Below are positions 1 through 54,435 of a stretch of DNA of 54,435 bases, piece after piece (position 1 is the first letter of the stretch; each line of letters opens with the position of its first letter). The DNA is from a virus (lineage: Duplodnaviria; Caudoviricetes). Under the pieces are notes generated by a model. That model made no database searches, was not told the origin of the DNA, and saw only the letters and a program-made list of their open reading frames with translations. The position numbers were made by a program, and so were the translations under genes. The stretch lies in IMG/VR virus record IMGVR_UViG_3300028070_000001, positions 1 through 54,435 of that record. One strand, written 5' to 3'.

Positions 1-94
1 CTCATTATCTCTCCAATCATCAGCCGCGCTTGAGTGTCGTGGTCACCCGTTATCGCGGTTCTGTCGGTCGTACATCCACATCAACGCCGATCTT

Positions 95-171
95 TGGATG
101 GGAAGGAAAGTCTCGAACTTTCTGCCTCTAGGTTCAGGGCCTAGCGTTCATACCTGTTGAACTTCTTCCCA
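95..171 (-). tRNA. trnQ: tRNA-Gln(CTG), atypical C33
   Basis: Cloverleaf TGGGAAG...CTTCCCA-T-CCA; anticodon arm CTAGG-CCCTGAA-CCTAG; T arm GAAAG-TTCGAGA-CTTTC; encoded CCA. Confidence 0.9.
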
Positions 172-179
172 ACTTAAAC

Positions 180-254
180 TGGCTGTGCAGGCGAGAGTCG
201 GACTCGCATCTTTTTGATTAACGATCAAAAGCATTACCGTTATGCTACCGCACA
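180..254 (-). tRNA. trnN: tRNA-Asn(GTT), atypical C33 and TCC T-loop
   Basis: TGTGCGG...CTGCACA-G-CCA; anticodon arm TTTGA-TCGTTAA-TCAAA; T arm GCGAG-TCCGACT-CTCGC. Confidence 0.88.
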
Positions 255-259
255 ATGCA

Positions 260-288
260 GAGGCCCCAAACTTTTGTCTGGGGCCTCA
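260..288 (-). terminator. Attenuator hairpin directly upstream of tRNA-Asn
   Basis: GAGGCCCCAGAC-AAAA-GTTTGGGGCCTC; U-tract weak (TGCATT); 5' arm complementary to GGGGCCTCA at 321-329. Confidence 0.6.
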
Positions 289-328
289 GTGTTTACTGCT
301 CTTATTATGGGGTAAGTCTTTGAGGCCC

Positions 329-400
329 CTATCCAGCACACGCATGATTACCGGCTGGTTGTGTCGGTGTCGTCGCTGCGGTCTGGAATCGGTTTCTCAT
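329..400 (-). CDS. Putative leader (attenuator) peptide MRNRFQTAATTPTQPAGNHACAG, 23 aa
   Basis: ATG at the predicted transcription start of a sigma70-like promoter; stop codon overlaps the antiterminator segment; below the ORF track cutoff. Confidence 0.65.
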   Translation of the reverse strand: MRNRFQTAATTPTQPAGNHACAG

Positions 401-407
401 GTTTTTC

Positions 408-436
408 ACTGTACCAACTTCTTTCGGTGTTGTCAA
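408..436 (-). promoter_or_regulatory. Sigma70-like promoter for leader peptide and Asn/Gln tRNA operon
   Basis: TTGACA-17 bp-TACAGT, 7 nt upstream of the ATG at 400. Confidence 0.75.
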
Positions 437-451
437 GAACTATTTTAAAAC

Positions 452-598
452 TTTGCGCGGTCCAGAACTGTCGTCCAGGATTTCTTCATCGTGACACTCC
501 GTAGACTTCCGGCCTAAGAAGATTGGCTACCGACTCTTCGCGTTTCTACGGGTCGCCCCGTCGATAGCTTTGCGTGTCCATCCACGCCGCCGCGCAAA
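452..598 (-). ncRNA. tRNA-like / Y-RNA-like structured RNA
   Basis: Closing stem TTTGCGCGG/CCGCGCAAA; D-arm-like GCGT-GGATGGAC-ACGC; internal stem CCGTAGA/TCTACGG; 3' hairpin just before the closing strand. Confidence 0.55.
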
Positions 599-599
599 C

Positions 600-740
600 T
601 CATAAACTTTGTACCCACAACAAGAATATCAGAATCGACAACCAGAACAGCTTCTTCAGAAACTTAATTACTAATCCTAGCGCGATCTCGGTTCTCGTTA
701 TAGGCATAATCTTTGGACCGGGCGTAAGGTTTAGCCTCAC
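600..740 (-). CDS. Small hydrophobic (membrane) protein, 46 aa
   Basis: GTG-start ORF ending LFWLSILIFLLWVQSL, co-oriented with the tRNAs. Confidence 0.35.
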   Translation of the reverse strand: MRLNLTPGPKIMPITRTEIALGLVIKFLKKLFWLSILIFLLWVQSL

Positions 741-796
741 TCTGCTTCCCCATAGGCTATCCATGGAATCCTATAGGTGCTTTCTACCCGGATACT

Positions 797-871
797 TGGT
801 AGCGAGTATGGAATTTGAATCCATGTACCAGCCTTGAAGGGGCCGTATCCTAACCACTAGATGAACTCGCC
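797..871 (-). tRNA. trnE: tRNA-Glu(TTC), atypical C33
   Basis: GGCGAGT...ACTCGCT-A-CCA; anticodon arm CGGCC-CCTTCAA-GGCTG; T loop TTCAAAT. Confidence 0.9.
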
Positions 872-878
872 ACAAACT

Positions 879-1148
879 CTACTTTGCCACAAAACCTTCT
901 TTTTTTGTCCAAATCGCAGGACCAATGTTGCTAGTCCTAATCGTGCTAGTATCAATTCCAGACTTCTCAACCAGTTCATCAAAGTCTTCCTTCGACATTG
1001 TGACCACTTCTTGAATCCCACATTTATCTACGCACTCGTGGTGTTTACGCAAGTCTCTTTCGGAAGCATAAATAGTGTTTCCACCCGATGCTTCTCCTAG
1101 TTCCCAATCGAAATCTACGGCGCACATCCATCCCGGTACTGCTCTCAT
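879..1148 (-). CDS. Hypothetical phage protein, 89 aa
   Basis: ORF with RBS CAGGAGAG, filling the gap between tRNA-Asp and tRNA-Glu. Confidence 0.7.
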   Translation of the reverse strand: MRAVPGWMCAVDFDWELGEASGGNTIYASERDLRKHHECVDKCGIQEVVTMSKEDFDELVEKSGIDTSTIRTSNIGPAIWTKKEGFVAK

Positions 1149-1166
1149 TTAACTCTCCTGTTATCA

Positions 1167-1240
1167 TGGCGGTGACGACGGAAATTGAATCCGCATCCAT
1201 TCCCGTGACAAGGGAAGACTTTACGTTAAGCTACGTCACC
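1167..1240 (-). tRNA. trnD: tRNA-Asp(GTC)
   Basis: GGTGACG...CGTCACC-G-CCA; anticodon arm TTCCC-TTGTCAC-GGGAA. Confidence 0.92.
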
Positions 1241-1248
1241 AAACTCTA

Positions 1249-2070
1249 GTGCTCCGTGCGGTGTTAGGAATTAGAACTAGGGACCGATTTTCCTAATTCA
1301 TCCTTCTCTTTTTTAAGAATTATCCATCGGACAGGATAATTCAAGAGCTTCCCATGCAACAGAGCACATATCGAACTTTGCCCTTTTCCCTCTCCGGGCC
1401 AGAGTTAAGGAGAAGTTACACGACTGAAAAACGAAGTATCATGTAACTACCGGGAACTTTTAGCAAGTCGTCCATACCGAGCATGGATCGTCCAAATAGC
1501 ATTTCTGCTTACCATCTCACCTTTGCTCCTCGGTAGACGGTATCTATCGACTTGCCAATTGCGCATCCGGGATACGTTATATCTGGTGATTTGCAACTCG
1601 CGTTTGTTGCTATCGTCCAGTATCCTAGCGTATAGCTCAAGTGGATTCAGCGTATCCCAGAAAACTTTTCATCGGGATAGGACTTTCACCTATCACTTTG
1701 TACCCTGCCGGAGCGCAGATTCATTCGTAGGTTTCCCATTTCTCCGCAACCATTTTGGTTTTCCAAAATAGATGATAAGAGTATCCCACTAGGCGTTCAT
1801 GTTCCGTCTTGCCGATGAAAACTGTGACCGTCTTTCCGGTCTGTCAGCCCTACTCGCGGGACCACGTTAGTGACCAAAATGCCGGTCGGATACAACCTAA
1901 TTGCATAGTGCAGGATTGGATACCTGCCGAGTGGTCGCCCGATTATTACATGGAACGGAGCCATGCCCCCACCACGCGTAATTGCTCCGCGTGAACTCAC
2001 GACTATGCAAACTCTGCGGGGATGGACCACTCCCAACCCCGATGCACCGATTCTATATGGTCGGTGGTTA
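1249..2070 (-). ncRNA. About 820-nt tract of tandem structured RNA modules
   Basis: Successive closing stems at 1249-1367 (GTGCTCTGT/ACGGAGCAC), 1414-1448, 1462-1556 (GCAAGTCG/CGACTTGC), 1567-1660 (CTGGGATACG/CGTATCCCGG), 1666-1821 (TTTTCATCGG/CCGATGAAAA) and 1901-2010 (TTGCATAGT/ACTATGCAA); no convincing ORF. Confidence 0.65.
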
Positions 2071-2073
2071 ATC

Positions 2074-2150
2074 TGGTTGCAGGCGCACGCTCCGACCGTG
2101 CCGATGTGTGCGTTATGAGCGCACCGAGACGCCTTTTCTCCATGCCTGCG
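2074..2150 (-). tRNA. tRNA-Met(CAT), initiator-like (C1:A72 mismatch), divergent T loop
   Basis: CGCAGGC...GCCTGCA-A-CCA; anticodon arm GTGCG-CTCATAA-CGCAC; T arm GCACG-GTCGGAG-CGTGC. Confidence 0.8.
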
Positions 2151-2156
2151 AATTAA

Positions 2157-2185
2157 ACAATAGCGCATTCCGATTTACTTGTCAA
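2157..2185 (-). promoter_or_regulatory. Sigma70-like promoter for the tRNA-Met/ncRNA/Asp/Glu transcript
   Basis: TTGACA-17 bp-TATTGT. Confidence 0.7.
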
Positions 2186-2198
2186 GATAAATCTGCGC

Positions 2199-2603
2199 TT
2201 ATTTGATGATTCCTTGTGAAAACGCCTTTCCTCTGTTTGGTTCGGGAGACAGGATATACTCTTTATCAAATACCCATTCCGCATCAGGATAGGAGCGCTC
2301 TAAAATACTGCAATGAGCATCGTCAAAAGACTTACGCATTATGTGCTTTACGGCTTTATTTTGCTCCTTATTAGGAATCGACGCATCTATTGTCCCTAGC
2401 ACAGAAGCAAGAAGAACACGCAAATTAGGTACAACTATTCCGTTGACTATTTTGTTAACAATTGGGAATGATTCCTTTGTGGTGAGAATATCGCTTGCGG
2501 ATTCGTCTTCAATCGTTTCATGGATAATTTTGGAAGTACCATCTTCAAATATTACGGTGTCTGGGCAAATTGTGGATGGTTGAAATGCTAGAGGTAAGCT
2601 CAT
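2199..2603 (-). CDS. Hypothetical protein (likely start MSLPL at 2603)
   Basis: ORF track 2199..2672; AAGGGAAACC precedes the ATG at 2603. Confidence 0.65.
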   Translation of the reverse strand: MSLPLAFQPSTICPDTVIFEDGTSKIIHETIEDESASDILTTKESFPIVNKIVNGIVVPNLRVLLASVLGTIDASIPNKEQNKAVKHIMRKSFDDAHCSILERSYPDAEWVFDKEYILSPEPNRGKAFSQGIIK

Positions 2604-2701
2604 GGTTTCCCTTTCAAAGTTTCCGGTTGCTTTACGTCTTGCCGGAACGACGGAATGAAAACAGTGTAGCACAGAACCGATTTGTGGTGTATATTTATCT
2701 T

Positions 2702-3121
2702 ATGAAACCACGCGATTTGAACGAAAACAACTGGGATGTGAATGTAGCGGTCTTTGAAGCACCCTGCTTCGATGCCCGCATAACGGCTGATGGAAAGAAA
2801 ATTTGGTTCCGCGTATCCATCGGACTGTGCTTCGCCGATATTACGATACCGATCTCTGATTTTCGGAAGTCTGTTGACTTCATCAGCAAGTTCGACGTAG
2901 CCACATTAAAACCTGACGGTAATTCCGCAGGAAGAACGTTAGGCTCCTATTACATAGATATATCAAATTCCATCGGGTCATTCAGGCAGGGAAAGATTAA
3001 ATATAGGAAAACACCCGCTGTCGTGCTGATTGCACCATACAGCCAGAAGCGCAACCACAGCATTGCTTTGCGACTCAGCCTGTTTAAGAAAATCGTTCGC
3101 TGGTACAACTCGGATATTTAG
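2702..3121 (+). CDS. Hypothetical protein, opposite in orientation to the tRNA operons
   Basis: ORF track 2570..3121; ATG at 2702 avoids overlap with the neighbour. Confidence 0.55.
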   Translation: MKPRDLNENNWDVNVAVFEAPCFDARITADGKKIWFRVSIGLCFADITIPISDFRKSVDFISKFDVATLKPDGNSAGRTLGSYYIDISNSIGSFRQGKIKYRKTPAVVLIAPYSQKRNHSIALRLSLFKKIVRWYNSDI

Positions 3122-3123
3122 AC

Positions 3124-3215
3124 TGGTGCGTCGGGAAGGATTTTAACCTCCGGTGTTCACCGCTCTGGGTATCCGCTCTACAGGCGGACGCATTCAAACG
3201 CTCTGCCACCGACGC
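3124..3215 (-). tRNA. trnY: tRNA-Tyr(GTA)
   Basis: Anticodon arm TCCGC-CTGTAGA-GCGGA; long variable arm; CCA end. Confidence 0.9.
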
Positions 3216-3221
3216 ACATCA

Positions 3222-3310
3222 TGGAGGAGAGCAAGGTATCGAAACCTAATGCCATCGCTGACATTCCACGGGTTTCAGGTCCGTTTGGCTAACCCTAGCC
3301 GGTACTCTCC
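3222..3310 (-). tRNA. trnS: tRNA-Ser(TGA), atypical C33
   Basis: Anticodon loop CCTGAAA in ACGGA/CCCGT stem; long variable arm; CCA end. Confidence 0.8.
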
Positions 3311-3316
3311 AAACTA

Positions 3317-3402
3317 TGGCGGATGGTTGAGAAATCGAATCCCCTTCCTTTCGGAAGCCTCCTGCTTTCGAGGCAGGCTGAGTACCTTACTCAGAACCAT
3401 CC
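3317..3402 (-). tRNA. trnS: tRNA-Ser(CGA)
   Basis: CCTGC-CTCGAAA-GCAGG; variable arm CTTCC-GAAA-GGAAG; GCCA end. Confidence 0.88.
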
Positions 3403-3407
3403 GTAAC

Positions 3408-3494
3408 TGGCGGGAAGCATACCAATCGAAGGCAACTCCTTGCGGAGCCAACGGTTTTCCAATCCGTGCCGTAGACCTCTACGGTTTACTTCCC
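3408..3494 (-). tRNA. trnS: tRNA-Ser(GGA)
   Basis: ACGGA-TTGGAAA-ACCGT; variable arm CTCC-GCAA-GGAG; GCCA end. Confidence 0.85.
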
Positions 3495-3499
3495 AAAAA

Positions 3500-3586
3500 T
3501 GGAGGAGAGCCAGTCGCACGATGACTATTCCCGCAGGAACCAATCGATTAGCAGTCGATGCCTACAACCTTATAGGTTGACTCTCC
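3500..3586 (-). tRNA. trnS: tRNA-Ser(GCT)
   Basis: ATCGA-CTGCTAA-TCGAT; long variable arm; divergent T loop ATCGTGC. Confidence 0.82.
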
Positions 3587-3593
3587 GTAAATC

Positions 3594-3680
3594 TGGTGCC
3601 GGTCGGGGGACTTGAACCCCCATACCAATTAAGGCGCTCCGCCTTGAACGGAGTGTGTCTGCGAATTCCACCAGACCGGC
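3594..3680 (-). tRNA. trnL: tRNA-Leu(CAA)
   Basis: CTCCG-TTCAAGG-CGGAG; T arm GGGGG-TTCAAGT-CCCCC; ACCA end. Confidence 0.92.
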
Positions 3681-3692
3681 AATACTAAACTA

Positions 3693-3783
3693 TGGTAGCC
3701 CCGGAGAGATTCGAACTCTCAATGTCGCTGTTCGCAACGCTGGTTCCTAAGGCCAGTGCCTGGACCAATCCGGCGTCGGGGCC
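3693..3783 (-). tRNA. trnL: tRNA-Leu(TAG)
   Basis: CTGGC-CTTAGGA-ACCAG; T arm GAGAG-TTCGAAT-CTCTC. Confidence 0.9.
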
Positions 3784-3796
3784 ACAACTTAAACTA

Positions 3797-3870
3797 TGGA
3801 GAGCACGGCCAGAATAGAACTGGCGTAAACGGATTTGCAGTCCGCTGCATAACCACTCTGCTACGCGCTC
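3797..3870 (-). tRNA. trnC: tRNA-Cys(GCA)
   Basis: GCGGA-CTGCAAA-TCCGT; U73 discriminator; CCA end. Confidence 0.93.
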
Positions 3871-3871
3871 A

Positions 3872-3960
3872 TGGTGCGGGAAGTCGGACTCTAACCGACA
3901 CGGGATTTAACTCCCAAAGGGGTTTAGGCCCTTCATGTCTAACAGTTCCATCATTCCCGC
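3872..3960 (-). tRNA. trnL: tRNA-Leu(TAA), atypical C33
   Basis: AAGGG-CCTAAAC-CCCTT; long variable arm; A73-CCA. Confidence 0.85.
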
Positions 3961-3995
3961 ACAAAACAAAAGCCCCTGAATCTCTTCAGAGGCTT
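3961..3995 (-). terminator. Intrinsic terminator (attenuator) immediately upstream of the Leu/Cys/Ser/Tyr tRNA cluster
   Basis: AAGCCTCTGAA-GAGA-TTCAGGGGCTT followed by TTGTTTTGT. Confidence 0.8.
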
Positions 3996-4022
3996 GTCGA
4001 ACGAATCTTTTTGAGACTCAGT

Positions 4023-4091
4023 TCAAACACGCCTCCAAATTGCCAATGACAGGCAATATGACGATAGCGATAAACTGAGAGTATTTTCCAT
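4023..4091 (-). CDS. Putative leader (attenuator) peptide MENTLSLSLSSYCLSLAIWRRV, 22 aa
   Basis: 12 consecutive Leu/Ser/Tyr/Cys codons; 3' end complementary to the terminator 5' arm; promoter just upstream. Confidence 0.75.
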   Translation of the reverse strand: MENTLSLSLSSYCLSLAIWRRV

Positions 4092-4100
4092 ATCAAAACC

Positions 4101-4129
4101 AGTGTTTCACGGATTCAAGATGTTGTCAA
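4101..4129 (-). promoter_or_regulatory. Sigma70-like promoter for leader peptide and tRNA cluster
   Basis: TTGACA-17 bp-AACACT (weak -10), 9 nt upstream of the ATG at 4091. Confidence 0.55.
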
Positions 4130-4132
4130 GTC

Positions 4133-4402
4133 CTATTGTGCAATGTTTTTCTGCGTCCACTTCGGGCGAAACGGTTCCCTGTTCTGCGGCTTACCATACA
4201 TGCCAATATACGGCCTTGCCACAAAACTGGTCGCATGTGTGTTGTGGGACTCAAAGCGCAGTCCCTTGACTGGTGTGCATCCTTGTCCTTCCCTCGCTCC
4301 ACATACGGGGCACCAAAGGGATAGACGACTCGTGCAATAGTGCGTTTGAATTTCAATTTCCACTGTTTTCCTCCTCAGTACGGCGAGGTGCAAGAACATC
4401 AT
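4133..4402 (-). CDS. Small zinc-finger-like protein (start uncertain)
   Basis: CPVCGAREGQGC...H motif. Confidence 0.45.
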   Translation of the reverse strand: MMFLHLAVLRRKTVEIEIQTHYCTSRLSLWCPVCGAREGQGCTPVKGLRFESHNTHATSFVARPYIGMYGKPQNREPFRPKWTQKNIAQ

Positions 4403-4550
4403 CGGTTACTATCTCGCCCTCCAACTCCTCGATTGCCTCTTGAATCTGTGCCTTGACTATCTGTGCAAAGACCGCTCCACCCTTTACTACGTTGTCGCAA
4501 TTGACCTCAGCACATCGAAGAATTTCTACTACTTTTTCCGTGTCAATCAT
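4353..4550 (-). CDS. Hypothetical protein
   Basis: ORF with AGGAGAG RBS in a tightly packed operon. Confidence 0.65.
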   Translation of the reverse strand: MIDTEKVVEILRCAEVNCDNVVKGGAVFAQIVKAQIQEAIEELEGEIVTDDVLAPRRTEEENSGN

Positions 4551-4559
4551 TCTCTCTCC

Positions 4560-4832
4560 TTAGTCTGGAAACTTCACTAAATCTGGATTCTCCTGTTGCC
4601 AATCGATAAATTTCTCTGCAAACTTCAGAATTTCATCCGATTGCTCGTACAGAGAATCAGCCAAATCAAATTCCTTGCGAATCAAAGCCTTATTGGCTTC
4701 CTTCTTCAATAGATGACTATAACCTGCAACAGCAGCAGGACTTAGTTTGTCCTGAGCGCGAATGAAAAACCATGGTTCGCCAGGATTCAGTTTTGACAAT
4801 GGGTTAACATCTGCGTACTTTGGAGTCTTCAT
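4560..4832 (-). CDS. Hypothetical phage protein (EPxFxxRAQD motif)
   Basis: ORF overlapping the upstream stop by ATGA. Confidence 0.75.
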   Translation of the reverse strand: MKTPKYADVNPLSKLNPGEPWFFIRAQDKLSPAAVAGYSHLLKKEANKALIRKEFDLADSLYEQSDEILKFAEKFIDWQQENPDLVKFPD

Positions 4833-5281
4833 TTCGTCCTCGCCTCAAGCATTGAATCTGCCCACTCGTAAGCGTGTTTGCACGTACCGCTCATTGACTC
4901 TGGTTTCTGCACCCAGAACTCATCGAACGAGTTCGAGAATAGACCCTGCATCGCCGCCATAGCGAACTGGTCGCGCAGTGTAGCGCGTGGCTCCATCGCC
5001 GTGAATATCGGTTGAGGTAAATCGTCAGAAAACCCCATCCGCTCGTTAGGACCAATATTTGAGGTGTCGTACATAAGCGGAGGATTGAGAACAACCTTCA
5101 GTTTCTCATTCAGTTCGGCCAACTGTGCGGCAACTTCGGCCAGCAGAGATAGTTTCACCGAATCAACTCCGAATCGGTGCTCCTTATCTGATTTTGTTTC
5201 GTTGATTTCCTTTTGGCAATCATGATTCAGTGATCTAATTTCTTCAGCGTTCATTTCTTCTCCCCTTCTTTCTCCCATCAA
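4829..5281 (-). CDS. Hypothetical phage protein with TLRDQFAMAAMQG motif
   Basis: C-terminal LRDxFAxxAMQG...AYxxADxML motif common in small phage early proteins. Confidence 0.75.
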   Translation of the reverse strand: MMGERRGEEMNAEEIRSLNHDCQKEINETKSDKEHRFGVDSVKLSLLAEVAAQLAELNEKLKVVLNPPLMYDTSNIGPNERMGFSDDLPQPIFTAMEPRATLRDQFAMAAMQGLFSNSFDEFWVQKPESMSGTCKHAYEWADSMLEARTK

Positions 5282-5685
5282 AATGGTATTCCGTCAGGAA
5301 ATTTCTCAAGTTCAAACCGCTTTACTTCCTCAGCGTAGTCGAAATCCGTCCACTTTTCCTCGTCCCACATATCTTTGTCCACAGCCATCTTAGCAGCCAA
5401 CATGCAGAGTGGGCAACCTTGCGCTAGTCTTCGGAGCGTGTCAATGTCTCCATACCAGCTTTCCGTATCTTCGTCTAGGTAGTAGCTAAGAGGATGCTGT
5501 GTCAAACCATGTTCCTTGCACTTTCCGCAAACGCGGTCAGGATTCTTCAGACAAAGAACCTCGTGATGCAGGCATTTCTTCTTCTCCCAAAATCCCTTGT
5601 TGCAATGGTCGCACAGATAGCGCAGTACATTCCTTGACTTCATCTTTTCTCTCCCATTCCCATGCCCAATCTTGCGTATCAACAA
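5278..5685 (-). CDS. Cys-rich (C2H2-like zinc-binding) hypothetical protein
   Basis: YLCDHCNKGF...HHEVLC, CGKC and CPLC motifs; likely start MKSRN near 5643. Confidence 0.65.
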   Translation of the reverse strand: MLIRKIGHGNGREKMKSRNVLRYLCDHCNKGFWEKKKCLHHEVLCLKNPDRVCGKCKEHGLTQHPLSYYLDEDTESWYGDIDTLRRLAQGCPLCMLAAKMAVDKDMWDEEKWTDFDYAEEVKRFELEKFPDGIPF

Positions 5686-5887
5686 TTAAAAACGGTGGTT
5701 TACCATGCCAGTACGGCGATGGCTTATCGGGATACTCTAATGCGTAGAATCCTGTCGCAACCTCCACTTTACCATCAACGGTGTGCAGCCAACTTCCATC
5801 AGGATACTCGGCGCTAGGCTTCATGACGCGATCTTCTACAGATACGTATCCCTGTCCTACGTCGATTCCTGCTGTGTAGCCGCTCAC
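5537..5887 (-). CDS. Hypothetical protein
   Basis: ORF track; overlaps the downstream gene. Confidence 0.45.
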   Translation of the reverse strand: MSGYTAGIDVGQGYVSVEDRVMKPSAEYPDGSWLHTVDGKVEVATGFYALEYPDKPSPYWHGKPPFLIVDTQDWAWEWERKDEVKECTALSVRPLQQGILGEEEMPASRGSLSEES

Positions 5888-6186
5888 TTCACCTTCTCCT
5901 CGTGTTTAAACTCAAACTTAAATCCGCATGTCTGGCAAGACGCATAGTATCCAACTGAGAATTCTCCATTATGGATACCTACACTATAATCCTCTCGTAG
6001 GGAGGAACAAAACGAATCGTCACTCGCTATAGACTTACGAAACGATATTGCCTGTTCTCTCAATTCATCAAAATTTTCAGCAGACACATTTCCGTAGGAC
6101 TCTGAAGCAAGTTTTTCCAGTTCTTCCGCTATCGCTTTGTTCCTTACGTAGCATTGAGGACATTGTGTCCATCTATCAGCGCTCAT
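5884..6186 (-). CDS. Zinc-ribbon hypothetical protein
   Basis: CPQC...CQTC motifs, RBS GGAGG. Confidence 0.75.
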   Translation of the reverse strand: MSADRWTQCPQCYVRNKAIAEELEKLASESYGNVSAENFDELREQAISFRKSIASDDSFCSSLREDYSVGIHNGEFSVGYYASCQTCGFKFEFKHEEKVK

Positions 6187-6490
6187 TGTTTTCCTCCTGT
6201 TCCTTTATCGAACCATCTTCGTTATCCTCTAGCACTCCTTGAATCACCACATCTTGAGAATCATCCATTATTAGAGGATGACCTCTGTGATTCCAGAGAA
6301 ACTGTTTGAGTTCTTCCATAGCCTCTTTCTCTCCCGAATAGAAGCAGAACGGAGGATCGCTATTCTGACTTTGCCCTACCCAAACATAACCTTTACAGCG
6401 GGAGCAAGCAAGATAATACGAATCGCTCATGGCTTCACAAACTCCCGTATCTCTTCCCAATCGTAGATAGGAGAAATCCATCCAAGACAA
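6176..6490 (-). CDS. Hypothetical protein (CxxC...H)
   Basis: ORF track; likely start MSDSYY near 6430. Confidence 0.6.
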   Translation of the reverse strand: MSWMDFSYLRLGRDTGVCEAMSDSYYLACSRCKGYVWVGQSQNSDPPFCFYSGEKEAMEELKQFLWNHRGHPLIMDDSQDVVIQGVLEDNEDGSIKEQEENNER

Positions 6491-6572
6491 GCGATATTTC
6501 CATCCTTGTCTGATTCCAAGATAGGACTAAGTTCTGGATGATTTTCAAGATCATGTTTTATGCTAGATTCGC

Positions 6573-6881
6573 TCATTGTTTTACCAACTCTTCAAACTTA
6601 TCAATGTCTACCACTCGCACAGCTTGAGCATCTACTACTTCGCAAGGAACCATGAAGTCCTGTTTCCAAATCCCGCTATTACGACGTTTAACAATGTTAT
6701 GTGCGTCCTCTTCTGAGTACCTGCCAGCAAACTCAAGAGTAGTAGAATAACCCGATTGGTTCGCTGCCCAAAAGAGGCATACTCCACGCGGCCACATTGC
6801 CTCGTGCGCTTTGGTGAGAATATAATATTGTTGTGGATCAGAAATCTTTCTCCCCTTTAATGCTTTCTCTAGGATTAGCAT
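6573..6881 (-). CDS. Hypothetical phage protein (FWxxNxxGYxTxLxxAGRY motif)
   Basis: Motif typical of small phage early proteins. Confidence 0.7.
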   Translation of the reverse strand: MLILEKALKGRKISDPQQYYILTKAHEAMWPRGVCLFWAANQSGYSTTLEFAGRYSEEDAHNIVKRRNSGIWKQDFMVPCEVVDAQAVRVVDIDKFEELVKQ

Positions 6882-7233
6882 CGTTTAGAAAACGGACAAA
6901 CTCGTAGTTCGTCCATATCTCATCCATAGACAGATAATGATGCTGATTCCAACCCCAATCTGGTTTGTATTCAATCTCTGAATACGTTCTCCCCATTACT
7001 TTAAGTGGATTGGTATCTATCCACATAGCTTCGGATATGCGCTTTACTATTGCCGGAGTCGATATTCCTCCGCAAGTTTGGCATACTCTTTGTTCGCCAT
7101 ACTTGTCTACCGTGATTGAATCAAAAGTGTTCTGGACATGATGCTCTGGACACGCGAATCCAAAGCAATATCCGACAATATCTTTTGGCTTTGTAGCAAT
7201 GTCTGGCTCTGGTTGCACTTGTTTATCGCTCAT
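6838..7233 (-). CDS. Hypothetical protein with CxxxH/CxxC
   Basis: ORF overlapping the HTH gene stop (ATGA). Confidence 0.65.
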   Translation of the reverse strand: MSDKQVQPEPDIATKPKDIVGYCFGFACPEHHVQNTFDSITVDKYGEQRVCQTCGGISTPAIVKRISEAMWIDTNPLKVMGRTYSEIEYKPDWGWNQHHYLSMDEIWTNYEFVRFLNDANPRESIKGEKDF

Positions 7234-7448
7234 TTCTTTTCCTTTGTGAACGTGTACGTTACCGTCAAAGTCTTTTCACGGTTTAGCCCAAAGTGTTCGT
7301 AAATCTTCCTGCCAGGAGCACGGTTTCCCCGCAGCACATCGGAAAGGTAAGCTGCTGAAATACCAACGCTCTTCGCGTAGTCGCGCAAGGACGATCTTCC
7401 TTGCTCTTTGCGGATTAGATCGATTACCTGCTGTTTATCTAAAATCAT
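7230..7448 (-). CDS. XRE/Cro-like helix-turn-helix regulator
   Basis: SLRDYAKSVGISAAYLSDVLRGNRAPG; start MILDK at 7448. Confidence 0.85.
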   Translation of the reverse strand: MILDKQQVIDLIRKEQGRSSLRDYAKSVGISAAYLSDVLRGNRAPGRKIYEHFGLNREKTLTVTYTFTKEKK

Positions 7449-7458
7449 AATGGAAATA

Positions 7459-7559
7459 AGCCTATAACGAATCGGCATCATTGTCAACAGGTTTTTTCGT
7501 ACATACGCTAAATTTTTCTTACGTACGCTCTTGACAGCGTTTGCTATGCGGTGTACAGT
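7459..7559. promoter_or_regulatory. Divergent sigma70-like promoter pair
   Basis: Minus: TTGACA(7487-7482)-17-TAGGCT; plus: TTGACA(7531-7536)-17-TACAGT. Confidence 0.7.
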
Positions 7560-7594
7560 TTTGGAATACGGAATAATGAAAGAGGAATCAGGAA

Positions 7595-7816
7595 TTGAAA
7601 CTGCAATCAGAACCACAAGGTAAACAGTTGTCTTGGAATGAGCTTTTATCGCTTTCTACGGGGGCTCTCGTTCGTGATTTTGAGGGAGAGACAGGAACGG
7701 TGGCTGAAACCACCTTCAAGGGAAGGATCGTAAGGCGTATCGAGTGGGACGATGGGTGTGTCACGTCAATGAGTGGACAGTTTCGGTCTGTAACTGGAGT
7801 CTGGATAGTCGTTTGA
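7595..7816 (+). CDS. Hypothetical protein (small beta-rich)
   Basis: ORF downstream of the plus-strand promoter. Confidence 0.55.
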   Translation: MKLQSEPQGKQLSWNELLSLSTGALVRDFEGETGTVAETTFKGRIVRRIEWDDGCVTSMSGQFRSVTGVWIVV

Positions 7817-7857
7817 TGTTCATCCTTACTCTCTAAATTTTATGCTTGCAATGATGC

Positions 7858-8613
7858 TTGCATTGTGCTACCGTGTACTTGCATAGGGGAGAAGAAATCA
7901 ATATGACAGTTGAAAGTAAAAGAGGGGCAAACGGCGGTGATGCTCGTGCCAAAAAGTTGTCAAAGGAAGAGCGTAAGACAATCGCAAGCACAGCCGCAAG
8001 AGCAAGATGGGCAAAGAAAAAAGCTGAGAATAATCCTGTCGAAACCACAATTTCATACGTCAACACGAAAACAGGAGAGGTAACAGACGCATCTACTATA
8101 ATTGATGCCGAATATCCCGAAGTTGACGAAGTTCCAGTGGCTTCCCCCGCACCTGTGGCGCAAGCAATAGTACCTGTTATTCCTAATGCGCCTAAGCCAG
8201 ATAAGCGTACTACCAAACGCAGGGCACGTTTACCTAAGGAATTTGGAGCAGCACACTCCTACGCGGAAAAAAGGCTGGCTGATGCAATCAAAGAACGCGC
8301 GGAGGCTATGGGAAAAGTCAATATGCTGAATGCTGAGATTCCTTCCTTAGTCCAGATCATTAAGGCGCTCAAAACAACAGAGAGTCCTATCCCATCATTT
8401 AATAATCCGCAAGCATACCAGACGCTTCCTATGCCTATCGCGGTAGGAATAAATACTACGACGCAAGCAGTAAACATTATTCCGCAAGCAGAAGTTATTC
8501 CTCCTGCGCCGATAGCCAACGGTGGAGCAATAGATTTTGATCCATCGCAACAGGATATGCCTGAAGACGCCTTTTTGAGAGGTGCGGCTGGTGGAGATAG
8601 GGGTTGGATTTGA
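7858..8613 (+). CDS. Hypothetical protein with basic GGxARAKKLSxEERKxIAxxAAxARW motif (putative DNA-binding)
   Basis: Motif recognised; likely start MTVES at 7903. Confidence 0.7.
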   Translation: MHCATVYLHRGEEINMTVESKRGANGGDARAKKLSKEERKTIASTAARARWAKKKAENNPVETTISYVNTKTGEVTDASTIIDAEYPEVDEVPVASPAPVAQAIVPVIPNAPKPDKRTTKRRARLPKEFGAAHSYAEKRLADAIKERAEAMGKVNMLNAEIPSLVQIIKALKTTESPIPSFNNPQAYQTLPMPIAVGINTTTQAVNIIPQAEVIPPAPIANGGAIDFDPSQQDMPEDAFLRGAAGGDRGWI

Positions 8614-8795
8614 TGGATAATTGCACACTTCCGATGGATGGTAGTCCTACCTTTTCTTGCTTTCTTGAGGAAATCTTGTGGCTTTGTCGTCACGAAGACG
8701 ATCCTCTAGTTGAAGCGTGGTGGATTGGATTCGAGTTTGGACAAAAAGGGCGTAGTTTTGAACGAGTTGTGTGGAAGCTGAAATATGGAGGATAA
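8604..8795 (+). CDS. Hypothetical protein
   Basis: ORF filling the operon gap. Confidence 0.5.
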   Translation: MDLMDNCTLPMDGSPTFSCFLEEILWLCRHEDDPLVEAWWIGFEFGQKGRSFERVVWKLKYGG

Positions 8796-8973
8796 TATGG
8801 GAATTTTGACAAAAGAACAGTACATTGCAGAAAACGACATCCTGGTACAGATAACGGGCCAGCGAATTTCACCAACGGACTGGGACCGCATCCTTAGCGT
8901 CTGTGACTCCTGCGGAGCGGTTGTGGTCGATCAGGCACTGCACGGTATGTTTCACGAAAGGGAGGCACGGTGA
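8785..8973 (+). CDS. Small CxxC...HxxxH zinc-finger protein
   Basis: CDSCGAVVVDQALHGMFH; RBS GGAGG. Confidence 0.65.
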   Translation: MEDNMGILTKEQYIAENDILVQITGQRISPTDWDRILSVCDSCGAVVVDQALHGMFHEREAR

Positions 8974-10058
8974 TGGAAGACAATTTAATTCCTAAAGACC
9001 TGCAAAATATGTACGACGATGCGAATAATCTTCGCGTGGTGTTTAAGCCGATAGGGAGGAGTATCACAGCTCGTTTGATCGAACGCATCGGACATGCAGA
9101 GAAAACCGTCGAATCTCAGCAATCCCTTCTAGACAAGTATGACGCCGATAACACCGCGCTCGTGCAGGAGAATGCCAAGCTGAAGTCTAGGATTGATGCT
9201 CTTCCTCACGAACCGTTCGACACCGCCGAGGATTTCATCAGAAACCTTGTGGAAGAAAATACGAGCTTCACAAAAACTATTAACCAGCAGAGAGTTGAGA
9301 ACGCTGCGCTGAAGTCACGGGGAGATCAAATCACTCGCGGTGGTTGCGGTAAGCCGGGACACACGACATGCATCGTAGACGAGGGAACGGCCTACTGCCT
9401 GACGTGCGAGTTGGAGCACGAGAATGTCACGCTGAAGACACAGTTGGCTGGGGCTGTGATTGAGCGGAATAGGCTGACAGACGCAATCAACCAGCGTCTA
9501 GCTGCTGTCGAGTCGGGTCCGCTCGTAGACGGAGATGATCCTGACGTGGTGCTGAGGGATTTGGTGGACCATGTGGCGGGGTTTTCTCAGGCTGCGCTTA
9601 TGATACGGGTGCGAGAACTAGAAGAACAGTTAAAGGGGCACTATGCCTCGCCATGCATCGGATACCCAGACTGTGACGGCGATCTTATCGGATATGAACA
9701 TTCCAGCAAGTGTATTGCTGCGCGTCTCGCAGAGAAGATGGTAACCATGCCTGAGTTGAAACTATTGAAGACTAACCCCAAGAAGAGAGCGGCAATCCTA
9801 AGGGGAATTCACCAAATCATCGAAATTGACGAGGGTGTTTGTGGCCAGACACAAGACGCTTTAGACATGCTTGATGATCTTGAAACCATGTCTGGTCGTG
9901 AGAATCTTCTGGTGGATGCGCTGCGGTCGCTCACACAAGTCAGCCGGGAACCATTAAAAAGCAACTACACTTTACGGTCTTTGTGGGTAGATGCTCACAA
10001 CGACTGGCAGTATGCTCATGATTTAGTCGCTCAGTTTGACGCGGAGGAGCACCAATGA
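8970..10058 (+). CDS. Coiled-coil mosaic hypothetical protein
   Basis: 362-aa ORF sharing DNA segments with 11850..12611. Confidence 0.7.
   Translation: MMEDNLIPKDLQNMYDDANNLRVVFKPIGRSITARLIERIGHAEKTVESQQSLLDKYDADNTALVQENAKLKSRIDALPHEPFDTAEDFIRNLVEENTSFTKTINQQRVENAALKSRGDQITRGGCGKPGHTTCIVDEGTAYCLTCELEHENVTLKTQLAGAVIERNRLTDAINQRLAAVESGPLVDGDDPDVVLRDLVDHVAGFSQAALMIRVRELEEQLKGHYASPCIGYPDCDGDLIGYEHSSKCIAARLAEKMVTMPELKLLKTNPKKRAAILRGIHQIIEIDEGVCGQTQDALDMLDDLETMSGRENLLVDALRSLTQVSREPLKSNYTLRSLWVDAHNDWQYAHDLVAQFDAEEHQ
9661..9763 (+). repeat. Direct repeat A, copy 1 (copy 2 at 12249-12352)
   Basis: Near-identical 103/104-nt segments. Confidence 0.95.
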
Positions 10059-10507
10059 AACAGTTTTTAGCAGTTATCTTGCTGGCCGTGGTTGCCAGCG
10101 TGTGCGGGGAGCAGCAGAAAACGGTGAAGCCTGCTTTGCCGCTTGTATGCTCTGATGGCACGAAATGCAAAACAGGAATTGAACTTGGGCGCTGTGTGTG
10201 CCAGCCAAAGAGTGCCAGCATTGTTTCTGTAAAACCGGTGCTATCCCAGCAGGTCATTACTACCCCGCCTATAGGCGGAATGTATGTCGCCGCACCAGTA
10301 AGCAGCTTCGGCCCAGGTCCCTGCGGCTGGTATCAGTCTCCCGGTGAGGATCATCTTCTACAGCCAGACAAGGACGGGGTGTGCAAAATGTCGTACAGTT
10401 TCCACGCTGGCCCCGACGATGCCGATTGCCGGTTTGTATCTAGTGCAGACGGCAAGACGCTCGGCGTTACCTGCACATGGAAGCCGACTAAGGACGGTGA
10501 TAAATGA
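10055..10507 (+). CDS. Cys-rich secreted or membrane-anchored protein
   Basis: N-terminal MKQFLAVILLAVVASVCG signal-like sequence. Confidence 0.65.
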   Translation: MKQFLAVILLAVVASVCGEQQKTVKPALPLVCSDGTKCKTGIELGRCVCQPKSASIVSVKPVLSQQVITTPPIGGMYVAAPVSSFGPGPCGWYQSPGEDHLLQPDKDGVCKMSYSFHAGPDDADCRFVSSADGKTLGVTCTWKPTKDGDK

Positions 10508-10662
10508 CGCCTGCGGAGGAGACAGAGATTGTTCGCGCAATCGAAGAGGCAGTAGTAAGCGAAATATATTTCTGGGGTGAGCGGCAGATAAAAAATCAGC
10601 CACACGCTCTAGCTCAGGAAGTAGCCAAGCGAACGATGCAATACATGAAGGGGGACCGATGA
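10504..10662 (+). CDS. Hypothetical protein MTPAEETEIVR..., 52 aa
   Basis: Short ORF coupled to both neighbours; N-terminus resembles the next gene. Confidence 0.5.
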   Translation: MTPAEETEIVRAIEEAVVSEIYFWGERQIKNQPHALAQEVAKRTMQYMKGDR

Positions 10663-10922
10663 CACCAGCAGAGGAAGAGGAATATGTTCGCTCACGGTGG
10701 AACGACGTAATGGAAGACTATGAAGGGTGGTTATTTTTAGGGTGTCACGATGGCAACGATCATTCGTGCCTTAATATCCACGAGGCTTTCCTGTTCACAG
10801 AGCAGCGGGAAGCGGAGATTGCTGACGTGGAAGAGGAGATCAGAGTGCCCCTAGCGCGTCTTCTTCTTCTTCCGATAGTATGGACGGGCAATCGTAGACG
10901 GCTGGCTTGGCCGGTTCAATGA
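10659..10922 (+). pseudogene. Truncated paralog of 12608..13081
   Basis: Matches 12781-12960 until about 10840, where it runs into a convergent gene. Confidence 0.55.
10661..10840 (+). repeat. Direct repeat B, copy 1 (copy 2 at 12781-12960)
   Basis: Near-identical over about 160 nt then diverging; offset 2120 nt. Confidence 0.95.
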
Positions 10923-11193
10923 GCGTGCAAATCTGGCTGCGCTCGATGTACAGTTCGGTAGTCAGAGCATCGTTTCCGCCCTTGAGCCAATAATTGCGGT
11001 CGTCTGGTTTCTTGGCTAGTGGGTGTGGAAGAAGTTTTGCAAGGGAGATGAATGCTTTCTTACCGGTATCCCCTCTATAGGTACACGAGAAGTAGAGTGA
11101 TCCTCCCACAACGGGAGTATCCGGTTGTTTGTCCAGCGCGTCGGCTAGATTGCGTAGTTCGGTCGCTAATTGTCCTGCGGTAATGTTTGCCAT
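10840..11193 (-). CDS. Hypothetical phage protein
   Basis: RBS GAGAGG; promoter TTGACA(11243-11238)-17-TGTAAT. Confidence 0.75.
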   Translation of the reverse strand: MANITAGQLATELRNLADALDKQPDTPVVGGSLYFSCTYRGDTGKKAFISLAKLLPHPLAKKPDDRNYWLKGGNDALTTELYIERSQICTLIEPAKPAVYDCPSILSEEEEDALGAL

Positions 11194-11308
11194 GTCTGTT
11201 TCCTCTCTTCAGGGATTACAACACAGGCCGTTCGATCTGTCAACGCTTATTTTTGCTTACAACGCGTTTGTTGTTGACAGCCACAAGGAAATTCGATACC
11301 GTTATTGC

Positions 11309-11524
11309 ATGAGAGTTCTTACACGCACGGATGTTGTTGATTTGCTGAAGAAGCGGCAGGGAAATAAGACATTGCGGGTGCTAGGTCTGGAGCTTGGGCT
11401 TTCTGCCGCATACCTGTCTGACGTTTTCCATGGAAACCGAGAACCTGGCCCAACGCTCTTAACCTTACTTGGACTTGAGCGCACCAAAACAACCGAAATC
11501 ACCTATACGAAGGTGAAGCCATGA
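11309..11524 (+). CDS. XRE/Cro-like HTH regulator, paralog of 7230..7448
   Basis: LGLSAAYLSDVFHGNREPG; leaderless after TTGACA(11274)-17-TACCGT. Confidence 0.85.
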   Translation: MRVLTRTDVVDLLKKRQGNKTLRVLGLELGLSAAYLSDVFHGNREPGPTLLTLLGLERTKTTEITYTKVKP

Positions 11525-11853
11525 GCGAAACAAGCGAGATCACAGGCCCGCTCATCAAGGCGCTGAACCAGACGGGAGGATTGGCCATGCGCATGAACAG
11601 CGGGATAGGGATGCGCGGAAAATTCAGAATACATCTACACGATAAGGGTACGGCGGATATTCTATTTTTCCCAAGGCGGGGGGAATACATTTTATCTGCC
11701 CGGCCCGTATGGATTGAGACGAAGCAGCCCAAAGGACACACGAATCCGGAGCAGGTAAAAGCGCAAGCCGAGTTCAGGGAGCGCGTCGAAGCGCTCGGAC
11801 ATAGGTACATTCGTGCCACAACGATTGAGGAAGGATTGGAGGTCTTTAAATGA
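11521..11853 (+). CDS. VRR-NUC-like PD-(D/E)XK nuclease
   Basis: GTADIL...WIETK...EQ...F...V...GHRY pattern. Confidence 0.75.
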   Translation: MSETSEITGPLIKALNQTGGLAMRMNSGIGMRGKFRIHLHDKGTADILFFPRRGEYILSARPVWIETKQPKGHTNPEQVKAQAEFRERVEALGHRYIRATTIEEGLEVFK

Positions 11854-12611
11854 ACTATCCGCAAGAGAAGTACGACGAAGCGAGAGCCACGCCAGCAGGC
11901 GGCATGGTATCGCTGGAGGACGCACTCGCTGATTTCACGCTGCCAGAGTTTACATGTCTTCCAAGCGATCCGGTCGCCACTCCGCTTGATTGGGTCAATA
12001 TGGCCTTTCAGTTTCGCCGCTCCCATCTCACCAAGCCAGAGCCAACCGTAACACTGGTGGATGCGGTAGAGGGGCGCTCGCTCGAAGTACCGGCCCGCGC
12101 GGTGCATAAGATGGAGTACCCGGAGGCTGTCACGTACACTCATGACCCGTGGGCTAATAAGGACGTGTGTAATTTGTGTGGTGTTTACGTTTCTGATCAA
12201 GCCAAACATACAGCGTGGCATGGAAGGGCGGTGAGGTTGATGGACAATGATACCCAGACTGTGACGGCGATCTTATCGGATATGAACATTCCAGCAAGTG
12301 TATTGCTGCCCGTCTCGCAGAGAAAGATGGTAACCATGCCTGAGTTGAAACTGTTCAAGTGCGTTGCTCGTATGGAAGACGGAAAACCCAAGGGAAACAT
12401 GATCGGTGGACGACCCGGAAAGGATCATGTATGGGTTCACAAGAGTTGCGTCAATGCTCGCGAGAAGGTGATGGTGGATGCACTGAGAGACGCGGAGGTT
12501 GTGCTTACGGTGCTTTTGGATGATCTCGGCCAGCGATGCAGTGATGAGAGGCTAACCAGGGACAGAATCAGCGTGTTGATTGGCCAGTACGACGCGGAGG
12601 AGCACCAATGA
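11850..12611 (+). CDS. Mosaic hypothetical protein (Zn finger plus segment shared with 8970..10058)
   Basis: CNLCGVYVSDQAKHTAWH; shared KMVTMPELKL and DAEEHQ end. Confidence 0.6.
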   Translation: MNYPQEKYDEARATPAGGMVSLEDALADFTLPEFTCLPSDPVATPLDWVNMAFQFRRSHLTKPEPTVTLVDAVEGRSLEVPARAVHKMEYPEAVTYTHDPWANKDVCNLCGVYVSDQAKHTAWHGRAVRLMDNDTQTVTAILSDMNIPASVLLPVSQRKMVTMPELKLFKCVARMEDGKPKGNMIGGRPGKDHVWVHKSCVNAREKVMVDALRDAEVVLTVLLDDLGQRCSDERLTRDRISVLIGQYDAEEHQ

Positions 12612-13081
12612 AACAGTTTACGCCAGCAGGATTGAAGAAGGTTTTTGATGAAGCTGACAGACAGTTTGAATCACTGCCGGAGTGGAAGAGGAGTGGCTCT
12701 GCACAGTTTCTTGCTCCTAAGCGCATTGAAACTGAGCGCATAAGAGTGTCTTCAACTAAAACAGTTCCGGTGAAACAGTTGACGCCAGTAGAGGAAGAGG
12801 AATATGTTCGCTCACGGTGGAACGACGTAATGGAAGACCATGAAGGGTGGTTATTTTTAGGTTGTCACGATGGCGACGATCATTCGTGCCTTAATATCCA
12901 CGAGGCATTCCTGTTCACCGTGCAGCGGGAAGCGGATATTGCGGACATACAAGCAGAAATTGCTTGGCTTGAATGGCCATCAACTAAGAACAATAGCATT
13001 GGCGATCTGAGAGAGCGTATTCTCGCTCGTGAGCAAGCAGTCCTTGCGGAGCTGCGGCGCGGATGGAAGGAGCAGGGATGA
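12608..13081 (+). CDS. Hypothetical protein
   Basis: ORF containing repeat B copy 2. Confidence 0.65.
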   Translation: MKQFTPAGLKKVFDEADRQFESLPEWKRSGSAQFLAPKRIETERIRVSSTKTVPVKQLTPVEEEEYVRSRWNDVMEDHEGWLFLGCHDGDDHSCLNIHEAFLFTVQREADIADIQAEIAWLEWPSTKNNSIGDLRERILAREQAVLAELRRGWKEQG

Positions 13082-13815
13082 AAGAGCATGGGTTGTTATG
13101 CACATCGTCAGTGGCGCTGGCTATGCACGAGGGGCGGCAGACGCAGGATCGTAGGCCGATGAATCCGCAACCAACGCATTCTCTTGTGTCTCAATCTGAA
13201 GGATATTCCGGTTCATGGTATGGCCACGGAGAATGCAACGGAAAGTCTGAAGTATGGAAGTGCCCGGTTCAGGTCGGCGACATCTTCTACATTCGGGAGC
13301 CTTACTACGCCTACGGGCGCTGGATCACGCGGTACAGCGCAAAGAAGGGGCGTGACGAGTGGCACTTCGAGGACATGACTGAAGTTGTCGGAGAGGTTTA
13401 TCAATTTTATGAAATAGTCCATTTCATTCACGCTGAAGAGAACAATATCGGATGGTACAAGCGCCCATCTCTGTTCATGCCCAAGGAAGCGTCCCGCACA
13501 CGCAAGCGGGTCACCGGCATACGGGTAGAGCATGGGCCGGAGATCAGCGAAGAGGACGCGATTGCGGAAGGGGCTATATTTACCGACTACGGGAGATGGT
13601 GCTTTCATCAGGGAGGCCCGCGATGCGATGTGGGGAACTGCCCGGCACCGAATGAGCATCACCAGCAGAAGGATGGCTGGGCAATGGAGCGCACGTCAAG
13701 CACGGAACAATGCTATGCACACGCCAGTATTGCCTTTCGAGCACTCTGGCATGATCTATACGGCGACGACAAGCCGTGGCGCTGGGTTTACGAATTGGAG
13801 GATGCGGGAAAGTGA
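13063..13815 (+). CDS. ASCH/PUA-like phage protein
   Basis: GRQTQDRR...CPVQVGDIFYIRE...PSLFMPKEASR...IRVE...ISEEDAIAEG...PWRWVYE pattern. Confidence 0.75.
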   Translation: MEGAGMKEHGLLCTSSVALAMHEGRQTQDRRPMNPQPTHSLVSQSEGYSGSWYGHGECNGKSEVWKCPVQVGDIFYIREPYYAYGRWITRYSAKKGRDEWHFEDMTEVVGEVYQFYEIVHFIHAEENNIGWYKRPSLFMPKEASRTRKRVTGIRVEHGPEISEEDAIAEGAIFTDYGRWCFHQGGPRCDVGNCPAPNEHHQQKDGWAMERTSSTEQCYAHASIAFRALWHDLYGDDKPWRWVYELEDAGK

Positions 13816-14090
13816 AGAGAGACACCCAGCGTAAGGCTGTTGAGATTCTTCAGGCAATAGACAAGATTATTCAGGAACATGCCGAAGAATACGAGCATGG
13901 AAAAATCCGTGGACCTGTGATTGGACTGTCTCCTGATTGGGGACCGTTTTCGTGGACTATCGAAGTTGGAAATTCGCATACTCACGCTGGAAGCATGGAA
14001 GAAAACTTTGAGGATTTTGTTTCTAGTCTGCATGATACCCTGTGCCGAGATCGAGGGATGAGTTGGCACACAGAAGGGGAAGAAAAGTGA
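13776..14090 (+). CDS. Hypothetical protein
   Basis: ORF; likely GTG start at 13812. Confidence 0.55.
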   Translation: MALGLRIGGCGKVKRDTQRKAVEILQAIDKIIQEHAEEYEHGKIRGPVIGLSPDWGPFSWTIEVGNSHTHAGSMEENFEDFVSSLHDTLCRDRGMSWHTEGEEK

Positions 14091-14239
14091 TGTGGATTGA
14101 GTTAGGCACGTTCGTTGCGTTTGTTTTGTGGTGTGCAAGGATGGATGACAGATGATTACATACTACATATTATATTTCATTTTAGGTGCTTTCATGGCTT
14201 GTGCGTATGCTATATTGTTGTTAGGGAAAAAGTATACAC

Positions 14240-15223
14240 TCACGCCAAATGATCCATCGGAACGAATCCGTATCGTCCTGAAGGCTCCTGACCACTTTCG
14301 CAATGAACCCTATGCGGGCAAGGAATAGGGAAATAACAGGTGCTCAACTGCTGTTCAGGAAGTTCCTCTGTTGAATAAATTCTCTTCAGTTTACTCTTGG
14401 CAAGATTGATGATTCTATGTTGATTTTCCTCGTCTAGAGCAGGAACGTCAACCCTAAAGCATAGGTCTTGCAGAACCTCGTCCTTAATCATACCATCTAA
14501 CCATTCTTTAGTAGAAATCTGGTCGTAATCCTCTCTCCATACTTCAGACCATGATTCCTTAAATCCTCTACCTATAAAATTCCTTCGCTTAAACCTAAGA
14601 CCTTTATTTATCGGATGCCGAAATCCTTTTGTCCATGCGCTGTGATATTTTCCGTCACGACGAGAGCCTATATTGACCACTACAATCTGCATAGGAAGGT
14701 TATACGCCGCTATTTCTCCTAGCGTTCCCCACTCTCTGCAAGTAGAGTAGTGCCTATCCTTGCTCCATGAACCAACTAGGGCTACACGTCTCAAGAATTT
14801 CCCGTCAGGCGATAGGAGAGCGGAACTGTTCCAAGTAACCCCATCACCTAGATCGACAGTCTCAGGAATTTCCCAAGGATCGTCTGTCGGTTTACGAATG
14901 GCGCTTGTAATTATATCTGCGAGTGACGCCAGATTGATAATGCTACCGTACTGGTCTACAGTGTCTTCCTGAATCAATTCTCTGTCACGGGCAATTCCGA
15001 TAACGCACTCACCCGACGCATCACCATAGTCCTTGCGGCTTGTGGTAAGTCCAGCTTGAATTCCTAACGCTAACAAATCCTTCGCTTCAATCCTAGCGCG
15101 TTCCCAGTCGCGGCTCCAGATGCCTAACCGTTGGCAGCGCTCGTAGGAAGACATTATGGATGAGCTATTCATTTTGACCAGATGTTTTTCTTGGCGTCTC
15201 GTCTGTGACCAGTTTACCATCAT
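14240..15223 (-). CDS. Cas4/AddB-like PD-(D/E)XK nuclease-fold protein
   Basis: N-terminal SSYERCQR plus C-terminal CYFPIPCPHRVHC four-Cys arrangement; catalytic motif not clear. Confidence 0.55.
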   Translation of the reverse strand: MMVNWSQTRRQEKHLVKMNSSSIMSSYERCQRLGIWSRDWERARIEAKDLLALGIQAGLTTSRKDYGDASGECVIGIARDRELIQEDTVDQYGSIINLASLADIITSAIRKPTDDPWEIPETVDLGDGVTWNSSALLSPDGKFLRRVALVGSWSKDRHYSTCREWGTLGEIAAYNLPMQIVVVNIGSRRDGKYHSAWTKGFRHPINKGLRFKRRNFIGRGFKESWSEVWREDYDQISTKEWLDGMIKDEVLQDLCFRVDVPALDEENQHRIINLAKSKLKRIYSTEELPEQQLSTCYFPIPCPHRVHCESGQEPSGRYGFVPMDHLA

Positions 15224-16346
15224 GCGTCATCAACTTGTTTCCTACCCACCGTGGGGCTTTAGGTGTTGCGTACATTGACTCGTTTGAAAATCCTCCGTTG
15301 TACGGAGTCTTGAACTTGTTGTTTCCGTGTATCTTTCCATCCCACTTGTTAGGAACCAGAGTCGCGGAAGGATCGCCAGTCTTAGCCGCGTGAAAATGCC
15401 CTCTCACGTCATAATCAGCCATCGGCAAAGAATCATAATTAGGTGCTGGTCCTACTTCTCCCCTTACAGAATTAGGATTACTAGCTGCCCACTTGCGAAA
15501 CTCTACTTCCTCCTGTGGCGTTAATTTTGTAGCATACGGACCCGGTTTAGACCATGATTTATTGAAAGAGAACGATACCTTGGGAGGCTGATCTTCGGGA
15601 TTAGCGTAATGATTCAACGCATCCTTGGGTTGCTCAGGAAGAGTGTTTATTTTCTTCCTTGGATCGCGCTTCTTTGCCTCTTCGACCAGATTCTTAATTG
15701 GCGAGTACGCCTCCTGTGGTGGTATCGGTGGCCTTACATTACGATTGATTGTTTTATCGTTTGGTTCTGTTGGTTGCATTATGCTTAAAGGTGTTTTTAC
15801 TAGGTCGTCTACCCAAGGCTGCAACCTTTTCCTTTGCGTAGGATCGGCCACATACGTTTGAATTACAGTTGCGCTCATCTCTCTCGGAATCGTGAATAGA
15901 GTCTTTCCTTGCTTTCTCAACTGGTCAATCTTTGATATGTCATAAGGTGCTTTCGGGTTGTCGGGAGGAATAAGGCGCTGTGCGCCTCCTGCAAGCTGGT
16001 TCTGAGTCAGATGCAGAAGCTCATGGGCTTTTGTTTGCTCTTTTCCTTGAGCAAACTTTCGAGTATCGTTGATTTCGATTATTCTTGGTTCGTGCTCTGC
16101 AACACTAGCTATTCCACCGTCAGGTAGTGGATTACCTCTTCTGTATTCCGGTCCTATCGCGTGCTCAATTCTGGATAGCTCTGGAGGAAAATATGATCCT
16201 TTTTCCCCGACCGAATAGGATGAAGACATCGTGTTATTGCTACGGTGCTTTTTAATAGCCGCAGAAATATCCTTGTCCCCCATCGTAGAAGGGAAGGAGA
16301 TTACGTCATTATCGACCTTGACAAGTTTTTGCTTAGGATCAGGCAT
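15165..16346 (-). CDS. Putative virion internal protein with HExxH motif
   Basis: End of late operon; AHELLH zincin-like motif. Confidence 0.55.
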   Translation of the reverse strand: MPDPKQKLVKVDNDVISFPSTMGDKDISAAIKKHRSNNTMSSSYSVGEKGSYFPPELSRIEHAIGPEYRRGNPLPDGGIASVAEHEPRIIEINDTRKFAQGKEQTKAHELLHLTQNQLAGGAQRLIPPDNPKAPYDISKIDQLRKQGKTLFTIPREMSATVIQTYVADPTQRKRLQPWVDDLVKTPLSIMQPTEPNDKTINRNVRPPIPPQEAYSPIKNLVEEAKKRDPRKKINTLPEQPKDALNHYANPEDQPPKVSFSFNKSWSKPGPYATKLTPQEEVEFRKWAASNPNSVRGEVGPAPNYDSLPMADYDVRGHFHAAKTGDPSATLVPNKWDGKIHGNNKFKTPYNGGFSNESMYATPKAPRWVGNKLMTHDGKLVTDETPRKTSGQNE

Positions 16347-18853
16347 TATATCGCCTTAATTTCGCCGCTAATTGGATCGTAGATGTGTGTCCATGCCGGT
16401 TTTACTGACGAATTTTCAGCAGACGCTACTTGTTGCGGCCTACGACGCTCAGCCTCTTCTCTTAACTCGCGTAGAGAAGAAACTCCCGGATTCGGAGTTG
16501 GTTCCTGCTCGTTATCTTGGTCCTGTGCCGGTTGTACCTGTTGATCTGGATGATCCTTTAACCACTTGTCCGCCTCTTCCTGATTAGGGAAGAAGTGCGT
16601 TTGTCCGTCAGGAGTGTTTATCTGTACCTTGGTAGGACTGTTCATAATTTCGTCGTTGCGCAAACCCTCTAACTTATTCTGTCCTAAATATAAGTTGTAT
16701 CCTCCTATTGGGGCGTGCGCGGATTTTTGAGCTATTACCTGTAACGCTTTAACAAGTTTTCCAGATGTTTCTGGATGCGTTAAGGCATTTGCAATAGTTC
16801 TCCATAATATAGCCTCACTAGCCATGGGAACTGTTGCCGCACCAATAGCCCCCGTAACGCCTCCATGTCCATAGTAAACCTCTGCACCTGTTGATCCTAA
16901 AGACTCCAACAGAAGCCTTCCTACGGACGTTACGGCCTGTTTAACGGCGGCAGGATTAGATAGAGCGGCCCCAGTCATTCCAATAGCCCCACTAATTCTC
17001 CTTATACCCATAGCAAAATCTCGTATATTGTTCCAATTACTTCCAAACAATATACGACCACGGTCGTTACCTATTCCTAAAACAAGCTGCGAGAATTTTC
17101 TTTCATCAAATACTTCCGTTCCTTTTGCTATGGAATCATTTACCGTATCAAGCATAATCTGCCTTTGTACGGGAGCCACTAACTTCTTTGGCAATATCTT
17201 CATTATGTCTCTTGTTTCCTGAATCCCAGGTCGAAGAGCTATATTAGAAGTTGGTCCCCTAAGAACAGATGCAATGTTCTCTGGGTTTTCTTTCTCTACT
17301 ATCCGTTTGATAAGTTTCTTTTCAAAAGCCTCATGCTCTTCCCGTACCATAGCGTTAGCAGAACGTATTTGTGATGTAAGACCCGGTACACCACTTCTAT
17401 CGGCAGCTTCTATCATAGATTCATCTGCTAAATCCGCCATCTTTTTTACAAAACCAGCCTCTTTATCGGAAAGACCAGAGTTCATGTCTCTCACCTTCGA
17501 TAACCACGAAGAACGAGCCTCTGCCATCCCCTCGTATGTGGAGTTGGAAGACTTGTTTTCAACAATTCCGTTTAGAAGTGTTTCGTATGCGCTTTCAGGA
17601 GCTTTTCCTGCCGCCGACTTCCCTGCTTCAATTTTCTTCAATTGCTCCTTAGCGAATTCTACTATTTTATCTCTGGAAGGCATAACCTTATCAACTGCTT
17701 TTTGGCTTGTTCCCGCCTGAACTGTCTTCATAATAGGTTTTCCTGAAGAATCCAAAATTCCAGTAGGAACCTGTTTATAAACTGGGGTTTTCACTACTTG
17801 TTCATCTACGGCCTCGTCAATCTTTTTATAAAGGTAATTTTCTAGCCTGTGGAATGCTGCTTTGTGTTGGTCTATTCCATCACGTATTGCCTTCCCAGCC
17901 TCTTCTTTTGATCCGCTCACGCTTAATGGGCGAGATGAAAGTGAATCCGCAAGTGCGTTAGCTTCACGCTCAGAAGCGGCATTTTGAAGTACGCGAAACT
18001 TTGCCATCTTACCGGCAGAAAATATGGACCCTTTTGGGTAATTCTCCCAAAATGTTGGCGCTGTTCCGTGCGCCTCGGAAGGAAGAAGGGGAACTCCTAA
18101 TGATTTTGATTTTGATGCCGTATCCGCAAAATAACCACTTAGTCTTCCTAGTGGTTTGGTTATTACTCTTCCTCCAAAATCCTGTATACCGCCCATTGCA
18201 GATTGTATACCTATATTTTCAGCCGTTTTTTTTGGACCCTCATCAGGATCATCAAATATGATCTTGTTAATCCTTTCGCGTCCTATTTCCCCTATACCTG
18301 CTCCTACGGACGCCCCAGCCGCAGCAGCTACAGGCACGCCAAGAATGGTAGGTCCTGCCGATCCAGCACCGAATATTCCTCCGGTAATACTTCCTACCGT
18401 AGGAAGAAGATCAATCCCCCCGCGTACAGCGCTTAGTCCTTTTGTCTTTACCCAATCCTTTGACCATGCTTCAGGTGTTGGCTGTACCACATCGTAAGCG
18501 TCCGGTATCTCTATGGATGGAGAAGAAGTAAACCAATTCATCGAAGGCGTTCTGCTCGACTTCCATCCTGAAACCTCTGCTGTTTTGTCCTTCACATATC
18601 TTTTCTGGTCTGTAGGGTCGATCTTGTATTTACCATCTTTCCACGCATCTAGGACCTTACTGTAGGGAACCATGATGATTCCTTTTGGTCCAAGCATTTT
18701 GTATGTGCCTTCTTTATTTCCCTTTGGGGCGGAATAGTCTTGGGACACCTGAGAAGACGTATCAGGCATGGATGCATACGGGTCTTGTTGAGCCGACGTA
18801 TCGGGCAACGAGGCATATGGATCATCCGTGGTTTTTTTCTTTGGCTGTGGCAT
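16346..18853 (-). CDS. Large internal virion / DNA ejection protein
   Basis: 835 aa; DPYASxPD N-terminal repeat; Gly/Ala hydrophobic segments; position after tail genes. Confidence 0.6.
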   Translation of the reverse strand: MPQPKKKTTDDPYASLPDTSAQQDPYASMPDTSSQVSQDYSAPKGNKEGTYKMLGPKGIIMVPYSKVLDAWKDGKYKIDPTDQKRYVKDKTAEVSGWKSSRTPSMNWFTSSPSIEIPDAYDVVQPTPEAWSKDWVKTKGLSAVRGGIDLLPTVGSITGGIFGAGSAGPTILGVPVAAAAGASVGAGIGEIGRERINKIIFDDPDEGPKKTAENIGIQSAMGGIQDFGGRVITKPLGRLSGYFADTASKSKSLGVPLLPSEAHGTAPTFWENYPKGSIFSAGKMAKFRVLQNAASEREANALADSLSSRPLSVSGSKEEAGKAIRDGIDQHKAAFHRLENYLYKKIDEAVDEQVVKTPVYKQVPTGILDSSGKPIMKTVQAGTSQKAVDKVMPSRDKIVEFAKEQLKKIEAGKSAAGKAPESAYETLLNGIVENKSSNSTYEGMAEARSSWLSKVRDMNSGLSDKEAGFVKKMADLADESMIEAADRSGVPGLTSQIRSANAMVREEHEAFEKKLIKRIVEKENPENIASVLRGPTSNIALRPGIQETRDIMKILPKKLVAPVQRQIMLDTVNDSIAKGTEVFDERKFSQLVLGIGNDRGRILFGSNWNNIRDFAMGIRRISGAIGMTGAALSNPAAVKQAVTSVGRLLLESLGSTGAEVYYGHGGVTGAIGAATVPMASEAILWRTIANALTHPETSGKLVKALQVIAQKSAHAPIGGYNLYLGQNKLEGLRNDEIMNSPTKVQINTPDGQTHFFPNQEEADKWLKDHPDQQVQPAQDQDNEQEPTPNPGVSSLRELREEAERRRPQQVASAENSSVKPAWTHIYDPISGEIKAI

Positions 18854-20499
18854 TACGGCCTCGTCACTGTATACCCAAGATCGGTAAGATGCTTCTCGAC
18901 TTCCTGTGCAGTCTTTCCTTTGTTAATAGGAAGAGACATGGCAGCAGAAAGGCTTCTACCCTTCGATGGTTTTGCATGGTTATTACCACCTGTTCCTAGA
19001 GCAGCCGCACCTGAACCTGGAGTAATAGGTCCCGACCCTCTACCTCCAATGACTTCTAATCCCTTATCAAGCTGTTCTAATCCAGCAGCTATAGCTAATG
19101 GATTGGTAGAAAACCTTCCTGCCATATCCATAATTGATTCCGAAGCGTATTGAGATCGTCCACCAAACACAGCCATAGCATGATCCGAAAGTACCTGTGC
19201 TCCCATTTTGAATCTCTGTGCATCGGGGTCTTGAGAGCCTATCCACTGAGTAAAATCTGTATACCGTCCACTTGCAGGACCGAACAGATCGGGACGAGAT
19301 TTAAGTATACGAATCATGTCTTTCAATTGGTCGTGTGCACTTATTGCAAAATCTCCACGTTGGCGCTCAGACGCAGTAGGCATTGACAACTTGTAATCAA
19401 TGCTTCCCGGAGCGCTCATGTGCTCTCTTGCCGCAACTCCTGCTGGAACATATATTTCTTGTGTTGGATTATTAGGATCAATCGGGGTTACGATTCGATT
19501 TTGAGCGAATGATGCTCCACGCGCATTTGCCAAAGCGAGAGCATCCTTCTGTTTCTTGTCCATCATAGCCTTAGCACCATTGAACATTTCTAATACTTCA
19601 GGTGGAGTATCCGACTTACCTACATCGGAAAGGCTATATCTTTTTGCAGTGTCCTGATCTACAACCATTCCAGTAGATGCGTCATATTTCAATCCTTTTG
19701 CAGTCTTAGCAGTTTTTGGAACCATAGTCTGCCCGTTGAAATCTACTTCTTGCGGTTTTTCGTCAGCAGACATAGGAACGCGCCAATAGTGCTCGTTACC
19801 ATCCGCGTCTTTTGTCGTTGCTAATTGCGTAAAATACTTCTCATTAGGCGGTTTTAATTGCATCACGCTCTGAACAAGTTCCATTCCCCACTTGTCCACC
19901 TGTTCCTTGGGTGCGTCAGGAAACAGAGTTCTCAGGTTCTTCATCTTACCTTGAATCGCTGTCAAATCGGAAGCAGCTTCGGTATTCGCCTTTTGTATTG
20001 CAACCTGTTCAGGAGACAGTGGTGCAGCCGCCTCAAGTTGATTTGCTTCTTTCTGCGCCTTTAATTGCGCAGGAGTCTGTGGTCCTTGTACTTTGTATGC
20101 TGGTCCTGTCGGAACCTTTTCTCCGTTCACTTCCATCGTGGGCTGTCCGTAAACCGGAGGGGCAACGGCAACAGGAAATTCTTTTTTCGAGAAATGCAAG
20201 TCTCTTCCTAACATCTTACCGAATTTCAGTACCTCGCTAGGATGATCCAAACTTTTCCAGTGTTCATCACGATCCTGTATCGCTTGAGCGTATTGATCTT
20301 TCAACTTGAGATAATCTGGAGTATTCCTATCTGATTCGGGGACATAAGATAGCTTCGTTTGCAGATTCTCAATCATGCCCTGAATTTCGTCATGTTTTTC
20401 CTGAAATTGAGCATCAGACAGTGCTTTCTTGTTGGCACGGTGCTCTTCGTACCTTCCCATCAAATATCCGGGCCAACCACCTGTAGTAAAAGATGCCAT
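18853..20499 (-). CDS. Internal virion / DNA ejection protein
   Basis: 548 aa helical protein; synteny. Confidence 0.55.
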   Translation of the reverse strand: MASFTTGGWPGYLMGRYEEHRANKKALSDAQFQEKHDEIQGMIENLQTKLSYVPESDRNTPDYLKLKDQYAQAIQDRDEHWKSLDHPSEVLKFGKMLGRDLHFSKKEFPVAVAPPVYGQPTMEVNGEKVPTGPAYKVQGPQTPAQLKAQKEANQLEAAAPLSPEQVAIQKANTEAASDLTAIQGKMKNLRTLFPDAPKEQVDKWGMELVQSVMQLKPPNEKYFTQLATTKDADGNEHYWRVPMSADEKPQEVDFNGQTMVPKTAKTAKGLKYDASTGMVVDQDTAKRYSLSDVGKSDTPPEVLEMFNGAKAMMDKKQKDALALANARGASFAQNRIVTPIDPNNPTQEIYVPAGVAAREHMSAPGSIDYKLSMPTASERQRGDFAISAHDQLKDMIRILKSRPDLFGPASGRYTDFTQWIGSQDPDAQRFKMGAQVLSDHAMAVFGGRSQYASESIMDMAGRFSTNPLAIAAGLEQLDKGLEVIGGRGSGPITPGSGAAALGTGGNNHAKPSKGRSLSAAMSLPINKGKTAQEVEKHLTDLGYTVTRP

Positions 20500-20528
20500 T
20501 GTGAATCATCCTCACGCCAAAATCACTG

Positions 20529-21005
20529 TTACTTTCTGACAGCCAATTTTTTTGCAACTGATCTTTTCTTTTCAGAAACCTTGCGTGTGCGAACTCTAGC
20601 GCCGTAAGGAGAAGAAACCTTCTTCAGCTTGTGGTACTTTTTGGCTTCCTTGGCAGTCAACACTTCTTCGCCCTTTAAGACATTGGCTTTTCCGCCCTTC
20701 TTCACCTTTCCTCCCTTGTGAAACGATACGGGAGAAGAAGCCCTATTTGTCGATTTAGGCTGAAAGTCAGGAATCTGTTCGTCTTTATTCCCACCATTCT
20801 CTCCAGCCTTCTGCGCTGATTTGTAGTTGCTTTTCTCAAAACTTCCAAGTTTCTGTAAGCCTTTTTGAGCAATATTCTTTGTACCTTTTTCAGCGCCTTT
20901 TTCCGCTACTTTCTGTCCTGCCTTTTGCGCACCTTTTTGGGCTACCTTTTGTGCGCCTTTTGCCGCCAACTTTTTTACAGCCATTGCTATCAATGGAAAT
21001 ACCAT
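20529..21005 (-). CDS. Lys-rich basic virion protein with FHKGGKV motif
   Basis: AQKG repeats; HKGGKV...VLKGEEVLT; ends KKLAVRK. Confidence 0.65.
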   Translation of the reverse strand: MVFPLIAMAVKKLAAKGAQKVAQKGAQKAGQKVAEKGAEKGTKNIAQKGLQKLGSFEKSNYKSAQKAGENGGNKDEQIPDFQPKSTNRASSPVSFHKGGKVKKGGKANVLKGEEVLTAKEAKKYHKLKKVSSPYGARVRTRKVSEKKRSVAKKLAVRK

Positions 21006-21022
21006 CGCATACCTCTTCTTTC

Positions 21023-21511
21023 TTAAAATGTTCCCGTAGCTTGATGTGTGAATTGCCCCAAAATACTATGACCCCAGTTCTGCATTTGCTGTTGAGAGAA
21101 CTGAACCTGTTGTCCAGCGGCTTCCATTCCTTGGTTCATCAAATTACTGCCCTCACTCGTCAATCCTGACGCAGCACTTCCTGTTAGGCTTCCAAGTAGG
21201 TTGGTAATTTCAGAGTGTGTTTTGTCATCCGTCGCCGCCGAAGAAGCGGCAGTCCCGCCAGAACGAGTTCCAAATTCTGCATTCTTTTTATTATCTTGTG
21301 ACGCAGTGGTTCTAGCCGCGCTAATCTCCGGGGAAAGCGCTTGCATCTGTTTGCTAGAATCTCCTGACAAGATTGACTTCATAAAGCCCGTGCCAGCGGA
21401 AACATCAGACTCTCCCTGTCCTGTAGCCCATCCGCTCGTTTGACCGGCTTGTGCTATATTCTTGTCAAGAGTCGGATTCGACCCACCAAATATCGATCCC
21501 CAAAACGACAT
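21023..21511 (-). CDS. Putative DNA pilot/ejection protein
   Basis: MSFWGSIFGG start; Gly/Ser/Gln-rich. Confidence 0.55.
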   Translation of the reverse strand: MSFWGSIFGGSNPTLDKNIAQAGQTSGWATGQGESDVSAGTGFMKSILSGDSSKQMQALSPEISAARTTASQDNKKNAEFGTRSGGTAASSAATDDKTHSEITNLLGSLTGSAASGLTSEGSNLMNQGMEAAGQQVQFSQQQMQNWGHSILGQFTHQATGTF

Positions 21512-21640
21512 ACATACCTCATTCCTAACGACTTACATAGTCGTCATGGAAATAAACGCGTCTCGCTCCCCGGACGGACGATCTCACTCAACACATTGTA
21601 CTACTATTCAAGAAACTTGCGCAATAAATTATTGTGCGCA

Positions 21641-22180
21641 TTACACGTCTCCTGTGCCCCACAAATCAGGCTGAGTTCCCAGCGGAGTAGACAGGAATCC
21701 CGTAGCGGTCAGAAAATAGTCGCTGAAATCGCGCAAGGCAACCTGCGTTCCCGTGAAAGCGTTGTACGCCGCCGTCAGTTGCGCTCCAGTGAGCGTCCCT
21801 GTTCCCATCTGGGTAGTCGGGCCTCCGTTGGGAAGCATCATGGTCATGGTCCAGTTTCCGGTGGTCATATTCAGAACATTGATGAATGTCGGTGCTCCCG
21901 GCGCGATCACAAATCCGGTGTCCACCCCTCCAGAGAATGTGGCCGTGCCGAACGAATAGGTGATCGACATAAGGTTTGGGCTTCCATTTGTTCCCCACGT
22001 CCAAGAACTGCTTGTCATGGTGACATGAGGGGCCGATACTGCCGTGATTCCTATCGGACCTGAGACAACGTATGGCGTGGTAAGAAGGACATGCGCCGAC
22101 GCGGTTAAGGAAAAGGCTGCGATAATGATAGCAAAAAACAAACTGCGAATTTTCATAAGTTCTCCTACTGAACTACGCAA
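21641..22180 (-). CDS. Secreted protein with Sec signal peptide
   Basis: MKIRSLFFAIIIAAFSLTASA; likely start at 22156. Confidence 0.6.
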   Translation of the reverse strand: MRSSVGELMKIRSLFFAIIIAAFSLTASAHVLLTTPYVVSGPIGITAVSAPHVTMTSSSWTWGTNGSPNLMSITYSFGTATFSGGVDTGFVIAPGAPTFINVLNMTTGNWTMTMMLPNGGPTTQMGTGTLTGAQLTAAYNAFTGTQVALRDFSDYFLTATGFLSTPLGTQPDLWGTGDV

Positions 22181-23502
22181 ACGTGGGAAGGATTCCCACC
22201 ATCTTGGTAGAAATCACCAGTTGCTAGCCCACCTGTAATTGCTGCTGCGTTATTGGCATAGACTGGAAGGCCAACCACGGCCAGATTGCTGTGAGGAGTC
22301 GTCGTCCCAATACCTAGAAAGCCAGTTTGGCCCTGAAATATAGCTACATTTCCCGCCTTTCCGTTTGAGATGATTAAATCCCTAAACTGCGTTATTCCGT
22401 CAGCGTAGCCATGATAATTGAGATACAGAGAACTGTTTGCATTGACGCCATAATTGGAATTAAGTGTGTTTTCTGCAGATAAATAAACCCCATATCCTTT
22501 CTGATCGTTGACTTTGAGAGGAATAGGATTCGTGACGTTATTGTTCTCAATATCGAGATTCCCGGAGAGATTTACTGTGGGGGCCGCAACGGTTCCTGTG
22601 AAGGTAGGTGAAGCCTTGGTAGCAAGCGCTGTTAGAAGAGTCCCTGAGTCTGCGACTTGCCCGCCTGTCCCGGTAAAAGTGGCTACATCTCCAGTCGTGC
22701 TTGATGTGGGTCCAGTTGTCAGCCCTGCGCCGCTACCCCCAACTGCCGAAATTACACCACCGCTTGTAACTGTAATCGTCGTTCCGTCAGGCTCAACCGC
22801 GCCCAACGCGGAAGTTGTTGCGATGGGAAGTTGCGCGGGGGTAGCTGTTCCGCTTATGTCGGTAAATGCGGGTTGCGCTTTACTAAAAACACCCGTAATT
22901 GCGTTATATGCACTGATCCACTCATGGGCTATAGATGGTGTATCCTGCGGAGGAACAGGAATAACTACCGCATAGTAATTGTTTCCATCGTAAGCTATTA
23001 TTGCGGATTGTCCTTGTGCGACTGGCATTGATGTTGATGCTAGGTTATTAGGATAGCTTATTGTCCCCGCTAAAGGAGTTACGGTGACAAGCCCAACTCC
23101 AAAGTTTATAATCACGCAGTACCACGGTAGTTGGATAGATGGATTTCCAGAAAGACTAACTGCGACAGGAGAAGCGTCTTCAAATAGTATAAAGTATCCG
23201 TAGTCTTGTTGTGCTGTCGTGTAAGTTACATTTCCAATCTGATTATTAACCCCTCCTATTGTGGATGTGTATGCACTGGAGTTATTAGTGACATTTTCTG
23301 TGCTTGATGTACTGTTTATAGTTTCGTTCACGGTTTTTATGGAATTAGTATTATTATCAATTTGAGACTTTAGAACAGGAACTGCGTTTTGTGCGTCTGC
23401 TATTGAATTCCATAAATTTCTTATCACATACTGATGCTCAGGAGCCATCTTTGCAATGTGAGCTTCAAAAGGGAACCGCGAATTGGTAGGAGTAGTTGTC
23501 AT
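22165..23502 (-). CDS. Tail fibre-like protein
   Basis: Thr/Gly-rich beta protein with FLGIGTTTP fibre motif; start MTTTP at 23502. Confidence 0.65.
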   Translation of the reverse strand: MTTTPTNSRFPFEAHIAKMAPEHQYVIRNLWNSIADAQNAVPVLKSQIDNNTNSIKTVNETINSTSSTENVTNNSSAYTSTIGGVNNQIGNVTYTTAQQDYGYFILFEDASPVAVSLSGNPSIQLPWYCVIINFGVGLVTVTPLAGTISYPNNLASTSMPVAQGQSAIIAYDGNNYYAVVIPVPPQDTPSIAHEWISAYNAITGVFSKAQPAFTDISGTATPAQLPIATTSALGAVEPDGTTITVTSGGVISAVGGSGAGLTTGPTSSTTGDVATFTGTGGQVADSGTLLTALATKASPTFTGTVAAPTVNLSGNLDIENNNVTNPIPLKVNDQKGYGVYLSAENTLNSNYGVNANSSLYLNYHGYADGITQFRDLIISNGKAGNVAIFQGQTGFLGIGTTTPHSNLAVVGLPVYANNAAAITGGLATGDFYQDGGNPSHVCVVQ

Positions 23503-23522
23503 GGCACCATCTACAGTATACC

Positions 23523-23703
23523 GTGAACTACCCACGACTAAAGTAGTGGGCTTCGTGCTTCAACGGCCTGAGCGTTTGAAAAAATCCAAACGTCTTATCA
23601 AGCCTCCACACGCAGTAGCCTCTGTTCCGGGGGCCAACTACAGTGTACCAGAAAACGAAACGAAAGTCCATTCATCCCATGATTAAAATCTTGGGTCTTC
23701 TGG
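23523..23703 (-). mobile_element. Non-autonomous IS200/IS605 derivative (181 bp) retaining a TnpB omega-RNA-like scaffold
   Basis: TTTAT then left-end hairpin CCCAAGATTTTAATCATGGG; right end GAAGCCCACTACTTTAGTCGTGGGTAGTTCAC; internal GCGTGTGGAG...GAAGCACGAAG. Confidence 0.75.
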
Positions 23704-23715
23704 ATAAACATTAGC

Positions 23716-23747
23716 ATAAAATATGGCGACCCGAAAGCCGCCATATT
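23716..23747 (-). terminator. Intrinsic terminator closing the RAMP-like operon and array
   Basis: AATATGGCGGC-TTTCGG-GTCGCCATATT followed by TTAT. Confidence 0.8.
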
Positions 23748-23759
23748 CCTTGCCTATCT

Positions 23760-24180
23760 ATTCTCCTCCTGACCACTCCTCTCCGTCCATACTGCACCTT
23801 TCCCAACGAAACCTGCGTTACTACACCGTACCGGAACCTACCGTCCTCATCGTTCCACAACTGTCCATCCTAAACTAACGCGACCTGCCGTTAATGTCCT
23901 AGACAAACCTTTGCGTTCCTCGTCACTCCTTACCTGCGATGCGGAACCTTTCCAATCCCCGCCACGCCGCGCCCTTGCGCTCGTGTCCACGACTGACCGT
24001 ACCTGCGATTCCAAACACAGCCATACTCAACACAACCGCCCATTCCAACCATACCTGCGGTTCGATTCCCAACCCGATCAATCCTTACCTACGCATCCTA
24101 ACAACACCTGCAACGCCTTTCCGAGACGGACCCTACCACCCTTATCGATCCATACCTGCCGCACCAGAACCAACTCTCCA
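23760..24180 (-). repeat. Non-coding array of seven GCAGGT-initiated units with 5-nt GGN-NN periodicity
   Basis: GCAGGT at minus-strand starts 24159, 24111, 24058, 24006, 23937, 23888 and 23816. Confidence 0.85.
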
Positions 24181-24182
24181 GC

Positions 24183-24617
24183 TTACTCAGCAAGAGCCTT
24201 ACGGATTTCCTTGATTACCAACGACAACTCTTTCAACCGAGAATATCTTTCCTCAAAACGACGCATATCCTCCTGCGCGTCTGCAAGAAGTTGAGCCTTG
24301 TATTGCCGATTAGAAAGTACCGCAACTGTTTCTCTGTACCCTCCACCATCGTTTTCACGATCTGGCGTGAGGCTGCAAAATACACGAAATGATTGATCTT
24401 TCCCATCCAATTCGATGTATTGAATTGTTGTGCGAATCAATTGTCTCGCTTGCTGTAGACGATACTGATTAGCCGCTTCAGAATCGTCCCACGTAAAACG
24501 AGTGTGCAGCGGAGAATTTACGGGACGGGCTGATTCAACCACATCTTCTGGTTTCAACAGCCCATCATTCTTCGCAGCGATTGTTCGGAGTTCTGAAATA
24601 ATCGCTTCTGTTGCCAT
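24183..24617 (-). CDS. Accessory protein of the RAMP-like operon (LHxxFxWDDxxAAxxYRLxQARxLI motif)
   Basis: 144-aa ORF coupled to the upstream gene by TAATG overlap. Confidence 0.75.
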   Translation of the reverse strand: MATEAIISELRTIAAKNDGLLKPEDVVESARPVNSPLHTRFTWDDSEAANQYRLQQARQLIRTTIQYIELDGKDQSFRVFCSLTPDRENDGGGYRETVAVLSNRQYKAQLLADAQEDMRRFEERYSRLKELSLVIKEIRKALAE

Positions 24618-25285
24618 TATTTCGCCTCCTCAATCTTAAACAATCCCCATCCCATTCCAGCAGAAGACTTTGAATCAGGACGCCCCTCACAAAGCCCAAC
24701 CTGTTCTCCTACGCGCATGAGGAGGTTTGTCACATCAGTAAGGCTGAAAATGTCGGCATCAAAGCGTATGCGAATAACTGCTTTCCATTCATCCCACATC
24801 GGACGAATACGAATATCACATACTCCGGTTGCATTGCGGACGGCCATTTTGACAGGACGTGGTTCGCCTTCTGTAATGCGAACGAGCGGAGTACCTTCGT
24901 CGCGGTCAAAGCCATCAGCCTCGATAAAGACGCTCAACTTTCCAAGTGTCATTTTGAAGTTCACAAGGCGGCAAGCTGAGATCATCGCATTACGGAAAGC
25001 CGATGCAGGGAGTCCACACCATCCCTCACGACTAACGTGCTTTGCTCCCTCATAAAGAGCGTCAAAATCTTTCGATTCTCGCTTTGCTCCCTTTTTCGCC
25101 TGACTTCCAGCACGTTGCCGAGATTCCATATCTTCAAGGGCTTTTTGCGGGAATTTATTAATGACCAGAGGGGCCACGCCGTAGATGTGAAAAACTCCGA
25201 TTTGAAACTTCGGAGGCTTGATCTGCACAACCTGCTGCAAATCTCCGCTGTTCTGCTTCTCTTTCGCTTTCATGTGTTTTTCCAA
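24617..25285 (-). CDS. RAMP/Cas7-like RNA-binding protein
   Basis: IYGVAPLVI beta strand, GLPASAFRNAMISA helix, RPxWxEW, C-terminal Gly-rich loop GEQVGLCEGRP...GMGWGLF; likely start MKAKE at 25273. Confidence 0.65.
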   Translation of the reverse strand: MEKHMKAKEKQNSGDLQQVVQIKPPKFQIGVFHIYGVAPLVINKFPQKALEDMESRQRAGSQAKKGAKRESKDFDALYEGAKHVSREGWCGLPASAFRNAMISACRLVNFKMTLGKLSVFIEADGFDRDEGTPLVRITEGEPRPVKMAVRNATGVCDIRIRPMWDEWKAVIRIRFDADIFSLTDVTNLLMRVGEQVGLCEGRPDSKSSAGMGWGLFKIEEAK

Positions 25286-25296
25286 TATGCCCTGAA

Positions 25297-25449
25297 TTAG
25301 CGAGTGTCGGATTTGGTTTTACGTGGTCGGTCCCAGTAAGGTGATTTGCACTCAGCGCAACGAAGTGGCTTCTCTCCACTCGCACTGCTCCATTCGTGCC
25401 CACACCTACTGCAAATCCAGATCACTACCTTCTGTAATCGCTGTGGCAT
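25297..25449 (-). CDS. Small zinc-ribbon protein, 50 aa (CSRCGHEW...RCAECKSPYWDRPR)
   Basis: Translated by hand; leaderless start after the promoter; not in the ORF track. Confidence 0.75.
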   Translation of the reverse strand: MPQRLQKVVIWICSRCGHEWSSASGEKPLRCAECKSPYWDRPRKTKSDTR

Positions 25450-25455
25450 ATTGTT

Positions 25456-25483
25456 ACTATACACCCCCGGTGTCCACTGTCAA
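25456..25483 (-). promoter_or_regulatory. Sigma70-like promoter of the inserted operon
   Basis: TTGACA-16 bp-TATAGT, 6 nt upstream of the ATG at 25449. Confidence 0.7.
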
Positions 25484-25614
25484 GTAATATTTCTACTATT
25501 TCTTCGTTTTCTGTTTTGCTGTCCATTTAGCGCACGAGGCGCAGAGTCCACCATCAGGTGGCAAGTGATGTATCGTACCGCAGCGTGTGCATCTTCTTGG
25601 AGTTACTGGGTTCT

Positions 25615-28600
25615 TCAACCTTCTCCTCCTGCTTCTCCAAATATAGGTGTTGGCTGATATTCCGCAGACGATCCCCATGCTCTCAAATAGAAGCAGCCTC
25701 CTTGGAAGTTCAAAACAAATGAGACACTTGACGAAAATTGTGCAATGAGCAGCTTCCACTTTGCAGCACTTGGCTTGAAAAAATACTTCGTCAACTGTCC
25801 ACTTGTGCTTGGCAGTGTGACTGGTTGAGGAGCATAAGAACCGTTTCCTTCATCGGCGACATAAAAAGTCAAATTTACTGTGCTTGTCGATGAGTATTCC
25901 ACGACAGCCATTCCACAATGCATAAATCCGCGTCCACCAAAGGCAGGAGTAGCCACGGTGCCAGTGATCGTCTCCGTGCCGCTACTTGTCAGTTGGCGCA
26001 CGGTACTATCTGAGCATCCTACTAATACTCCTTGCTGACTTTGACCTTCATTTGCGGCATGAATCGTCGCGTTAGGAGTATATGTGTCTAGAATCCAACC
26101 CATCGCTGCTTCGTCAAAGACAAGCGTATGAGGATTTCCATCGGTTCCAACGTAATCCCAGTACATAAATCCGCTATTATAAGAGAACCTCTGTAAATCT
26201 GGTTTCGTATCGTCTGGAGGATAGATTGTCACTCCATTCCTTGTTATCGGATGTGGATGATTACTAGAGTTATCAGAATCTTCTTGTGGAAATATAGGAC
26301 TAAGCGCATCGTCGGTAATCGACTTTGACGACGATCCGTAAGGTGAAATATGAATCCCATCATCTACGCGAAAATAGATGTTTCCCCCACCGGAAACACA
26401 TACGCAGCGTGGAATATAAAGACCTCTAGTAATTGACGATTCCTGCAACGTCCATGTTGACCCTGTTGTTCCTGTTGCTGTTGCAGTAGCGCTCGAAAAA
26501 TTAGGCATAATCAACCATCCGCGCTTGATGGAGAACAGAACTCCTAGTCCTACACTTATTGCACCATTGACGAGTGGTTCCGAAGGATCAGTAACATCCT
26601 GCTGATTAGTGTCAGGAGCAGCATCAAGGTTTGACCCTTTGCTCCAATATAGAGTACCGGGCCTTAGTGGGTCTCCTACAGCGAAAGCATAGTTTACGTT
26701 GTCAGTTGGACCCCACATATAAGGCAACGGCTGCGCTGCAAGAATTGGCTCTGGTATTTCATAGGCTACACCTGATGCGTCAGCAACTCCAGGAATCGTT
26801 ACTTGAGTTACATACCCAGTGGGAAGATAAATTCCCTTATCAACAAACGTGACACCTCCGCTAATCGTAGTTCCACCTGATTCACTAAATGTAGGTGTTC
26901 CGATTGCTTGCGATGTTCCAGACACCGTTACTAACTGATAATGTCCAGCAGAGTCAAGAATAAAGAAATTCAATGGATATAAATAAGAATTCTGGAAAGA
27001 CGCAGCGGTTGGACGTGCTATAAATGTATAGGAAAGAGATGTTGGAGAACCAATCAATATCTCCGTTCCAGATAACCATCTTGGACTAAATCCTAATGCC
27101 GATCCTCCTATCGCTCCACCGGAAATCCATGTAATCACACCTCCTGATACATCGCATACTCCTCGTTGTGGAAGGTCGATAGAGGGGAAAGGTTCATAGT
27201 TGTCATAATCGAGTGTTTTGGTTCCGAGTTCCGTATCAAGCAATGAATCGCTGATTGGGGTGTTTGTCCCAGGAGTTGCACCAAGATCGTCATTCGGTCC
27301 TGTGGCTACATAGGTAAATTCCGATGTAACAGAGTCAAGACGGTAGTAATCTACAACATCTACCTGCGGATCGTTAGACCATAAAGACGTGACCGTATTA
27401 GCCAGAACAGGAATAGACTCAGCGGTTGATTCTGGAGAGGGATTAGATTGCGCTCCTGTTGCGGAACTGCGATAGCAATATCGGTATTGAACTTGCTGTC
27501 TTATATTTGAAGAAGTCGGAGGAATAATAGTTGGACTTTCTCCCGGTTTTGGAGAAGCTGTGATGAGCAGAATTCTTCCACTGTGATACCAGTAGTCATA
27601 GTCAACTTCTATTGGATAAATACCAGCCGAAGGAACAGAAACAACGACCGTGGTAGTCTGATAATCTCCATCCTCTCCTGTGCTCTCACGGTTAACAGGA
27701 AGTAATGGATAACCTCCAACTACTGTAATAGTCTGTCCTTGAGTGGATACAATGCTCGATGTTGCGGATACTAACTTTACTCCTCCTCCTATCCCCCATA
27801 TCATGTTGTCATGTGAAGTAAGGACAAATGTATAATCTCCTAATGCGGGAAAGTATATATTCCCCGTTAAACAAAAGTTAAAGTTCTGATAGTATTGGTT
27901 GTTAGCATATGTGGTTGTAATTGGCGCTGAGAACACAGGAATACTACCTGTCACAACACTCTCAGGGCTTAGCTGAAACCATTGCATAGCTAATAATTTG
28001 GTTCCTATGCCTGGAAGTTCAGGAATTCCGTTTGTAAATGTTGCATCAAATATAAGAGAGTTTCCAGATGTACTTCCATCGGCACTTGAAGTTGATCGTG
28101 TTGGTCCACTACCGCCAGGATCATCAGGATTCTTCCATATATACTGATTTTGAGGTCCTGCGTTAGGAGAATCACCCCAGTAATAAGCTGTCAGAGAACC
28201 AAGTAGTGAAGTGACAGACGGAAGAGCGTTTGTTGTTACCGTTCCTGAAATAGTTATTTCCCCTCCTCCAATAGAACCAGTGTTGGAAGAATAAGTGTTT
28301 CCCAAGGAATTCATGCCAATCTGAAGGGCTACTGCTCCAGATGGAACGGTAATTTCTACTCCAATATTCGCTCCAATATCTACTACACTAGGAATATAAA
28401 GAGGGGCAACTCCTGCCGCCATCACGTCGCCAGATGAATCAACAAATGCTCCTATTACATACGATGCTACGCTTGGATGAGTTGACGATCCTAATGTTTG
28501 GAGGAATTGACCGGGGTATCCCGGTACGCCTGATCCAACTCGCGTGTGAGCACTTGGGCTTGAAATATCCGCAAGTCCAGCCTGTGTAGTTATGGTATCC

Positions 28601-29373
28601 CCGTTTATAATTACAGTTCCATTCGGGACCAAACTGCTGATTGTCACATAGGAAGCATTTTGAACGTCAACACTGTACCATATTGTGCCATCCTTCGGTG
28701 TTGTTGGATCGGTGTGCGGATAACCCTCAGTCTCACCATAATTGAAATCATTATTTGTGCCGATAGGATTATTAGTCCAAGGAATTGCTGTAGCTAATAG
28801 ATTGCCTGTTCCACCTCCAAATGGTACTGTTGAATTGGAAGTAGATACGGTTGGAGCTAATTGTGGTTCTTTGATTCCAGATTTATAACATACTCCCGTG
28901 CTAGACACCTTCATCATTCCATTGGTAACAAACGCTACGGGTTGATTGGCATGAGGTCCGGTGGTAACTAGATATGTTGTGTTTATTACTGCTTGCCCCT
29001 GCGGAGCGCTATCTCCGATATATCCGAATGGGCGTACTGAAGCATCAGGGCGAAACGGAACGATGGAGATTGGGTTTCCACTTAGACCTGTTGCAACATT
29101 AGTTACGTCAGTTGTTGAATTCCATACCGAAAGAGCAGTTGAAGCACCATTTATGATGGAATACCCAGAAGATGGTCCTGCTGGCGTACTATCATTTATC
29201 CTGCGCAAGCTATGCACCGATGATGCTAATGTGTAGATTGCTTCCGTAAGGGTATTACGAAACGTAACGCCACCTTTTTGATAAGCTCGGACGTTGGACG
29301 CAACACTAACTCTTCCCGGAGAAATCCGGTTCAAGGGAGACGCCAAATCCATACCTAAGAAATTAAGCGGCAT
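25615..29373 (-). CDS. Tail tubular/stabilisation-type protein with PA14-like insertion
   Basis: 1252 aa; C-terminal beta-propeller-like region (LYWSKG...); GNIYFPALGDYTFVLTSHD...GIYPIEVDY segment. Confidence 0.6.
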   Translation of the reverse strand: MPLNFLGMDLASPLNRISPGRVSVASNVRAYQKGGVTFRNTLTEAIYTLASSVHSLRRINDSTPAGPSSGYSIINGASTALSVWNSTTDVTNVATGLSGNPISIVPFRPDASVRPFGYIGDSAPQGQAVINTTYLVTTGPHANQPVAFVTNGMMKVSSTGVCYKSGIKEPQLAPTVSTSNSTVPFGGGTGNLLATAIPWTNNPIGTNNDFNYGETEGYPHTDPTTPKDGTIWYSVDVQNASYVTISSLVPNGTVIINGDTITTQAGLADISSPSAHTRVGSGVPGYPGQFLQTLGSSTHPSVASYVIGAFVDSSGDVMAAGVAPLYIPSVVDIGANIGVEITVPSGAVALQIGMNSLGNTYSSNTGSIGGGEITISGTVTTNALPSVTSLLGSLTAYYWGDSPNAGPQNQYIWKNPDDPGGSGPTRSTSSADGSTSGNSLIFDATFTNGIPELPGIGTKLLAMQWFQLSPESVVTGSIPVFSAPITTTYANNQYYQNFNFCLTGNIYFPALGDYTFVLTSHDNMIWGIGGGVKLVSATSSIVSTQGQTITVVGGYPLLPVNRESTGEDGDYQTTTVVVSVPSAGIYPIEVDYDYWYHSGRILLITASPKPGESPTIIPPTSSNIRQQVQYRYCYRSSATGAQSNPSPESTAESIPVLANTVTSLWSNDPQVDVVDYYRLDSVTSEFTYVATGPNDDLGATPGTNTPISDSLLDTELGTKTLDYDNYEPFPSIDLPQRGVCDVSGGVITWISGGAIGGSALGFSPRWLSGTEILIGSPTSLSYTFIARPTAASFQNSYLYPLNFFILDSAGHYQLVTVSGTSQAIGTPTFSESGGTTISGGVTFVDKGIYLPTGYVTQVTIPGVADASGVAYEIPEPILAAQPLPYMWGPTDNVNYAFAVGDPLRPGTLYWSKGSNLDAAPDTNQQDVTDPSEPLVNGAISVGLGVLFSIKRGWLIMPNFSSATATATGTTGSTWTLQESSITRGLYIPRCVCVSGGGNIYFRVDDGIHISPYGSSSKSITDDALSPIFPQEDSDNSSNHPHPITRNGVTIYPPDDTKPDLQRFSYNSGFMYWDYVGTDGNPHTLVFDEAAMGWILDTYTPNATIHAANEGQSQQGVLVGCSDSTVRQLTSSGTETITGTVATPAFGGRGFMHCGMAVVEYSSTSTVNLTFYVADEGNGSYAPQPVTLPSTSGQLTKYFFKPSAAKWKLLIAQFSSSVSFVLNFQGGCFYLRAWGSSAEYQPTPIFGEAGGEG

Positions 29374-29376
29374 AGT

Positions 29377-30741
29377 TTACCTGTTCTCCCTCGCGTCTTC
29401 CGGGCCATTTTTACTGTTATAGCGGTTCATCGAGCGCTCTTGTGCCTGTCCACGCTGGTCCAACACGTCAGAGTACAAACCAAGCGACCGAAGCCTGCTG
29501 TTCTCCGCAGAACATGCCATGATTGCTCTCTTCTCAAGTTCGAGTGCTGATTTCCATTCTGCTCCTCCGAGCTTAAAAGAAGCTCTGGCCTGACTGAGGT
29601 CCATTATTATGTCAAGGTCCGAGGGTGGTATTTGCAGGTAATCGCCATCGGCCACGGGAATTGGCATATTTCCTAAAACGGTCATCCCGGTAGACTGTCC
29701 AGTTGGAGAAGCGATCATGTCAATTCCACCCGCCACAATGAACGGCCCAAATCCGCTAGGATCAGAATCCCATTCAGGACTGTAATTATCCGAGCTTACA
29801 ATTGAATCTATGCTTACAGCCTGTCTGTTTACTTGTCCTAGCATAATCCACGGAGCCTTCTGCATCAGGTTTAGACCATCCTGATACCTTTTCATACAAT
29901 ATTCTGCACGCTCCTGATCTTTAGCCTCTGATTCTCTTCCTAGCAAGTCTGCTAACGCTCCCCATTCAGCAACATAACTGAAATCGTCTGGTATACCCAA
30001 AAGTGTGCTCGTAGGAGGATTAAATGACGCTCCTTGCTGTAGCACAATCGCTTCATACGTTCCCGGTTGGTCAGGAGGAATGTCTACATCAAACGCTAGT
30101 GGAGGCTCAGAGGAAAGACTATACGTGTTTGGTGTTCCTGACGGCTGCTGGTAAAGTGGAGACTCGTAGAACTCCTGAGCGACCGTATCGTCACGGTAAA
30201 GCGTTACTGGTGGAGGTGGCTGTGTTGCTGGCGAAACTACGGAAGGAATATAGCGTACACGCGCAACGTCAATCACGTTCGATGGAACATATGTCCTGCG
30301 AGTGTTTGGTGTGATAGCAATTCCCGTGAGCAAAGCCTGATTGCAGTTGCTCACTTGAATCATTTCATCCCTACGCCGTTGCAGGGCTTGGGATATATCA
30401 CTAATTGAGAACTGATTTGTTCCTGTCCATGGTCCACCAGCGCAGTTTGGCTCTAACAGCATGTATTCCATCTCGGAATAGCAATAACTATCAGTTACGC
30501 TTCTTATTCTTGGTGAACCTGTGAGCGTAGCAAGAGATGACCAAACATTAGTAGAACTTGAATTATTGAAAGTAAAATCTTCCTTCCACCACCATACCAA
30601 GGAGTTGTACTGCCTAAGCGCTTGTTGTATATAAAATTTCAGTTCATTGTCACTCCAGAACGACATCGACGGGTCTGCCAGACGTGCAGCAAGCTGTTGC
30701 CGCGCCGTCAAGAACGTCGTCTGGTTGAATGAAGTTGGCAT
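29377..30741 (-). CDS. Head-tail adaptor / tail tubular protein
   Basis: FWSDNELKFYIQQAL...IPDDFSYVAEWGALADLL pattern; synteny. Confidence 0.55.
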   Translation of the reverse strand: MPTSFNQTTFLTARQQLAARLADPSMSFWSDNELKFYIQQALRQYNSLVWWWKEDFTFNNSSSTNVWSSLATLTGSPRIRSVTDSYCYSEMEYMLLEPNCAGGPWTGTNQFSISDISQALQRRRDEMIQVSNCNQALLTGIAITPNTRRTYVPSNVIDVARVRYIPSVVSPATQPPPPVTLYRDDTVAQEFYESPLYQQPSGTPNTYSLSSEPPLAFDVDIPPDQPGTYEAIVLQQGASFNPPTSTLLGIPDDFSYVAEWGALADLLGRESEAKDQERAEYCMKRYQDGLNLMQKAPWIMLGQVNRQAVSIDSIVSSDNYSPEWDSDPSGFGPFIVAGGIDMIASPTGQSTGMTVLGNMPIPVADGDYLQIPPSDLDIIMDLSQARASFKLGGAEWKSALELEKRAIMACSAENSRLRSLGLYSDVLDQRGQAQERSMNRYNSKNGPEDARENR

Positions 30742-30750
30742 CAGGAACGC

Positions 30751-31035
30751 CTAAACTTTCTTGGTAGAAATAGCCTTACGTTTGCCGCCCTTTTTCTTGT
30801 TCCCCTTCGACTTCGAGGAGATTCCTGCCATACTCTCAGTAGCAATTCTGATTTCCGAAGCATAGTCTGGAGCGACGTATTTCTTGCATTTGTATTCTCC
30901 GCCTTCTCCGTTGCTGGAAACTCTAACAACGTATCCGTTCTCCGCTTCTTCAACGCCCATATCCACGTTTTTCTTGCTTGACGATGGAGATATTGAAGGT
31001 GTACCTTGTGCTTTCTTGCTATTTCTCTTTGCCAT
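30751..31035 (-). CDS. Small basic protein
   Basis: RBS AAGGAG; Lys-rich termini. Confidence 0.7.
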   Translation of the reverse strand: MAKRNSKKAQGTPSISPSSSKKNVDMGVEEAENGYVVRVSSNGEGGEYKCKKYVAPDYASEIRIATESMAGISSKSKGNKKKGGKRKAISTKKV

Positions 31036-31045
31036 TTACGCTCCT

Positions 31046-31216
31046 TTACATCTTAACAATTGATTTCTTGGGTAAATAAGTCTTTGGTTTCGTCGGACCT
31101 TTTCTCTTCCCAATCTTGACGTAATTGGACGAATTGATCTTACGAGCCTTTTGTCCATGACGATTCTTGCCTGTGTCATAGGCTTCGTTATTTGTTGAGT
31201 CGATTTCTGTGAACAT
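31046..31216 (-). CDS. Small basic protein, 56 aa, ends LPKKSIVKM
   Basis: Translated by hand; coupled by TAATG overlap. Confidence 0.55.
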   Translation of the reverse strand: MFTEIDSTNNEAYDTGKNRHGQKARKINSSNYVKIGKRKGPTKPKTYLPKKSIVKM

Positions 31217-31512
31217 TACTTGCCCTCAATTCTCTTGCGCGTAGGAGATTTCTTCGCGCTCGTATTGTTCTTTGCTGCCGTTCCGCTCTTCGATGTGCTA
31301 GAGACGATCTTTCGTTTCCCCGCTGCTTTATTCGATGCCACATCTTTATCGTCCTCTTCCCCTTTGCGGAAAGTCTCGTTGGCTTTCCTGACATCCGCAT
31401 CATCCGCAGACTTGTCTCTCTTCTTGTGCGGAGTAGGGATACTTTTGATACATTCCTCTGCCGTGTCAGCTAATTTTCTCGCCTCGCTGATTAGTCCACT
31501 CGACTGCGCCAT
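31216..31512 (-). CDS. Small basic protein
   Basis: RBS AAGGAG; Lys-rich. Confidence 0.7.
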   Translation of the reverse strand: MAQSSGLISEARKLADTAEECIKSIPTPHKKRDKSADDADVRKANETFRKGEEDDKDVASNKAAGKRKIVSSTSKSGTAAKNNTSAKKSPTRKRIEGK

Positions 31513-31521
31513 GAAATCTCC

Positions 31522-31731
31522 TTATTTACTTACAGATATTTTCTTCCGTGATACCTTCTTAACGATCTTGTCCTTGCGTGGCCCTATACGGTTTTCCTTG
31601 CGAAGATAACTCAAAAGTATCGCTTTGGCTTGCTTGGGGTTCTTGACAATCTTGCGCTTCTTTCCCTTAACTTTCTTGCCACTGTGTAGCGTTCCGCGCT
31701 TGAAGTCCGTCATTATTTCCGAACTGGGCAT
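31522..31731 (-). CDS. Small basic protein (FKRGTLHSG...NPKQAKAI)
   Basis: Motif seen in small basic phage late proteins; RBS GGAGG. Confidence 0.75.
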   Translation of the reverse strand: MPSSEIMTDFKRGTLHSGKKVKGKKRKIVKNPKQAKAILLSYLRKENRIGPRKDKIVKKVSRKKISVSK

Positions 31732-31853
31732 TATTTCCTCCTAAACGACAACAGCCCCAAGCCGGTAACGGCTAAGGGCTGCTGCTTGACCCAAATATGG
31801 GTGGCGCATTGCCTGATCTCCCTATTTATACATCATTTTAGGGAGTTTGTCAC

Positions 31854-32306
31854 CTATATTTCTTTGAAAAATACCTGTTCAGCAATCGTAGTCGCGTATT
31901 TTACCGCATTCGCGTTCCACGTCTGCGGGAATGGTACGATTTCTCCCGTAGGAAGCGTAATTGTTTTGTTCGTTTTGATTCCCTTGGGCGCATAATAGAG
32001 AGTCGATCCTAGAGTAATATCCTGCAATGAACCATTCGATGCCTGTTGAGCTAAGTATTGTGCCTCATTCCACGCGGAAAGGTCAGCACCGTGAGATTTA
32101 GATGGATCAACACTAAATTCGGGATCGCTTTTTACGCTCATCGACGTAAATTGCCATGGGGCCATAACTATCTCTTCGATGGTCTTACCGTGCTTCTCTA
32201 CCCTATTCTGCACGACGTTGATTATCGAGGTCATTCCTGGTATCTGGCCACGACGATTCTCTTTCCAGCAAACAGTTGCTAAAAGCGTAATTTCTGCGTC
32301 TGTCAT
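31854..32306 (-). CDS. Endolysin, SleB/Hydrolase_2-type cell wall hydrolase
   Basis: LLATVCWKENRRG...VVQNRV...PWQFTSM...GSTLYYAP. Confidence 0.8.
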   Translation of the reverse strand: MTDAEITLLATVCWKENRRGQIPGMTSIINVVQNRVEKHGKTIEEIVMAPWQFTSMSVKSDPEFSVDPSKSHGADLSAWNEAQYLAQQASNGSLQDITLGSTLYYAPKGIKTNKTITLPTGEIVPFPQTWNANAVKYATTIAEQVFFKEI

Positions 32307-32316
32307 TGTTCAATCC

Positions 32317-33027
32317 TCATCTCAAAAGATACCCCGATACCTGCGCACCAAAGAGAATGTCGCTCTTTAGCACGCAAGGAATCGTCGGGTGTAGTGTGCA
32401 TTGGGACAACTTCTTCTCAAGTTGTACAGCCGTGGTCGTAAACTGAGCACCGTTGGCCAGCATGATCGTTACATTGGGACTTGACATTAGTCCGTTGAAT
32501 GTTTTTACGCTGGTATCTAGATCATTACCTGTGGATGTGTAGCTAACAATGAGGGGCTTCAATTGCACCAGTAGGTCATTTGCCGTCTGAGCATCTATCG
32601 TGACTGTCTGAATTGCCCGCGTGGCCGCTGTGAGAGTTCCCGTCGCTGCCTGAGCCGAATCTCTTCCAGCATCAGCGGCACCACGAAGAGACGTTGAAAC
32701 TCCATGTATATCGGTTGATATTTGAGACGCATAGCCGTCAATCGTTCCAAGTTGCGTTTGTTCATGGATAAGCACCTTATTCGTTGCGTCGATGGTCAGC
32801 CGACCTTGCAGAATTGTATCGTCCAGCATGGAAAGCGTTCCCGACTTTGGCGTGTTAATAGTATCAAGAGATTTATTGATCCGATCTAGCGTGTCCGTAG
32901 GCGCTACGTTACCCCACTTGTCTAGCGCAATACTCGCACTACGACACAAACCAAATCCTCCCCATACTGTGAGGCATAGCGAGGCAATGAGAAGTAGTCC
33001 TAGCGTGTTGAGGATTCTCTTGTCCAT
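32317..33027 (-). CDS. Membrane-anchored coiled-coil protein (lysis region)
   Basis: N-terminal TM helix followed by helical repeats. Confidence 0.55.
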   Translation of the reverse strand: MDKRILNTLGLLLIASLCLTVWGGFGLCRSASIALDKWGNVAPTDTLDRINKSLDTINTPKSGTLSMLDDTILQGRLTIDATNKVLIHEQTQLGTIDGYASQISTDIHGVSTSLRGAADAGRDSAQAATGTLTAATRAIQTVTIDAQTANDLLVQLKPLIVSYTSTGNDLDTSVKTFNGLMSSPNVTIMLANGAQFTTTAVQLEKKLSQCTLHPTIPCVLKSDILFGAQVSGYLLR

Positions 33028-33105
33028 GATGTTTATCTTAAAGGCTAGGGCCGCTCTATTGAACGGCCCCGTGTCTCCTTCTGTACATGGCAGACGAGAT
33101 TCTTG

Positions 33106-33813
33106 TTAGATCGTTGTGGTCGATGACTTGATCTGTGCAATCCAGCTTTCGACGGCAGGAATCAAGACTTTGCATTCGTTGGTAACGAGATTGACGATGG
33201 TAGTTATCTTCGCAGTGAGTGCAGCATCCTTCACATCGATTCCGGTCAAGAGCGAAGGAACCGTAGCCACGAAGTTTTCCAGATTTGTCAGCAAAGACGT
33301 ACCACTGTTGGCCGCTACTGCCGAAGCCTCAATCGCCGCAAGTCCGGTTTCCACCGTAGCCAACGCAGCCACGAGAGGGGCTTCTGCTACGGGATCAGCG
33401 ATAGCTACCACAGCCTCCACCACGGGAGCGACTTCGCCAACAAAGTTTTCTACGGTCTGGAGAGCAGATGGGGACTTCTTGAACAGTTTCTCGAACGCTG
33501 TACCGAACTTCTCAAGGTCTGCTCCCGTATTTTTGAAAAACTTCTCCACGTCGGTTTTGATTGTGCTAAGAACGCTCATGCTCTGCGCCTCCTTTGGCGC
33601 TGTACTACTTGGGTTAATGGTGGCTTCTTCCCCGGAAAACCATTCTTTCGGTGCCGGTATTTTGTTACCAACCGAGTCAAATAAAGGAATTCCGCGTATT
33701 GTTGAGCTATTAACCACGCCAGTCTGACCATAGTTGAAACCAACAACGCCAGTTGTGCCAGAAGTGACTAGCGATGGACTCGTAGGCGTCTTGCTTTTGA
33801 AAAACCACATCAT
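33106..33813 (-). CDS. Hypothetical Ala-rich helical protein
   Basis: ORF; internal RBS AAGGAGG before MSVLS suggests an alternative start near 33579. Confidence 0.6.
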   Translation of the reverse strand: MMWFFKSKTPTSPSLVTSGTTGVVGFNYGQTGVVNSSTIRGIPLFDSVGNKIPAPKEWFSGEEATINPSSTAPKEAQSMSVLSTIKTDVEKFFKNTGADLEKFGTAFEKLFKKSPSALQTVENFVGEVAPVVEAVVAIADPVAEAPLVAALATVETGLAAIEASAVAANSGTSLLTNLENFVATVPSLLTGIDVKDAALTAKITTIVNLVTNECKVLIPAVESWIAQIKSSTTTI

Positions 33814-33885
33814 CTATACTCCGTATTAGAATTGATACTCGTTGCGACAATACGTAATATTTTTGGGATTTATATACTTAACTAC

Positions 33886-35019
33886 CTAATCGGTAGCGAG
33901 TATACAATTCTGTTTTGACGCAAGGCTTTCCCCAAGCCTTAAAATGTTTAGTGCCGCGTTATGGTCACGTCCCAAAGATAATCCACATTTCGGACAATCG
34001 TGATGCCTGTCCCAGATTTTCTTTGGTACTTTCTCCCCACAACCACTGCATATTTGTGTCGTACCGCGTGGATTGACTGGTATTACCCATTTCCCGGCGC
34101 ATTCTGCCTCTGAATTGAGTTTGAATATCAGTTGTCCCCATGCAGCATCCAAAATACTCTTCGCAAACATTGATTGAACCATGTTACTAATCTTTAAGTC
34201 TTCATGCGCAATCAGATCATACTCCCCTACTAACTGCTTTGCTACTCCTGTCAAGTACGAACTTCTTAGACCAGAAATCCGTTGATGGACCCTGCGAAGA
34301 TGCTCACGCGCCTTAATACTGTTCTTACTTCCTCGAATCTTACGAGACAAACTACGGTTCGCTTTAGCTAGTCTATCCTCTTCTTTTCTAGTCCATCGCG
34401 GATTAGGTATCTCTGTTCCATCGCTTAAAGTTGCAAGTGTAGTCAAACCAACATCTATACCAGTTGCATTACGAACTGCCGCTTTCTCTGGTGCTGGCCC
34501 AATGTCACATACTACCTGACCTTGCCACTTGTTCCCTATGCGCTTGACGCGGAATTCTTTAGGGGTTCCTTTAATTTTGTAGTGCGTCTTGAATTTGAAA
34601 CCACCTATGCCGCCAATTACAAACTCGTATTTTGACATCTTAAAACTATAAGAGTCAACAGTAAACGAATCGTATCTCTCAGAGGAACGAAAACGAGGAT
34701 ACCCCGGAGTTTCTCCACTCTTTACCCTCCGATAAAACCCATCAAACGCTCTCTGCAACCGACGCAATGGATCACGCTCAATTGCAGATGGCAACTCAGC
34801 GTACTCAGGAAACCAAGAACGAAGTGTTACTAATTCAGATTGCTGGTCGTAATACGTCAATGCAACATGGCTGTTTTCCCATTCCAACTTACGTTGATCC
34901 AACGCCATGTTGTAAATCGCACACAACTGGTCAAGAAGACGATCAAGACGATTATCTTGATTCTTCGTCACCTTTAATCGCATTGTGTACGTGCGCATCA
35001 TTAGTTCATTATACCACAT
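33886..35019 (-). CDS. tnpB: RNA-guided endonuclease TnpB (IS200/IS605 family), no tnpA
   Basis: N-terminal RTYTMRL...YN region; RuvC GIDVGL, HEDL and RDHNAALNI; Zn finger CSGC/CPKC; likely start near 35001. Confidence 0.92.
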   Translation of the reverse strand: MWYNELMMRTYTMRLKVTKNQDNRLDRLLDQLCAIYNMALDQRKLEWENSHVALTYYDQQSELVTLRSWFPEYAELPSAIERDPLRRLQRAFDGFYRRVKSGETPGYPRFRSSERYDSFTVDSYSFKMSKYEFVIGGIGGFKFKTHYKIKGTPKEFRVKRIGNKWQGQVVCDIGPAPEKAAVRNATGIDVGLTTLATLSDGTEIPNPRWTRKEEDRLAKANRSLSRKIRGSKNSIKAREHLRRVHQRISGLRSSYLTGVAKQLVGEYDLIAHEDLKISNMVQSMFAKSILDAAWGQLIFKLNSEAECAGKWVIPVNPRGTTQICSGCGEKVPKKIWDRHHDCPKCGLSLGRDHNAALNILRLGESLASKQNCILATD

Positions 35020-35050
35020 AGGGAATCAAGTATATAATTCCCATATTTTT

Positions 35051-35329
35051 CTACTTCTCCTTCTTGGCCGGTTCAGCGGCCTTCTTGGCTTCGCCGAGTT
35101 TTTGTTGCGCGGTCTGAATCTCCTGTTGAGTGGATGGATACTGCGCCTGAAGCAATTGGAACTGAAGCTGTACAATCTGCTGCTTTAGTTGCGCGATGGT
35201 GACGTTGGCCTCGGCCAGTTGTACGGAGCATGGTTCTGAGGACGGAAGTATCGGTTGCTGCTGGCTTTGGGCGACAGCGAGAGAACCGAATATGACTATC
35301 GATGCAAGTGCTGCGAAAGTTCGTTTCAT
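35051..35329 (-). CDS. Signal-peptide coiled-coil protein (spanin-like?)
   Basis: N-terminal signal plus Gln/Leu heptads in the lysis cassette. Confidence 0.5.
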   Translation of the reverse strand: MKRTFAALASIVIFGSLAVAQSQQQPILPSSEPCSVQLAEANVTIAQLKQQIVQLQFQLLQAQYPSTQQEIQTAQQKLGEAKKAAEPAKKEK

Positions 35330-35339
35330 GAATTTCTCC

Positions 35340-35573
35340 TTATTTGTTCAAGTTCAAGTGGTTCGTTCCGTCCACCGGATCACCTGAAGAAGGGTCTTTA
35401 GCCAGCAGTCCAAGCAGAGCCGTGGCCAAACCACTTACGAGCGATACCACGGTTCCCGTGCCAGCGTGTCCTAGCGTTATGCCCTGCTGGATGAAGACAC
35501 TGGAGATGGTTACGATTGCGATAAGCAACCCGGTGACAGAGGTTTTTGGATGTTGCCAGATATTCGTAAACAT
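35340..35573 (-). CDS. Holin-like protein (2 TM)
   Basis: HPKTSVTGLL...LLGLLAKD. Confidence 0.7.
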   Translation of the reverse strand: MFTNIWQHPKTSVTGLLIAIVTISSVFIQQGITLGHAGTGTVVSLVSGLATALLGLLAKDPSSGDPVDGTNHLNLNK

Positions 35574-35765
35574 TTTCTTTCTCCTCTGAGGTATTTTACA
35601 CCAAGAAGTTTGTTCTGAGCAAGGGGCAAATCACGCTGATTCGTCGTCTTCCTCGTTCTTGTCTTCTTCCGTGTCTGTTTCAACCGGCTTGGTTGGTACT
35701 GCGCAGGGTATAATCGGCGCTGGATGATTCGGCCCAAATGGTTGCGGTTCTTCAAGCATGTGATC

Positions 35766-36182
35766 CTACTTTCTCGCCATCGCTGGCGCTTTCATGGTTG
35801 CGGTGTACTGGTTATCCGATTGGCTGGAAACACCTATCTTGGGAATGTGTATAATCCCTTGATGGAGTTGCTTGTTTGCTTGCAGTGCGGCAAGAAGCAG
35901 CATTCCGAGCGCGATAATGGTCGTGGCAATCCAATGAAACCGGGAAGATGCCTTATCCCGTAAATTCTCGCGTTCATTATACAAATCAATGAAGCCGTCA
36001 AATTTTACCTCGAACGTGTTCAGACGAGTTTTCACGCCACGCTGTCCATGGTTATACATATCCCCGTTTAGAACTTCCAGTTGTGTTGCCATAGACGCTA
36101 TTTTTTCCCCCGCGTCGATTACCTTTTCGCATGGAACTTGGCATGGAAAATCATTCGTCATCTCTGGCCCTCTCGTGCCCAT
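35766..36182 (-). CDS. Membrane protein, holin/hemolysin-like
   Basis: Coiled coil followed by a TM helix. Confidence 0.5.
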   Translation of the reverse strand: MGTRGPEMTNDFPCQVPCEKVIDAGEKIASMATQLEVLNGDMYNHGQRGVKTRLNTFEVKFDGFIDLYNERENLRDKASSRFHWIATTIIALGMLLLAALQANKQLHQGIIHIPKIGVSSQSDNQYTATMKAPAMARK

Positions 36183-36186
36183 AATT

Positions 36187-36519
36187 TTACCGCGCTTTCA
36201 ACAACCATGTCAGCAACGCCACTAAAATCAACGCAACCAAACCCGCAACATACTTTACCATGGCCCCTATCGGGTTTGCCGATGCAGCCGACAGCGCAAT
36301 CTCATTCCGCACCGCCAGAAGAAGCGCATCCGCATCGCGATCATGCCGGCTCTCGTGGTCTTTGACCCACTGCTCCAGCATTGCTACCCGCTCGTTGATC
36401 GGCCTTGGACAAATGTCGGTCATTCCGATTCCCTCTAAATCTTTGTCACCCAGGTACCAGATGCGCAGAATGTTGCGTGACCATCTTGCGAGAAAACCCA
36501 TCGACCGTTCACAGAACAA
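36187..36519 (-). CDS. Small membrane protein (likely start MTDIC near 36423)
   Basis: C-terminal TM helix. Confidence 0.5.
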   Translation of the reverse strand: MFCERSMGFLARWSRNILRIWYLGDKDLEGIGMTDICPRPINERVAMLEQWVKDHESRHDRDADALLLAVRNEIALSAASANPIGAMVKYVAGLVALILVALLTWLLKAR

Positions 36520-39500
36520 GAACCGCTGGGTGCCGTTGCCGGGCCTATAATCGCGTTACTGCCTATAGTTCCGCTCATATCTCCCGGCGCTGAGCCATTA
36601 CCAAAATCAACTTCTCCGGCATTCGTCTGACTCCGCGTCATGCAGGTGTCGGGTCTGATATTTTCCGGGTCATCGGGTCTTGAATCAAAGCACCAGCCAC
36701 CGCCGAGAGGAGCGGCATTCATATTGATTCCGTTGGTCGTCCCGTCCGATCCTCCATAGTTATAAAAACCAATAAATATCCCCCCATAGGTATCAGTTCC
36801 ATCGTATCCACTTCCGGCAACGTAGATTTTAGGCAACACGTTGGACGTTAGAATGATGTAGTCATTATATCCATCATTGTAATCTCTTACAACTAGACCC
36901 TGTTGGGTTGAAACATTGAAAGCGTTATTGCCCGTAAATACGTTAGAACCTGTAAAGACGTTTGCACCTGCCAGTGCCGCGCAGTCTGTTAAAACGTTGC
37001 AGTTTGAAAGTGTGAAACCAGAAGTCCCAGCCGCTTCCAGAGCCGCATTCCATGCTTGACTTGCTAAAGAAATCTGCTGCGTTGAAGGAGGATTGCCAAA
37101 AGAACCAAAAACTCTCATATCCGCGCCAGCGTAATCCCAATACTGGCCAGAGGCTGCATTGCTTGCGTTCTTCCCTTGGGCAATGAGCCAAGTGTTTAGG
37201 TCTGCTGTTGTGGTAGCGTTTGCCTGCTGTGGAATCAGATTTTGCACGACATAAGCACCCGCCGCGTGTGCCTGGGACCAGAAGGATTGAAAACTTGCTT
37301 CTATAACGGATTCGGTTGCGCCTACTGCAATGTCGTTTGTTCCGGCGCTCTCTTCCAGAAGATACAGTGGCTTGCCCGTGACCGAAGGAAGCAAGTCACC
37401 ATACATTGCACTGAAGTTGGTTGCCTGTTCTCTTACTAATCCTGTTATTCCTCCGTAGATTGAAGCAGAATCGACTCCATTTCTCAAATACCATGCATTT
37501 ACGTTTTTGAAGGCCGGTCCCGCTGCTGTCTGAACAGACATGAAGTAACTGGCATCCTCAACTGTTCCGCCCGTGCCGCTCGTGGATATGCAGCCATTCG
37601 TCTGAACCTCAAACTGAGTAGAACTCAGACCTGCGGAAAGAACCTGATAGATGCGATTTCCAGTACCGTAATACCCTTCACTGTTGAGCGTCCCAATGCA
37701 CGCAGGGCTGATTCCCGACGTTCCTAGAAACACCCACTGGCCAGCCGCATACGATTGACTGTCAACTACCGTGCAAATACCGGTTGAGTTACAATTTATC
37801 GCTGTTGCGGTTGTCGTTGCACCCAGAGTGTTACCTGAATCGTCAATCATCAAAGAATCGCCAGTGAATATCACATTCGCTCCCGACAGTAGTCCTCCTC
37901 CTCCGCCTCCTCCAGAAACACTGATTGTGACATTTCCGGTACCACCAGATGGTGACAGTGTGACGTTGCTCGTTCCGGCGATGAGTTGCGTTACGCTTCC
38001 GCCAGAGCCGCCGCACCCCGCGCCGGTGTTGCTGATGACACCCGCCGTGTTGATTTGCAAGCATGAACTACCAGACGTTGACGCCGCTCCGGAATCTTGA
38101 AGCGAACCGGCCTGAACTGATCCGGCAGAGATAGCTCCAGACACGTTCAAACTTGCAAGCGTACCTAGTTGCGGAGTATACGCGCTCCAGGTGCTTCCAT
38201 TGCTGTAGCACTGGACGTAATTGGTTCCCCCACCCGTTGTGCAATCAGTAGAGGTAGCCCCGTTCGTAATCGGAACAATCCAGCCTGTGCTAGCGCTGGC
38301 TAACGGTAGTGAAATAATCTCCGTTGGTACCAGCGCTGTTCCGGGGAATTCCGCAGCCGGGTCAATGCTCATTGTGTTAGCAGAAGAGTTATACGTGAGA
38401 GGACTAACCACTTGGATTCCAGTGTTTTCCGTGACAGGCGTTCCGGTGTAGTAGACTATCCATCCCACCAGATCATCGGCAATGGACGATGGACCTGAAT
38501 CTGGAACAGAGGTGGCAGCAGACATGGAAATAGTCTGCGACGACAACATACTTCCAGTGACAGACGAAAGAAGCTGGTTCGTCTGAGTGGGGGACCAATA
38601 TGATCCGCCAGAAGGAACAAGACTTCCTGACGCTCCGCTCGCGGTGGTACTAAATGCCATATCTCCTATGCCGACAGGTTGGCCGAAACACCTCATATAA
38701 TCAGAAATAGTACCATAACTGCTTTGTGTAATCGCAAACGCATAAATAGCGGTCACGCTTGATGGATCAATAGAACTCGGAAGTTGAGGGTTTGACCACG
38801 TTGCGCTTCCGCCTCGGCCACCCAGGCAATAATAATCGGTTCCGACAACGGCGCTGACCACGTCAAACGAACCATACGCTGGAGTTGGAGCAGACCCTGT
38901 CACGGCTGTCGGATAGACGATCACATATTGCCCGGAAGTTGGAGGAACCACCTGTTGCATCAAAACGCTGCTGCTTCCGGTGGCGATGGTGCAACTCCCA
39001 CCCAGCACGCAACTCGTGTCGTTGATAGTGATTACGTCCGGCACTTCCACGCTGACCTGTTGGCCACCGCCCGTCGTCGCCGTTGCAACAAAGCTATAGG
39101 AACCGTATGGGATCGTCGGCGAAGTTACCGCTACGTCGCTTGTGTAGCCTGTGCCGCCGTTGGTGACTGTCGTGGTGATCGAACTGAATGAGTAAACAGT
39201 GCTTGTCGCATAAGTTGCCGTTGCCGTTGCTTGGCCTGCATATGGGCCAGAGGGAGGTGCATCAATCGTAACCGTGGGCGCACTTGTGTAGCCTGAACCG
39301 CCATTGGTCACGGTGATGCTTGCCAGTGATCCTCTGCTGCCGATGTCATACACCGCTACAGCGGTAGCGCCGCTTCCGCCACCACCTGTAATTGTGACAT
39401 TTGGGAGCGAACCGCTGCTATAGCCGCCACCGTTGTTCGTCAGTGTGATCTGCGATATGCTTCCAGGGGCGATGCTTGATGTTGCGATGGTCGCGATTCC

Positions 39501-40097
39501 AGCAGCGCCGCTTCCGCCACTTTCAGTAAACACCAACGGATAATTTCCTGCCCATGCCGTGGATTGGACACCGGGAGGTATTTCGACCGTAGCGGTTACA
39601 CTGCTAATCGTACCGGAAGACAAAAACCGAAATCTACCGTTGACATATCCAGAATCGGCTGCTGGCGTTGTGCCGTTGAAGTTTGGAGATAGCAAGACGG
39701 TTCCGTTGACGCTGACGGTGCTTCCCATACCACTAAAGCTGCTGCCTGCAAAAATGTCTGTCAACGTCACTGGCGCTAGATAGACATTCGGAGAAATTCC
39801 TCCGCTTAAAACTACATCGTATCCTTGGTTCACTGCCGCATAAATCGGGGGGATAGAGCCGTCCTTATTCGCCCTGAACGGACTCTGTGGCGTCGTAGTG
39901 GCAATAGTGGTCGTGCCTGTTAAGTATATGCTCACAGAGCAATAAGGAATGATTCCTTGCATATAATTCGATGAGGAAAGACCTGAAGTTTTCGCTTGAA
40001 CTCCATTTTGCACACATGAATACACAGGCAATACCGCCGTCTGAGCGAATGTCTTAACCGAAAATAGAAGCATCAAACCAACGATTATTTTTTTCAT
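36435..40097 (-). CDS. Tail fibre/spike with SGNH-hydrolase-like domain
   Basis: 1220 aa; GSGYT repeats; VIFTGDSL and GTNDI SGNH blocks. Confidence 0.65.
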   Translation of the reverse strand: MKKIIVGLMLLFSVKTFAQTAVLPVYSCVQNGVQAKTSGLSSSNYMQGIIPYCSVSIYLTGTTTIATTTPQSPFRANKDGSIPPIYAAVNQGYDVVLSGGISPNVYLAPVTLTDIFAGSSFSGMGSTVSVNGTVLLSPNFNGTTPAADSGYVNGRFRFLSSGTISSVTATVEIPPGVQSTAWAGNYPLVFTESGGSGAAGIATIATSSIAPGSISQITLTNNGGGYSSGSLPNVTITGGGGSGATAVAVYDIGSRGSLASITVTNGGSGYTSAPTVTIDAPPSGPYAGQATATATYATSTVYSFSSITTTVTNGGTGYTSDVAVTSPTIPYGSYSFVATATTGGGQQVSVEVPDVITINDTSCVLGGSCTIATGSSSVLMQQVVPPTSGQYVIVYPTAVTGSAPTPAYGSFDVVSAVVGTDYYCLGGRGGSATWSNPQLPSSIDPSSVTAIYAFAITQSSYGTISDYMRCFGQPVGIGDMAFSTTASGASGSLVPSGGSYWSPTQTNQLLSSVTGSMLSSQTISMSAATSVPDSGPSSIADDLVGWIVYYTGTPVTENTGIQVVSPLTYNSSANTMSIDPAAEFPGTALVPTEIISLPLASASTGWIVPITNGATSTDCTTGGGTNYVQCYSNGSTWSAYTPQLGTLASLNVSGAISAGSVQAGSLQDSGAASTSGSSCLQINTAGVISNTGAGCGGSGGSVTQLIAGTSNVTLSPSGGTGNVTISVSGGGGGGGLLSGANVIFTGDSLMIDDSGNTLGATTTATAINCNSTGICTVVDSQSYAAGQWVFLGTSGISPACIGTLNSEGYYGTGNRIYQVLSAGLSSTQFEVQTNGCISTSGTGGTVEDASYFMSVQTAAGPAFKNVNAWYLRNGVDSASIYGGITGLVREQATNFSAMYGDLLPSVTGKPLYLLEESAGTNDIAVGATESVIEASFQSFWSQAHAAGAYVVQNLIPQQANATTTADLNTWLIAQGKNASNAASGQYWDYAGADMRVFGSFGNPPSTQQISLASQAWNAALEAAGTSGFTLSNCNVLTDCAALAGANVFTGSNVFTGNNAFNVSTQQGLVVRDYNDGYNDYIILTSNVLPKIYVAGSGYDGTDTYGGIFIGFYNYGGSDGTTNGINMNAAPLGGGWCFDSRPDDPENIRPDTCMTRSQTNAGEVDFGNGSAPGDMSGTIGSNAIIGPATAPSGSCSVNGRWVFSQDGHATFCASGTWVTKI

Positions 40098-40123
40098 GTT
40101 TTCCTTATTTTTCTTGCAAATTA

Positions 40124-42343
40124 TTAGTGAACTCTCCGCGCCGTAATACTTCCGTAGGCCGTGACCGTTCCCGCCGTGAATGTCGCTTCAGTCACCAGAT
40201 AAACCGTTGTCCCTGCGGACACATTGATGATCTTGCGCGGAATCACAAGGCTCGTCTTGAAGGATGTTGTTGCAATCACCGCAGGCGTCGCGTAAAACAC
40301 CTCTGTGCCGTCGGTGGGAAGTGTAGCAGTGGTGGTATTGATACCGCTCTCCCAAACTGCCGATACGGCGATGCTTGCCGTAGAAGCCACGTAATCGACA
40401 GAGCCTGAAACATCCCAATCACCCGCCGTCAAAGCAACCGAAGTCACATTGGCTGGCGTTCCGGTGGTCAGAGAGACAGCCGATCCTGAAGGAATCAGCG
40501 AAGACAGTGGCTGTCCAATATAGCCCGCGCCCGCCGCAACTCCGTCAATTTCCCCCGCGATGTTCACCTTGGAACCGCTGACAGTGTTTCCGATGCCAAC
40601 TGTTTTGACCCCGGTGGCCGTCGTGGCAATGGTAACGGCCTCAGCGCCTGTGCCAGGAGCAATCGCGATTGTGCCCGTCTGTGCTCCGGTGCCACCGATA
40701 CTGATTGTTCCGGTGGTCATCGCGGCCCCGATAGACACCGAACCGCCAACCTGCGCGTTGGCAATCTGAAGGGTCGTTATGCCAGTACCGCCTGCGATGA
40801 TTTCCGTATTCGTTCCGCTGCTGGAGCCGAGCGTCATGGTCCCGGTCTCGGCCGTGCCGCCGATAGCGATAGCGCCCGTAGTGTTGGCGGCAGCAATCGT
40901 CACGGGAGAGGCACCTACGGTAGTAAGCGTATATCCGAGAGTCCCAACCTGCTCTGTGATCCTCGTTGCCCCGGTTGTGTTGCCTATGGTCACCGACTTG
41001 GCGTATGCCCCGGTTCCAAAATTGGCTGAACCAGTTGTGCCACTGTCAACAGTGAGTGCGGTTGTCGAGGGAGAGGTGATAGGCCCCATAAACATTGTTG
41101 GTCCTTGATAACCAGGGACCAGCGTGCAATAGGACGAGATCGGCGCAAGGTTGAATCCGTAAATTACATAGGTCGTCGTACCATTCGCGCAGGAGATACC
41201 GGTTCCCGTTCCAGCAATCAGGCCGCTGATTGCGTGGGCTGTTGCCAGGGTATTCGCGGTCGGAAGATTGATGTTTGCTGTCCCAGCCACAGTGCTGAGC
41301 AGTCCACCATTCAGTAGAAGCTGACCGCCGTTCGTCATATCAATGTTGTAGCCGGAGCTTTTTGTCATGTTCGGGTTGTAGAGCGCAATGAGTGCGCCCG
41401 ATCCGCCTGATGCAATGGTCTGGCTACCAGTGATTGCTTCCCCGTAAAGCAAAGCGGAAGTTGAAACGCCCCCAACTGTAAAGATATTGCTGTTGCCGCT
41501 CAGATTCGTTCCAAAAGCATGAAGATACCCCTGAGTTACGTTCACATTCCCAAGGAATGCCCCGCCATGTTTCTCGCTGCGGTCCGTACTGGCATAGTTG
41601 TACGTCACAGCCGCGCCATCGATCAGATCATAGGAGATGATCTTTGCCGATATTGTAAGACCTCCGGTCGGGGTCCACGTCGAATTATTGCCGTAGATTG
41701 TAAGAGGAAGCGCAGGCAGAGTTACCGCGCTGGGTGCCGTATAAGACGCGTTCGGGCTTGAAAATACCGACACTAGGCCGGAACTTGGGAATCCCGCAAC
41801 CAGAGTTGGAAGTGTCTTGTATGGACGCTCGATTGTGCCGTCCGCTGTATAAGTGTCCGTGCGGTTGCCATCCAACGTAAGCATGGCTGTATCGGTTGCC
41901 GGGTAAACAAAAGAGGTCGTGCTGGAGGCTGAGTTGTACGGCTGTCCTGCGCCAGATGCAAATCCACCAGAAAGATTATTAGCTGTTCCCGCACTTCCTC
42001 CAAATGATGTCCAAGTATTCGTAGCGGAGCAATAATATGGGGTAGAGTTGGACGTGTTGAAATACGTTTGTCCCGTTGAGCACGTTATAGGGGCAGTCGC
42101 GTAGTTTCCCATTGAAGTCTGGGGGTTCCCATTTGCATCACATTGCAAAGGCGTAGACTGGCCTAAACTGTTCATCCCATACGCTTGAACTCCCGGATAA
42201 TTAGTAGGGGCAGGAATCCCAGCTTGCAAAAGAGGAATTATATACCCCGATGGATTCACGCAATAAAGAGTGGCAGAGAAGGACGGTTGCCCATGAACCA
42301 TCATCGGAATCAACAACATCGACAATAGAATAAACTTCTTCAC
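40124..42343 (-). CDS. Tail fibre / beta-helical virion protein
   Basis: ADGTIERPYKTL motif and Gly/Thr/Ile repeats. Confidence 0.6.
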   Translation of the reverse strand: MKKFILLSMLLIPMMVHGQPSFSATLYCVNPSGYIIPLLQAGIPAPTNYPGVQAYGMNSLGQSTPLQCDANGNPQTSMGNYATAPITCSTGQTYFNTSNSTPYYCSATNTWTSFGGSAGTANNLSGGFASGAGQPYNSASSTTSFVYPATDTAMLTLDGNRTDTYTADGTIERPYKTLPTLVAGFPSSGLVSVFSSPNASYTAPSAVTLPALPLTIYGNNSTWTPTGGLTISAKIISYDLIDGAAVTYNYASTDRSEKHGGAFLGNVNVTQGYLHAFGTNLSGNSNIFTVGGVSTSALLYGEAITGSQTIASGGSGALIALYNPNMTKSSGYNIDMTNGGQLLLNGGLLSTVAGTANINLPTANTLATAHAISGLIAGTGTGISCANGTTTYVIYGFNLAPISSYCTLVPGYQGPTMFMGPITSPSTTALTVDSGTTGSANFGTGAYAKSVTIGNTTGATRITEQVGTLGYTLTTVGASPVTIAAANTTGAIAIGGTAETGTMTLGSSSGTNTEIIAGGTGITTLQIANAQVGGSVSIGAAMTTGTISIGGTGAQTGTIAIAPGTGAEAVTIATTATGVKTVGIGNTVSGSKVNIAGEIDGVAAGAGYIGQPLSSLIPSGSAVSLTTGTPANVTSVALTAGDWDVSGSVDYVASTASIAVSAVWESGINTTTATLPTDGTEVFYATPAVIATTSFKTSLVIPRKIINVSAGTTVYLVTEATFTAGTVTAYGSITARRVH

Positions 42344-42354
42344 GGGCTTCCTCC

Positions 42355-42732
42355 TTACTTTGTCACAATGAGTGTAGTGTTTACTGCGTTTGTCAACGTC
42401 TTGATATATCCAGCAACATACTTAGGCCATATATTGCTTGGCATATCCCAACGTCCTACGTTAGAACTGTTTACCGTTGTGATAGTTCCGATCTGTATGT
42501 AGCTACCTGCCGTATCTGTGTTCGCCGCCATCAAGTCTATCTCGAACGCTCCCGGTGCGCCTGAGAAAGATACCTCAAACGACAATCCCCACGGATAGAA
42601 CGAACGGTTAATACGCTCAAGAAGGAAGCCAATACTCAATGTTGACACAGGAACGCTTTCTCCTGCCCATAGAATACCTTGCGTGTTGTCCCTGAGCAGT
42701 TTTGCCTGTCCATTCGTTGCGTAGTTCGGCAT
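42355..42732 (-). CDS. Small virion structural protein
   Basis: RBS AAGGAGG; beta-rich; synteny. Confidence 0.55.
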   Translation of the reverse strand: MPNYATNGQAKLLRDNTQGILWAGESVPVSTLSIGFLLERINRSFYPWGLSFEVSFSGAPGAFEIDLMAANTDTAGSYIQIGTITTVNSSNVGRWDMPSNIWPKYVAGYIKTLTNAVNTTLIVTK

Positions 42733-42763
42733 AACCTATGCCTCCTTCGATTCCTTCTGCTAC

Positions 42764-43999
42764 TTAATACCACCCAATATTCGTCTGTCCACCCGGACTG
42801 GAAAAAGGTTCTCCTCCAAACGGCGGTAGCTGACGAGACTTGGCGAAATACAAACTTACAAGGTTACTGTCCATAATCCTTGCCTGTCTCAACAAGTCTT
42901 TGTATTCCTCATGCGCTGCCTTACTTAAGAACTGCCAGTTAGCACCTGAACCGCGCTCAAGATTATCACCCTTGCTTCCTTCTTTCCATTGGCAAAGTAT
43001 TTCCCTTGCTCTCCACTTAACGATTTCATCGTTTAAGGGATAAGGAATTGTGTCTGTGTTATTAACCAGTGGAGGATAATTACACAAGCAACCAAACGAG
43101 TAGGTCAAAACAGAAATTGGAGAAGGCCATAGTTCTACGAGTAGTTGACCTGCCGTGGCACTTCCCGGCCTCTGATCCTGACCATAGGTACAAACATAGT
43201 AAGGTTGGTCAAATATAGTCCTTTCAGGATCATCGTTTGATAAGTCTACTTCCGTTTTAGTCCACCAATCCATACCACAGTTATTCTGTACGTCGCTTAT
43301 ATAAAACCACTTCTTAAAACCAGCGGGGGCGGGATACAGGCTTTGGTAAATCATGTAGTTTGAAGACTGTGCTGGAGGGGCGGTCCAAGGTCTATCAATC
43401 GTCAATGTCGCAATTAAAGTAACTGCGAACGTGGCAGGGGTTCCACCCTCTGAAAATGTAATGTACGGAGTCGTGTAGTTACTTCCTGCCGTCAATAATA
43501 ACGGAGCTTTTGTCACTATTCCGTTATCATCTACAGTGATTGATACGGTTCCACCATAACCCATATCAGGATCGAGAACGGGGACGGTGTATGTGCCGGG
43601 AGTCTGTGAAGAGCCAGCGGTAGAGACTGTAGCGTAGCCCACAGTTCCGTTGTTTCCTACCGCAACTATGGAATACACGTCATAGTAGGGAACGCGAATC
43701 TGCTGCTGTGTCAGAAGCGGAGGGTAAGGGACGTTAGCCGTCCATGCAGCCGTTGCAACCGCATCGCCAGTGATTGTGGTTGTGAATGGTACTACTGTGA
43801 TTGTTCCGGGGCTTAGAAATGCAGTGTTGGGTCCACCTAACAAACTAGGAGTTAACCAACCTCCAGTCTTTAGCTGGAAAGACCACGTATTTTCATCTTG
43901 TATTTTCCTGAAGGCATCGTTTATACTTGTTTTGACAAGACCGTAGTTACTTCCTGGTATTGTTCCGAGAAGTGACTGAATCATTGTCCCCAAGCTCAT
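42764..43999 (-). CDS. Head completion / adaptor protein
   Basis: INDAFRKIQDENTWSF...VELWPSP adaptor-like pattern. Confidence 0.55.
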   Translation of the reverse strand: MSLGTMIQSLLGTIPGSNYGLVKTSINDAFRKIQDENTWSFQLKTGGWLTPSLLGGPNTAFLSPGTITVVPFTTTITGDAVATAAWTANVPYPPLLTQQQIRVPYYDVYSIVAVGNNGTVGYATVSTAGSSQTPGTYTVPVLDPDMGYGGTVSITVDDNGIVTKAPLLLTAGSNYTTPYITFSEGGTPATFAVTLIATLTIDRPWTAPPAQSSNYMIYQSLYPAPAGFKKWFYISDVQNNCGMDWWTKTEVDLSNDDPERTIFDQPYYVCTYGQDQRPGSATAGQLLVELWPSPISVLTYSFGCLCNYPPLVNNTDTIPYPLNDEIVKWRAREILCQWKEGSKGDNLERGSGANWQFLSKAAHEEYKDLLRQARIMDSNLVSLYFAKSRQLPPFGGEPFSSPGGQTNIGWY

Positions 44000-44051
44000 A
44001 ATTGCTGCTCCTGTTCCTACCGCTACCGCTTAACCCGAAGTCCCGCTATCG

Positions 44052-44180
44052 TCAGCAGGACTTCTTAGCCATTGCCTTTACGCTGCGTCCCTTGCGCTTG
44101 CTCTGCTTGTGCAAAATTCCTACCGGCTTCGCAGATGGCGCGATTGTTTTAACACTCACTTTGCTCGTTTTCTTCGTCAT
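44052..44180 (-). CDS. Small basic protein, 42 aa
   Basis: Translated by hand (MTKKTSK...MAKKSC); RBS AGGAGAG. Confidence 0.6.
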   Translation of the reverse strand: MTKKTSKVSVKTIAPSAKPVGILHKQSKRKGRSVKAMAKKSC

Positions 44181-44190
44181 CGATTCTCTC

Positions 44191-44370
44191 CTACTTCTTG
44201 ACCGCAACCTTTTTGCCCACGTTCGCTTTCTTGGACTTGTGTTTCAGTCCCGCCTTGAGGTTATGTGTCGTCGCTTTGGTCAACACGATTTCCTTCTTGG
44301 CTGAGGAATGCTTGTGGATGTTGTGCTTCGCTTTGAGTGCCTTGTGAATTCCAGTAGACTTCGGCAACAT
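44191..44370 (-). CDS. Small basic Lys/His-rich protein, 59 aa
   Basis: Translated by hand (MLPKSTG...GKKVAVKK); RBS AAGGAG. Confidence 0.65.
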   Translation of the reverse strand: MLPKSTGIHKALKAKHNIHKHSSAKKEIVLTKATTHNLKAGLKHKSKKANVGKKVAVKK

Positions 44371-44381
44371 GATGTTTCTCC

Positions 44382-44585
44382 TTATTTTTTTACTGCGTAC
44401 TTCTTTGCAAAACCCTTTTTCTTTGCCTTTGCCTTCGACGAAGGATGGCCCTTAACCGATGAGACTACAAGATTCTTTTCTTCCGCCCGCCACTTCTTTC
44501 GCGTCTTCTTGTCAACGGCAGGATTATCGGAGAAATGTGCATCATCTCCGTCTTCCATCCAGTTCGATTTTTGCTTCTTCGGCAT
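44382..44585 (-). CDS. Small basic protein
   Basis: Ends AKKYAVKK; RBS AGGAG. Confidence 0.7.
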   Translation of the reverse strand: MPKKQKSNWMEDGDDAHFSDNPAVDKKTRKKWRAEEKNLVVSSVKGHPSSKAKAKKKGFAKKYAVKK

Positions 44586-44673
44586 TCTATCTCCTAAATT
44601 AAAGGCGGCTTAGCAGATCACTCCACTTAAACCGCCTTTGTGTCTCCGGGGAGAAGACTTCGTGAAAACTCGT

Positions 44674-45231
44674 TTAGCTCTGAACACCATACCCTGCGAT
44701 TTGAATACTCTCTGCCGACAAGTTAGCTCCTGCCGGTACAGCGCCATTGATCGTAGAAAGCGTAGCCGTCAGTGTAGCTGGAGTTCCGCCTGTTCCGGTC
44801 AGCGTAAATGTTGGCGCTGTTGTATATCCAGAACCCGGATTGATAACCGTAATTGCGCCTAATGTAGTAGCAGTTGCCACAACAACAGTAATCTGTGCCG
44901 TTCCCGTAGTCGCTGTTACGGTATACGTTCCTGCTGTCATGCCAGTACCAGCTACGTTCTGTGCGACACTCGCCACACTGCCAGCCGTAGCGTAGTTCCA
45001 TATCAGTTTCCACGCTGGGCGAGTCACTATTTGTGAAATCGAAGGAGTTACATAGTACGTACCACTTACTGTAATAGTTCCCCCAAAGATCGCGTCAATA
45101 TACGTATACGGAAGAGGAAGAGACACGGGATCGCCAGTAGTTACATAGGACGTAGGACCGTTTCCGTATCCTACCCATGCAAATTTGCGTCCGATTAAAT
45201 CTGGATAACCATGAAGCAGCGTTAAAAGCAT
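44674..45231 (-). CDS. Capsid decoration-like protein, paralog of 45289..46287
   Basis: Shared N-terminus LLxGYPDLIGR and C-terminus VPAGxNLSAE. Confidence 0.65.
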   Translation of the reverse strand: MLLTLLHGYPDLIGRKFAWVGYGNGPTSYVTTGDPVSLPLPYTYIDAIFGGTITVSGTYYVTPSISQIVTRPAWKLIWNYATAGSVASVAQNVAGTGMTAGTYTVTATTGTAQITVVVATATTLGAITVINPGSGYTTAPTFTLTGTGGTPATLTATLSTINGAVPAGANLSAESIQIAGYGVQS

Positions 45232-45288
45232 TGTCTCTCCTTATTTCTTAACCACCAAAACTTGATTGAATCACAAATCAAAAACTCG

Positions 45289-46287
45289 TTAGTAATCTCC
45301 ACAATATCCGCTAATTTGCATTACTTCAGCGGATAAATTGGTTCCTGCTGGTACCTCTCCTGTAGATGTGTTAATCGAGGATACGACAGTCACAGTAGTT
45401 GCCGCCGCAATAGTTACCGCTCCAGTATTTGCTAGCGCACGACCATTCTGTATTCCTCCACCCAAGGTGACACTTGCTACTGCTAGGATGTTACCATTCA
45501 TTGTTGAAGTAGCAACGCTAGTAAAGGAACTTCCAGCTACAAACACTACGTTAGCTGCCGTAGCTCCATTAACTAATGATACTGTTTGTCCACTCGCTAA
45601 GTTAATGGTCGAGCCTGCAACGAATACAAACTGTGCATTCGGATTGCCCTGCGCGTCTAGAATAATACCCGTTGGCATTGTCAAACTAGAAGCGGCTACT
45701 GAAAAGTAATTTCCAGGAGTGTACGTCGCCGCTGTGCTGCCATTTCCACCCGTACTCAAATTCGATAGACCAGATAGGGTAGGAGTCAGTCCTTGATAGT
45801 ACGTAATTGCCGACGCTAATGCTGTCTGGGCGGCTTGAGCATCCGCATTATCAATGGCCGCAGGGGCTGAGAAGTTTGTTGCCGTTAATCCAGTAATGGT
45901 AGCGGTAGGATACGATCCAGCATTACCACCCGTAATTAACGTAGCTCCTGTATTCGTAATTCCTGAGTACGCCAACAACGCATAGTTCGCGGCACTTCCT
46001 AGTTTAGCTGTAACAGCGGACGAACCACCCGATGAAGAAGTGGATGATGCTGCCCACTTTAATTTCCACGTATTCCTTGGACCAACTCCCGAAGGAATAG
46101 GTGTAGCTAAATAGTTTCCGCTCATACTGTAGACAGGACCAAAAACATCGTCAATGTGAATCCCATACAAAGGAAGGATTACAGGATCACCCCCGGCAAC
46201 ATAGGACGCAGGGCCGTTTACATATTCAGTCCACGCCTGCCGTCTTCCAATCAAGTCCGGGTAGCCCTTCAACAGTGTAGGTTGCAT
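45289..46287 (-). CDS. Virion protein with DUF3494 (ice-binding protein-like) domain
   Basis: LGSAANYALLAYSGITNTGAT...TPGNY...LDAQGNPNAQFVF...NGATAANVVF...GNILA...GRALA. Confidence 0.8.
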   Translation of the reverse strand: MQPTLLKGYPDLIGRRQAWTEYVNGPASYVAGGDPVILPLYGIHIDDVFGPVYSMSGNYLATPIPSGVGPRNTWKLKWAASSTSSSGGSSAVTAKLGSAANYALLAYSGITNTGATLITGGNAGSYPTATITGLTATNFSAPAAIDNADAQAAQTALASAITYYQGLTPTLSGLSNLSTGGNGSTAATYTPGNYFSVAASSLTMPTGIILDAQGNPNAQFVFVAGSTINLASGQTVSLVNGATAANVVFVAGSSFTSVATSTMNGNILAVASVTLGGGIQNGRALANTGAVTIAAATTVTVVSSINTSTGEVPAGTNLSAEVMQISGYCGDY

Positions 46288-46348
46288 CGTTTCTCCTTAT
46301 TGCAAGAGAGCACGGGGCGGATATTGCACCGCCCCCCATTACTAATCG

Positions 46349-47176
46349 TTAGTCTTGAACCGTTGGAGCGTACTGCAACAGCACCTTAAACAATGTAGAG
46401 TTTGCTCCCGGAGCATCGAGAGCCCCGCCCAAAGTCAACGTGGTAATATTTCCATCTGCGACCGTGGTAACCGTTCCATTTGAACTAACTGCCGGTCCAA
46501 CAACAAGGCATGGAAGAGTAGTTGTCCCTACTAAGGCCGCTCCAAGAACAGTTGCAATGCCAAGCTCTTGAACAAATCCGTAATTACCAGGAGTGATCGA
46601 ATTTAAGAACACCACCGGGCGAACAGGATTGGTCGCAATATCGGCACTCGTAACCACGTTCACCGAAGCATCCATCTGTGCAGCAACCGTTCCAGGCGTT
46701 CCCCCGGTTGCAAGAGTGAATGTCGGAACTGAAGTGTATCCAGAACCACCACTAACCACAGAGGCGGTAATAGCCGTAGCGCTAGATACAACAACCTGAA
46801 CTACGGCTCCTGTTCCACCTCCACCCGTCGATCCTACTAGATAGGTTCCGGGTGTCTGTCCAGTTCCCTGCGAGGTAACAACAACAGTCTTAACTGTTGA
46901 ACCCACGCGCATGTACCCGACAGTTCCCGTCTTCACGTTCGCAGCGGTAGCTCCAGAGTCAACCTGCACAAAACGATAACGTCCAGCATACAGAATCCCG
47001 TTAGTCGTGTAGGATGCAAGCCTGGCTTGATCGTTTGTGTAGTCGCTGTAGTCTCCTACATTCAGACCGCCACCGTACTCCGTCTGGCCTGTTGCGGCGT
47101 CAGTCATCCCGCTAGGAGACGTAAAGTTGGCATTGTTCAACGCAAGCCATGTTGGTAGTGCATTTACAAAAGGCAT
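46349..47176 (-). CDS. Capsid decoration/cement protein
   Basis: Directly downstream of the MCP; YRFVQV...GNYGFVQ pattern. Confidence 0.6.
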   Translation of the reverse strand: MPFVNALPTWLALNNANFTSPSGMTDAATGQTEYGGGLNVGDYSDYTNDQARLASYTTNGILYAGRYRFVQVDSGATAANVKTGTVGYMRVGSTVKTVVVTSQGTGQTPGTYLVGSTGGGGTGAVVQVVVSSATAITASVVSGGSGYTSVPTFTLATGGTPGTVAAQMDASVNVVTSADIATNPVRPVVFLNSITPGNYGFVQELGIATVLGAALVGTTTLPCLVVGPAVSSNGTVTTVADGNITTLTLGGALDAPGANSTLFKVLLQYAPTVQD

Positions 47177-47229
47177 TGTAGATTCTCCTTAACTTCAACT
47201 GCTACAAAATCGTTGACTTAATACTCCGC

Positions 47230-48504
47230 TTAGGCGCTAAAACCAAACGCGTAGTTCGAGTGCCGTGGCTGGCAGTTGTACAAGTTAGTAGCCAAGCGCA
47301 TAAAGATAGCGTCGATGCTAACATTGTAAGGCAACTGAGTCCTGCGAATGCCAAAGTTCCATCCAGGCTTGTCCGTGGTACGCAGCTTGAAGCTATCAGG
47401 CTCTAGGAAGTAAAGAGCTTCCGAAGGCTGAATCAAAGCATTCGACGGCAAACCAGAGTTGGTAGGCGAGAAGTTGATTGAACCACCCGCTGCATTCGTG
47501 AACTGAGGTGTCTGGTACTGAATCGTGGTCGTGTTCGATCCAACACCGTCAACCAAGTTCGTGTTGCCTGCCGCACCAGCATTCTGTCCAAGAGCAATGA
47601 AGTTCTGTGCCTGTGCAGATGGAGCCAGAGGATCGGCAAAAATATCAACTCCGTTGAACGACAGCGCATCCCAACGAATATCATGCTTGATATTCGATAC
47701 ATCCCTGCGATATGTGTCCAAAGCAGTCGCAATTGCAGCAAATCCAAAAGCGCCTGTGATTCCGAGCGTAGGCTGACCACCTGTTTCCTTGCAACGGGTC
47801 CAGAGGTTCATCAACGCACCAAAATCAATCTGTCCTGGGTTGCTGGTTACAGGAGCAGCGGTCGTTCCACCAGTTACCTGCTGGCCTAGATACAGAGGAG
47901 TGACGTTCAAGGCAACGCCGATATTGCCGTTCCTCTGTAGTGCGCCGTAGGAGGTATAGCGGTTGCCATACAGAGATGTATCAGTACCGTTATTCAAGGC
48001 TTCATCCAAACCATTCGATGCCAGAATACGGTTGTCAGTGATCGTGCTGGACGATGCCTGTCCATGCCTGAAAGAGTCCATTTCCAGCATGGTATTGATC
48101 TGCATCGTAAGCCCTTCGAGGAAGAGCGTGTAGGTGTCGCAGATTTTCGCTGGACCGGAGTTAATCACTCCACCCTGACCAGAGCCATCGTCCATTTCCC
48201 AGTCATCCATAGGGAAATATGAAACGTAGCCCTTCGGCCAGAACTTCAGCTTAGTATTGATCTGCTGACGAGTTACTGTAATATCCTGACCTGGCCTTAC
48301 GGCGAGACCCTGTGGACGAGCATATAGAATGCCCTCAGTCATGCCAGCGCCGCCAAGATAGGGGTCAGCTACACCAGCAACACGTAACTTCTCAAGAAAT
48401 GGGGTACCCACAAAGAAGTTATTAAATACCGTTTCACGTCTTACGGACTCTAGGTTTGAACTATCGATTTCTCCGTAGGTCGGGTCTTGTGGTGTAAATG
48501 GCAT
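47230..48504 (-). CDS. Major capsid protein (HK97 fold)
   Basis: 424 aa; VFNNFFVGTPFL...NGLDEAL...ALSFNGVDIFAD...CQPRH; position after the scaffold. Confidence 0.75.
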   Translation of the reverse strand: MPFTPQDPTYGEIDSSNLESVRRETVFNNFFVGTPFLEKLRVAGVADPYLGGAGMTEGILYARPQGLAVRPGQDITVTRQQINTKLKFWPKGYVSYFPMDDWEMDDGSGQGGVINSGPAKICDTYTLFLEGLTMQINTMLEMDSFRHGQASSSTITDNRILASNGLDEALNNGTDTSLYGNRYTSYGALQRNGNIGVALNVTPLYLGQQVTGGTTAAPVTSNPGQIDFGALMNLWTRCKETGGQPTLGITGAFGFAAIATALDTYRRDVSNIKHDIRWDALSFNGVDIFADPLAPSAQAQNFIALGQNAGAAGNTNLVDGVGSNTTTIQYQTPQFTNAAGGSINFSPTNSGLPSNALIQPSEALYFLEPDSFKLRTTDKPGWNFGIRRTQLPYNVSIDAIFMRLATNLYNCQPRHSNYAFGFSA

Positions 48505-48520
48505 GTTATTATCCTTTCAG

Positions 48521-49168
48521 TTAGGCAATAGCTACTAACTTATTAGCTTCGGCCTGTGACTGCTCCTTTTGATTTTTCCTGCGTTGTTGACGGACAAGAC
48601 GTTTGTGGTCCTTAAATTCTGGCTCTTGCCCTTTGGTTGAACGCCATTCTTTTTCTCTTTGGCGCTTGTGCTCTAAAGCCTTTTGTCGTTGCTGTGCGTC
48701 GTATTCGTAAATCCTATTCCATAAGCTCTCATACACCTGCGATGGACCAAGATTTACATCAAACCCTATTAAATCATCAACCAACAAAAGAAACTCTCCT
48801 GCTGGAGTAGTTTCTACTTGTAATTTCCTGCGTGCAGTTAAAAATGGATAGATCAACGCAATAAAAGATCTTGCTCTATCCCCGCAAATTTTCCAATGAT
48901 GAATTGGGCAAATATTTCCGTTAAAAGTTCTGTTGTAGAGGCTTATTCTTCCGCCGAACAAATCCCGCAATCGATAAAGCAACTCTGGGTCTTTTTGTGG
49001 AACACAGACCGCAAAAGAGGTACTAGTTTTGGTATTTCTTGTTGTTACGCAGCTTCCTTCGCCTTCGTATATACCAGCCGCCCAAGCAACTTCGATAGCG
49101 GTTGGACGCCTTACAGCATCCAACCCCTCACGGTCTTTCTTGACGATTTTGTAGTCGCGTTCCATCAT
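48521..49168 (-). CDS. Free-standing LAGLIDADG homing endonuclease
   Basis: AWAAGIYEGEGS motif; QKDPELLYRLRDLFGG; LIYPFLTARRK. Confidence 0.8.
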   Translation of the reverse strand: MMERDYKIVKKDREGLDAVRRPTAIEVAWAAGIYEGEGSCVTTRNTKTSTSFAVCVPQKDPELLYRLRDLFGGRISLYNRTFNGNICPIHHWKICGDRARSFIALIYPFLTARRKLQVETTPAGEFLLLVDDLIGFDVNLGPSQVYESLWNRIYEYDAQQRQKALEHKRQREKEWRSTKGQEPEFKDHKRLVRQQRRKNQKEQSQAEANKLVAIA

Positions 49169-49208
49169 TTGTTTCCTCCTAAGTCATGTTATACTAGCAA
49201 CTTAGGTT

Positions 49209-50243
49209 TTACGCTACTGCTTGTTCCCGTTCTGCAAGATCGTTATGGATTGCTGTTCTCGTTGCTTGTCTGCGTGCGGAATCCGTCATCTTCAACGGAT
49301 CAGGACGATCTCCCGCCTTAACTGCACGGGCAATCTCTGGCATCTTGGATGATACGGCTACCCTAACTTCAGGGTTGTTTCCGGTCATTCCCTCTGCCAA
49401 CTTCTTACGACTTGCTTCAGCTTCAGAACGAACCTTATCTAGTTCTGCCTTCCACTTGGTTTCCTGTTCGGTGCGTTCTGCTGCACGAATCTGTTCGTCA
49501 TGCTCTCTCTTCGCCGCTTCCGCCATCTCCTGCTTCTTCGCCGTAAAGTTAAACGTCCGTTCCGCATAAGCGGCAGGACTCAACTTCAACGCGTCTGCTT
49601 GTGCAATCAATTGGCTTGGGGCGATAGGAAGGGGCTTACCGAAAAGAACTTGATGTTCGTACATGATGTCGTTAATTGCGTTGTACGCGTCCCCAACTTT
49701 ACTAACCATCGTGTTAGGGTCGAAAACTGGACTTCCGTTTGTACCTGCCACAAATCGTCCTTGCCCGTCTCGATTTCCCGTGTTATTCACTGGCGGTGTG
49801 TTAGGAACTACAAAAGCAGGAGCATCGGTAGGTAGGAATCCGGCATCCTTCAATCCCTTTACCTGAGTCTCATAAAATGTAGCCTTCGACTCAGCGTTAA
49901 TCCTTGCCGCTTCCAACTGTTTCCTCTCCTCATCAAATCCAAGGAGTCCAGGCATAACCTTTGTTTCATAAAACTCTGTAGTGGAACGCTTTTCAAGTTC
50001 CGCCGCATCCCTTGCTTGCTGTGCTTCAATTCGTACTTGTTCAGCCTGCTTTGCTGATTCTTCTGCGGCCTTACGGTCTGCTTCCGCCCTTGCTGCTGCT
50101 GCTACGGCTTCCTTTTCCTTCTGTTCGGCGGCAGATGTAATCCCTGTCCACACATTCGCCAGACGAGGATCGAGAGCGTCAATTTGCTCCTGCGTGAAAC
50201 CCGTCTGTTTCAACAAATCGATTTGTACTGTGCTTAATGCCAT
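49209..50243 (-). CDS. Capsid scaffolding protein
   Basis: Ala/Glu/Lys coiled coils; between portal and MCP. Confidence 0.65.
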   Translation of the reverse strand: MALSTVQIDLLKQTGFTQEQIDALDPRLANVWTGITSAAEQKEKEAVAAAARAEADRKAAEESAKQAEQVRIEAQQARDAAELEKRSTTEFYETKVMPGLLGFDEERKQLEAARINAESKATFYETQVKGLKDAGFLPTDAPAFVVPNTPPVNNTGNRDGQGRFVAGTNGSPVFDPNTMVSKVGDAYNAINDIMYEHQVLFGKPLPIAPSQLIAQADALKLSPAAYAERTFNFTAKKQEMAEAAKREHDEQIRAAERTEQETKWKAELDKVRSEAEASRKKLAEGMTGNNPEVRVAVSSKMPEIARAVKAGDRPDPLKMTDSARRQATRTAIHNDLAEREQAVA

Positions 50244-50270
50244 AATGTCATCTTCTCCCGGAAGTTGTTA

Positions 50271-50561
50271 TTAATACATCGGTTGTTGTGATTGGGGCGT
50301 TGGTTGCTGAGGTGTGATTAGTGCTGATTGCATTTCTTGACAACCTTGCGCTACCTTGTTTGCTCCTGCTGCCAAACGAGGATCGGCCTGCGCCATCTGC
50401 TTCGCCGCCTGATACCACTTGGCCAGAAGCTGTTGCAAACCTGTAGCTGTATCCTGTCCACTCTGTTGAGGTGGCTGGGAACCAGCATCCGGTGCTCCAC
50501 CCTGCGGTGGTGCTCCCTGACCCTGTTGATCCTGCGGCATTGGTGTACCTGCTGTAGCCAT
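50271..50561 (-). CDS. Gln/Pro-rich small head protein
   Basis: ORF; synteny. Confidence 0.6.
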   Translation of the reverse strand: MATAGTPMPQDQQGQGAPPQGGAPDAGSQPPQQSGQDTATGLQQLLAKWYQAAKQMAQADPRLAAGANKVAQGCQEMQSALITPQQPTPQSQQPMY

Positions 50562-50576
50562 TGCGTCTCCATTACT

Positions 50577-50613
50577 TGTTTCCCCACCGGCAGTCTAGCC
50601 ACTGGTGGGGAAA
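50577..50613. terminator. Intergenic hairpin
   Basis: GTTTCCCCACC...GGTGGGGAAAC. Confidence 0.5.
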
Positions 50614-50621
50614 CGGTTCGA

Positions 50622-50735
50622 TTACGCCTTAACTACGGTCTTCCTAGCTGCGCCCTTACGGCTACGCTTGTGAGAAGCCTTCCGAAGGTGCTTAACGCCA
50701 ACTGCACTGATTTTCTTTGCGTAACGCTTTGCCAT
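50622..50735 (-). CDS. Very basic 37-aa peptide MAKRYAKK...RKTVVKA
   Basis: Translated by hand; RBS AAGGAG; paralogous start to the next gene. Confidence 0.7.
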   Translation of the reverse strand: MAKRYAKKISAVGVKHLRKASHKRSRKGAARKTVVKA

Positions 50736-50770
50736 GATGTGTTTCTCCTTTATATGCTGATAGCTAACGA

Positions 50771-50893
50771 TTAGCCCTTGATAGCCAGCTTGTGAGCGGT
50801 GCGCTTTGCGCGACCCTTAACGCCGCGAGCTTTCTTCGCAGCTACCTTCTTGATGAGACCTGCTTCAACCTTCTTCGAATGACGCTTTGCCAT
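50771..50893 (-). CDS. Very basic 40-aa peptide MAKRHSKK...HKLAIKG
   Basis: RBS AAGGAG before the ATG at 50893. Confidence 0.7.
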   Translation of the reverse strand: MAKRHSKKVEAGLIKKVAAKKARGVKGRAKRTAHKLAIKG

Positions 50894-51114
50894 GATGTTC
50901 TCCTTTGGTTTGACTTCGTTTGGAGTAAACGAAAAATGGCGGCTAGGCCATATTCGCCTAGTCGCCAGTTGTCCCAAAGGGGCCGCGCACTATATTTTGA
51001 CGCCGCTTATTCTTTTGCGTCTTTACAAGAGATAGTACAAATCAAGACGCTTGTCAAGCAAAATCTTCAAAATAGTTGAAAATAATTTACTACTGCGCCT
51101 ACGGAAGTGGTAAA

Positions 51115-51348
51115 CTACAAGATCACATCTTTTACATTTAATAACTCCCGTACTTTGTTAGATTGTCCCTCTGTCAATTTTGTCTTTTGTTCTACGTTGA
51201 TTCCTTGAATGTGTCCATCGTTATATAACACAATTGTTTTTCCGCTAGTTCTGATTGCCTTCAGGACATCATCTATCTCCGAAACACTTCCTTCAACGGA
51301 AAGTTCAGTTAAAAGGTAGTCTCTTTGAGCCTTGATCTTGATCGCCAT
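51115..51348 (-). CDS. Hypothetical protein
   Basis: RBS AAGGAG. Confidence 0.7.
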   Translation of the reverse strand: MAIKIKAQRDYLLTELSVEGSVSEIDDVLKAIRTSGKTIVLYNDGHIQGINVEQKTKLTEGQSNKVRELLNVKDVIL

Positions 51349-51379
51349 TCGGTCTCCTTAATGTTTATTCTTTTAGTTC

Positions 51380-53530
51380 CTACGACTGTTTGATTACCGG
51401 CCTTGGTTCTCCACCCGATCCGCCTTTTTGTGCCAACCGTGCAGGCTTTGGATTCTTTCCTTCTCCTCCCGGCCTACCTCCAGGATGCGCTCCACTCTTC
51501 TGTCCTGGCCCCTTACCGTCTTGAGGAGGCTGCATTCCTAGCTTCTTCATTTCTTCCTGCGCAAGTGCTGCCGCGATAATCTTCATCTTCGTCAACTGTA
51601 CTTGCTCCTTGAAATACTTCTGCATCTCGCCTTCGGGGTCGGGTATATCCAACTTCTTAAATACAGTTCCCCAGCTTATTGGGCAATCTGGCGTTCTCTT
51701 CAGCGTCAGAAACTTCAATTGTTCGGCTTGCTGCGTCAGCTTCAGCAGAGTACCTGCCACAGGAAGAAGCCTAATCTGCTTCGCAAACCACCGCGCCCTT
51801 GTCAGCTTGTCATATACCGATGAAGCATTTGGAAAATTCCCATTTATCATTTCATCTGGCATGTGGCTAGGAACAAGATCGTTCGGATTGTAGTCAAATA
51901 CCTCTGGCGCAACACTGTCAGGGCCAACATAGGACATAATCCTTTCAGTGGTAAAGTATTGCAAAATCAAGAACTTAACCCTGTTTCCTACAGCCTTATT
52001 GGCCTTCTCGACTCTTGCTGCAATTCCTTTGGCGATAGGACCGATAGACTCAATCGCTTTATCCATCGCGTCTGCGCTGGCAACATTCAACTTCAAGTTT
52101 GCCATGTTGCCAAGGTCTTGCAATCCTAATTGCTTCTCTCTCTTCTTTCCGAGATATTCTAAGAACTTGAAATTCGTTTCCGATACATTTACTTCATCTG
52201 GAAGAACAGATTGGAAGGTCTCCTTTGGCTTTCCACCAAACAGTCCTAGCCTTACGTCCTCATCAAACAGGTCCATGTGCTCAATCTTTTGTCCACCGTT
52301 TTCATCGGCGTTGTAGCCCATGGGAGGATTCAATCTGACGGTTATGACGGAATCCATTTTCCTTTCGTGCTTACGAACCGTGGTTTCGATTGTTGCCACG
52401 TCTCCTACCAGAGACCGTCCCATCGGCTCCCACGCCCAATCATCAACCGTATATTGAATGATTGGCATTTTGCTGTCCCAATCGAACGCAGGACCGTCAT
52501 ACATCGGTTCGTCTAGTCCACTAGATGTGATGATTAGGCGAAGGTTAGGATATATTCTACAGTCTTCGGGCATCGCTGTACGATATGCGGGTTTTCCATT
52601 TTCTACCCCACCTAATATCTGTTGTCCTACTGATGGAACCTTATAGAACCATGATGTTCCAGGATCGCCCATAGGAAGCTCTAATGGATTGTCGTGTTCA
52701 TCCCTATAGGTGTTTATCCTCAAATCCCTAATGAATGTATAACGTATTTCCGTGTATAGGTTCCCAAAGTTCCTACCCTCATCACCATAACGATACCGCT
52801 CTGCAAAGTCCTGACGCCTTGCCTGAACTTGGTTTGCGTAGTTCCTACGCCCTACCGTCTGTAGCTTCTTCTGGAACAGAGGGAATCTTCCATGCGCTTC
52901 CGCTATAGGCATGTAGTCGTAAATTGTTACTGCATAGGCCTCCTGCACGTCGTTCGACTTCGGAATCTGGACTGGTACTACATCCAAAAGTCCCAAAGCG
53001 TCGAAGCGCATCTTCCTCTCGCCGTATCCATATTCGTCTGAACTGACTTTAGGCCACAGGTATCCGATACCCATGACCGCTGCGTATTGCAGAACTTTTA
53101 GGATTTGGAAGGGAAAATCAGACTCAAAATAAACGCACTTTGAGACCTTTGTAAGCATCTCAGCTATTTTCTTGTATGCGGGGGAATCACTGGCGTATCC
53201 GGCAATTTCTCGAACTTCAGAAAGGGTCTCGCAAAACTTTCGTATATCGTACTTTAATTCGTTCGTTATCAACGAACTACGGGACTTGTCCCTAAACGCC
53301 GCATCAAATACGCGAAGGTTTTTTCCTAGTTCCTGATAGCATTTCTGGGCAGAAAGAAATCCTTCACCCTCAGAAATCATTTCCTCAACCCACGCTATGC
53401 GTTCGGAAGCAGGCGCAGAGAAAGGAGGGACTTGCCAACGCACCGTATCGCTATCTACTTTATTCGTTCCACCGCTTACGTCAATGTATCCCAACGGAAT
53501 TCCGTTCTTCTCGGTACACCAGCCTCCCAA
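51380..53530 (-). CDS. Portal protein
   Basis: 716 aa; LQYAAVMGIGY...PIIQY...GRSLVGDV...PP pattern; Gln/Pro/Gly C-terminal tail; upstream of scaffold and MCP. Confidence 0.7.
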   Translation of the reverse strand: MGGWCTEKNGIPLGYIDVSGGTNKVDSDTVRWQVPPFSAPASERIAWVEEMISEGEGFLSAQKCYQELGKNLRVFDAAFRDKSRSSLITNELKYDIRKFCETLSEVREIAGYASDSPAYKKIAEMLTKVSKCVYFESDFPFQILKVLQYAAVMGIGYLWPKVSSDEYGYGERKMRFDALGLLDVVPVQIPKSNDVQEAYAVTIYDYMPIAEAHGRFPLFQKKLQTVGRRNYANQVQARRQDFAERYRYGDEGRNFGNLYTEIRYTFIRDLRINTYRDEHDNPLELPMGDPGTSWFYKVPSVGQQILGGVENGKPAYRTAMPEDCRIYPNLRLIITSSGLDEPMYDGPAFDWDSKMPIIQYTVDDWAWEPMGRSLVGDVATIETTVRKHERKMDSVITVRLNPPMGYNADENGGQKIEHMDLFDEDVRLGLFGGKPKETFQSVLPDEVNVSETNFKFLEYLGKKREKQLGLQDLGNMANLKLNVASADAMDKAIESIGPIAKGIAARVEKANKAVGNRVKFLILQYFTTERIMSYVGPDSVAPEVFDYNPNDLVPSHMPDEMINGNFPNASSVYDKLTRARWFAKQIRLLPVAGTLLKLTQQAEQLKFLTLKRTPDCPISWGTVFKKLDIPDPEGEMQKYFKEQVQLTKMKIIAAALAQEEMKKLGMQPPQDGKGPGQKSGAHPGGRPGGEGKNPKPARLAQKGGSGGEPRPVIKQS

Positions 53531-53595
53531 CTGGCGCTTGCTGCTATATTCATCCCTCAGAACAGCCTACAACATATTCTCCTGCGCGTCTACAA

Positions 53596-53958
53596 CTATT
53601 TTATTTTTCCCATCCTCGCCGAGATAGCCTCTTCCCTCGTTGCAAACACTCGGCAACCGGGGTAGCAGTCCCAATACAAATATCCGTCCAACGTATATCC
53701 CTCTCCGTTCGGGTAAAACGGTTGACGATCATGATGATAATGACGCTCCCGTACTCTTGCTTTAACAATAGCGAAACCGCCACTTCCTCGATGGTTCTTG
53801 TAGTGACCCGCATCTCGAACCCAAACATATTGTCCGCGCTTGAAACGAAATACTCCCCTATAGTAGCGCTCCCGTTTGGGTTTACCGTTTTTCCCAAGCA
53901 CTACCCAACTTCTACCTTCTAATTCGATGGTCATTTCGATCCATCCTTCTTGCCACAT
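53596..53958 (-). CDS. Hypothetical protein
   Basis: ORF track. Confidence 0.55.
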   Translation of the reverse strand: MWQEGWIEMTIELEGRSWVVLGKNGKPKRERYYRGVFRFKRGQYVWVRDAGHYKNHRGSGGFAIVKARVRERHYHHDRQPFYPNGEGYTLDGYLYWDCYPGCRVFATREEAISARMGKIK

Positions 53959-54064
53959 TCATGCTTGCCATAAACACAGAAAAACTTCCCCGATTCTACA
54001 AGCCTCCTAATCGTTTCCATATTCCCCGCCTTCATAGCGAGTACATAACACCCCTTACACAGCT

Positions 54065-54433
54065 TCATTTCGCGCCATCCTTCTTGCCGCGACGGTATGC
54101 TTCGAGAATTGCTTTCTCCGTTTGTTGATAACGAGAACAGAATTCAGAAATAGTATCTTCTCCAATCATTTCCGGCTCAGGCACAAGGTACATCCGGCGT
54201 TCCCATTCTCCACAAAGAATGATCGCCCTATTCCACTCTGCAAAGGATTCCCACTTGTTGCTAGGGTTAGCATCTCCACAATCCTTGACCATCTCTCCGA
54301 ACTGTTTATCTGTTGGACCTTTTGCTTCCTCCGACTGCCAGCGAATAGCCGCTTCGAGTATATGCCTCACCAACGTACTAGGAATGTCAGAATTAAGTCC
54401 GTTTTTCCATGCCTCTCTTCCCGCTTCTAGCAT
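54065..54433 (-). CDS. Hypothetical protein (probably 5'-truncated at the window edge)
   Basis: ORF runs to the window end. Confidence 0.55.
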   Translation of the reverse strand: MLEAGREAWKNGLNSDIPSTLVRHILEAAIRWQSEEAKGPTDKQFGEMVKDCGDANPSNKWESFAEWNRAIILCGEWERRMYLVPEPEMIGEDTISEFCSRYQQTEKAILEAYRRGKKDGAK

Positions 54434-54435
54434 CC

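Follow-up and report, generated by a model that had tools for sequence, protein, structure and literature searches.

A putative leaderless leader-peptide attenuator heading a set of phage tRNA genes

What is the function of the stretch between tRNA-Glu and tRNA-Asn near the left edge of this phage-like contig, and how might it bear on the tRNA genes that follow? The assembly is a single phage-like contig of 54,435 bp with a G+C content of 47.9%, and the window, meaning the whole stretch of DNA that was analysed, is all of this assembly. Its left-end array of tRNA genes runs on the minus strand and includes the Leu, Cys, Leu, Leu, three Ser, and Tyr tRNAs at 3960-3124 (ARAGORN/Rfam), a doubtful Met tRNA at 2150-2074, tRNA-Asp at 1240-1167, and tRNA-Glu at 871-797. 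The element studied here lies between tRNA-Glu and tRNA-Asn, at 436-255 on the minus strand. tRNA-Asn (GUU), detected by ARAGORN and by the Rfam tRNA model with 58.5 bits, is located at 254-180 on the same strand and would be the first gene of the regulated block. tRNA-Gln (CUG), the second gene, is located at 171-95 on the minus strand (Rfam tRNA, 53.1 bits at 98-171; ARAGORN with a lowered threshold), and the left contig edge is 94 nt beyond it. We propose, with a probability of about 65%, that the element is a ribosome-sensed, leaderless leader-peptide transcription attenuator which heads a phage tRNA operon and exerts feedback on tRNA supply, as judged from sequence comparison.

The contig was compared with several databases. 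A DNA search of 1-4200 against cultured phages returned nothing beyond three short tRNA-Cys matches, and a tblastn search of cultured phages with the neighbouring 89-aa protein gave only partial matches, to two Caulobacter phages. When ten large ORFs were compared with PHROGs, a tail fibre, a transposase, and one family of unknown function were obtained, but no phage or host placement. An alignment of the 89-aa protein was also scanned against bacterial genomes, and no relative was found. Parts of 1-4500 were matched by RNA contigs from three peat metatranscriptome runs; positions 151-750 were outside their coverage.

Anatomy of the element

The element starts with a -35 hexamer at 436-431 that matches the consensus at 6/6 positions, followed after a 17-nt spacer by a -10 hexamer at 413-408 (4/6 consensus) with TG ahead of it, both on the minus strand. 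The scan tool called this leader promoter with 10/12 consensus positions, and promoter-like sites in 1-4500 were found without enrichment (5 compared with 6.0 ± 2.8 in shuffles). The ATG (400-398) of a leader ORF is 7 nt downstream of the -10 hexamer, and no Shine-Dalgarno sequence was found ahead of it. The ORF, predicted to be leaderless, contains 23 sense codons at 400-329 on the minus strand, with its stop codon at 331-329. Both codons for Asn and both for Gln are used, together with all four for Ala and three for Thr; Leu, Ser, and Tyr are absent.

Three segments on the minus strand are associated with the end of the ORF. Segment 1 (329-321), the proposed 5′ strand of an anti-terminator, is a 9-mer that shares one base with the stop codon and is the exact complement of 288-280. 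Segment 2 (288-276) contains both this complement, which pairs with segment 1, and the 5′ arm of a hairpin (287-276). Segment 3 (271-260) is the 3′ arm, forming a 12-bp hairpin with 287-276 around a loop at 275-272, and the energy of this hairpin is -23.2 kcal/mol. The pairings of segment 1 with segment 2 and of segment 2 with segment 3 are mutually exclusive because the same bases of segment 2 serve both. The core 8-mer and its reverse complement occur in three copies in the 54,435-bp genome, all within the element. The hairpin ends 5 nt before the start of tRNA-Asn, and the T-tract after it is weak (4 T in 8) and extends into tRNA-Asn. The scan tool gave no terminator call for this hairpin, since only 4 of the 8 following bases are T.

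These features agree with the original prediction, which had described a TTGACA-17-TACAGT promoter, a leaderless 23-codon ORF with Asn, Gln, Ala, and Thr codons and without Leu, Ser, or Tyr, and a stretch overlapping the stop codon that is complementary to the 5′ arm of the hairpin. Its caveat of a weak U-tract was equally borne out. Positions 255-436 were searched with the Rfam leader and attenuator families and the T-box model, and no match was obtained at the gathering score or at E values up to 5. An antisense gene was considered and rejected: the plus-strand ORF at 242-448 overlaps tRNA-Asn, and the antisense ORFs in the related contigs L011, L007, and L021 vary in extent and enter tRNAs.

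Related copies, tRNA blocks, and codon content

Relatives were fetched via the 89-aa protein encoded between tRNA-Asp and tRNA-Glu, via a 90-aa protein upstream of the array, and via an HNH-type protein located between the two Thr tRNAs of the relatives. Ten further distinct copies of the element, each directly upstream of tRNA-Asn, were found in related uncultured phage contigs (L014, L015, L011, L012, L005, L007, L019, L021, L022, and L025). Contigs L008, L017, L018, L020, L023, and L024 repeat copies already counted and were left out of the 11. In the more distant relatives L010 and L013, the tRNAs are dispersed and no such leader was found.

A perfect -35 hexamer with a 17-nt spacer is present in 11/11 copies (7 measured and 4 by eye). 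The -10 hexamers are of the TA...T type, with a near-consensus variant in one copy, and match the consensus at 3-5 of 6 positions; in L007 and L011 the match is only 3/6, and the scan tool called neither of these two promoters. The start codon, ATG in 10 copies and GTG in L022, is located 6-10 nt past the -10 hexamer, at 7 nt in 8/11 copies. The base preceding the ATG is C in 7/7 copies inspected, which fits a transcription start at the A. The leader ORF has 20-31 codons and keeps an open frame from the same start in all 11 copies; in the alignment, its first three indels have lengths divisible by three. In 11/11 copies, the first base of segment 1 falls within a range from 22 nt upstream to 1 nt downstream of the final stop-codon base, so that the segment overlaps or abuts the stop.

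The codons of the leader had led to the prediction that Thr, Ala, Pro, Arg, Gly, His, or Phe tRNAs would be found downstream. The window contig stops 94 nt past tRNA-Gln, and the prediction was checked in the relatives. In all contigs that show the run, the order after tRNA-Asn is Gln(CUG), Gln(UUG), Gly(GCC), Thr(CGU), Thr(UGU), His, Ala, Phe, Pro, and Arg(ACG), with gaps in the ARAGORN output at Ala in L012 and L025, at Phe in L022, and at Pro in L019. The tRNAs for all seven amino acids named in the prediction are present in the Asn-to-Arg run of related contigs, and no tRNAs for other amino acids were found between Asn and Arg in these contigs. L015 is a near relative whose flanking stretches are 84-95% identical to the window, and its spacer after tRNA-Gln(CUG) has 84% identity to the last 80 nt of the window. 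From this similarity, the array of the window phage very probably continues as in L015.

The nine block amino acids (Asn, Gln, Gly, Thr, His, Ala, Phe, Pro, and Arg) are all represented in each of the 11 leaders, and 228 of the 259 residues after the initiator, summed over the 11 leaders, belong to this set. The window leader has the highest share of all copies, with 21 of its 22 residues after the initiator in the set; the probability of at least 21/22 is 6e-6 at the proteome share of 0.503. For a background of short ORFs, we collected the 170 ORFs of 20-32 codons in the six frames of the window's genome, each read from the first ATG to the stop. Their mean in-set share was 0.47 (sd 0.11), and the leader, with a share of 0.95, was the sole ORF of the 170 at 0.80 or above. 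All nine types were covered by 4/170 ORFs, the leader among them.

A leader-blind screen was also performed, in which ATG ORFs of 14-45 codons located up to 280 nt upstream of each tRNA run were scored against the amino acids of that run. In every relative the leaders took first place, with p values from 3e-5 to 2e-3 in sets of 12-18 ORFs. For the window alone, where only the Asn and Gln tRNAs are visible, the leader of the present element (leader 2) gave p 0.11, which is not significant. The same screen of phage T5, using the first 50 kb that contain all of its annotated tRNAs, showed no codon-matched leader, and the best of 23 ORFs had p 0.05.

The match was also analysed at the codon level, using 7 leaders and strict wobble. 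For Thr, Gly, Arg, Ala, and Pro, 82 codons are readable by the anticodons of the block and 25 are not (genome share 0.519, p 1e-7), and the four most divergent leaders gave 46 and 14 in the same test (p 7e-5); the 11 copies are homologous, and such p-values are not independent and overstate the number of trials. Other isoacceptors for Thr, Gly, and Arg belong to a third block, and for these amino acids leader 2 has block-2 and block-3 type codons in a ratio of 45:16, compared with 5:17 for leader 3 (Fisher p 7e-5). The position of the codons within the leader was examined as well. At the codons where a stalled ribosome would spare segment 1, 124 of 131 residues are in the set, most exceptions being codon 2, compared with 28 of 41 at the remaining 3′ codons (Fisher p 3e-5 against the upstream codons). 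In the window, codons 2-19 already cover all nine amino acids.

By eye, the order of residues varies between copies while the amino-acid set is kept, and this bears on whether the ORF encodes a small self-acting peptide whose location ahead of tRNAs is incidental. The conservation of the ORF in 11 contigs would fit such a peptide, as would the recurrence between copies of some residues near the start and of a short central stretch. However, Phe, His, and Arg occupy differing codon positions in different copies (by eye), so that composition is kept but order is not, and the products vary from 20 to 31 residues with no hydrophobic core or recognisable motif. A micropeptide would also leave the link to segment 1 and the codon-anticodon match unexplained, and we regard it as highly improbable.

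The element is not the only one of its kind in the array, as the original prediction had implied in claiming that it divides the code with a first leader. Leader 1 has the same design and extends from a promoter-like site to block 1 at 4131-3962 on the minus strand. Its ORF (4091-4023, minus strand) has 22 codons, and 12 of 21 residues are Leu, Ser, Tyr, or Cys. Its terminator, called by the scan tool at 3995-3970 on the minus strand, is ahead of the Leu, Cys, Leu, Leu, Ser, Ser, Ser, and Tyr tRNAs, and the arrangement is common to four relatives. One of the RNA contigs equals 3734-4080 without a difference and runs across this terminator; it may be DNA carry-over and proves no transcript. In L011 and L015, a third leader is located ahead of a Trp-headed block. 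Leader 3 is rich in Thr (mostly codons of the third-block isoacceptor), Arg, Gly, Ile, Met, Lys, Val, and Trp, and it also has three segments and a T-tract.

Each leader was compared with the amino acids of each block. The residue shares for blocks 1, 2, and 3 were 0.57, 0.27, and 0.27 for leader 1, 0.06, 0.89, and 0.39 for leader 2, and 0.02, 0.54, and 0.88 for leader 3. None of 50,000 permutations of the amino-acid labels reached the observed leader-block diagonal, and the claimed division of the code was upheld by these shares.

With the sibling leaders included, we considered whether the ORF might be untranslated, the promoter and a structured 5′ leader serving to stabilise or process the tRNA precursor and the amino-acid match being due to chance or another cause. 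The lack of a Shine-Dalgarno sequence favours this explanation, and short ORFs are common, with 170 of 20-32 codons in the genome. Against it, the frame is open from the same start in 11/11 copies with the stop always beside segment 1, the first three ORF indels are multiples of three, and the effects of composition, codon choice, and position are far from chance. In addition, two further tRNA blocks are preceded by leaders that follow the same logic with different amino-acid sets. An untranslated leader is therefore considered very unlikely; neither it nor a micropeptide explains the codon match, the position effect, and the tie between the stop codon and segment 1.

Alternative folds and their proposed effect on the transcript

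RNA folding was analysed for the window copy. The RNA of 255-335 folds into a terminator-type hairpin with an MFE of -30.6 kcal/mol (z -3.79), and 0/200 shuffles were as good. When the RNA ends before the 3′ arm, segment 1 pairs with segment 2 at -18.8 kcal/mol (z -2.62), and 2/200 shuffles were as good. For five copies and two stall positions, the MFE structure of the nascent RNA ending after segment 2 paired segment 1 with segment 2 in 9/10 cases, and in the same RNAs at full length segment 2 pairs with segment 3. The terminator fold is more stable than the anti-terminator in the full-length state, and the anti-terminator would therefore hinge on the order of cotranscriptional folding.

The duplex of segment 1 with the 5′ arm of the hairpin was compared with 3000 random 36-nt stretches taken from the window's genome. 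Over the 11 copies, only 0 to 7.8% of these matched it, and no stretch among the 3000 reached the duplex strength of the window, L005, or L022. The layout is unchanged in L007, L019, and L021, which have three unrelated sets of segments, and between L022 and the window one pair is altered on both sides. Across the copies, change in the three segments has been concerted.

A covariance model of the helix between segments 1 and 2 re-found 8/11 copies. In the alignment of ten matches fitted to the model, in which the window, L005, and L022 are two columns off register and two doubtful matches are included, 75% of cells were paired (30/500 shuffles as high) and the covariation score was 0.256 (8/500 shuffles as high). 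The given register beats all six slid registers in the same alignment. These results provide moderate formal covariation backing for the helix. RNAalifold on a MAFFT alignment of seven tails gave 0 pairs, because the hairpin arms were misaligned.

The sequence after the hairpin differs among the copies. The T-tract is clear by eye in L007, L019, L021, and L025, and for L007 and L011 the hairpin was recognised as a terminator by the scan tool. Fewer than 5 T in 8 were counted in 4 of the 7 copies measured first, and the weakest tails are those of the window's lineage. The distance from hairpin to tRNA in the window (5 nt) is the shortest of the 11 copies except L025. Between the hairpin and the tRNA, a short conserved motif was observed in five of the first seven relatives; it has no role in the attenuator model and is absent from the window.

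The main rival to transcription attenuation is that the leader is sensed by the ribosome but the folds control Rho access, pausing, or nuclease processing or stability of the tRNA precursor instead of intrinsic termination, which in the window would perhaps concern 5′ maturation of tRNA-Asn. The best argument for this rival is the weak T-tract in the window and in 4 of the first 7 copies, to which the missing terminator call for the window hairpin can be added. Processing is also favoured by the hairpin adjoining the 5′ end of tRNA-Asn at a distance of 5 nt, and the spacer motif in five of the first seven relatives is left unexplained by the attenuator model. Nevertheless, canonical terminators are present at the same place in four relatives, and the sibling leaders 1 and 3 end in canonical terminators. 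Rho access is further opposed by the base composition of the leader ORFs, where C is 27-33% and G is 24-30%: C does not markedly exceed G, so no rut-like site can be made out, and Rho loading in the leader was rejected on this ground. Taken as a whole, this rival appears unlikely.

The same tail raises the question of whether the family attenuates but the window copy has decayed into a promoter and leader with constitutive read-through. A tail with 4 T in 8, a hairpin-tRNA distance of 5 nt that only L025 undercuts or equals in shortness, and the lack of the spacer motif kept by most relatives would be consistent with decay. The remainder of the window copy is in good order: the ORF is intact with the top in-set share of 21/22, segments 1 and 2 form a perfect 9-bp duplex that ranks with the strongest (0/3000 random stretches), and the hairpin is a perfect 12 bp. 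Decay of the window copy is accordingly regarded as rather improbable, and transcription attenuation is retained as the preferred reading.

Proposed mechanism and comparison with known systems

In the proposed attenuation mechanism, host RNA polymerase would start at or within one base of the ATG and produce a leaderless transcript. A 70S ribosome would read the 23-codon ORF, whose codons 2 to 19 include each of the nine amino acids served by the downstream tRNAs; the sensed set would consist of the Asn and Gln tRNAs in the window together with the Gly, Thr, His, Ala, Phe, Pro, and Arg tRNAs seen in relatives. If decoding is fast, the ribosome at the stop codon would mask segment 1, and the hairpin of segments 2 and 3 would end or curb transcription ahead of tRNA-Asn. 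If decoding is slow at any sensed codon, the ribosome would be held upstream, leaving segment 1 free to pair with segment 2 once it is made. This pairing would block the hairpin, and the polymerase would presumably continue into the tRNA genes. Read-through is also expected when there is no translation at all. The net effect would be negative feedback on decoding capacity, with the tRNA block raised when host tRNAs are depleted.

Leader-peptide attenuators are known for the amino-acid biosynthetic operons trp, his, phe, leu, thr, and ilv. The phage element resembles them in having a short, promoter-adjacent ORF that bears the regulatory codons: in 11/11 copies the ORF lies between the promoter and the putatively regulated genes, and it is enriched in codons tied to the product of these genes, tRNA. 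It also has mutually exclusive predicted helices, one of them terminator-type, and a ribosome finishing the ORF could reach the upstream strand; as in the amino-acid operons, the position of the ribosome would choose between them and slow decoding would lead to read-through. Examples of leader-peptide transcription attenuators are described in PMC1183508 and PMC3082878.

Several differences from the amino-acid operons are apparent. The phage element would control tRNA genes, so that the sensed quantity is the product itself. The amino-acid operons use a run of one codon, whereas the phage sensor is multivalent, with nine amino acids represented by 1 to 5 codons each. The phage leader mRNA would be leaderless, and the element has three segments and no separate pause or anti-antiterminator helix; therefore, the untranslated state should read through.

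T-box riboswitches bind uncharged tRNA directly, need no ribosome, and control synthetase and amino-acid genes. They are similar to the phage element in coupling tRNA supply or charging to the choice between terminator and anti-terminator in a 5′ leader. However, the phage element has no T-box match, and its proposed sensor is the ribosome. Leaderless sensing has a parallel in mycobacteria, where, according to bioRxiv 10.1101/834739, leaderless short ORFs encoding polycysteine are cysteine-responsive attenuators. In both cases a leaderless short ORF is the first cistron and its decoding speed sets, or in the phage would set, downstream expression; the mycobacterial ORFs are reported to sense one amino acid and to control bacterial protein-coding operons, whereas the phage element would sense nine types and precede tRNA genes.

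We found no description of such control of tRNA genes in the accessible literature, including the searched passages of PMC10264068; that literature lacks older subscription papers such as those on the T5 tRNA region. Compared with the known attenuators, the new aspects would be the control of tRNA genes, the sensing of nine codon families at once, and sets that divide the code. A wider reading, to which we give even odds, is that in this phage family the genetic code is divided between three or more leaderless attenuators with matched codons, each gating its own tRNA block (Leu/Cys/Ser/Tyr; Asn to Arg; and Trp/Met/Ile/Lys/Val with the rest). Jointly, they would form a self-regulating circuit that gauges decoding speed codon by codon and is activated when host tRNAs are scarce or have been destroyed by tRNA-targeting defences.

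The prediction made from 23 codons held in related genomes, which suggests that such leaders reveal the operon structure of tRNA arrays. The control logic known from textbooks for amino-acid synthesis appears here to be applied to tRNA genes, and the tRNA pool would regulate itself via the ribosome. Such control would account for the dosing of tRNAs by tRNA-rich phages, and it offers a testable link between phage tRNA arrays and the depletion of host tRNAs, including that caused by tRNA-cleaving defences. The element is small, modular, and multivalent, and it could act as a natural sensor of decoding speed.

The sibling leader 1 and a third leader

Leader 1, the sibling element proposed as an attenuator ahead of the Leu/Cys/Ser/Tyr tRNA block, lies on the minus strand at 3962-4131 of the window and consists of a promoter-like site, an ORF and a terminator, followed by the tRNAs. 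The ORF, downstream of the promoter-like site, has 22 codons (4091-4023, minus strand), and 12 of its 21 residues are Leu, Ser, Tyr or Cys. The terminator (3995-3970) was called by the scan tool and is directly 5′ of the tRNAs for Leu, Cys, Leu, Leu, Ser (three) and Tyr. This layout is kept in the related uncultured phage contigs L011, L012, L014 and L015. The covariance model of the leader 2 anti-terminator gave a weak match in leader 1 (17.4 bits, E 0.12) at 3985-4023 on the minus strand, the part equivalent to that anti-terminator. One RNA contig from the peat metatranscriptomes covers 3734-4080, overlapping the leader 1 region; it may be DNA carry-over and is not proof of a transcript.

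A third leader region is located ahead of the Trp-headed tRNA block in L011 (17560-17924, ORF of 28 codons) and L015 (13140-13472, ORF of 22 codons). In both, Thr, Arg, Gly, Ile, Met, Lys, Val and Trp are abundant in the ORF. Each copy also has a segment next to the stop codon, a shared segment in the middle and a terminator that carries a T-tract.

The Asn-to-Arg block and other features of the window

Within the regulated Asn-to-Arg block, a gene of about 185 codons for an HNH-type endonuclease lies between tRNA-Thr(CGU) and tRNA-Thr(UGU) (L011, 13301-13894; L015, 7565-8116), and relatives are encoded in 226 viral stretches. Of the first seven copies of leader 2, five (L014, L015, L011, L012 and L005) have a short conserved motif in the spacer that separates the hairpin from tRNA-Asn; the window and the related contig L007 lack it. 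The motif plays no part in the proposed attenuator model.

An RNA contig joins window position 1664 back to 1561, a step back of 104, in a long stretch between the doubtful tRNA-Met and tRNA-Asp without an obvious gene. Elsewhere in the phage contig, a 377-aa ORF (33886-35019, minus strand) gave a match to phrog_506, a family of transposases (E 7e-87).

tRNA detection and array edges

With default settings, ARAGORN did not find five tRNAs of the window, all on the minus strand: three Ser tRNAs (3222-3490), called by ARAGORN only at a lowered threshold, and tRNA-Glu (797-871) and tRNA-Gln (95-171), called by Rfam. A candidate tRNA-Met (2074-2150, minus strand) was called by ARAGORN, and Rfam made no call for it. 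A promoter-like site, strong at 10 of 12 positions (2157-2185, minus strand), stops 6 nt upstream of this candidate, and a transcript from it would start at or beside the mature 5′ end of the tRNA.

At array edges, ARAGORN called tRNAs with stop-codon-reading anticodons, labeled SeC (tca), Pyl (cta) or Stop (tta), in L011 (14491-14564), L059 (1555) and the more distant relative L013 (9690-9764). These may be suppressor tRNAs.

What the first reader, a model, noticed from the sequence alone, without database searches (positions are those of the whole stretch)
3961..4129. Leader-peptide attenuator whose codons match the downstream tRNA cluster (Leu/Ser/Tyr/Cys)
Seen: promoter, then a 22-aa ORF, then a U-tailed terminator, then nine tRNAs (Leu TAA, Cys, Leu TAG, Leu CAA, Ser GCT/GGA/CGA/TGA, Tyr). 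Codons 5-16 are CTC AGT TTA TCG CTA TCG TCA TAT TGC CTG TCA TTG, all Leu/Ser/Tyr/Cys, and cognate for 8 of the 9 downstream anticodons. The last codons and stop (4035-4021, GAGGCGTGTTTGAAC) can pair with 4002-3989 (GTTCGACAAGCCTC), which includes the terminator 5' arm. Established: this is trp/his-type attenuation logic. Inference: the phage senses shortage or destruction of host tRNAs (starvation or anticodon nucleases) by ribosome stalling and only then transcribes replacements. I know of no description of this for phage tRNA operons.
Basis: partly seen in the sequence, partly recalled or inferred. Interest (0 to 1): 0.92.

Follow-up and report, generated by a model that had tools for sequence, protein, structure and literature searches.

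The report
Leader-peptide switches in front of phage tRNA genes
A soil phage places a tiny translated reading frame and a stop-transcription hairpin in front of each block of its tRNA genes, and each frame is written in exactly the codons that the tRNAs behind it read, so the phage probably makes its own tRNAs only when ribosomes run short of them.

Summary
At 4129-3961 (- strand) lie a TTGACA promoter, a 22-codon ORF with no Shine-Dalgarno whose ATG sits 9 nt after the -10, a hairpin plus U-tract, and then tRNA-Leu. Codons 5-16 are all Leu/Ser/Tyr/Cys, the longest such run in any frame of the window. Six diverged versions keep the ORF, including the cultured Acidobacteria phage Tunturi 5. The Leu/Ser order is scrambled between them, but the amino-acid class, the high synonymous-codon diversity and the terminator are kept (7 of 10 stem pairs show compensatory changes).

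The module is one of three. A second leader, in the window at 436-255, and a third, seen in relatives, precede other tRNA blocks and use those blocks' codons. Three genomes give diagonal 3x3 codon-by-cluster tables (p 1e-8, 3e-7, 3e-9). The split holds at isoacceptor level (p 8e-5).

Folding places the antiterminator's 5' strand at the stop codon, so a ribosome that finishes the ORF allows termination and a stalled one prevents it. No expression data could be obtained. Six literature searches found no description of this. It is a new variant of leader-peptide attenuation, governing tRNA genes.

The parts
4101..4129 (-). Promoter P1: -35 TTGACA (4129-4124), 17-nt spacer, extended -10 TG-a-AACACT (4109-4101)
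   Evidence: Read. The block CTTGACAAC-N6-AATCCGTGAAA is identical in L002 and L003, and L016 and G003 have the same layout. It is not listed by the consensus scan, because the -10 matches only 3 of 6. No TSS data.
4023..4091 (-). Leader 1 ORF: 22 codons plus stop, no Shine-Dalgarno, ATG 9 nt after the -10 (leaderless or nearly so)
   Evidence: Six versions keep the ORF. Indels come in multiples of 3.
4044..4079 (-). Sensor run: codons 5-16, all Leu/Ser/Tyr/Cys, 10 distinct codons
   Evidence: Longest such run in six frames; a run of 12 or more in 4 of 200 shuffles. Codon diversity.
4071..4079 (-). Region 1 (CUCAGUUUA), which pairs with the stop-codon region in untranslated RNA
   Evidence: MFE structures. 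The CTCAGTT block is invariant in A1.
3985..4039 (-). Antiterminator helix (regions 2:3). Its 5' strand, 4039-4021, covers the last codons and the stop; its 3' strand takes in 8-9 of 10 nt of the terminator's 5' arm.
   Evidence: The helix is -25 to -31 kcal/mol with a ribosome at codons 6-14 and is lost with the ribosome at the stop codon.
3961..3995 (-). Intrinsic terminator: stem 3995-3970, U-tract 3970-3961, abutting the tRNA 5' end
   Evidence: 11 pairs. In one search, six versions give 10 pairs, 7 of them with compensatory changes, and the U-tract is conserved.
3124..3960 (-). tRNA block 1: Leu TAA 3872-3960, Cys GCA 3797-3870, Leu TAG 3693-3783, Leu CAA 3594-3680, Ser GCT-like 3500-3586, Ser GGA-like 3408-3494, Ser CGA 3317-3402, Ser TGA 3222-3310, Tyr GTA 3124-3215
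   Evidence: 5 tRNAs; 7 tRNAs; all four Ser-like stretches fold as cloverleaves.
2157..2185 (-). Plain promoter (TTGACA-17-TATTGT) directly before tRNA-Met 2074-2150, with no leader. Asp (1167-1240) and Glu (797-871) follow.
408..436 (-). Promoter P2: TTGACA (436-431), 17 nt, TG-g-TACAGT (416-408)
   Evidence: 10 of 12 matches, TG present. The same CTTGACAA start is seen in L013, G002 and G003 (for G003).
329..400 (-). Leader 2 ORF: 23 codons plus stop (MRNRFQTAATTPTQPAGNHACAG*), ATG 7 nt after the -10
   Evidence: Versions in L013, G002, G003 and Tunturi 5. Matched to block 2.
260..329 (-). Leader 2 switch. The sequence right after the stop (329-321) pairs with the 5' arm (287-276) of the hairpin 287-260. 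The hairpin is followed by UGCAU, not a U-tract.
   Evidence: 8 of 12 arm nt are paired at all ribosome positions tested except at the stop codon, where 3 of 12 are paired.
95..254 (-). Start of tRNA block 2: Asn GTT 180-254 and Gln CTG 95-171. The window ends here.
   Evidence: The block continues in L013, G002 and G003.

Best explanation
Each block of phage tRNA genes is preceded by a ribosome-mediated transcription attenuator.

Transcription starts at, or a few bases before, the AUG of a 20-50-codon leader ORF. The middle of the ORF is written in the codons read by the tRNAs encoded just downstream. These span several amino acids and nearly every isoacceptor, with about one codon each.

When those charged tRNAs are plentiful, the ribosome runs to the end of the ORF. 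There it covers the strand at the stop codon that would otherwise pair with the 5' arm of the terminator. The terminator hairpin and U-tract then form directly before the first tRNA, and transcription stops.

When any of the polled tRNAs is scarce, the ribosome stalls in the sensor run and the stop-codon strand stays free. It pairs with the terminator's 5' arm (the antiterminator), and RNA polymerase reads into the tRNA genes. RNase P would later cut off the leader.

The result is a self-addressed negative feedback: each tRNA block is made on demand.

Shown here: the anatomy, conservation, codon-to-tRNA matching and alternative pairings. Inferred: translation of the ORFs, termination in vivo, and what depletes the tRNAs.
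For: (1) Anatomy in the window.

(2) Conservation. There are 6 distinct versions of leader 1: window, L002/L015/L017, L003/L013/L014, L016, G003 and Tunturi 5. Their runs of Leu/Ser/Tyr/Cys are 12, 12, 13 of 14, 13, 10 and 15 residues. The order is scrambled and indels are multiples of 3. In L002 an extra gene separates the upstream gene from the promoter, so the module travels with the tRNAs.

(3) Three leaders, three blocks. The figures below give leader codons decodable by blocks 1, 2 and 3, one set per leader.
- G002: 11/21, 5/21, 4/21; 3/30, 20/30, 4/30; 1/21, 2/21, 16/21.
- G003: 8/20, 3/20, 3/20; 0/19, 12/19, 4/19; 0/22, 3/22, 14/22.
- Tunturi 5: 14/31, 4/31, 9/31; 2/36, 24/36, 9/36; 4/48, 9/48, 29/48.
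- Chi-square p = 1e-8, 3e-7 and 2.8e-9.
- Against random short ORFs of the same DNA, the number reaching the leaders' values was 7, 1 and 0 of 316 for G002 and 2, 0 and 1 of 182 for Tunturi 5.

(4) Matching at isoacceptor level. For Thr, Gly and Arg, which both blocks 2 and 3 serve, leader 2 uses block-2-type codons 12:5 and leader 3 uses them 1:17 (p 8e-5).

(5) Covariation. Tunturi 5 has its Asp and Glu tRNAs in block 3 and has 8 of 48 Asp/Glu residues in leader 3. G002 and G003 have none in block 3 and 0 of 43 in leader 3 (p 0.006).

(6) Synonymous diversity. Summed over the 7 runs (the six versions plus the G004 ORF), there are 62 distinct Leu/Ser codons against 48.6 expected; 0 of 5000 simulations reach 62.

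(7) Structure.
- The terminator stem has 7 of 10 pairs with compensatory changes.
- The equilibrium probability of the terminator falls from 0.97 to 0.1-0.3 only while the A site is in the sensor run in L002, L003 and G003.
- In transcripts cut before the 3' arm, a -25 to -35 kcal/mol antiterminator forms in 4 of 4 versions.
- It cannot form with the ribosome at the stop in window, L002 and L003, nor in leader 2 of window and L013 or leader 3 of G002.

(8) Negative control. For 7 tRNA clusters in unrelated RtcB-encoding phage contigs, the best upstream-ORF P is 0.013-0.87.

(9) Context. RtcB and a TROVE+VWA protein sit inside the array.
Against: Promoters are predicted only. The scan finds no excess of promoter-like sites (11 against 10.4 expected) or terminator-like sites (5 against 7.2 expected), and it does not list P1.

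In the window's own leader 1 and in L016, equilibrium folding keeps the terminator favoured at every ribosome position: 0.71 or more in the window and 0.63 or more in L016. The switch there rests on the order of folding.

Leader 2 terminators stay at P 0.9 or more at equilibrium in window, L013, G002 and G003. The window and G002 copies lack a good U-tract.

G003 leader 3 and Tunturi 5 leaders 1 and 3 give unclear pictures with the ribosome at the stop.

The distant phage G004 has a Leu/Ser-rich ORF 18 nt before its tRNAs but no terminator, and z = +0.20.

Some codons have no matching tRNA found:
- CTC in genomes without Leu-GAG.
- TCC in L016.
- Arg and Met codons in G003 leader 3.

The three Ser anticodons of G002 and two of the window were assigned by reading, not by a tRNA caller.

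I picked the ORFs by eye before testing them. The versions share ancestry, so they are not independent.
Confidence: 0.78

Rival explanations
1. Translation of the leader does regulate the tRNA genes, but not through an intrinsic terminator switch. Ribosome progress might instead control Rho access, RNase E/RNase P processing or the stability of the precursor. Alternatively the hairpins might be processing or pause signals.
For: Leader 2 hairpins in the window and G002 lack a U-tract, and their terminator probability never drops at equilibrium. G004 has a matched ORF with no terminator at all. Tunturi 5 leader 3 has two tandem hairpins with unclear logic.
Against: Leader 1 has a canonical hairpin and U-tract in 6 of 6 versions, with compensatory changes. 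The stop codon sits on the antiterminator strand in most modules.
Confidence: 0.12
2. The ORFs are not translated. The region is conserved as RNA structure only (pause, processing or terminator elements), and the codon match is a by-product.
For: There is no Shine-Dalgarno before leaders 1 and 2. The block CTCAGTT is also a pairing partner (region 1).
Against: - Indels come in multiples of 3.
- The residue class is kept while the nucleotide order is scrambled.
- Three leaders with three different compositions each match their own block.
- The split holds at isoacceptor level.
- The ATG sits a fixed 6-9 nt after the -10 in 9 of the 10 modules with a recognisable sigma-70-type promoter, as in known leaderless leader peptides (PMC4007540, passages read).
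Confidence: 0.05
3. The ORFs encode small proteins with a function of their own (for example membrane peptides). The promoters and terminators are ordinary gene boundaries, and the match to the tRNAs is coincidence.
For: Tunturi 5 ORF308 is annotated as a hypothetical protein. Leader 1 is mildly hydrophobic.
Against: The residue order is not conserved and only the composition is. Substitutions stay within Leu/Ser/Tyr/Cys rather than within hydrophobic residues in general. Coincidence would have to recur for three ORFs in three genomes. Unrelated phages show no such match.
Confidence: 0.03

Closest known systems
Leader-peptide attenuators of amino-acid biosynthetic operons (trp, his, leu, thr, ilv, pheA of Proteobacteria). 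Described in passages of PMC4007540 and in the abstracts of PMC1183508 and PMC3082878; that thr and ilv sense several amino acids is recalled.
   Same: A short ORF with regulatory codons, alternative 1:2 / 2:3 / 3:4 pairings, a stop codon lying on the antiterminator strand, and a hairpin plus U-tract before the regulated genes.
   Different: The regulated genes are tRNAs, not enzymes. The sensor polls 4 to about 10 amino acids and nearly every isoacceptor once, with maximal synonymous diversity, instead of repeating one codon. The start is leaderless. Several differently coded modules occur per genome.
Leaderless leader peptides before aminoacyl-tRNA synthetase and biosynthesis genes in Deinococcus deserti (PMC4007540, passages read)
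   Same: Transcription starts at or 1 nt before the AUG of the leader peptide, and the system controls a component of the translation apparatus.
   Different: Those leaders carry one amino acid's codons and control protein genes of the cell. Here they control phage tRNA genes and carry mixed codons.
T-box riboswitches
   Same: They monitor tRNA status to switch an antiterminator or terminator before genes of the translation supply chain.
   Different: A T-box binds tRNA directly through a specifier codon and needs no ribosome. No T-box or other Rfam family matched 1-6000 at E up to 1.
Phage tRNA arrays as codon-usage or counter-defence devices (Tunturi 5 paper PMC11924767, passages read; work on T5 and mycobacteriophage tRNAs against anticodon nucleases is recalled and was not read here)
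   Same: Large tRNA sets in phages, here together with RtcB and a Ro-like protein.
   Different: Those accounts treat the tRNAs as simply expressed. The Tunturi 5 paper contains the words 'leader' and 'attenuat' 0 times.

Membership tests
Ribosome-mediated (leader-peptide) transcription attenuator | Short ORF with a usable start between the promoter and the regulated genes | tested here: met
   An ATG-started ORF of 20-49 codons is present in every module. The start is leaderless by position (6-9 nt after the -10). Translation itself was not shown.
Ribosome-mediated (leader-peptide) transcription attenuator | Regulatory codons cognate to what the operon supplies | tested here: met
   Diagonal codon-by-block tables in 3 genomes, p 1e-8 to 3e-7. 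Isoacceptor-level split, p 8e-5.
Ribosome-mediated (leader-peptide) transcription attenuator | Intrinsic terminator between the leader ORF and the regulated genes | tested here: met
   Leader 1: hairpin plus U-tract in 6 of 6 versions, with 7 of 10 pairs compensatory. Leader 2: the hairpin is present, but the U-tract is poor in window and G002 and good in G003 and Tunturi 5.
Ribosome-mediated (leader-peptide) transcription attenuator | An antiterminator that excludes the terminator and is blocked by a ribosome at the end of the ORF | tested here: inconclusive
   In silico only. It is clear in L002, L003 and G003 leader 1 and in Tunturi 5 leader 2 at equilibrium. It is present in truncated transcripts of all four leader 1 versions folded that way, and of most leader 2 and 3 copies. 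It is weak at equilibrium in the window's own copy and unclear in G003 leader 3 and in Tunturi 5 leaders 1 and 3.
Ribosome-mediated (leader-peptide) transcription attenuator | Read-through rises when the cognate charged tRNA is scarce | not testable with these tools
   This needs Term-seq, reporters or in-vitro coupled assays.
T-box riboswitch | Stem I with specifier loop, and the T-box sequence in the antiterminator bulge | tested here: not met
   cmscan of window 1-6000 against Rfam at E up to 1 returned only tRNA-type matches.

The most novel reading that the evidence does not exclude
This would be the first case of tRNA genes under leader-peptide attenuation. It would work as a modular tRNA-supply homeostat. 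Every phage tRNA sub-operon carries its own 'barcode' leader that polls, roughly one codon per isoacceptor, exactly the tRNAs encoded behind it, on a leaderless message. The cassette is shared by unrelated-looking Acidobacteria phages, including the cultured jumbo phage Tunturi 5.
Probability: 0.6. Interest if true: 0.92.

Novelty: new variant of a known kind. Interest (0 to 1): 0.9.

Why it matters
Phage tRNA genes are usually treated as constitutive add-ons that patch codon usage or replace tRNAs destroyed by host defences. If these leaders work as read here, a phage measures the decoding capacity of the infected cell, isoacceptor by isoacceptor, and tops up only what is missing.

That would extend leader-peptide attenuation from enzymes to tRNA genes. 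It would be a natural multi-codon sensor with a readable code linking leader codons to the tRNA set. It would also be a case of leaderless translation used for tight coupling.

The idea is directly testable, because the same three-leader cassette is present in a cultured virus-host pair, Tunturi 5 and Tunturiibacter psychrotolerans. It also suggests a simple genome-wide test for other tRNA-rich phages, and parts for synthetic sensors of tRNA availability.

Tried and rejected
Near and distant BLAST of the region against the cultured-phage collection gave nothing but a 53-56-nt tRNA-Cys match.

Pattern scans of IMG/VR:
- (start of tRNA-Leu): no hits.
- I had miscounted the spacer, and the single hit, L004, is unrelated.
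- 7 stretches. Two are the known relatives. L005, L006, L007, L009 and L011 are chance hits in coding DNA.
- 3 stretches. Two are known, and L012 is unrelated.

L013's record is not held, so its array beyond 10978 could not be read.

PHROGs and Pfam gave almost nothing for the window's proteins, so the phage could not be classified that way.

The RtcB scan gave 80 loci. Only L020 (G003) and L031 (G004) carry comparable arrays; the rest served as controls.

My automatic choice of 'terminator' picked the wrong hairpin for G002 leader 3, for G002 and G003 leader 2, and for G002 leader 2 and Tunturi 5 leader 3. Those equilibrium rows were disregarded, and the truncated-transcript structures were read instead.

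G004 was considered as a seventh member. It was kept apart because it has no terminator and no structure signal.

A chance explanation for the Leu/Ser run, the small-protein reading and the RNA-only reading were all considered; see the rival explanations.

The supplementary tables of the papers were not seen. Table S3 of PMC11924767 may hold annotation of the small ORFs.
Full report
THE OBSERVATION

On the - strand of the window the sequence reads as follows.
- TTGACA at 4129-4124, a 17-nt spacer, then TG-a-AACACT at 4109-4101.
- Nine bases on, ATG at 4091.
- A 22-codon ORF, MENTLSLSLSSYCLSLAIWRRV, with its stop at 4025-4023.
- A hairpin at 3995-3970 followed by TTTTGTTTTG. It has 11 pairs and is the best terminator-like site on that strand.
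- tRNA-Leu(TAA) starting at 3960.

The proposed pairing of 4035-4021 with 4002-3989 is part of the helix that ViennaRNA predicts.

The Leu/Ser/Tyr/Cys run of 12 is the longest in all six frames of the 54-kb window; the next is 9. A run of 12 or more appears in 4 of 200 block shuffles. The RNA from the AUG to the U-tract folds with z = -3.46, and 0 of 200 shuffles fold as well.

There are three corrections.
- There is no Shine-Dalgarno, and the ATG is so close to the -10 that the message would be leaderless or nearly so.
- The simple promoter scan does not list this promoter, and that scan finds no excess of promoter-like or terminator-like sites in 1-8000.
- Of the nine tRNAs, only 5 are called by default ARAGORN and 7 by relaxed ARAGORN, and Rfam misses all four Ser. 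All 4 of 4 Ser-like stretches do fold alone into five-arm cloverleaves with the stated anticodons, a long variable arm and an unusual D arm.

RELATIVES

The window is an IMG/VR record estimated at 51% complete. It has no DNA-level relative among cultured phages.

Relatives were reached in five ways.
- The 89-aa upstream gene gave L002 and L003.
- A neighbouring 121-aa protein in metagenomes gave L013-L016.
- Whole-record access gave L017 (G002) and L018 (G001).
- RtcB, which lies inside the array of G002, gave G003 (88.6 kb, 91% complete) and G004.
- A tblastn search with RtcB gave the cultured Tunturiibacter phage Tunturi 5, at 73.7% identity.

Leader 1 exists in six distinct versions. All have an ATG-started ORF of 21-32 codons with a run of 10-15 Leu/Ser/Tyr/Cys residues, a hairpin and U-tract, and a Leu tRNA immediately after.
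- Between versions the Leu/Ser order is scrambled.
- Indels inside the ORF are multiples of three.
- The terminator stem changes sequence but keeps pairing. Of its 10 pairs, 7 have compensatory double changes, and one cell is broken.
- In L002 an extra gene lies between the upstream gene and the promoter, so the module belongs to the tRNAs.
- Window genes 4353-4832 are 100% identical in protein to L003 while the leaders differ, which shows mosaic exchange.

THE MODULE IS ONE OF THREE

Reading on through the window shows a second unit.
- CTTGACAAC at 437-429, then TG-g-TACAGT, then seven bases and ATG at 400.
- The ORF MRNRFQTAATTPTQPAGNHACAG.
- A strong hairpin at 287-260, then tRNA-Asn at 254.

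In relatives the tRNAs behind Asn are Gln, Gln, Gly, Thr, Thr, His, Ala, Phe, Pro and Arg. Leader 2 versions are also rich in exactly these residues: MMTTRFQHANPTAATTPQGNRARKTGSQ, MMTTRHFAATPTANQPQGRNCATGEGSQTDL and MMNRAHTGQPTTPQAFGNPV.

G002 and G003 have a third unit just after RtcB. Its ORFs are MQTSTKRGITRMTTKRVIWGVV and MQIRTKHVITRMTGKRVIWGVVF. It precedes Trp, Met, Ile, Lys, Lys, Arg, Arg, Val, Thr, Ile and Gly tRNAs.

Tunturi 5 has all three. Its third is the annotated hypothetical ORF308; the other two are unannotated.

Met, Asp and Glu tRNAs sit behind a plain promoter without a leader in the window and G003.

STATISTICS OF THE MATCH

The test uses strict wobble rules and a background from long ORFs. 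Each row gives one leader; the columns give its codons decodable by blocks 1, 2 and 3.

G002:
| Leader | Block 1 | Block 2 | Block 3 |
|---|---|---|---|
| 1 | 11/21 | 5/21 | 4/21 |
| 2 | 3/30 | 20/30 | 4/30 |
| 3 | 1/21 | 2/21 | 16/21 |

G003:
| Leader | Block 1 | Block 2 | Block 3 |
|---|---|---|---|
| 1 | 8/20 | 3/20 | 3/20 |
| 2 | 0/19 | 12/19 | 4/19 |
| 3 | 0/22 | 3/22 | 14/22 |

Tunturi 5 (anticodons parsed from default ARAGORN, with Asn GTT added by reading):
| Leader | Block 1 | Block 2 | Block 3 |
|---|---|---|---|
| 1 | 14/31 | 4/31 | 9/31 |
| 2 | 2/36 | 24/36 | 9/36 |
| 3 | 4/48 | 9/48 | 29/48 |

L013, which holds two leaders, gave 11/23 and 4/23 for leader 1, and 1/27 and 19/27 for leader 2.

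Further tests:
- Chi-square p is 1e-8, 3e-7 and 2.8e-9 for G002, G003 and Tunturi 5.
- Against all ATG ORFs of 18-50 codons in the same DNA, the leaders' values are reached by 7, 1 and 0 of 316 for G002. That run left out the three non-canonical Ser tRNAs, which weakens leader 1. For Tunturi 5 they are reached by 2, 0 and 1 of 182.
- The match is at tRNA level, not only amino-acid level. For Thr, Gly and Arg, served by both blocks 2 and 3, leader 2 uses block-2-type codons 12:5 and leader 3 uses them 1:17 (p 8e-5). For Thr alone the split is 7:2 against 0:8 (p 0.002).
- Content covaries. Tunturi 5 carries its Asp and Glu tRNAs in block 3, and its leader 3 has 8 of 48 Asp/Glu residues. G002 and G003 do not, and they have 0 of 43 (p 0.006).
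- Within leader 1 runs the synonymous diversity of Leu/Ser codons exceeds expectation. The sum of distinct codons is 62 against 48.6, and 0 of 5000 simulations reach 62. In G002 all 12 codons of the run are different.
- As a negative control, 7 tRNA clusters in unrelated RtcB-encoding phage contigs have a best upstream ORF with P between 0.013 and 0.87.

STRUCTURE AND MECHANISM

Untranslated leader 1 RNA folds as region 1 (the start of the sensor run) paired with the stop-codon region, plus the terminator.

A ribosome footprint was then masked at each codon in turn.
- At equilibrium, the terminator probability falls from about 0.97 to 0.1-0.3 only while the A site is within the sensor run. This holds in L002 (codons 7-14), L003 (6-14) and G003 (6-8). 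It returns to about 0.97 at the stop.
- In the window's own copy and in L016 the dip is weak, with minima of 0.71 and 0.63.
- In transcripts cut before the terminator's 3' arm, all four versions tested form a -25 to -35 kcal/mol helix. It joins the last codons and stop region to the terminator's 5' arm whenever the ribosome is in the run.
- In window, L002 and L003 that helix is impossible with the ribosome at the stop.

The same placement recurs elsewhere. In each case the antiterminator's 5' strand lies at or just after the stop.
- Leader 2 of the window: 8 of 12 arm nt paired, against 3 of 12 with the ribosome at the stop.
- Leader 2 of L013: 8-11 of 14, against 3 of 14.
- Leader 2 of G002: the helix is present with the ribosome up to codon 20 and absent at codons 24-32.
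- Leader 2 of Tunturi 5: the equilibrium terminator probability is 0.26 or less at most codons between 19 and 27, and 0.98-1.0 at codons 28-37.
- Leader 3 of G002: 5-9 of 9, against 0 of 9.

Three cases are unclear: G003 leader 3, and Tunturi 5 leaders 1 and 3. Leader 2 hairpins are very stable and, in the window and G002, are not followed by a U-tract.

The best reading is classical ribosome-mediated attenuation. In it, termination depends on the ribosome completing the ORF in time. For several copies, kinetics rather than equilibrium would have to decide.

The ATG lies 6-9 nt after the -10 in all five leader 1 versions that have a recognisable sigma-70-type promoter, in the four leader 2 versions, and in G002 leader 3. 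G003 leader 3 instead has a 20-nt leader with a GGTGGG.

Leaderless leader peptides are documented in Deinococcus deserti, for aminoacyl-tRNA synthetase and biosynthesis genes (PMC4007540, passages read).

WHAT IS INFERRED

The following are not shown:
- that the ORFs are translated;
- that RNA polymerase stops at the U-tracts;
- that the signal is tRNA scarcity.

The presence of RtcB and a TROVE+VWA (Ro-like) protein inside the array fits a setting of tRNA damage and repair, but it is only context.

The host is probably an Acidobacteriota member. This is judged only from the likeness to Tunturi 5: RtcB at 73.7% identity, the same tRNA order, and the same leaders.

COMPARISON WITH WHAT IS KNOWN

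The logic is that of the trp, his and leu leaders. The new features are:
- the regulated product, which is tRNA genes;
- the mixed sensor with about one codon per isoacceptor;
- the leaderless start;
- several differently coded modules in one genome.

It is not a T-box: there is no Rfam match.

Six full-text searches found no paper describing a leader peptide or attenuator before tRNA genes.
- The broad attenuator survey PMC2965389 contains 'tRNA gene' and 'tRNA operon' 0 times (passages).
- The Tunturi 5 paper lists 43 tRNAs but contains 'leader' and 'attenuat' 0 times (passages).
- The library lacks most subscription journals, and supplements were closed, so absence from print is not proven.

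VERDICT

Novelty: a new variant of a known kind. Confidence in the attenuator reading is 0.78. Interest is 0.9.

The tools for earlier findings and sequencing runs were closed.

Noticed in passing
window 3222-3586 (- strand); also L002 4230-4600: Four tRNA-Ser-like genes (anticodons GCT, GGA, CGA, TGA) with an encoded CCA, a long variable arm, and a D arm of 5-7 pairs with a 3-4-nt loop lacking the usual GG. Rfam and default ARAGORN miss them, but each folds as a cloverleaf. By reading, the anticodon stem shows compensatory changes between the window and L002.
   Followed up: partly
window about 1260-2073 (- strand); L013 6830-7440; L017 9990-10400: A stretch of several hundred bases after tRNA-Met is conserved between relatives, with long blocks identical. 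It has no convincing ORF and no Rfam match at E up to 1. It is possibly an unknown structured RNA.
   Followed up: no
L017 3201-6047 (- strand): RtcB (Pfam 9e-71) and a TROVE+VWA (Ro60-like) protein sit inside the tRNA array. Just upstream, ARAGORN calls a 67-nt 'tRNA-Ser(ACT)', which might be the tRNA-like part of a Y RNA.
   Followed up: partly
window 4353-4832 versus L003 2571-3047: Two small proteins are 100% identical between the window and L003, while the adjacent gene is 69% identical and the leader clearly differs. This indicates recent mosaic exchange next to the module.
   Followed up: no
L003 about 3559-4080; L016 about 2970-3400: ORFs that look like HNH homing endonucleases are inserted between tRNA genes of block 1. 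This was judged by eye, not by a family search. Tunturi 5 has annotated HNH genes in its array.
   Followed up: no
L017 3015-3030; L020 4855-4870; L101 17045-17060: A TTGACA lies 1-20 nt before tRNA-Trp, downstream of the leader 3 terminator, in G002, G003 and Tunturi 5. It is too close to be a promoter for that tRNA, and its meaning is unknown.
   Followed up: no
L017 10481-10673 (- strand): In G002 the plain promoter before tRNA-Met is followed by an extra 190 nt holding a leaderless-positioned 26-codon ORF and a long-range stem. The window and G003 lack this insert.
   Followed up: no
L100 7780-7863 (- strand) and the ORF before its second tRNA block: The distant phage G004 (RtcB 62% identical) has TAGACA-17-TACTGT, then six bases and ATG. 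The 28-codon ORF is rich in Leu/Ser/Cys and ends in Trp-Tyr. It lies 18 nt before Ser, Tyr, four Leu, Trp, Cys and Ser tRNAs. There is no terminator and no structure signal (z +0.20).
   Followed up: partly

Follow-up and report, generated by a model that had tools for sequence, protein, structure and literature searches.

A peat-soil phage operon resembling VIPR, with abutting putative guide units and an accessory family other than that of type II

VIPR, a relative of CRISPR found in phages, whose guide RNAs consist of five-base repeats punctuated by GG and are coated by a small Cas7-like protein, was described in 2026 (bioRxiv 10.64898/2026.04.26.720920, 10.64898/2026.04.26.720927). In the available text of both reports, the Vipr protein of Escherichia phage SUSP1 binds its guide as one protomer per pentamer, forming a helical filament that leaves the NN dinucleotides exposed, so that two of five bases read the target, a difference from CRISPR. 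Arrays are recognised there by at least four tandem YNNGG (GGY/NN) units (10.64898/2026.04.26.720920). SUSP1 residues R138, R179, D177 and H17 are named as GGY contacts and W178 as stacking on the second G (10.64898/2026.04.26.720927), and supplement legend S12 of 10.64898/2026.04.26.720920 states that GGY-to-GGA and similar substitutions abolished SUSP1 silencing. The legend of fig. S18 of the same source describes “staggered vrRNA arrays”, in which neighbours overlap by 1 nt, the end of one being the start of the next.

The window analysed here is the whole of a 54,435-bp virus record, a phage genome from peat soil (peat and permafrost). Its minus strand carries, in order, a promoter, a 50-aa ORF, a 222-aa ORF, an overlapping 144-aa ORF, a seven-unit array and a terminator hairpin (Table 1), each where a first-pass annotation of the sequence had placed it. 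We read this locus, with a probability of roughly 0.85, as a VIPR (Viral Interference Programmable Repeat) system carried by the phage and belonging to a clade distinct from type II, the type characterised in the published work. The clade is set apart because its accessory family differs, a 3′ tail is absent and the units abut at a 4-nt GGCA step. The class of system is already described and the window opens no new one. As in type II VIPR (SUSP1 and a Pseudomonas fulva prophage), the locus is phage-borne, lacks cas genes and CRISPR repeats, encodes a homologous single-RRM RAMP protein with a G-loop, and combines a two-gene core with GGY/NN pentamer arrays that follow or flank it on the same strand. 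At least four adjacent non-coding YNNGG repeats, the published mark of a VIPR array, are present in the window. The first-pass annotation had likened the locus to VIPR, and the comparison was sound: the system is published (10.64898/2026.04.26.720920) and the window's protein is homologous to SUSP1 Vipr.

Table 1. Features of the minus-strand operon, with coordinates in the window and the evidence for each
Feature	Coordinates	Strand	Basis
Sigma-70-type promoter, TTGACA-16-TATAGT	25456..25483	-	11/12 matches; candidate, function predicted
Zinc-ribbon ORF, 50 aa, two CxxC pairs	25297..25449	-	Pfam zinc-ribbon matches, all below cut-off
vipr, single-RRM RAMP protein, C-terminal Gly-rich loop	24617..25285	-	Family-profile, PDB and structural-model matches
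vap-like accessory gene, 144 aa, conserved GGGYR motif	24183..24617	-	phrog_15946, E 3e-22
Short leader between vap stop and first unit	24160..24182	-	Near-identical in close relatives
Unit U1, 48 nt; 9 steps, one of 4 nt	24112..24159	-	Array parse
Unit U2, 53 nt; 10 steps, one of 4 nt	24059..24111	-	Array parse, strain variants
Unit U3, 52 nt; 10 steps, two of 4 nt	24007..24058	-	Array parse
Unit U4, 69 nt = 5x13+4; all steps 5 nt	23938..24006	-	Array parse
Unit U5, 49 nt = 5x9+4; all steps 5 nt	23889..23937	-	Array parse
Unit U6, 72 nt; 14 steps, two of 4 nt	23817..23888	-	Array parse
Unit U7, last, runs into terminator	23750..23816	-	Array parse, strain variants
Intrinsic-terminator-like 14-bp hairpin + UUUAU	23713..23749	-	Folding: hairpin 23749-23718, -28.8 kcal/mol, z -4.8

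The promoter candidate (25483..25456) was the sole promoter-like site returned by a scan of 23400-25800. A consensus terminator scan of the same region missed the hairpin at 23749-23718. The best Pfam match of the 50-aa ORF is Zn_Ribbon_YjdM (E 2.5e-4, below the cut-off). Because zinc-ribbon homologues stand upstream of vipr in just 8 of 62 related viral loci, this is a lineage-specific first gene of the operon and not a core VIPR part. The vap-like start overlaps the vipr stop by 1 nt (TAATG), and the leader of about 23 nt ahead of the first GCAGG looks alike by eye in four loci (L001, L002, L006 and L008). The operon had also been described as lying between tail genes, which holds only in part: ORFs in the neighbourhood match an SU10 adaptor (E 6.6e-6) and a tail-fiber PHROG, but the flanking ORFs of 456 aa and 1252 aa gave no informative family in PHROG and Pfam scans. 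Scans of 44 and 6 ORFs against PHROG and Pfam returned no cas family, and the window contains no CRISPR-like tandem array, in agreement with the first-pass statement that cas1/cas2 and CRISPR repeats are missing. Rfam returned zero matches in 23500-25700. A TnpB-like ORF is found elsewhere in the 54,435-bp genome.

The 222-aa protein is a Vipr RAMP, as judged from profile and model comparisons. Its start codon is TTG; an in-frame ATG at 25273 would yield 218 aa, the same length as the closest relative, P0001 (218 aa). Alignment of the family profile with that of SUSP1 Vipr scored 99.1% in hhalign (E 5.8e-19, 187 columns), and hmmsearch with the family profile matched PDB chain 36pp_D, “SUSP1 Vipr protein”, at E 4.5e-6. 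Pairwise identity with SUSP1 Vipr is undetectable save for a 43-residue C-terminal stretch (23%), and the window's protein exceeds it in length by about 25 aa and has 8 residues inserted behind the GRP motif. In the profile alignment, SUSP1 R138, the thumb residue, and R179 correspond to identical residues here, R161 and R202, while D177 and H17 correspond to E200 and N43. SUSP1 W178 aligns with a glycine, the invariant G201. This residue belongs to the C-terminal Gly-rich loop, GLCEGRPDSKSSAGMGWGLF, in which G193, G201, R202, G210 and G214 are invariant across the family alignment.

Single-sequence AF2 prediction of Vipr was unusable (pLDDT 40), and an alignment-based AF2 model (pLDDT 93.8) was used instead. 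The model has a β-hairpin at 133-150, and R161 aligns with the thumb residue R138 of SUSP1, so that the window's protein may have a counterpart of the thumb that flips the GGY bases. Foldseek returned 36 matches to the model at E <= 0.001, and each of the 33 listed among them is a chain from a CRISPR effector complex, in most cases a type III Csm/Cmr complex, with type VII in addition. The best VIA structural matches are Csm3 (Z 11.4), Cmr4 (11.1) and gRAMP (10.3). The first-pass reading of a RAMP/Cas7-like protein, which hung on an RRM fold, is thus borne out: the fold came out as RAMP, closest to Csm3, Cmr4, gRAMP and Cas7 (Z up to 11.4), and the protein is homologous to the validated SUSP1 Vipr. 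Cas7 backbone subunits (Csm3, Cmr4, Csf2 and Cas7-11 domains) are the best structural matches overall (Z 8-11.4 over about 120-158 aligned residues) and share the RRM core, the Gly-rich loop and the binding of guide RNA at a fixed period. However, sequence identity to them is 8-15%, and the VIPR period is 5 nt, not 6. In contrast to class 1 CRISPR-Cas, the window also lacks Cas5, Cas6, Cas10 and Cas8 partners, CRISPR repeats and adaptation genes.

The accessory gene differs from that of type II. Within the clade, 60 of 62 viral and 46 of 54 cellular loci carry a member of the 144-aa family, compared with 0 of 79 SUSP1-type loci, whereas SUSP1 vap1, searched by jackhmmer, is in 77 of 79 type II loci and in 0 of the 62 loci of the window's clade. 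Comparison of the two accessory families with hhalign aligned 8 columns (GxGYR) at a probability of 9.7%, which is not significant; the 144-aa partner is not detectably related to vap1. The partner had no Pfam match and no PDB sequence match better than E 0.31, and its matches in Atlas were unnamed viral clusters without annotation.

Re-parsing of the array gave the same lengths for the first six units as the first-pass annotation, with the last again running into the terminator. The units start with GCAGG at minus-strand positions 24159, 24111, 24058, 24006, 23937, 23888 and 23816. Counts of GG-GG pairs at each lag were compared with 1000 dinucleotide-preserving shuffles. At lags 5, 10, 14, 15, 19, 24 and 29 there are 21-22 pairs against about 10 expected (z +3.9 to +4.4), and pairs are scarce at lags 2, 7, 12, 17 and 22 (z -2.7 to -3.6); the proposed autocorrelation check therefore yields a period-5 signal at z about +4 over shuffles. 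A sliding GG detector, which flags 78 of 79 SUSP1-type VIPR loci as positive controls and 0 of 32 unrelated loci, gave a single flagged region in the 54,435 bp, 23716-24175 on the minus strand, and none on the opposite strand. The lattice is clearest in U4, where six canonical steps follow in a row (GGCGC GGCGT GGCGG GGATT GGAAA GGTTC) within the NN string AC CA GT CA GC AG GC GT GG TT AA TC. The NN string of U5 is AA GT GA AC AA TT TA CA. Repeats per unit number 9-14 in the window, compared with 9-16 in the available text of 10.64898/2026.04.26.720920. The single RNA-library contig, of 151 nt (25138-25288), lies inside vipr, gives no coverage of the array and is not proof of transcription.

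The array of the window is more degenerate than the family norm, as the first-pass annotation had said of its triplets. The 4-nt steps noted there are real, making up 7 of 80 steps in our parse, as against 68 non-5 steps among 2956 in the family. By hand count, 42 of 65 steps in U1-U6 begin with GG, compared with 79% on a strict lattice of canonical family units, the two measures not being identical, and a pyrimidine follows GG in 13 of 21 cases versus 79% in the family. The third position of the triplets is often A, which also distinguishes the array from type II. A further difference from type II is the absence of a structured 3′ tail of about 40 nt: SUSP1 vrRNAs show, by eye, hairpin tails between tracts, whereas the units of the window abut directly at GCAGG.

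Related loci carry the same architecture. A same-strand GGY/NN array lies beside the vipr homologue in 59 of 62 viral (IMG/VR) loci and 51 of 54 loci in cellular genomes, and the strand of the GG signal is always that of vipr; the possibility raised earlier, that homologues might lack adjacent arrays, falls away. Across 3060 GGxxxGG instances in the family, the base after GG is C in 59% and T in 20%, and the next two positions are near-uniform, so that GG is kept and NN varies, the pattern for which the first-pass annotation had proposed to look. Unit length is 5n+4 nt in 236 of 298 family units. The junction logo, GG-C-A-N | G-G-C-A | GG-Y-N-N, contains a step of only 4 nt, GGCA, across which the pentamer lattice is offset by one base. 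In the family, both the junction GGCA|GG (GGCAG + GGYNN, one G in common) and the 5n+4 lengths fit the fig. S18 legend on staggered arrays. The window's own junctions, in contrast, mostly lack the G before GCAGG, which is kept at 1 of 6. Compared by that legend alone, the array of the window is probably a “staggered” array in the sense of 10.64898/2026.04.26.720920.

We searched for targets under a 1-nt-skip rule. Against the phage's own genome, the best matches of U4, U5 and U7 (17/26, 14/18 and 14/18 positions) fell within the range of shuffled guides (mean 17.0 and maximum 19 for 26 positions; mean 13.4 and maximum 15 for 18). When 235 family guides, each having 8 or more clean steps, were searched in 1.68 Mb of related loci, the median match was 0.78 and the maximum 0.94, the same as for shuffled guides. 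The scans of sequence collections required exact matches and would miss mismatched targets. In IMG/VR, the 24-base pattern of U4 had 0 matches, and the 16-base pattern of U5 had 32, on unrelated contigs and at about the estimated chance number. An 18-base core of U4 matched 16 times in JGI metagenomes, at best over 22 of 26 positions; these matches were judged to be chance, being heterogeneous and several of them falling on one conserved motif (L239, L242, L245 and probably L237), which in L239 lies inside an AMP-binding enzyme. Guides from relatives gave a similar picture. A guide from the Azohydromonas locus L211 had 0 matches at up to 3 mismatches in four isolate genomes, and a Bradyrhizobium guide had 3 one-mismatch matches in 401 genomes of the genus against 0 for the reversed control, about the estimated chance number. 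Two guides of phage Brocalys had 0 matches and 1 match in IMG/VR, the latter in a contig of 43% GC and judged to be chance. The gapped search of NN strings proposed earlier, that of U5 included, thus found no target above chance in the genomes and collections covered.

Comparison of strains and relatives shows that the array changes by whole units. Phages with 93% identical Vipr have some units in common and differ in others. U3 is identical in L002 and L006, and these loci also share U5 except for 1 nt and U6 except for 3 nt. U1 and U2 are missing together, exactly 101 nt, in strain variants (joint 24048->24150) and also in L002. Contigs from three DNA runs have either this exact deletion or a replacement of the end units of the array, and U7 in strain variants is either another unit or 60 nt shorter (joint 23751->23812, with loose ends at 23812). 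The period of 5 and the swapping of whole units leave no room for the conserved coding sequence that had been considered as an alternative.

These data bear on the reading that the locus is a decaying or weakened VIPR system, with intact genes but guides in which single bases have been deleted and GGs lost, leaving some or all of the units unable to load Vipr or to find targets. Such decay would account for GG occupancy and pyrimidines after GG below the family level, for the target searches without a match above chance, and for the lengths of U1, U2, U3 and U6 (48, 53, 52 and 72 nt), which depart from the 5n+4 rule that most family units obey. However, vipr and vap are full length and conserved, the promoter and terminator are intact, and U4 and U5 follow the rule. 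Moreover, two of the off-rule units are found again in L002 and L006, U3 without change and U6 with 3 substitutions, and are therefore maintained rather than private damage. We consider decay unlikely.

Far less probable is that the array serves mainly as a decoy or competitor, its RNAs loading or redirecting the Vipr of other phages instead of silencing on its own account. In the available text of 10.64898/2026.10.15.759431, satellite-encoded stand-alone vrRNAs redirect phage VIPR to decoy sites, and the searches above yielded no target for the guides of the window. Yet those published decoys are solo vrRNAs without vipr, whereas this array shares one operon with its own vipr and vap, an arrangement shared by 59 of the 62 viral and 51 of the 54 cellular loci related to it. 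Least probable of all is a locus without guides, in which the GG-periodic stretch is a structural element (such as G-quadruplex-prone DNA or RNA) or encodes a Pro/Gly-rich product and the RAMP-like protein acts otherwise on RNA: plus-strand ORFs of 127 and 91 aa do cross the array and GG runs three bases apart could in principle form two-tetrad quadruplexes, but a 5-nt period cannot be reconciled with coding, the array gains, loses and exchanges entire units, the GG signal is always on the vipr strand, and homologous proteins bind exactly such RNAs, as described in the available text of 10.64898/2026.04.26.720920.

Under the VIPR reading, a single promoter would transcribe the zinc-ribbon gene, vipr, vap and the array, with transcription ending at the hairpin. 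The array RNA would give rise to about seven vrRNAs, each 9-14 pentamer steps long, with the conserved GCAGG junction as the punctuation between them. By homology to SUSP1, Vipr protomers are expected to bind one per GGY-NN pentamer and to form a helical filament that hides GGY and exposes the NN dinucleotides. These would pair with double-stranded DNA at NN-x-NN-x spacing, and target binding may silence, at the level of transcription, a mobile element that competes for the same host, with the conserved 144-aa partner presumably assisting. That the units act as processed guides, and that their NN pairs read a gapped target, is proposed by analogy with the published type II work.

A more speculative extension, which we hold as doubtful, concerns the junction itself. 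A one-base slip of the lattice (the 4-nt GGCA step and 5n+4 units) might punctuate the guides without any structured repeat or ribozyme, and the junction might be the recombination point at which guides are gained, lost or swapped between co-occurring phage strains. On this view the internal 4-nt steps of the window would not be decay but functional sub-punctuation, dividing long units into shorter filaments. If true, this would be a cassette-like diversification of guides without Cas1/Cas2.

The window provides a natural, complete VIPR operon in an environmental phage from peat and permafrost, and documents features beyond those of type II, namely the 5n+4 unit lengths, the GGCA junction, the tightly linked GGGYR accessory family and the unit-exact turnover between strains. 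We did not find these four spelled out in the readable text of the VIPR paper, whose tables and data may list the clade. The value of the locus lies in its annotation and in a lead on how staggered arrays are parsed and diversified. The clade to which it belongs is very large, with 6389 proteins at E <= 0.001 in a collection clustered at 90% and 2158 representatives at 50% identity. Many bacterial phyla are represented in it, the closest cellular homologues, themselves spread over many phyla, being at most 66% identical, and it reaches cultured phages such as Mycobacterium phage Brocalys and Cyanophage Cy-LDV1.

The locus is a VIPR (Viral Interference Programmable Repeat) system and belongs to a different clade from type II, the type characterised in Escherichia phage SUSP1. 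It occupies a compact operon on the minus strand, 25483 down to 23713, of a complete virus record of 54,435 bp. The unit lengths proposed in the first-pass annotation were borne out by our parse, and the units are designated U1–U7 in the order of the strand. Only the closest relatives (8 of 62 loci) also carry the zinc-ribbon gene. A putative 87-aa ORF at 25496-25759 (minus strand), which overlaps the 3' end of a 1252-aa ORF and ends just upstream of the VIPR promoter, carries a second CxxC...CxxC motif (RCTRCG...CASCAKW) and matched no Pfam family.

Elements of the VIPR operon and other assigned phage genes
Feature	Position	Strand	Remarks
Promoter TTGACA-16-TATAGT	upstream end of operon, 25483	minus	near-consensus, 11/12 matches
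Zinc-ribbon ORF, 50 aa	25297-25449	minus	
vipr ORF, 222 aa	24617-25285	minus	alternative start ATG at 25273 gives 218 aa
Partner ORF, 144 aa	24183-24617	minus	start overlaps stop of 222-aa ORF
Leader, 23 nt	between 144-aa ORF and first unit	minus	
Array, 7 units		minus	GCAGG at start of each; 48, 53, 52, 69, 49 and 72 nt, last unit into terminator
Hairpin, 14 bp	operon end	minus	U-rich stretch after; folding -28.8 kcal/mol, z -4.8
SU10 adaptor	29377-30741	minus	Pfam E 6.6e-6
Endolysin-like N-terminus	31854-32306	minus	phrog_938
Tail fiber	40124-42343	minus	phrog_11393
HNH endonuclease	48521-49168	minus	phrog_5046

The 222-aa protein has no match in Pfam and falls in phrog_4652, a PHROG of unknown function. 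Its family comprises 6389 matches at E ≤ 0.001 in a collection clustered at 90%, and 2158 representatives at 50% identity. An AlphaFold model built on a 99-sequence alignment reached a pLDDT of 93.8. Foldseek comparison of this model to the PDB returned 36 matches at E ≤ 0.001; among the matches listed, each of the 33 at this threshold is a chain of a CRISPR effector complex, in most cases of type III (Csm and Cmr), with type VII also represented. A second, independent aligner placed Csm3 (Z 11.4), Cmr4 (11.1) and gRAMP Cas7 domains (10.3) in its top ranks, along with other Cas7, Cas5 and Cas6 proteins, confirming the RAMP/Cas7-like fold predicted earlier. The VIPR-like reading of the first-pass annotation is supported by this fold, by family-wide arrays and by a profile–profile alignment of the window family to the SUSP1 Vipr family (187 columns, 99.1% probability, E 5.8e-19). 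The window-family profile also matched the PDB chain 'SUSP1 Vipr protein' (E 4.5e-6). According to 10.64898/2026.04.26.720927, R138, R179, D177, H17 and W178 of SUSP1 Vipr hold the GGY bases. These residues are partly kept, with R138 aligned to R161, R179 to R202, D177 to E200 and H17 to N43, while W178 aligns with an invariant glycine. Just after that glycine, the window family has an 8-residue insertion with a conserved GWG inside, and it is a speculation that this insertion replaces the stacking tryptophan.

VIPR systems are already published (bioRxiv 10.64898/2026.04.26.720920, 10.64898/2026.04.26.720927 and 10.64898/2026.10.15.759431), and with the class described, the locus is no longer the discovery of a new one. 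Its value lies in annotation and in the lead that it offers on the punctuation and diversification of staggered arrays. In NC_028808, the SUSP1 locus consists of two genes on the minus strand (195 and 146 aa), which are flanked by tracts of GGY/NN, the VIPR motif given in 10.64898/2026.04.26.720920.

The operon and its GG-periodic array, as noticed in the first-pass annotation, were confirmed by the unit parse, by lag statistics and by a genome-wide detector. The autocorrelation proposed earlier gave a period-5 signal with z about +4 relative to 1000 dinucleotide-preserving shuffles: enrichment of GG pairs is about two-fold at lags 5, 10, 14, 15, 19, 24 and 29 (z +3.9 to +4.4), with depletion between them (z down to -3.6). 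The shift of peaks to shorter lags (14 instead of 15, 19 instead of 20) results from occasional 4-nt steps, which account for 7 of the 80 steps in the parse. A sliding GG detector flagged 23716-24175 (minus strand) as the sole region in the genome; as a control, it flagged 78 of 79 VIPR loci of the SUSP1 type and none of 32 unrelated loci.

Homologues lacking adjacent periodic arrays had been named as evidence that would count against this reading. Such an array adjoins the gene on the same strand in 59 of the 62 IMG/VR loci with a relative, the others being L029 and two loci truncated at the gene; in bacterial genome assemblies, 51 of 54 loci have one. Across 3060 GGxxxGG instances in the family, GG is followed by C in 59% and by T in 20%, and the two bases after that are near uniform. 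This corresponds to the GGY/NN motif of the published systems, and is in line with the expectation that homologous loci keep GG and vary NN. Unit lengths are quantised, with 236 of 298 distinct family units measuring 5n+4 nt (most commonly 44, 49, 54, 39 and 59 nt). A logo of 483 junctions reads GG-C-A-N, then G-G-C-A, then GG-Y-N-N, and the delimiter is therefore a single 4-nt step in a 5-nt lattice. If GGCAG and GGYNN are taken to share one G, the junction agrees with the legend on 'staggered vrRNA arrays' in 10.64898/2026.04.26.720920. The structured 3' tail of SUSP1 is absent in this clade.

Degeneracy is greater in the window array than in the family: GG occupancy is lower, A is frequent in the Y position, and four of the six full units are off the 5n+4 rule, all of which would agree with decay and impaired function; in SUSP1, GGY substitutions are reported to abolish silencing (10.64898/2026.04.26.720920). 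However, related phages have off-rule units in common with the window (U3 is identical), and the authors of that preprint remark on frequent internal degeneracy. Decay is therefore a minor rival to an intact VIPR array.

Units turn over between close phages. Those with a 93% identical Vipr share U3 (identical), U5 (one substitution) and U6 (three substitutions) with the window, are without U1 and U2, and have U4 and U7 replaced by other units. In contigs of three DNA runs (X5, X8 and X9), joins delete exactly 101 nt, equal to U1 and U2, across 24048-24150, and 60 nt of U7 are deleted across 23751-23812. Loose contig ends at 23812 and 24159 run on into other units, those of the relatives L002 and L008. 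Together, the joins and loose ends indicate that array variants with different sets of whole units co-occur in these samples. This is the behaviour of guide repertoires, unlike coding sequence, and the swapping and deletion of whole units argue against the conserved coding sequence that had been considered earlier.

The 144-aa protein (phrog_15946) distinguishes the clade from type II. Genes of its family, which may precede or follow the array, are present at 60 of 62 viral loci and 46 of 54 cellular loci, compared to 0 of 79 SUSP1-type loci, whereas 77 of 79 SUSP1-type loci and 0 of 62 of the window's clade have the SUSP1 accessory vap1. The two proteins are near equal in length, 144 aa (24183-24617, minus strand) and 146 aa (28031-28471, minus strand, in the SUSP1 locus L063). 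Profile alignment of the families has only the GxGYR motif in common (8 columns, 9.7% probability), which both conserve in a comparable place (residues 91-95 and 74-78, respectively), and no similarity was detected between them beyond it. Either remote homology or convergence may account for the shared motif.

The analysis establishes the homology, the fold, the layout of the array and the linkage of the genes to it. If the locus works as the characterised systems do, the operon would be transcribed from promoter to hairpin and the array RNA divided into guides at GCAGG junctions. One Vipr protomer would load per pentamer and present the NN dinucleotides. If the skip rule holds in this clade, the filament would lie on double-stranded DNA at NN-x-NN spacing and block transcription of a rival mobile element, the presumed target. 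Matches to self and to 1.7 Mb of related loci were at shuffled-guide level, IMG/VR and JGI metagenomes scanned for exact gapped patterns returned no match or heterogeneous chance-level matches, and guides of related prophages and phage Brocalys yielded no convincing target. Exact matching severely limits target detection in the IMG/VR and JGI scans, in which targets with mismatches would be missed. As codons on the opposite strand, the U4 NN string corresponds to D-F-K-P-T-A-L-A-C-T, a conserved motif to which the matches in the JGI contigs L239, L242 and L245, and probably L237, belong; in L239 it lies inside an enzyme with a Pfam AMP-binding match. L239 and L242 agree with the guide at ten NN pairs in a row. 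These matches were rejected as targets and judged chance, because 18 bases were seed-fixed and the 16 matches were heterogeneous.

Runs with the locus are labelled peat or permafrost metagenome (23 rows, 19 studies), except one small-share bioreactor run; three of the rows carry the mark of a possible source, and contigs of four runs were compared with the window. Relatives in cellular assemblies, up to 66% identical, occur under the labels Planctomycetota, Verrucomicrobiota, Alpha- and Gammaproteobacteria, Acidobacteriota, Cyanobacteria, Bacteroidota and others. Matches in cultured phages include 25 Mycobacterium and 5 Gordonia phage records. The same protein pair with GGCAGG-punctuated arrays is found in Mycobacterium phage Brocalys (gp45/gp46; L249, NC_031262, 32504-33957) and Cyanophage Cy-LDV1 (g34/g33; L175, BK059895), all four annotated as hypothetical proteins. 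In Brocalys, gp45 is the Vipr homologue, gp46 belongs to the accessory family (hmmsearch E 2e-25), and a GGY/NN array with GGCAGG punctuation makes up the 237-nt 'intergenic' stretch upstream of gp45; in Cy-LDV1, arrays lie on both sides of g33.

Recognisable phage genes are few in the window. No PHROG was matched at E ≤ 1e-5 by 31 of 44 scanned ORFs, and the phage is therefore poorly related to described ones. The same genome has a TnpB-like ORF of 377 aa (33886-35019, minus strand) that matches OrfB_IS605 (Pfam, E 1.4e-22), a Cas12f1-like TNB domain (E 2.5e-19) and HTH_OrfB_IS605, and falls in phrog_506 'transposase' (E 7e-87). The phage thus has a second gene from a family of RNA-guided nucleases.
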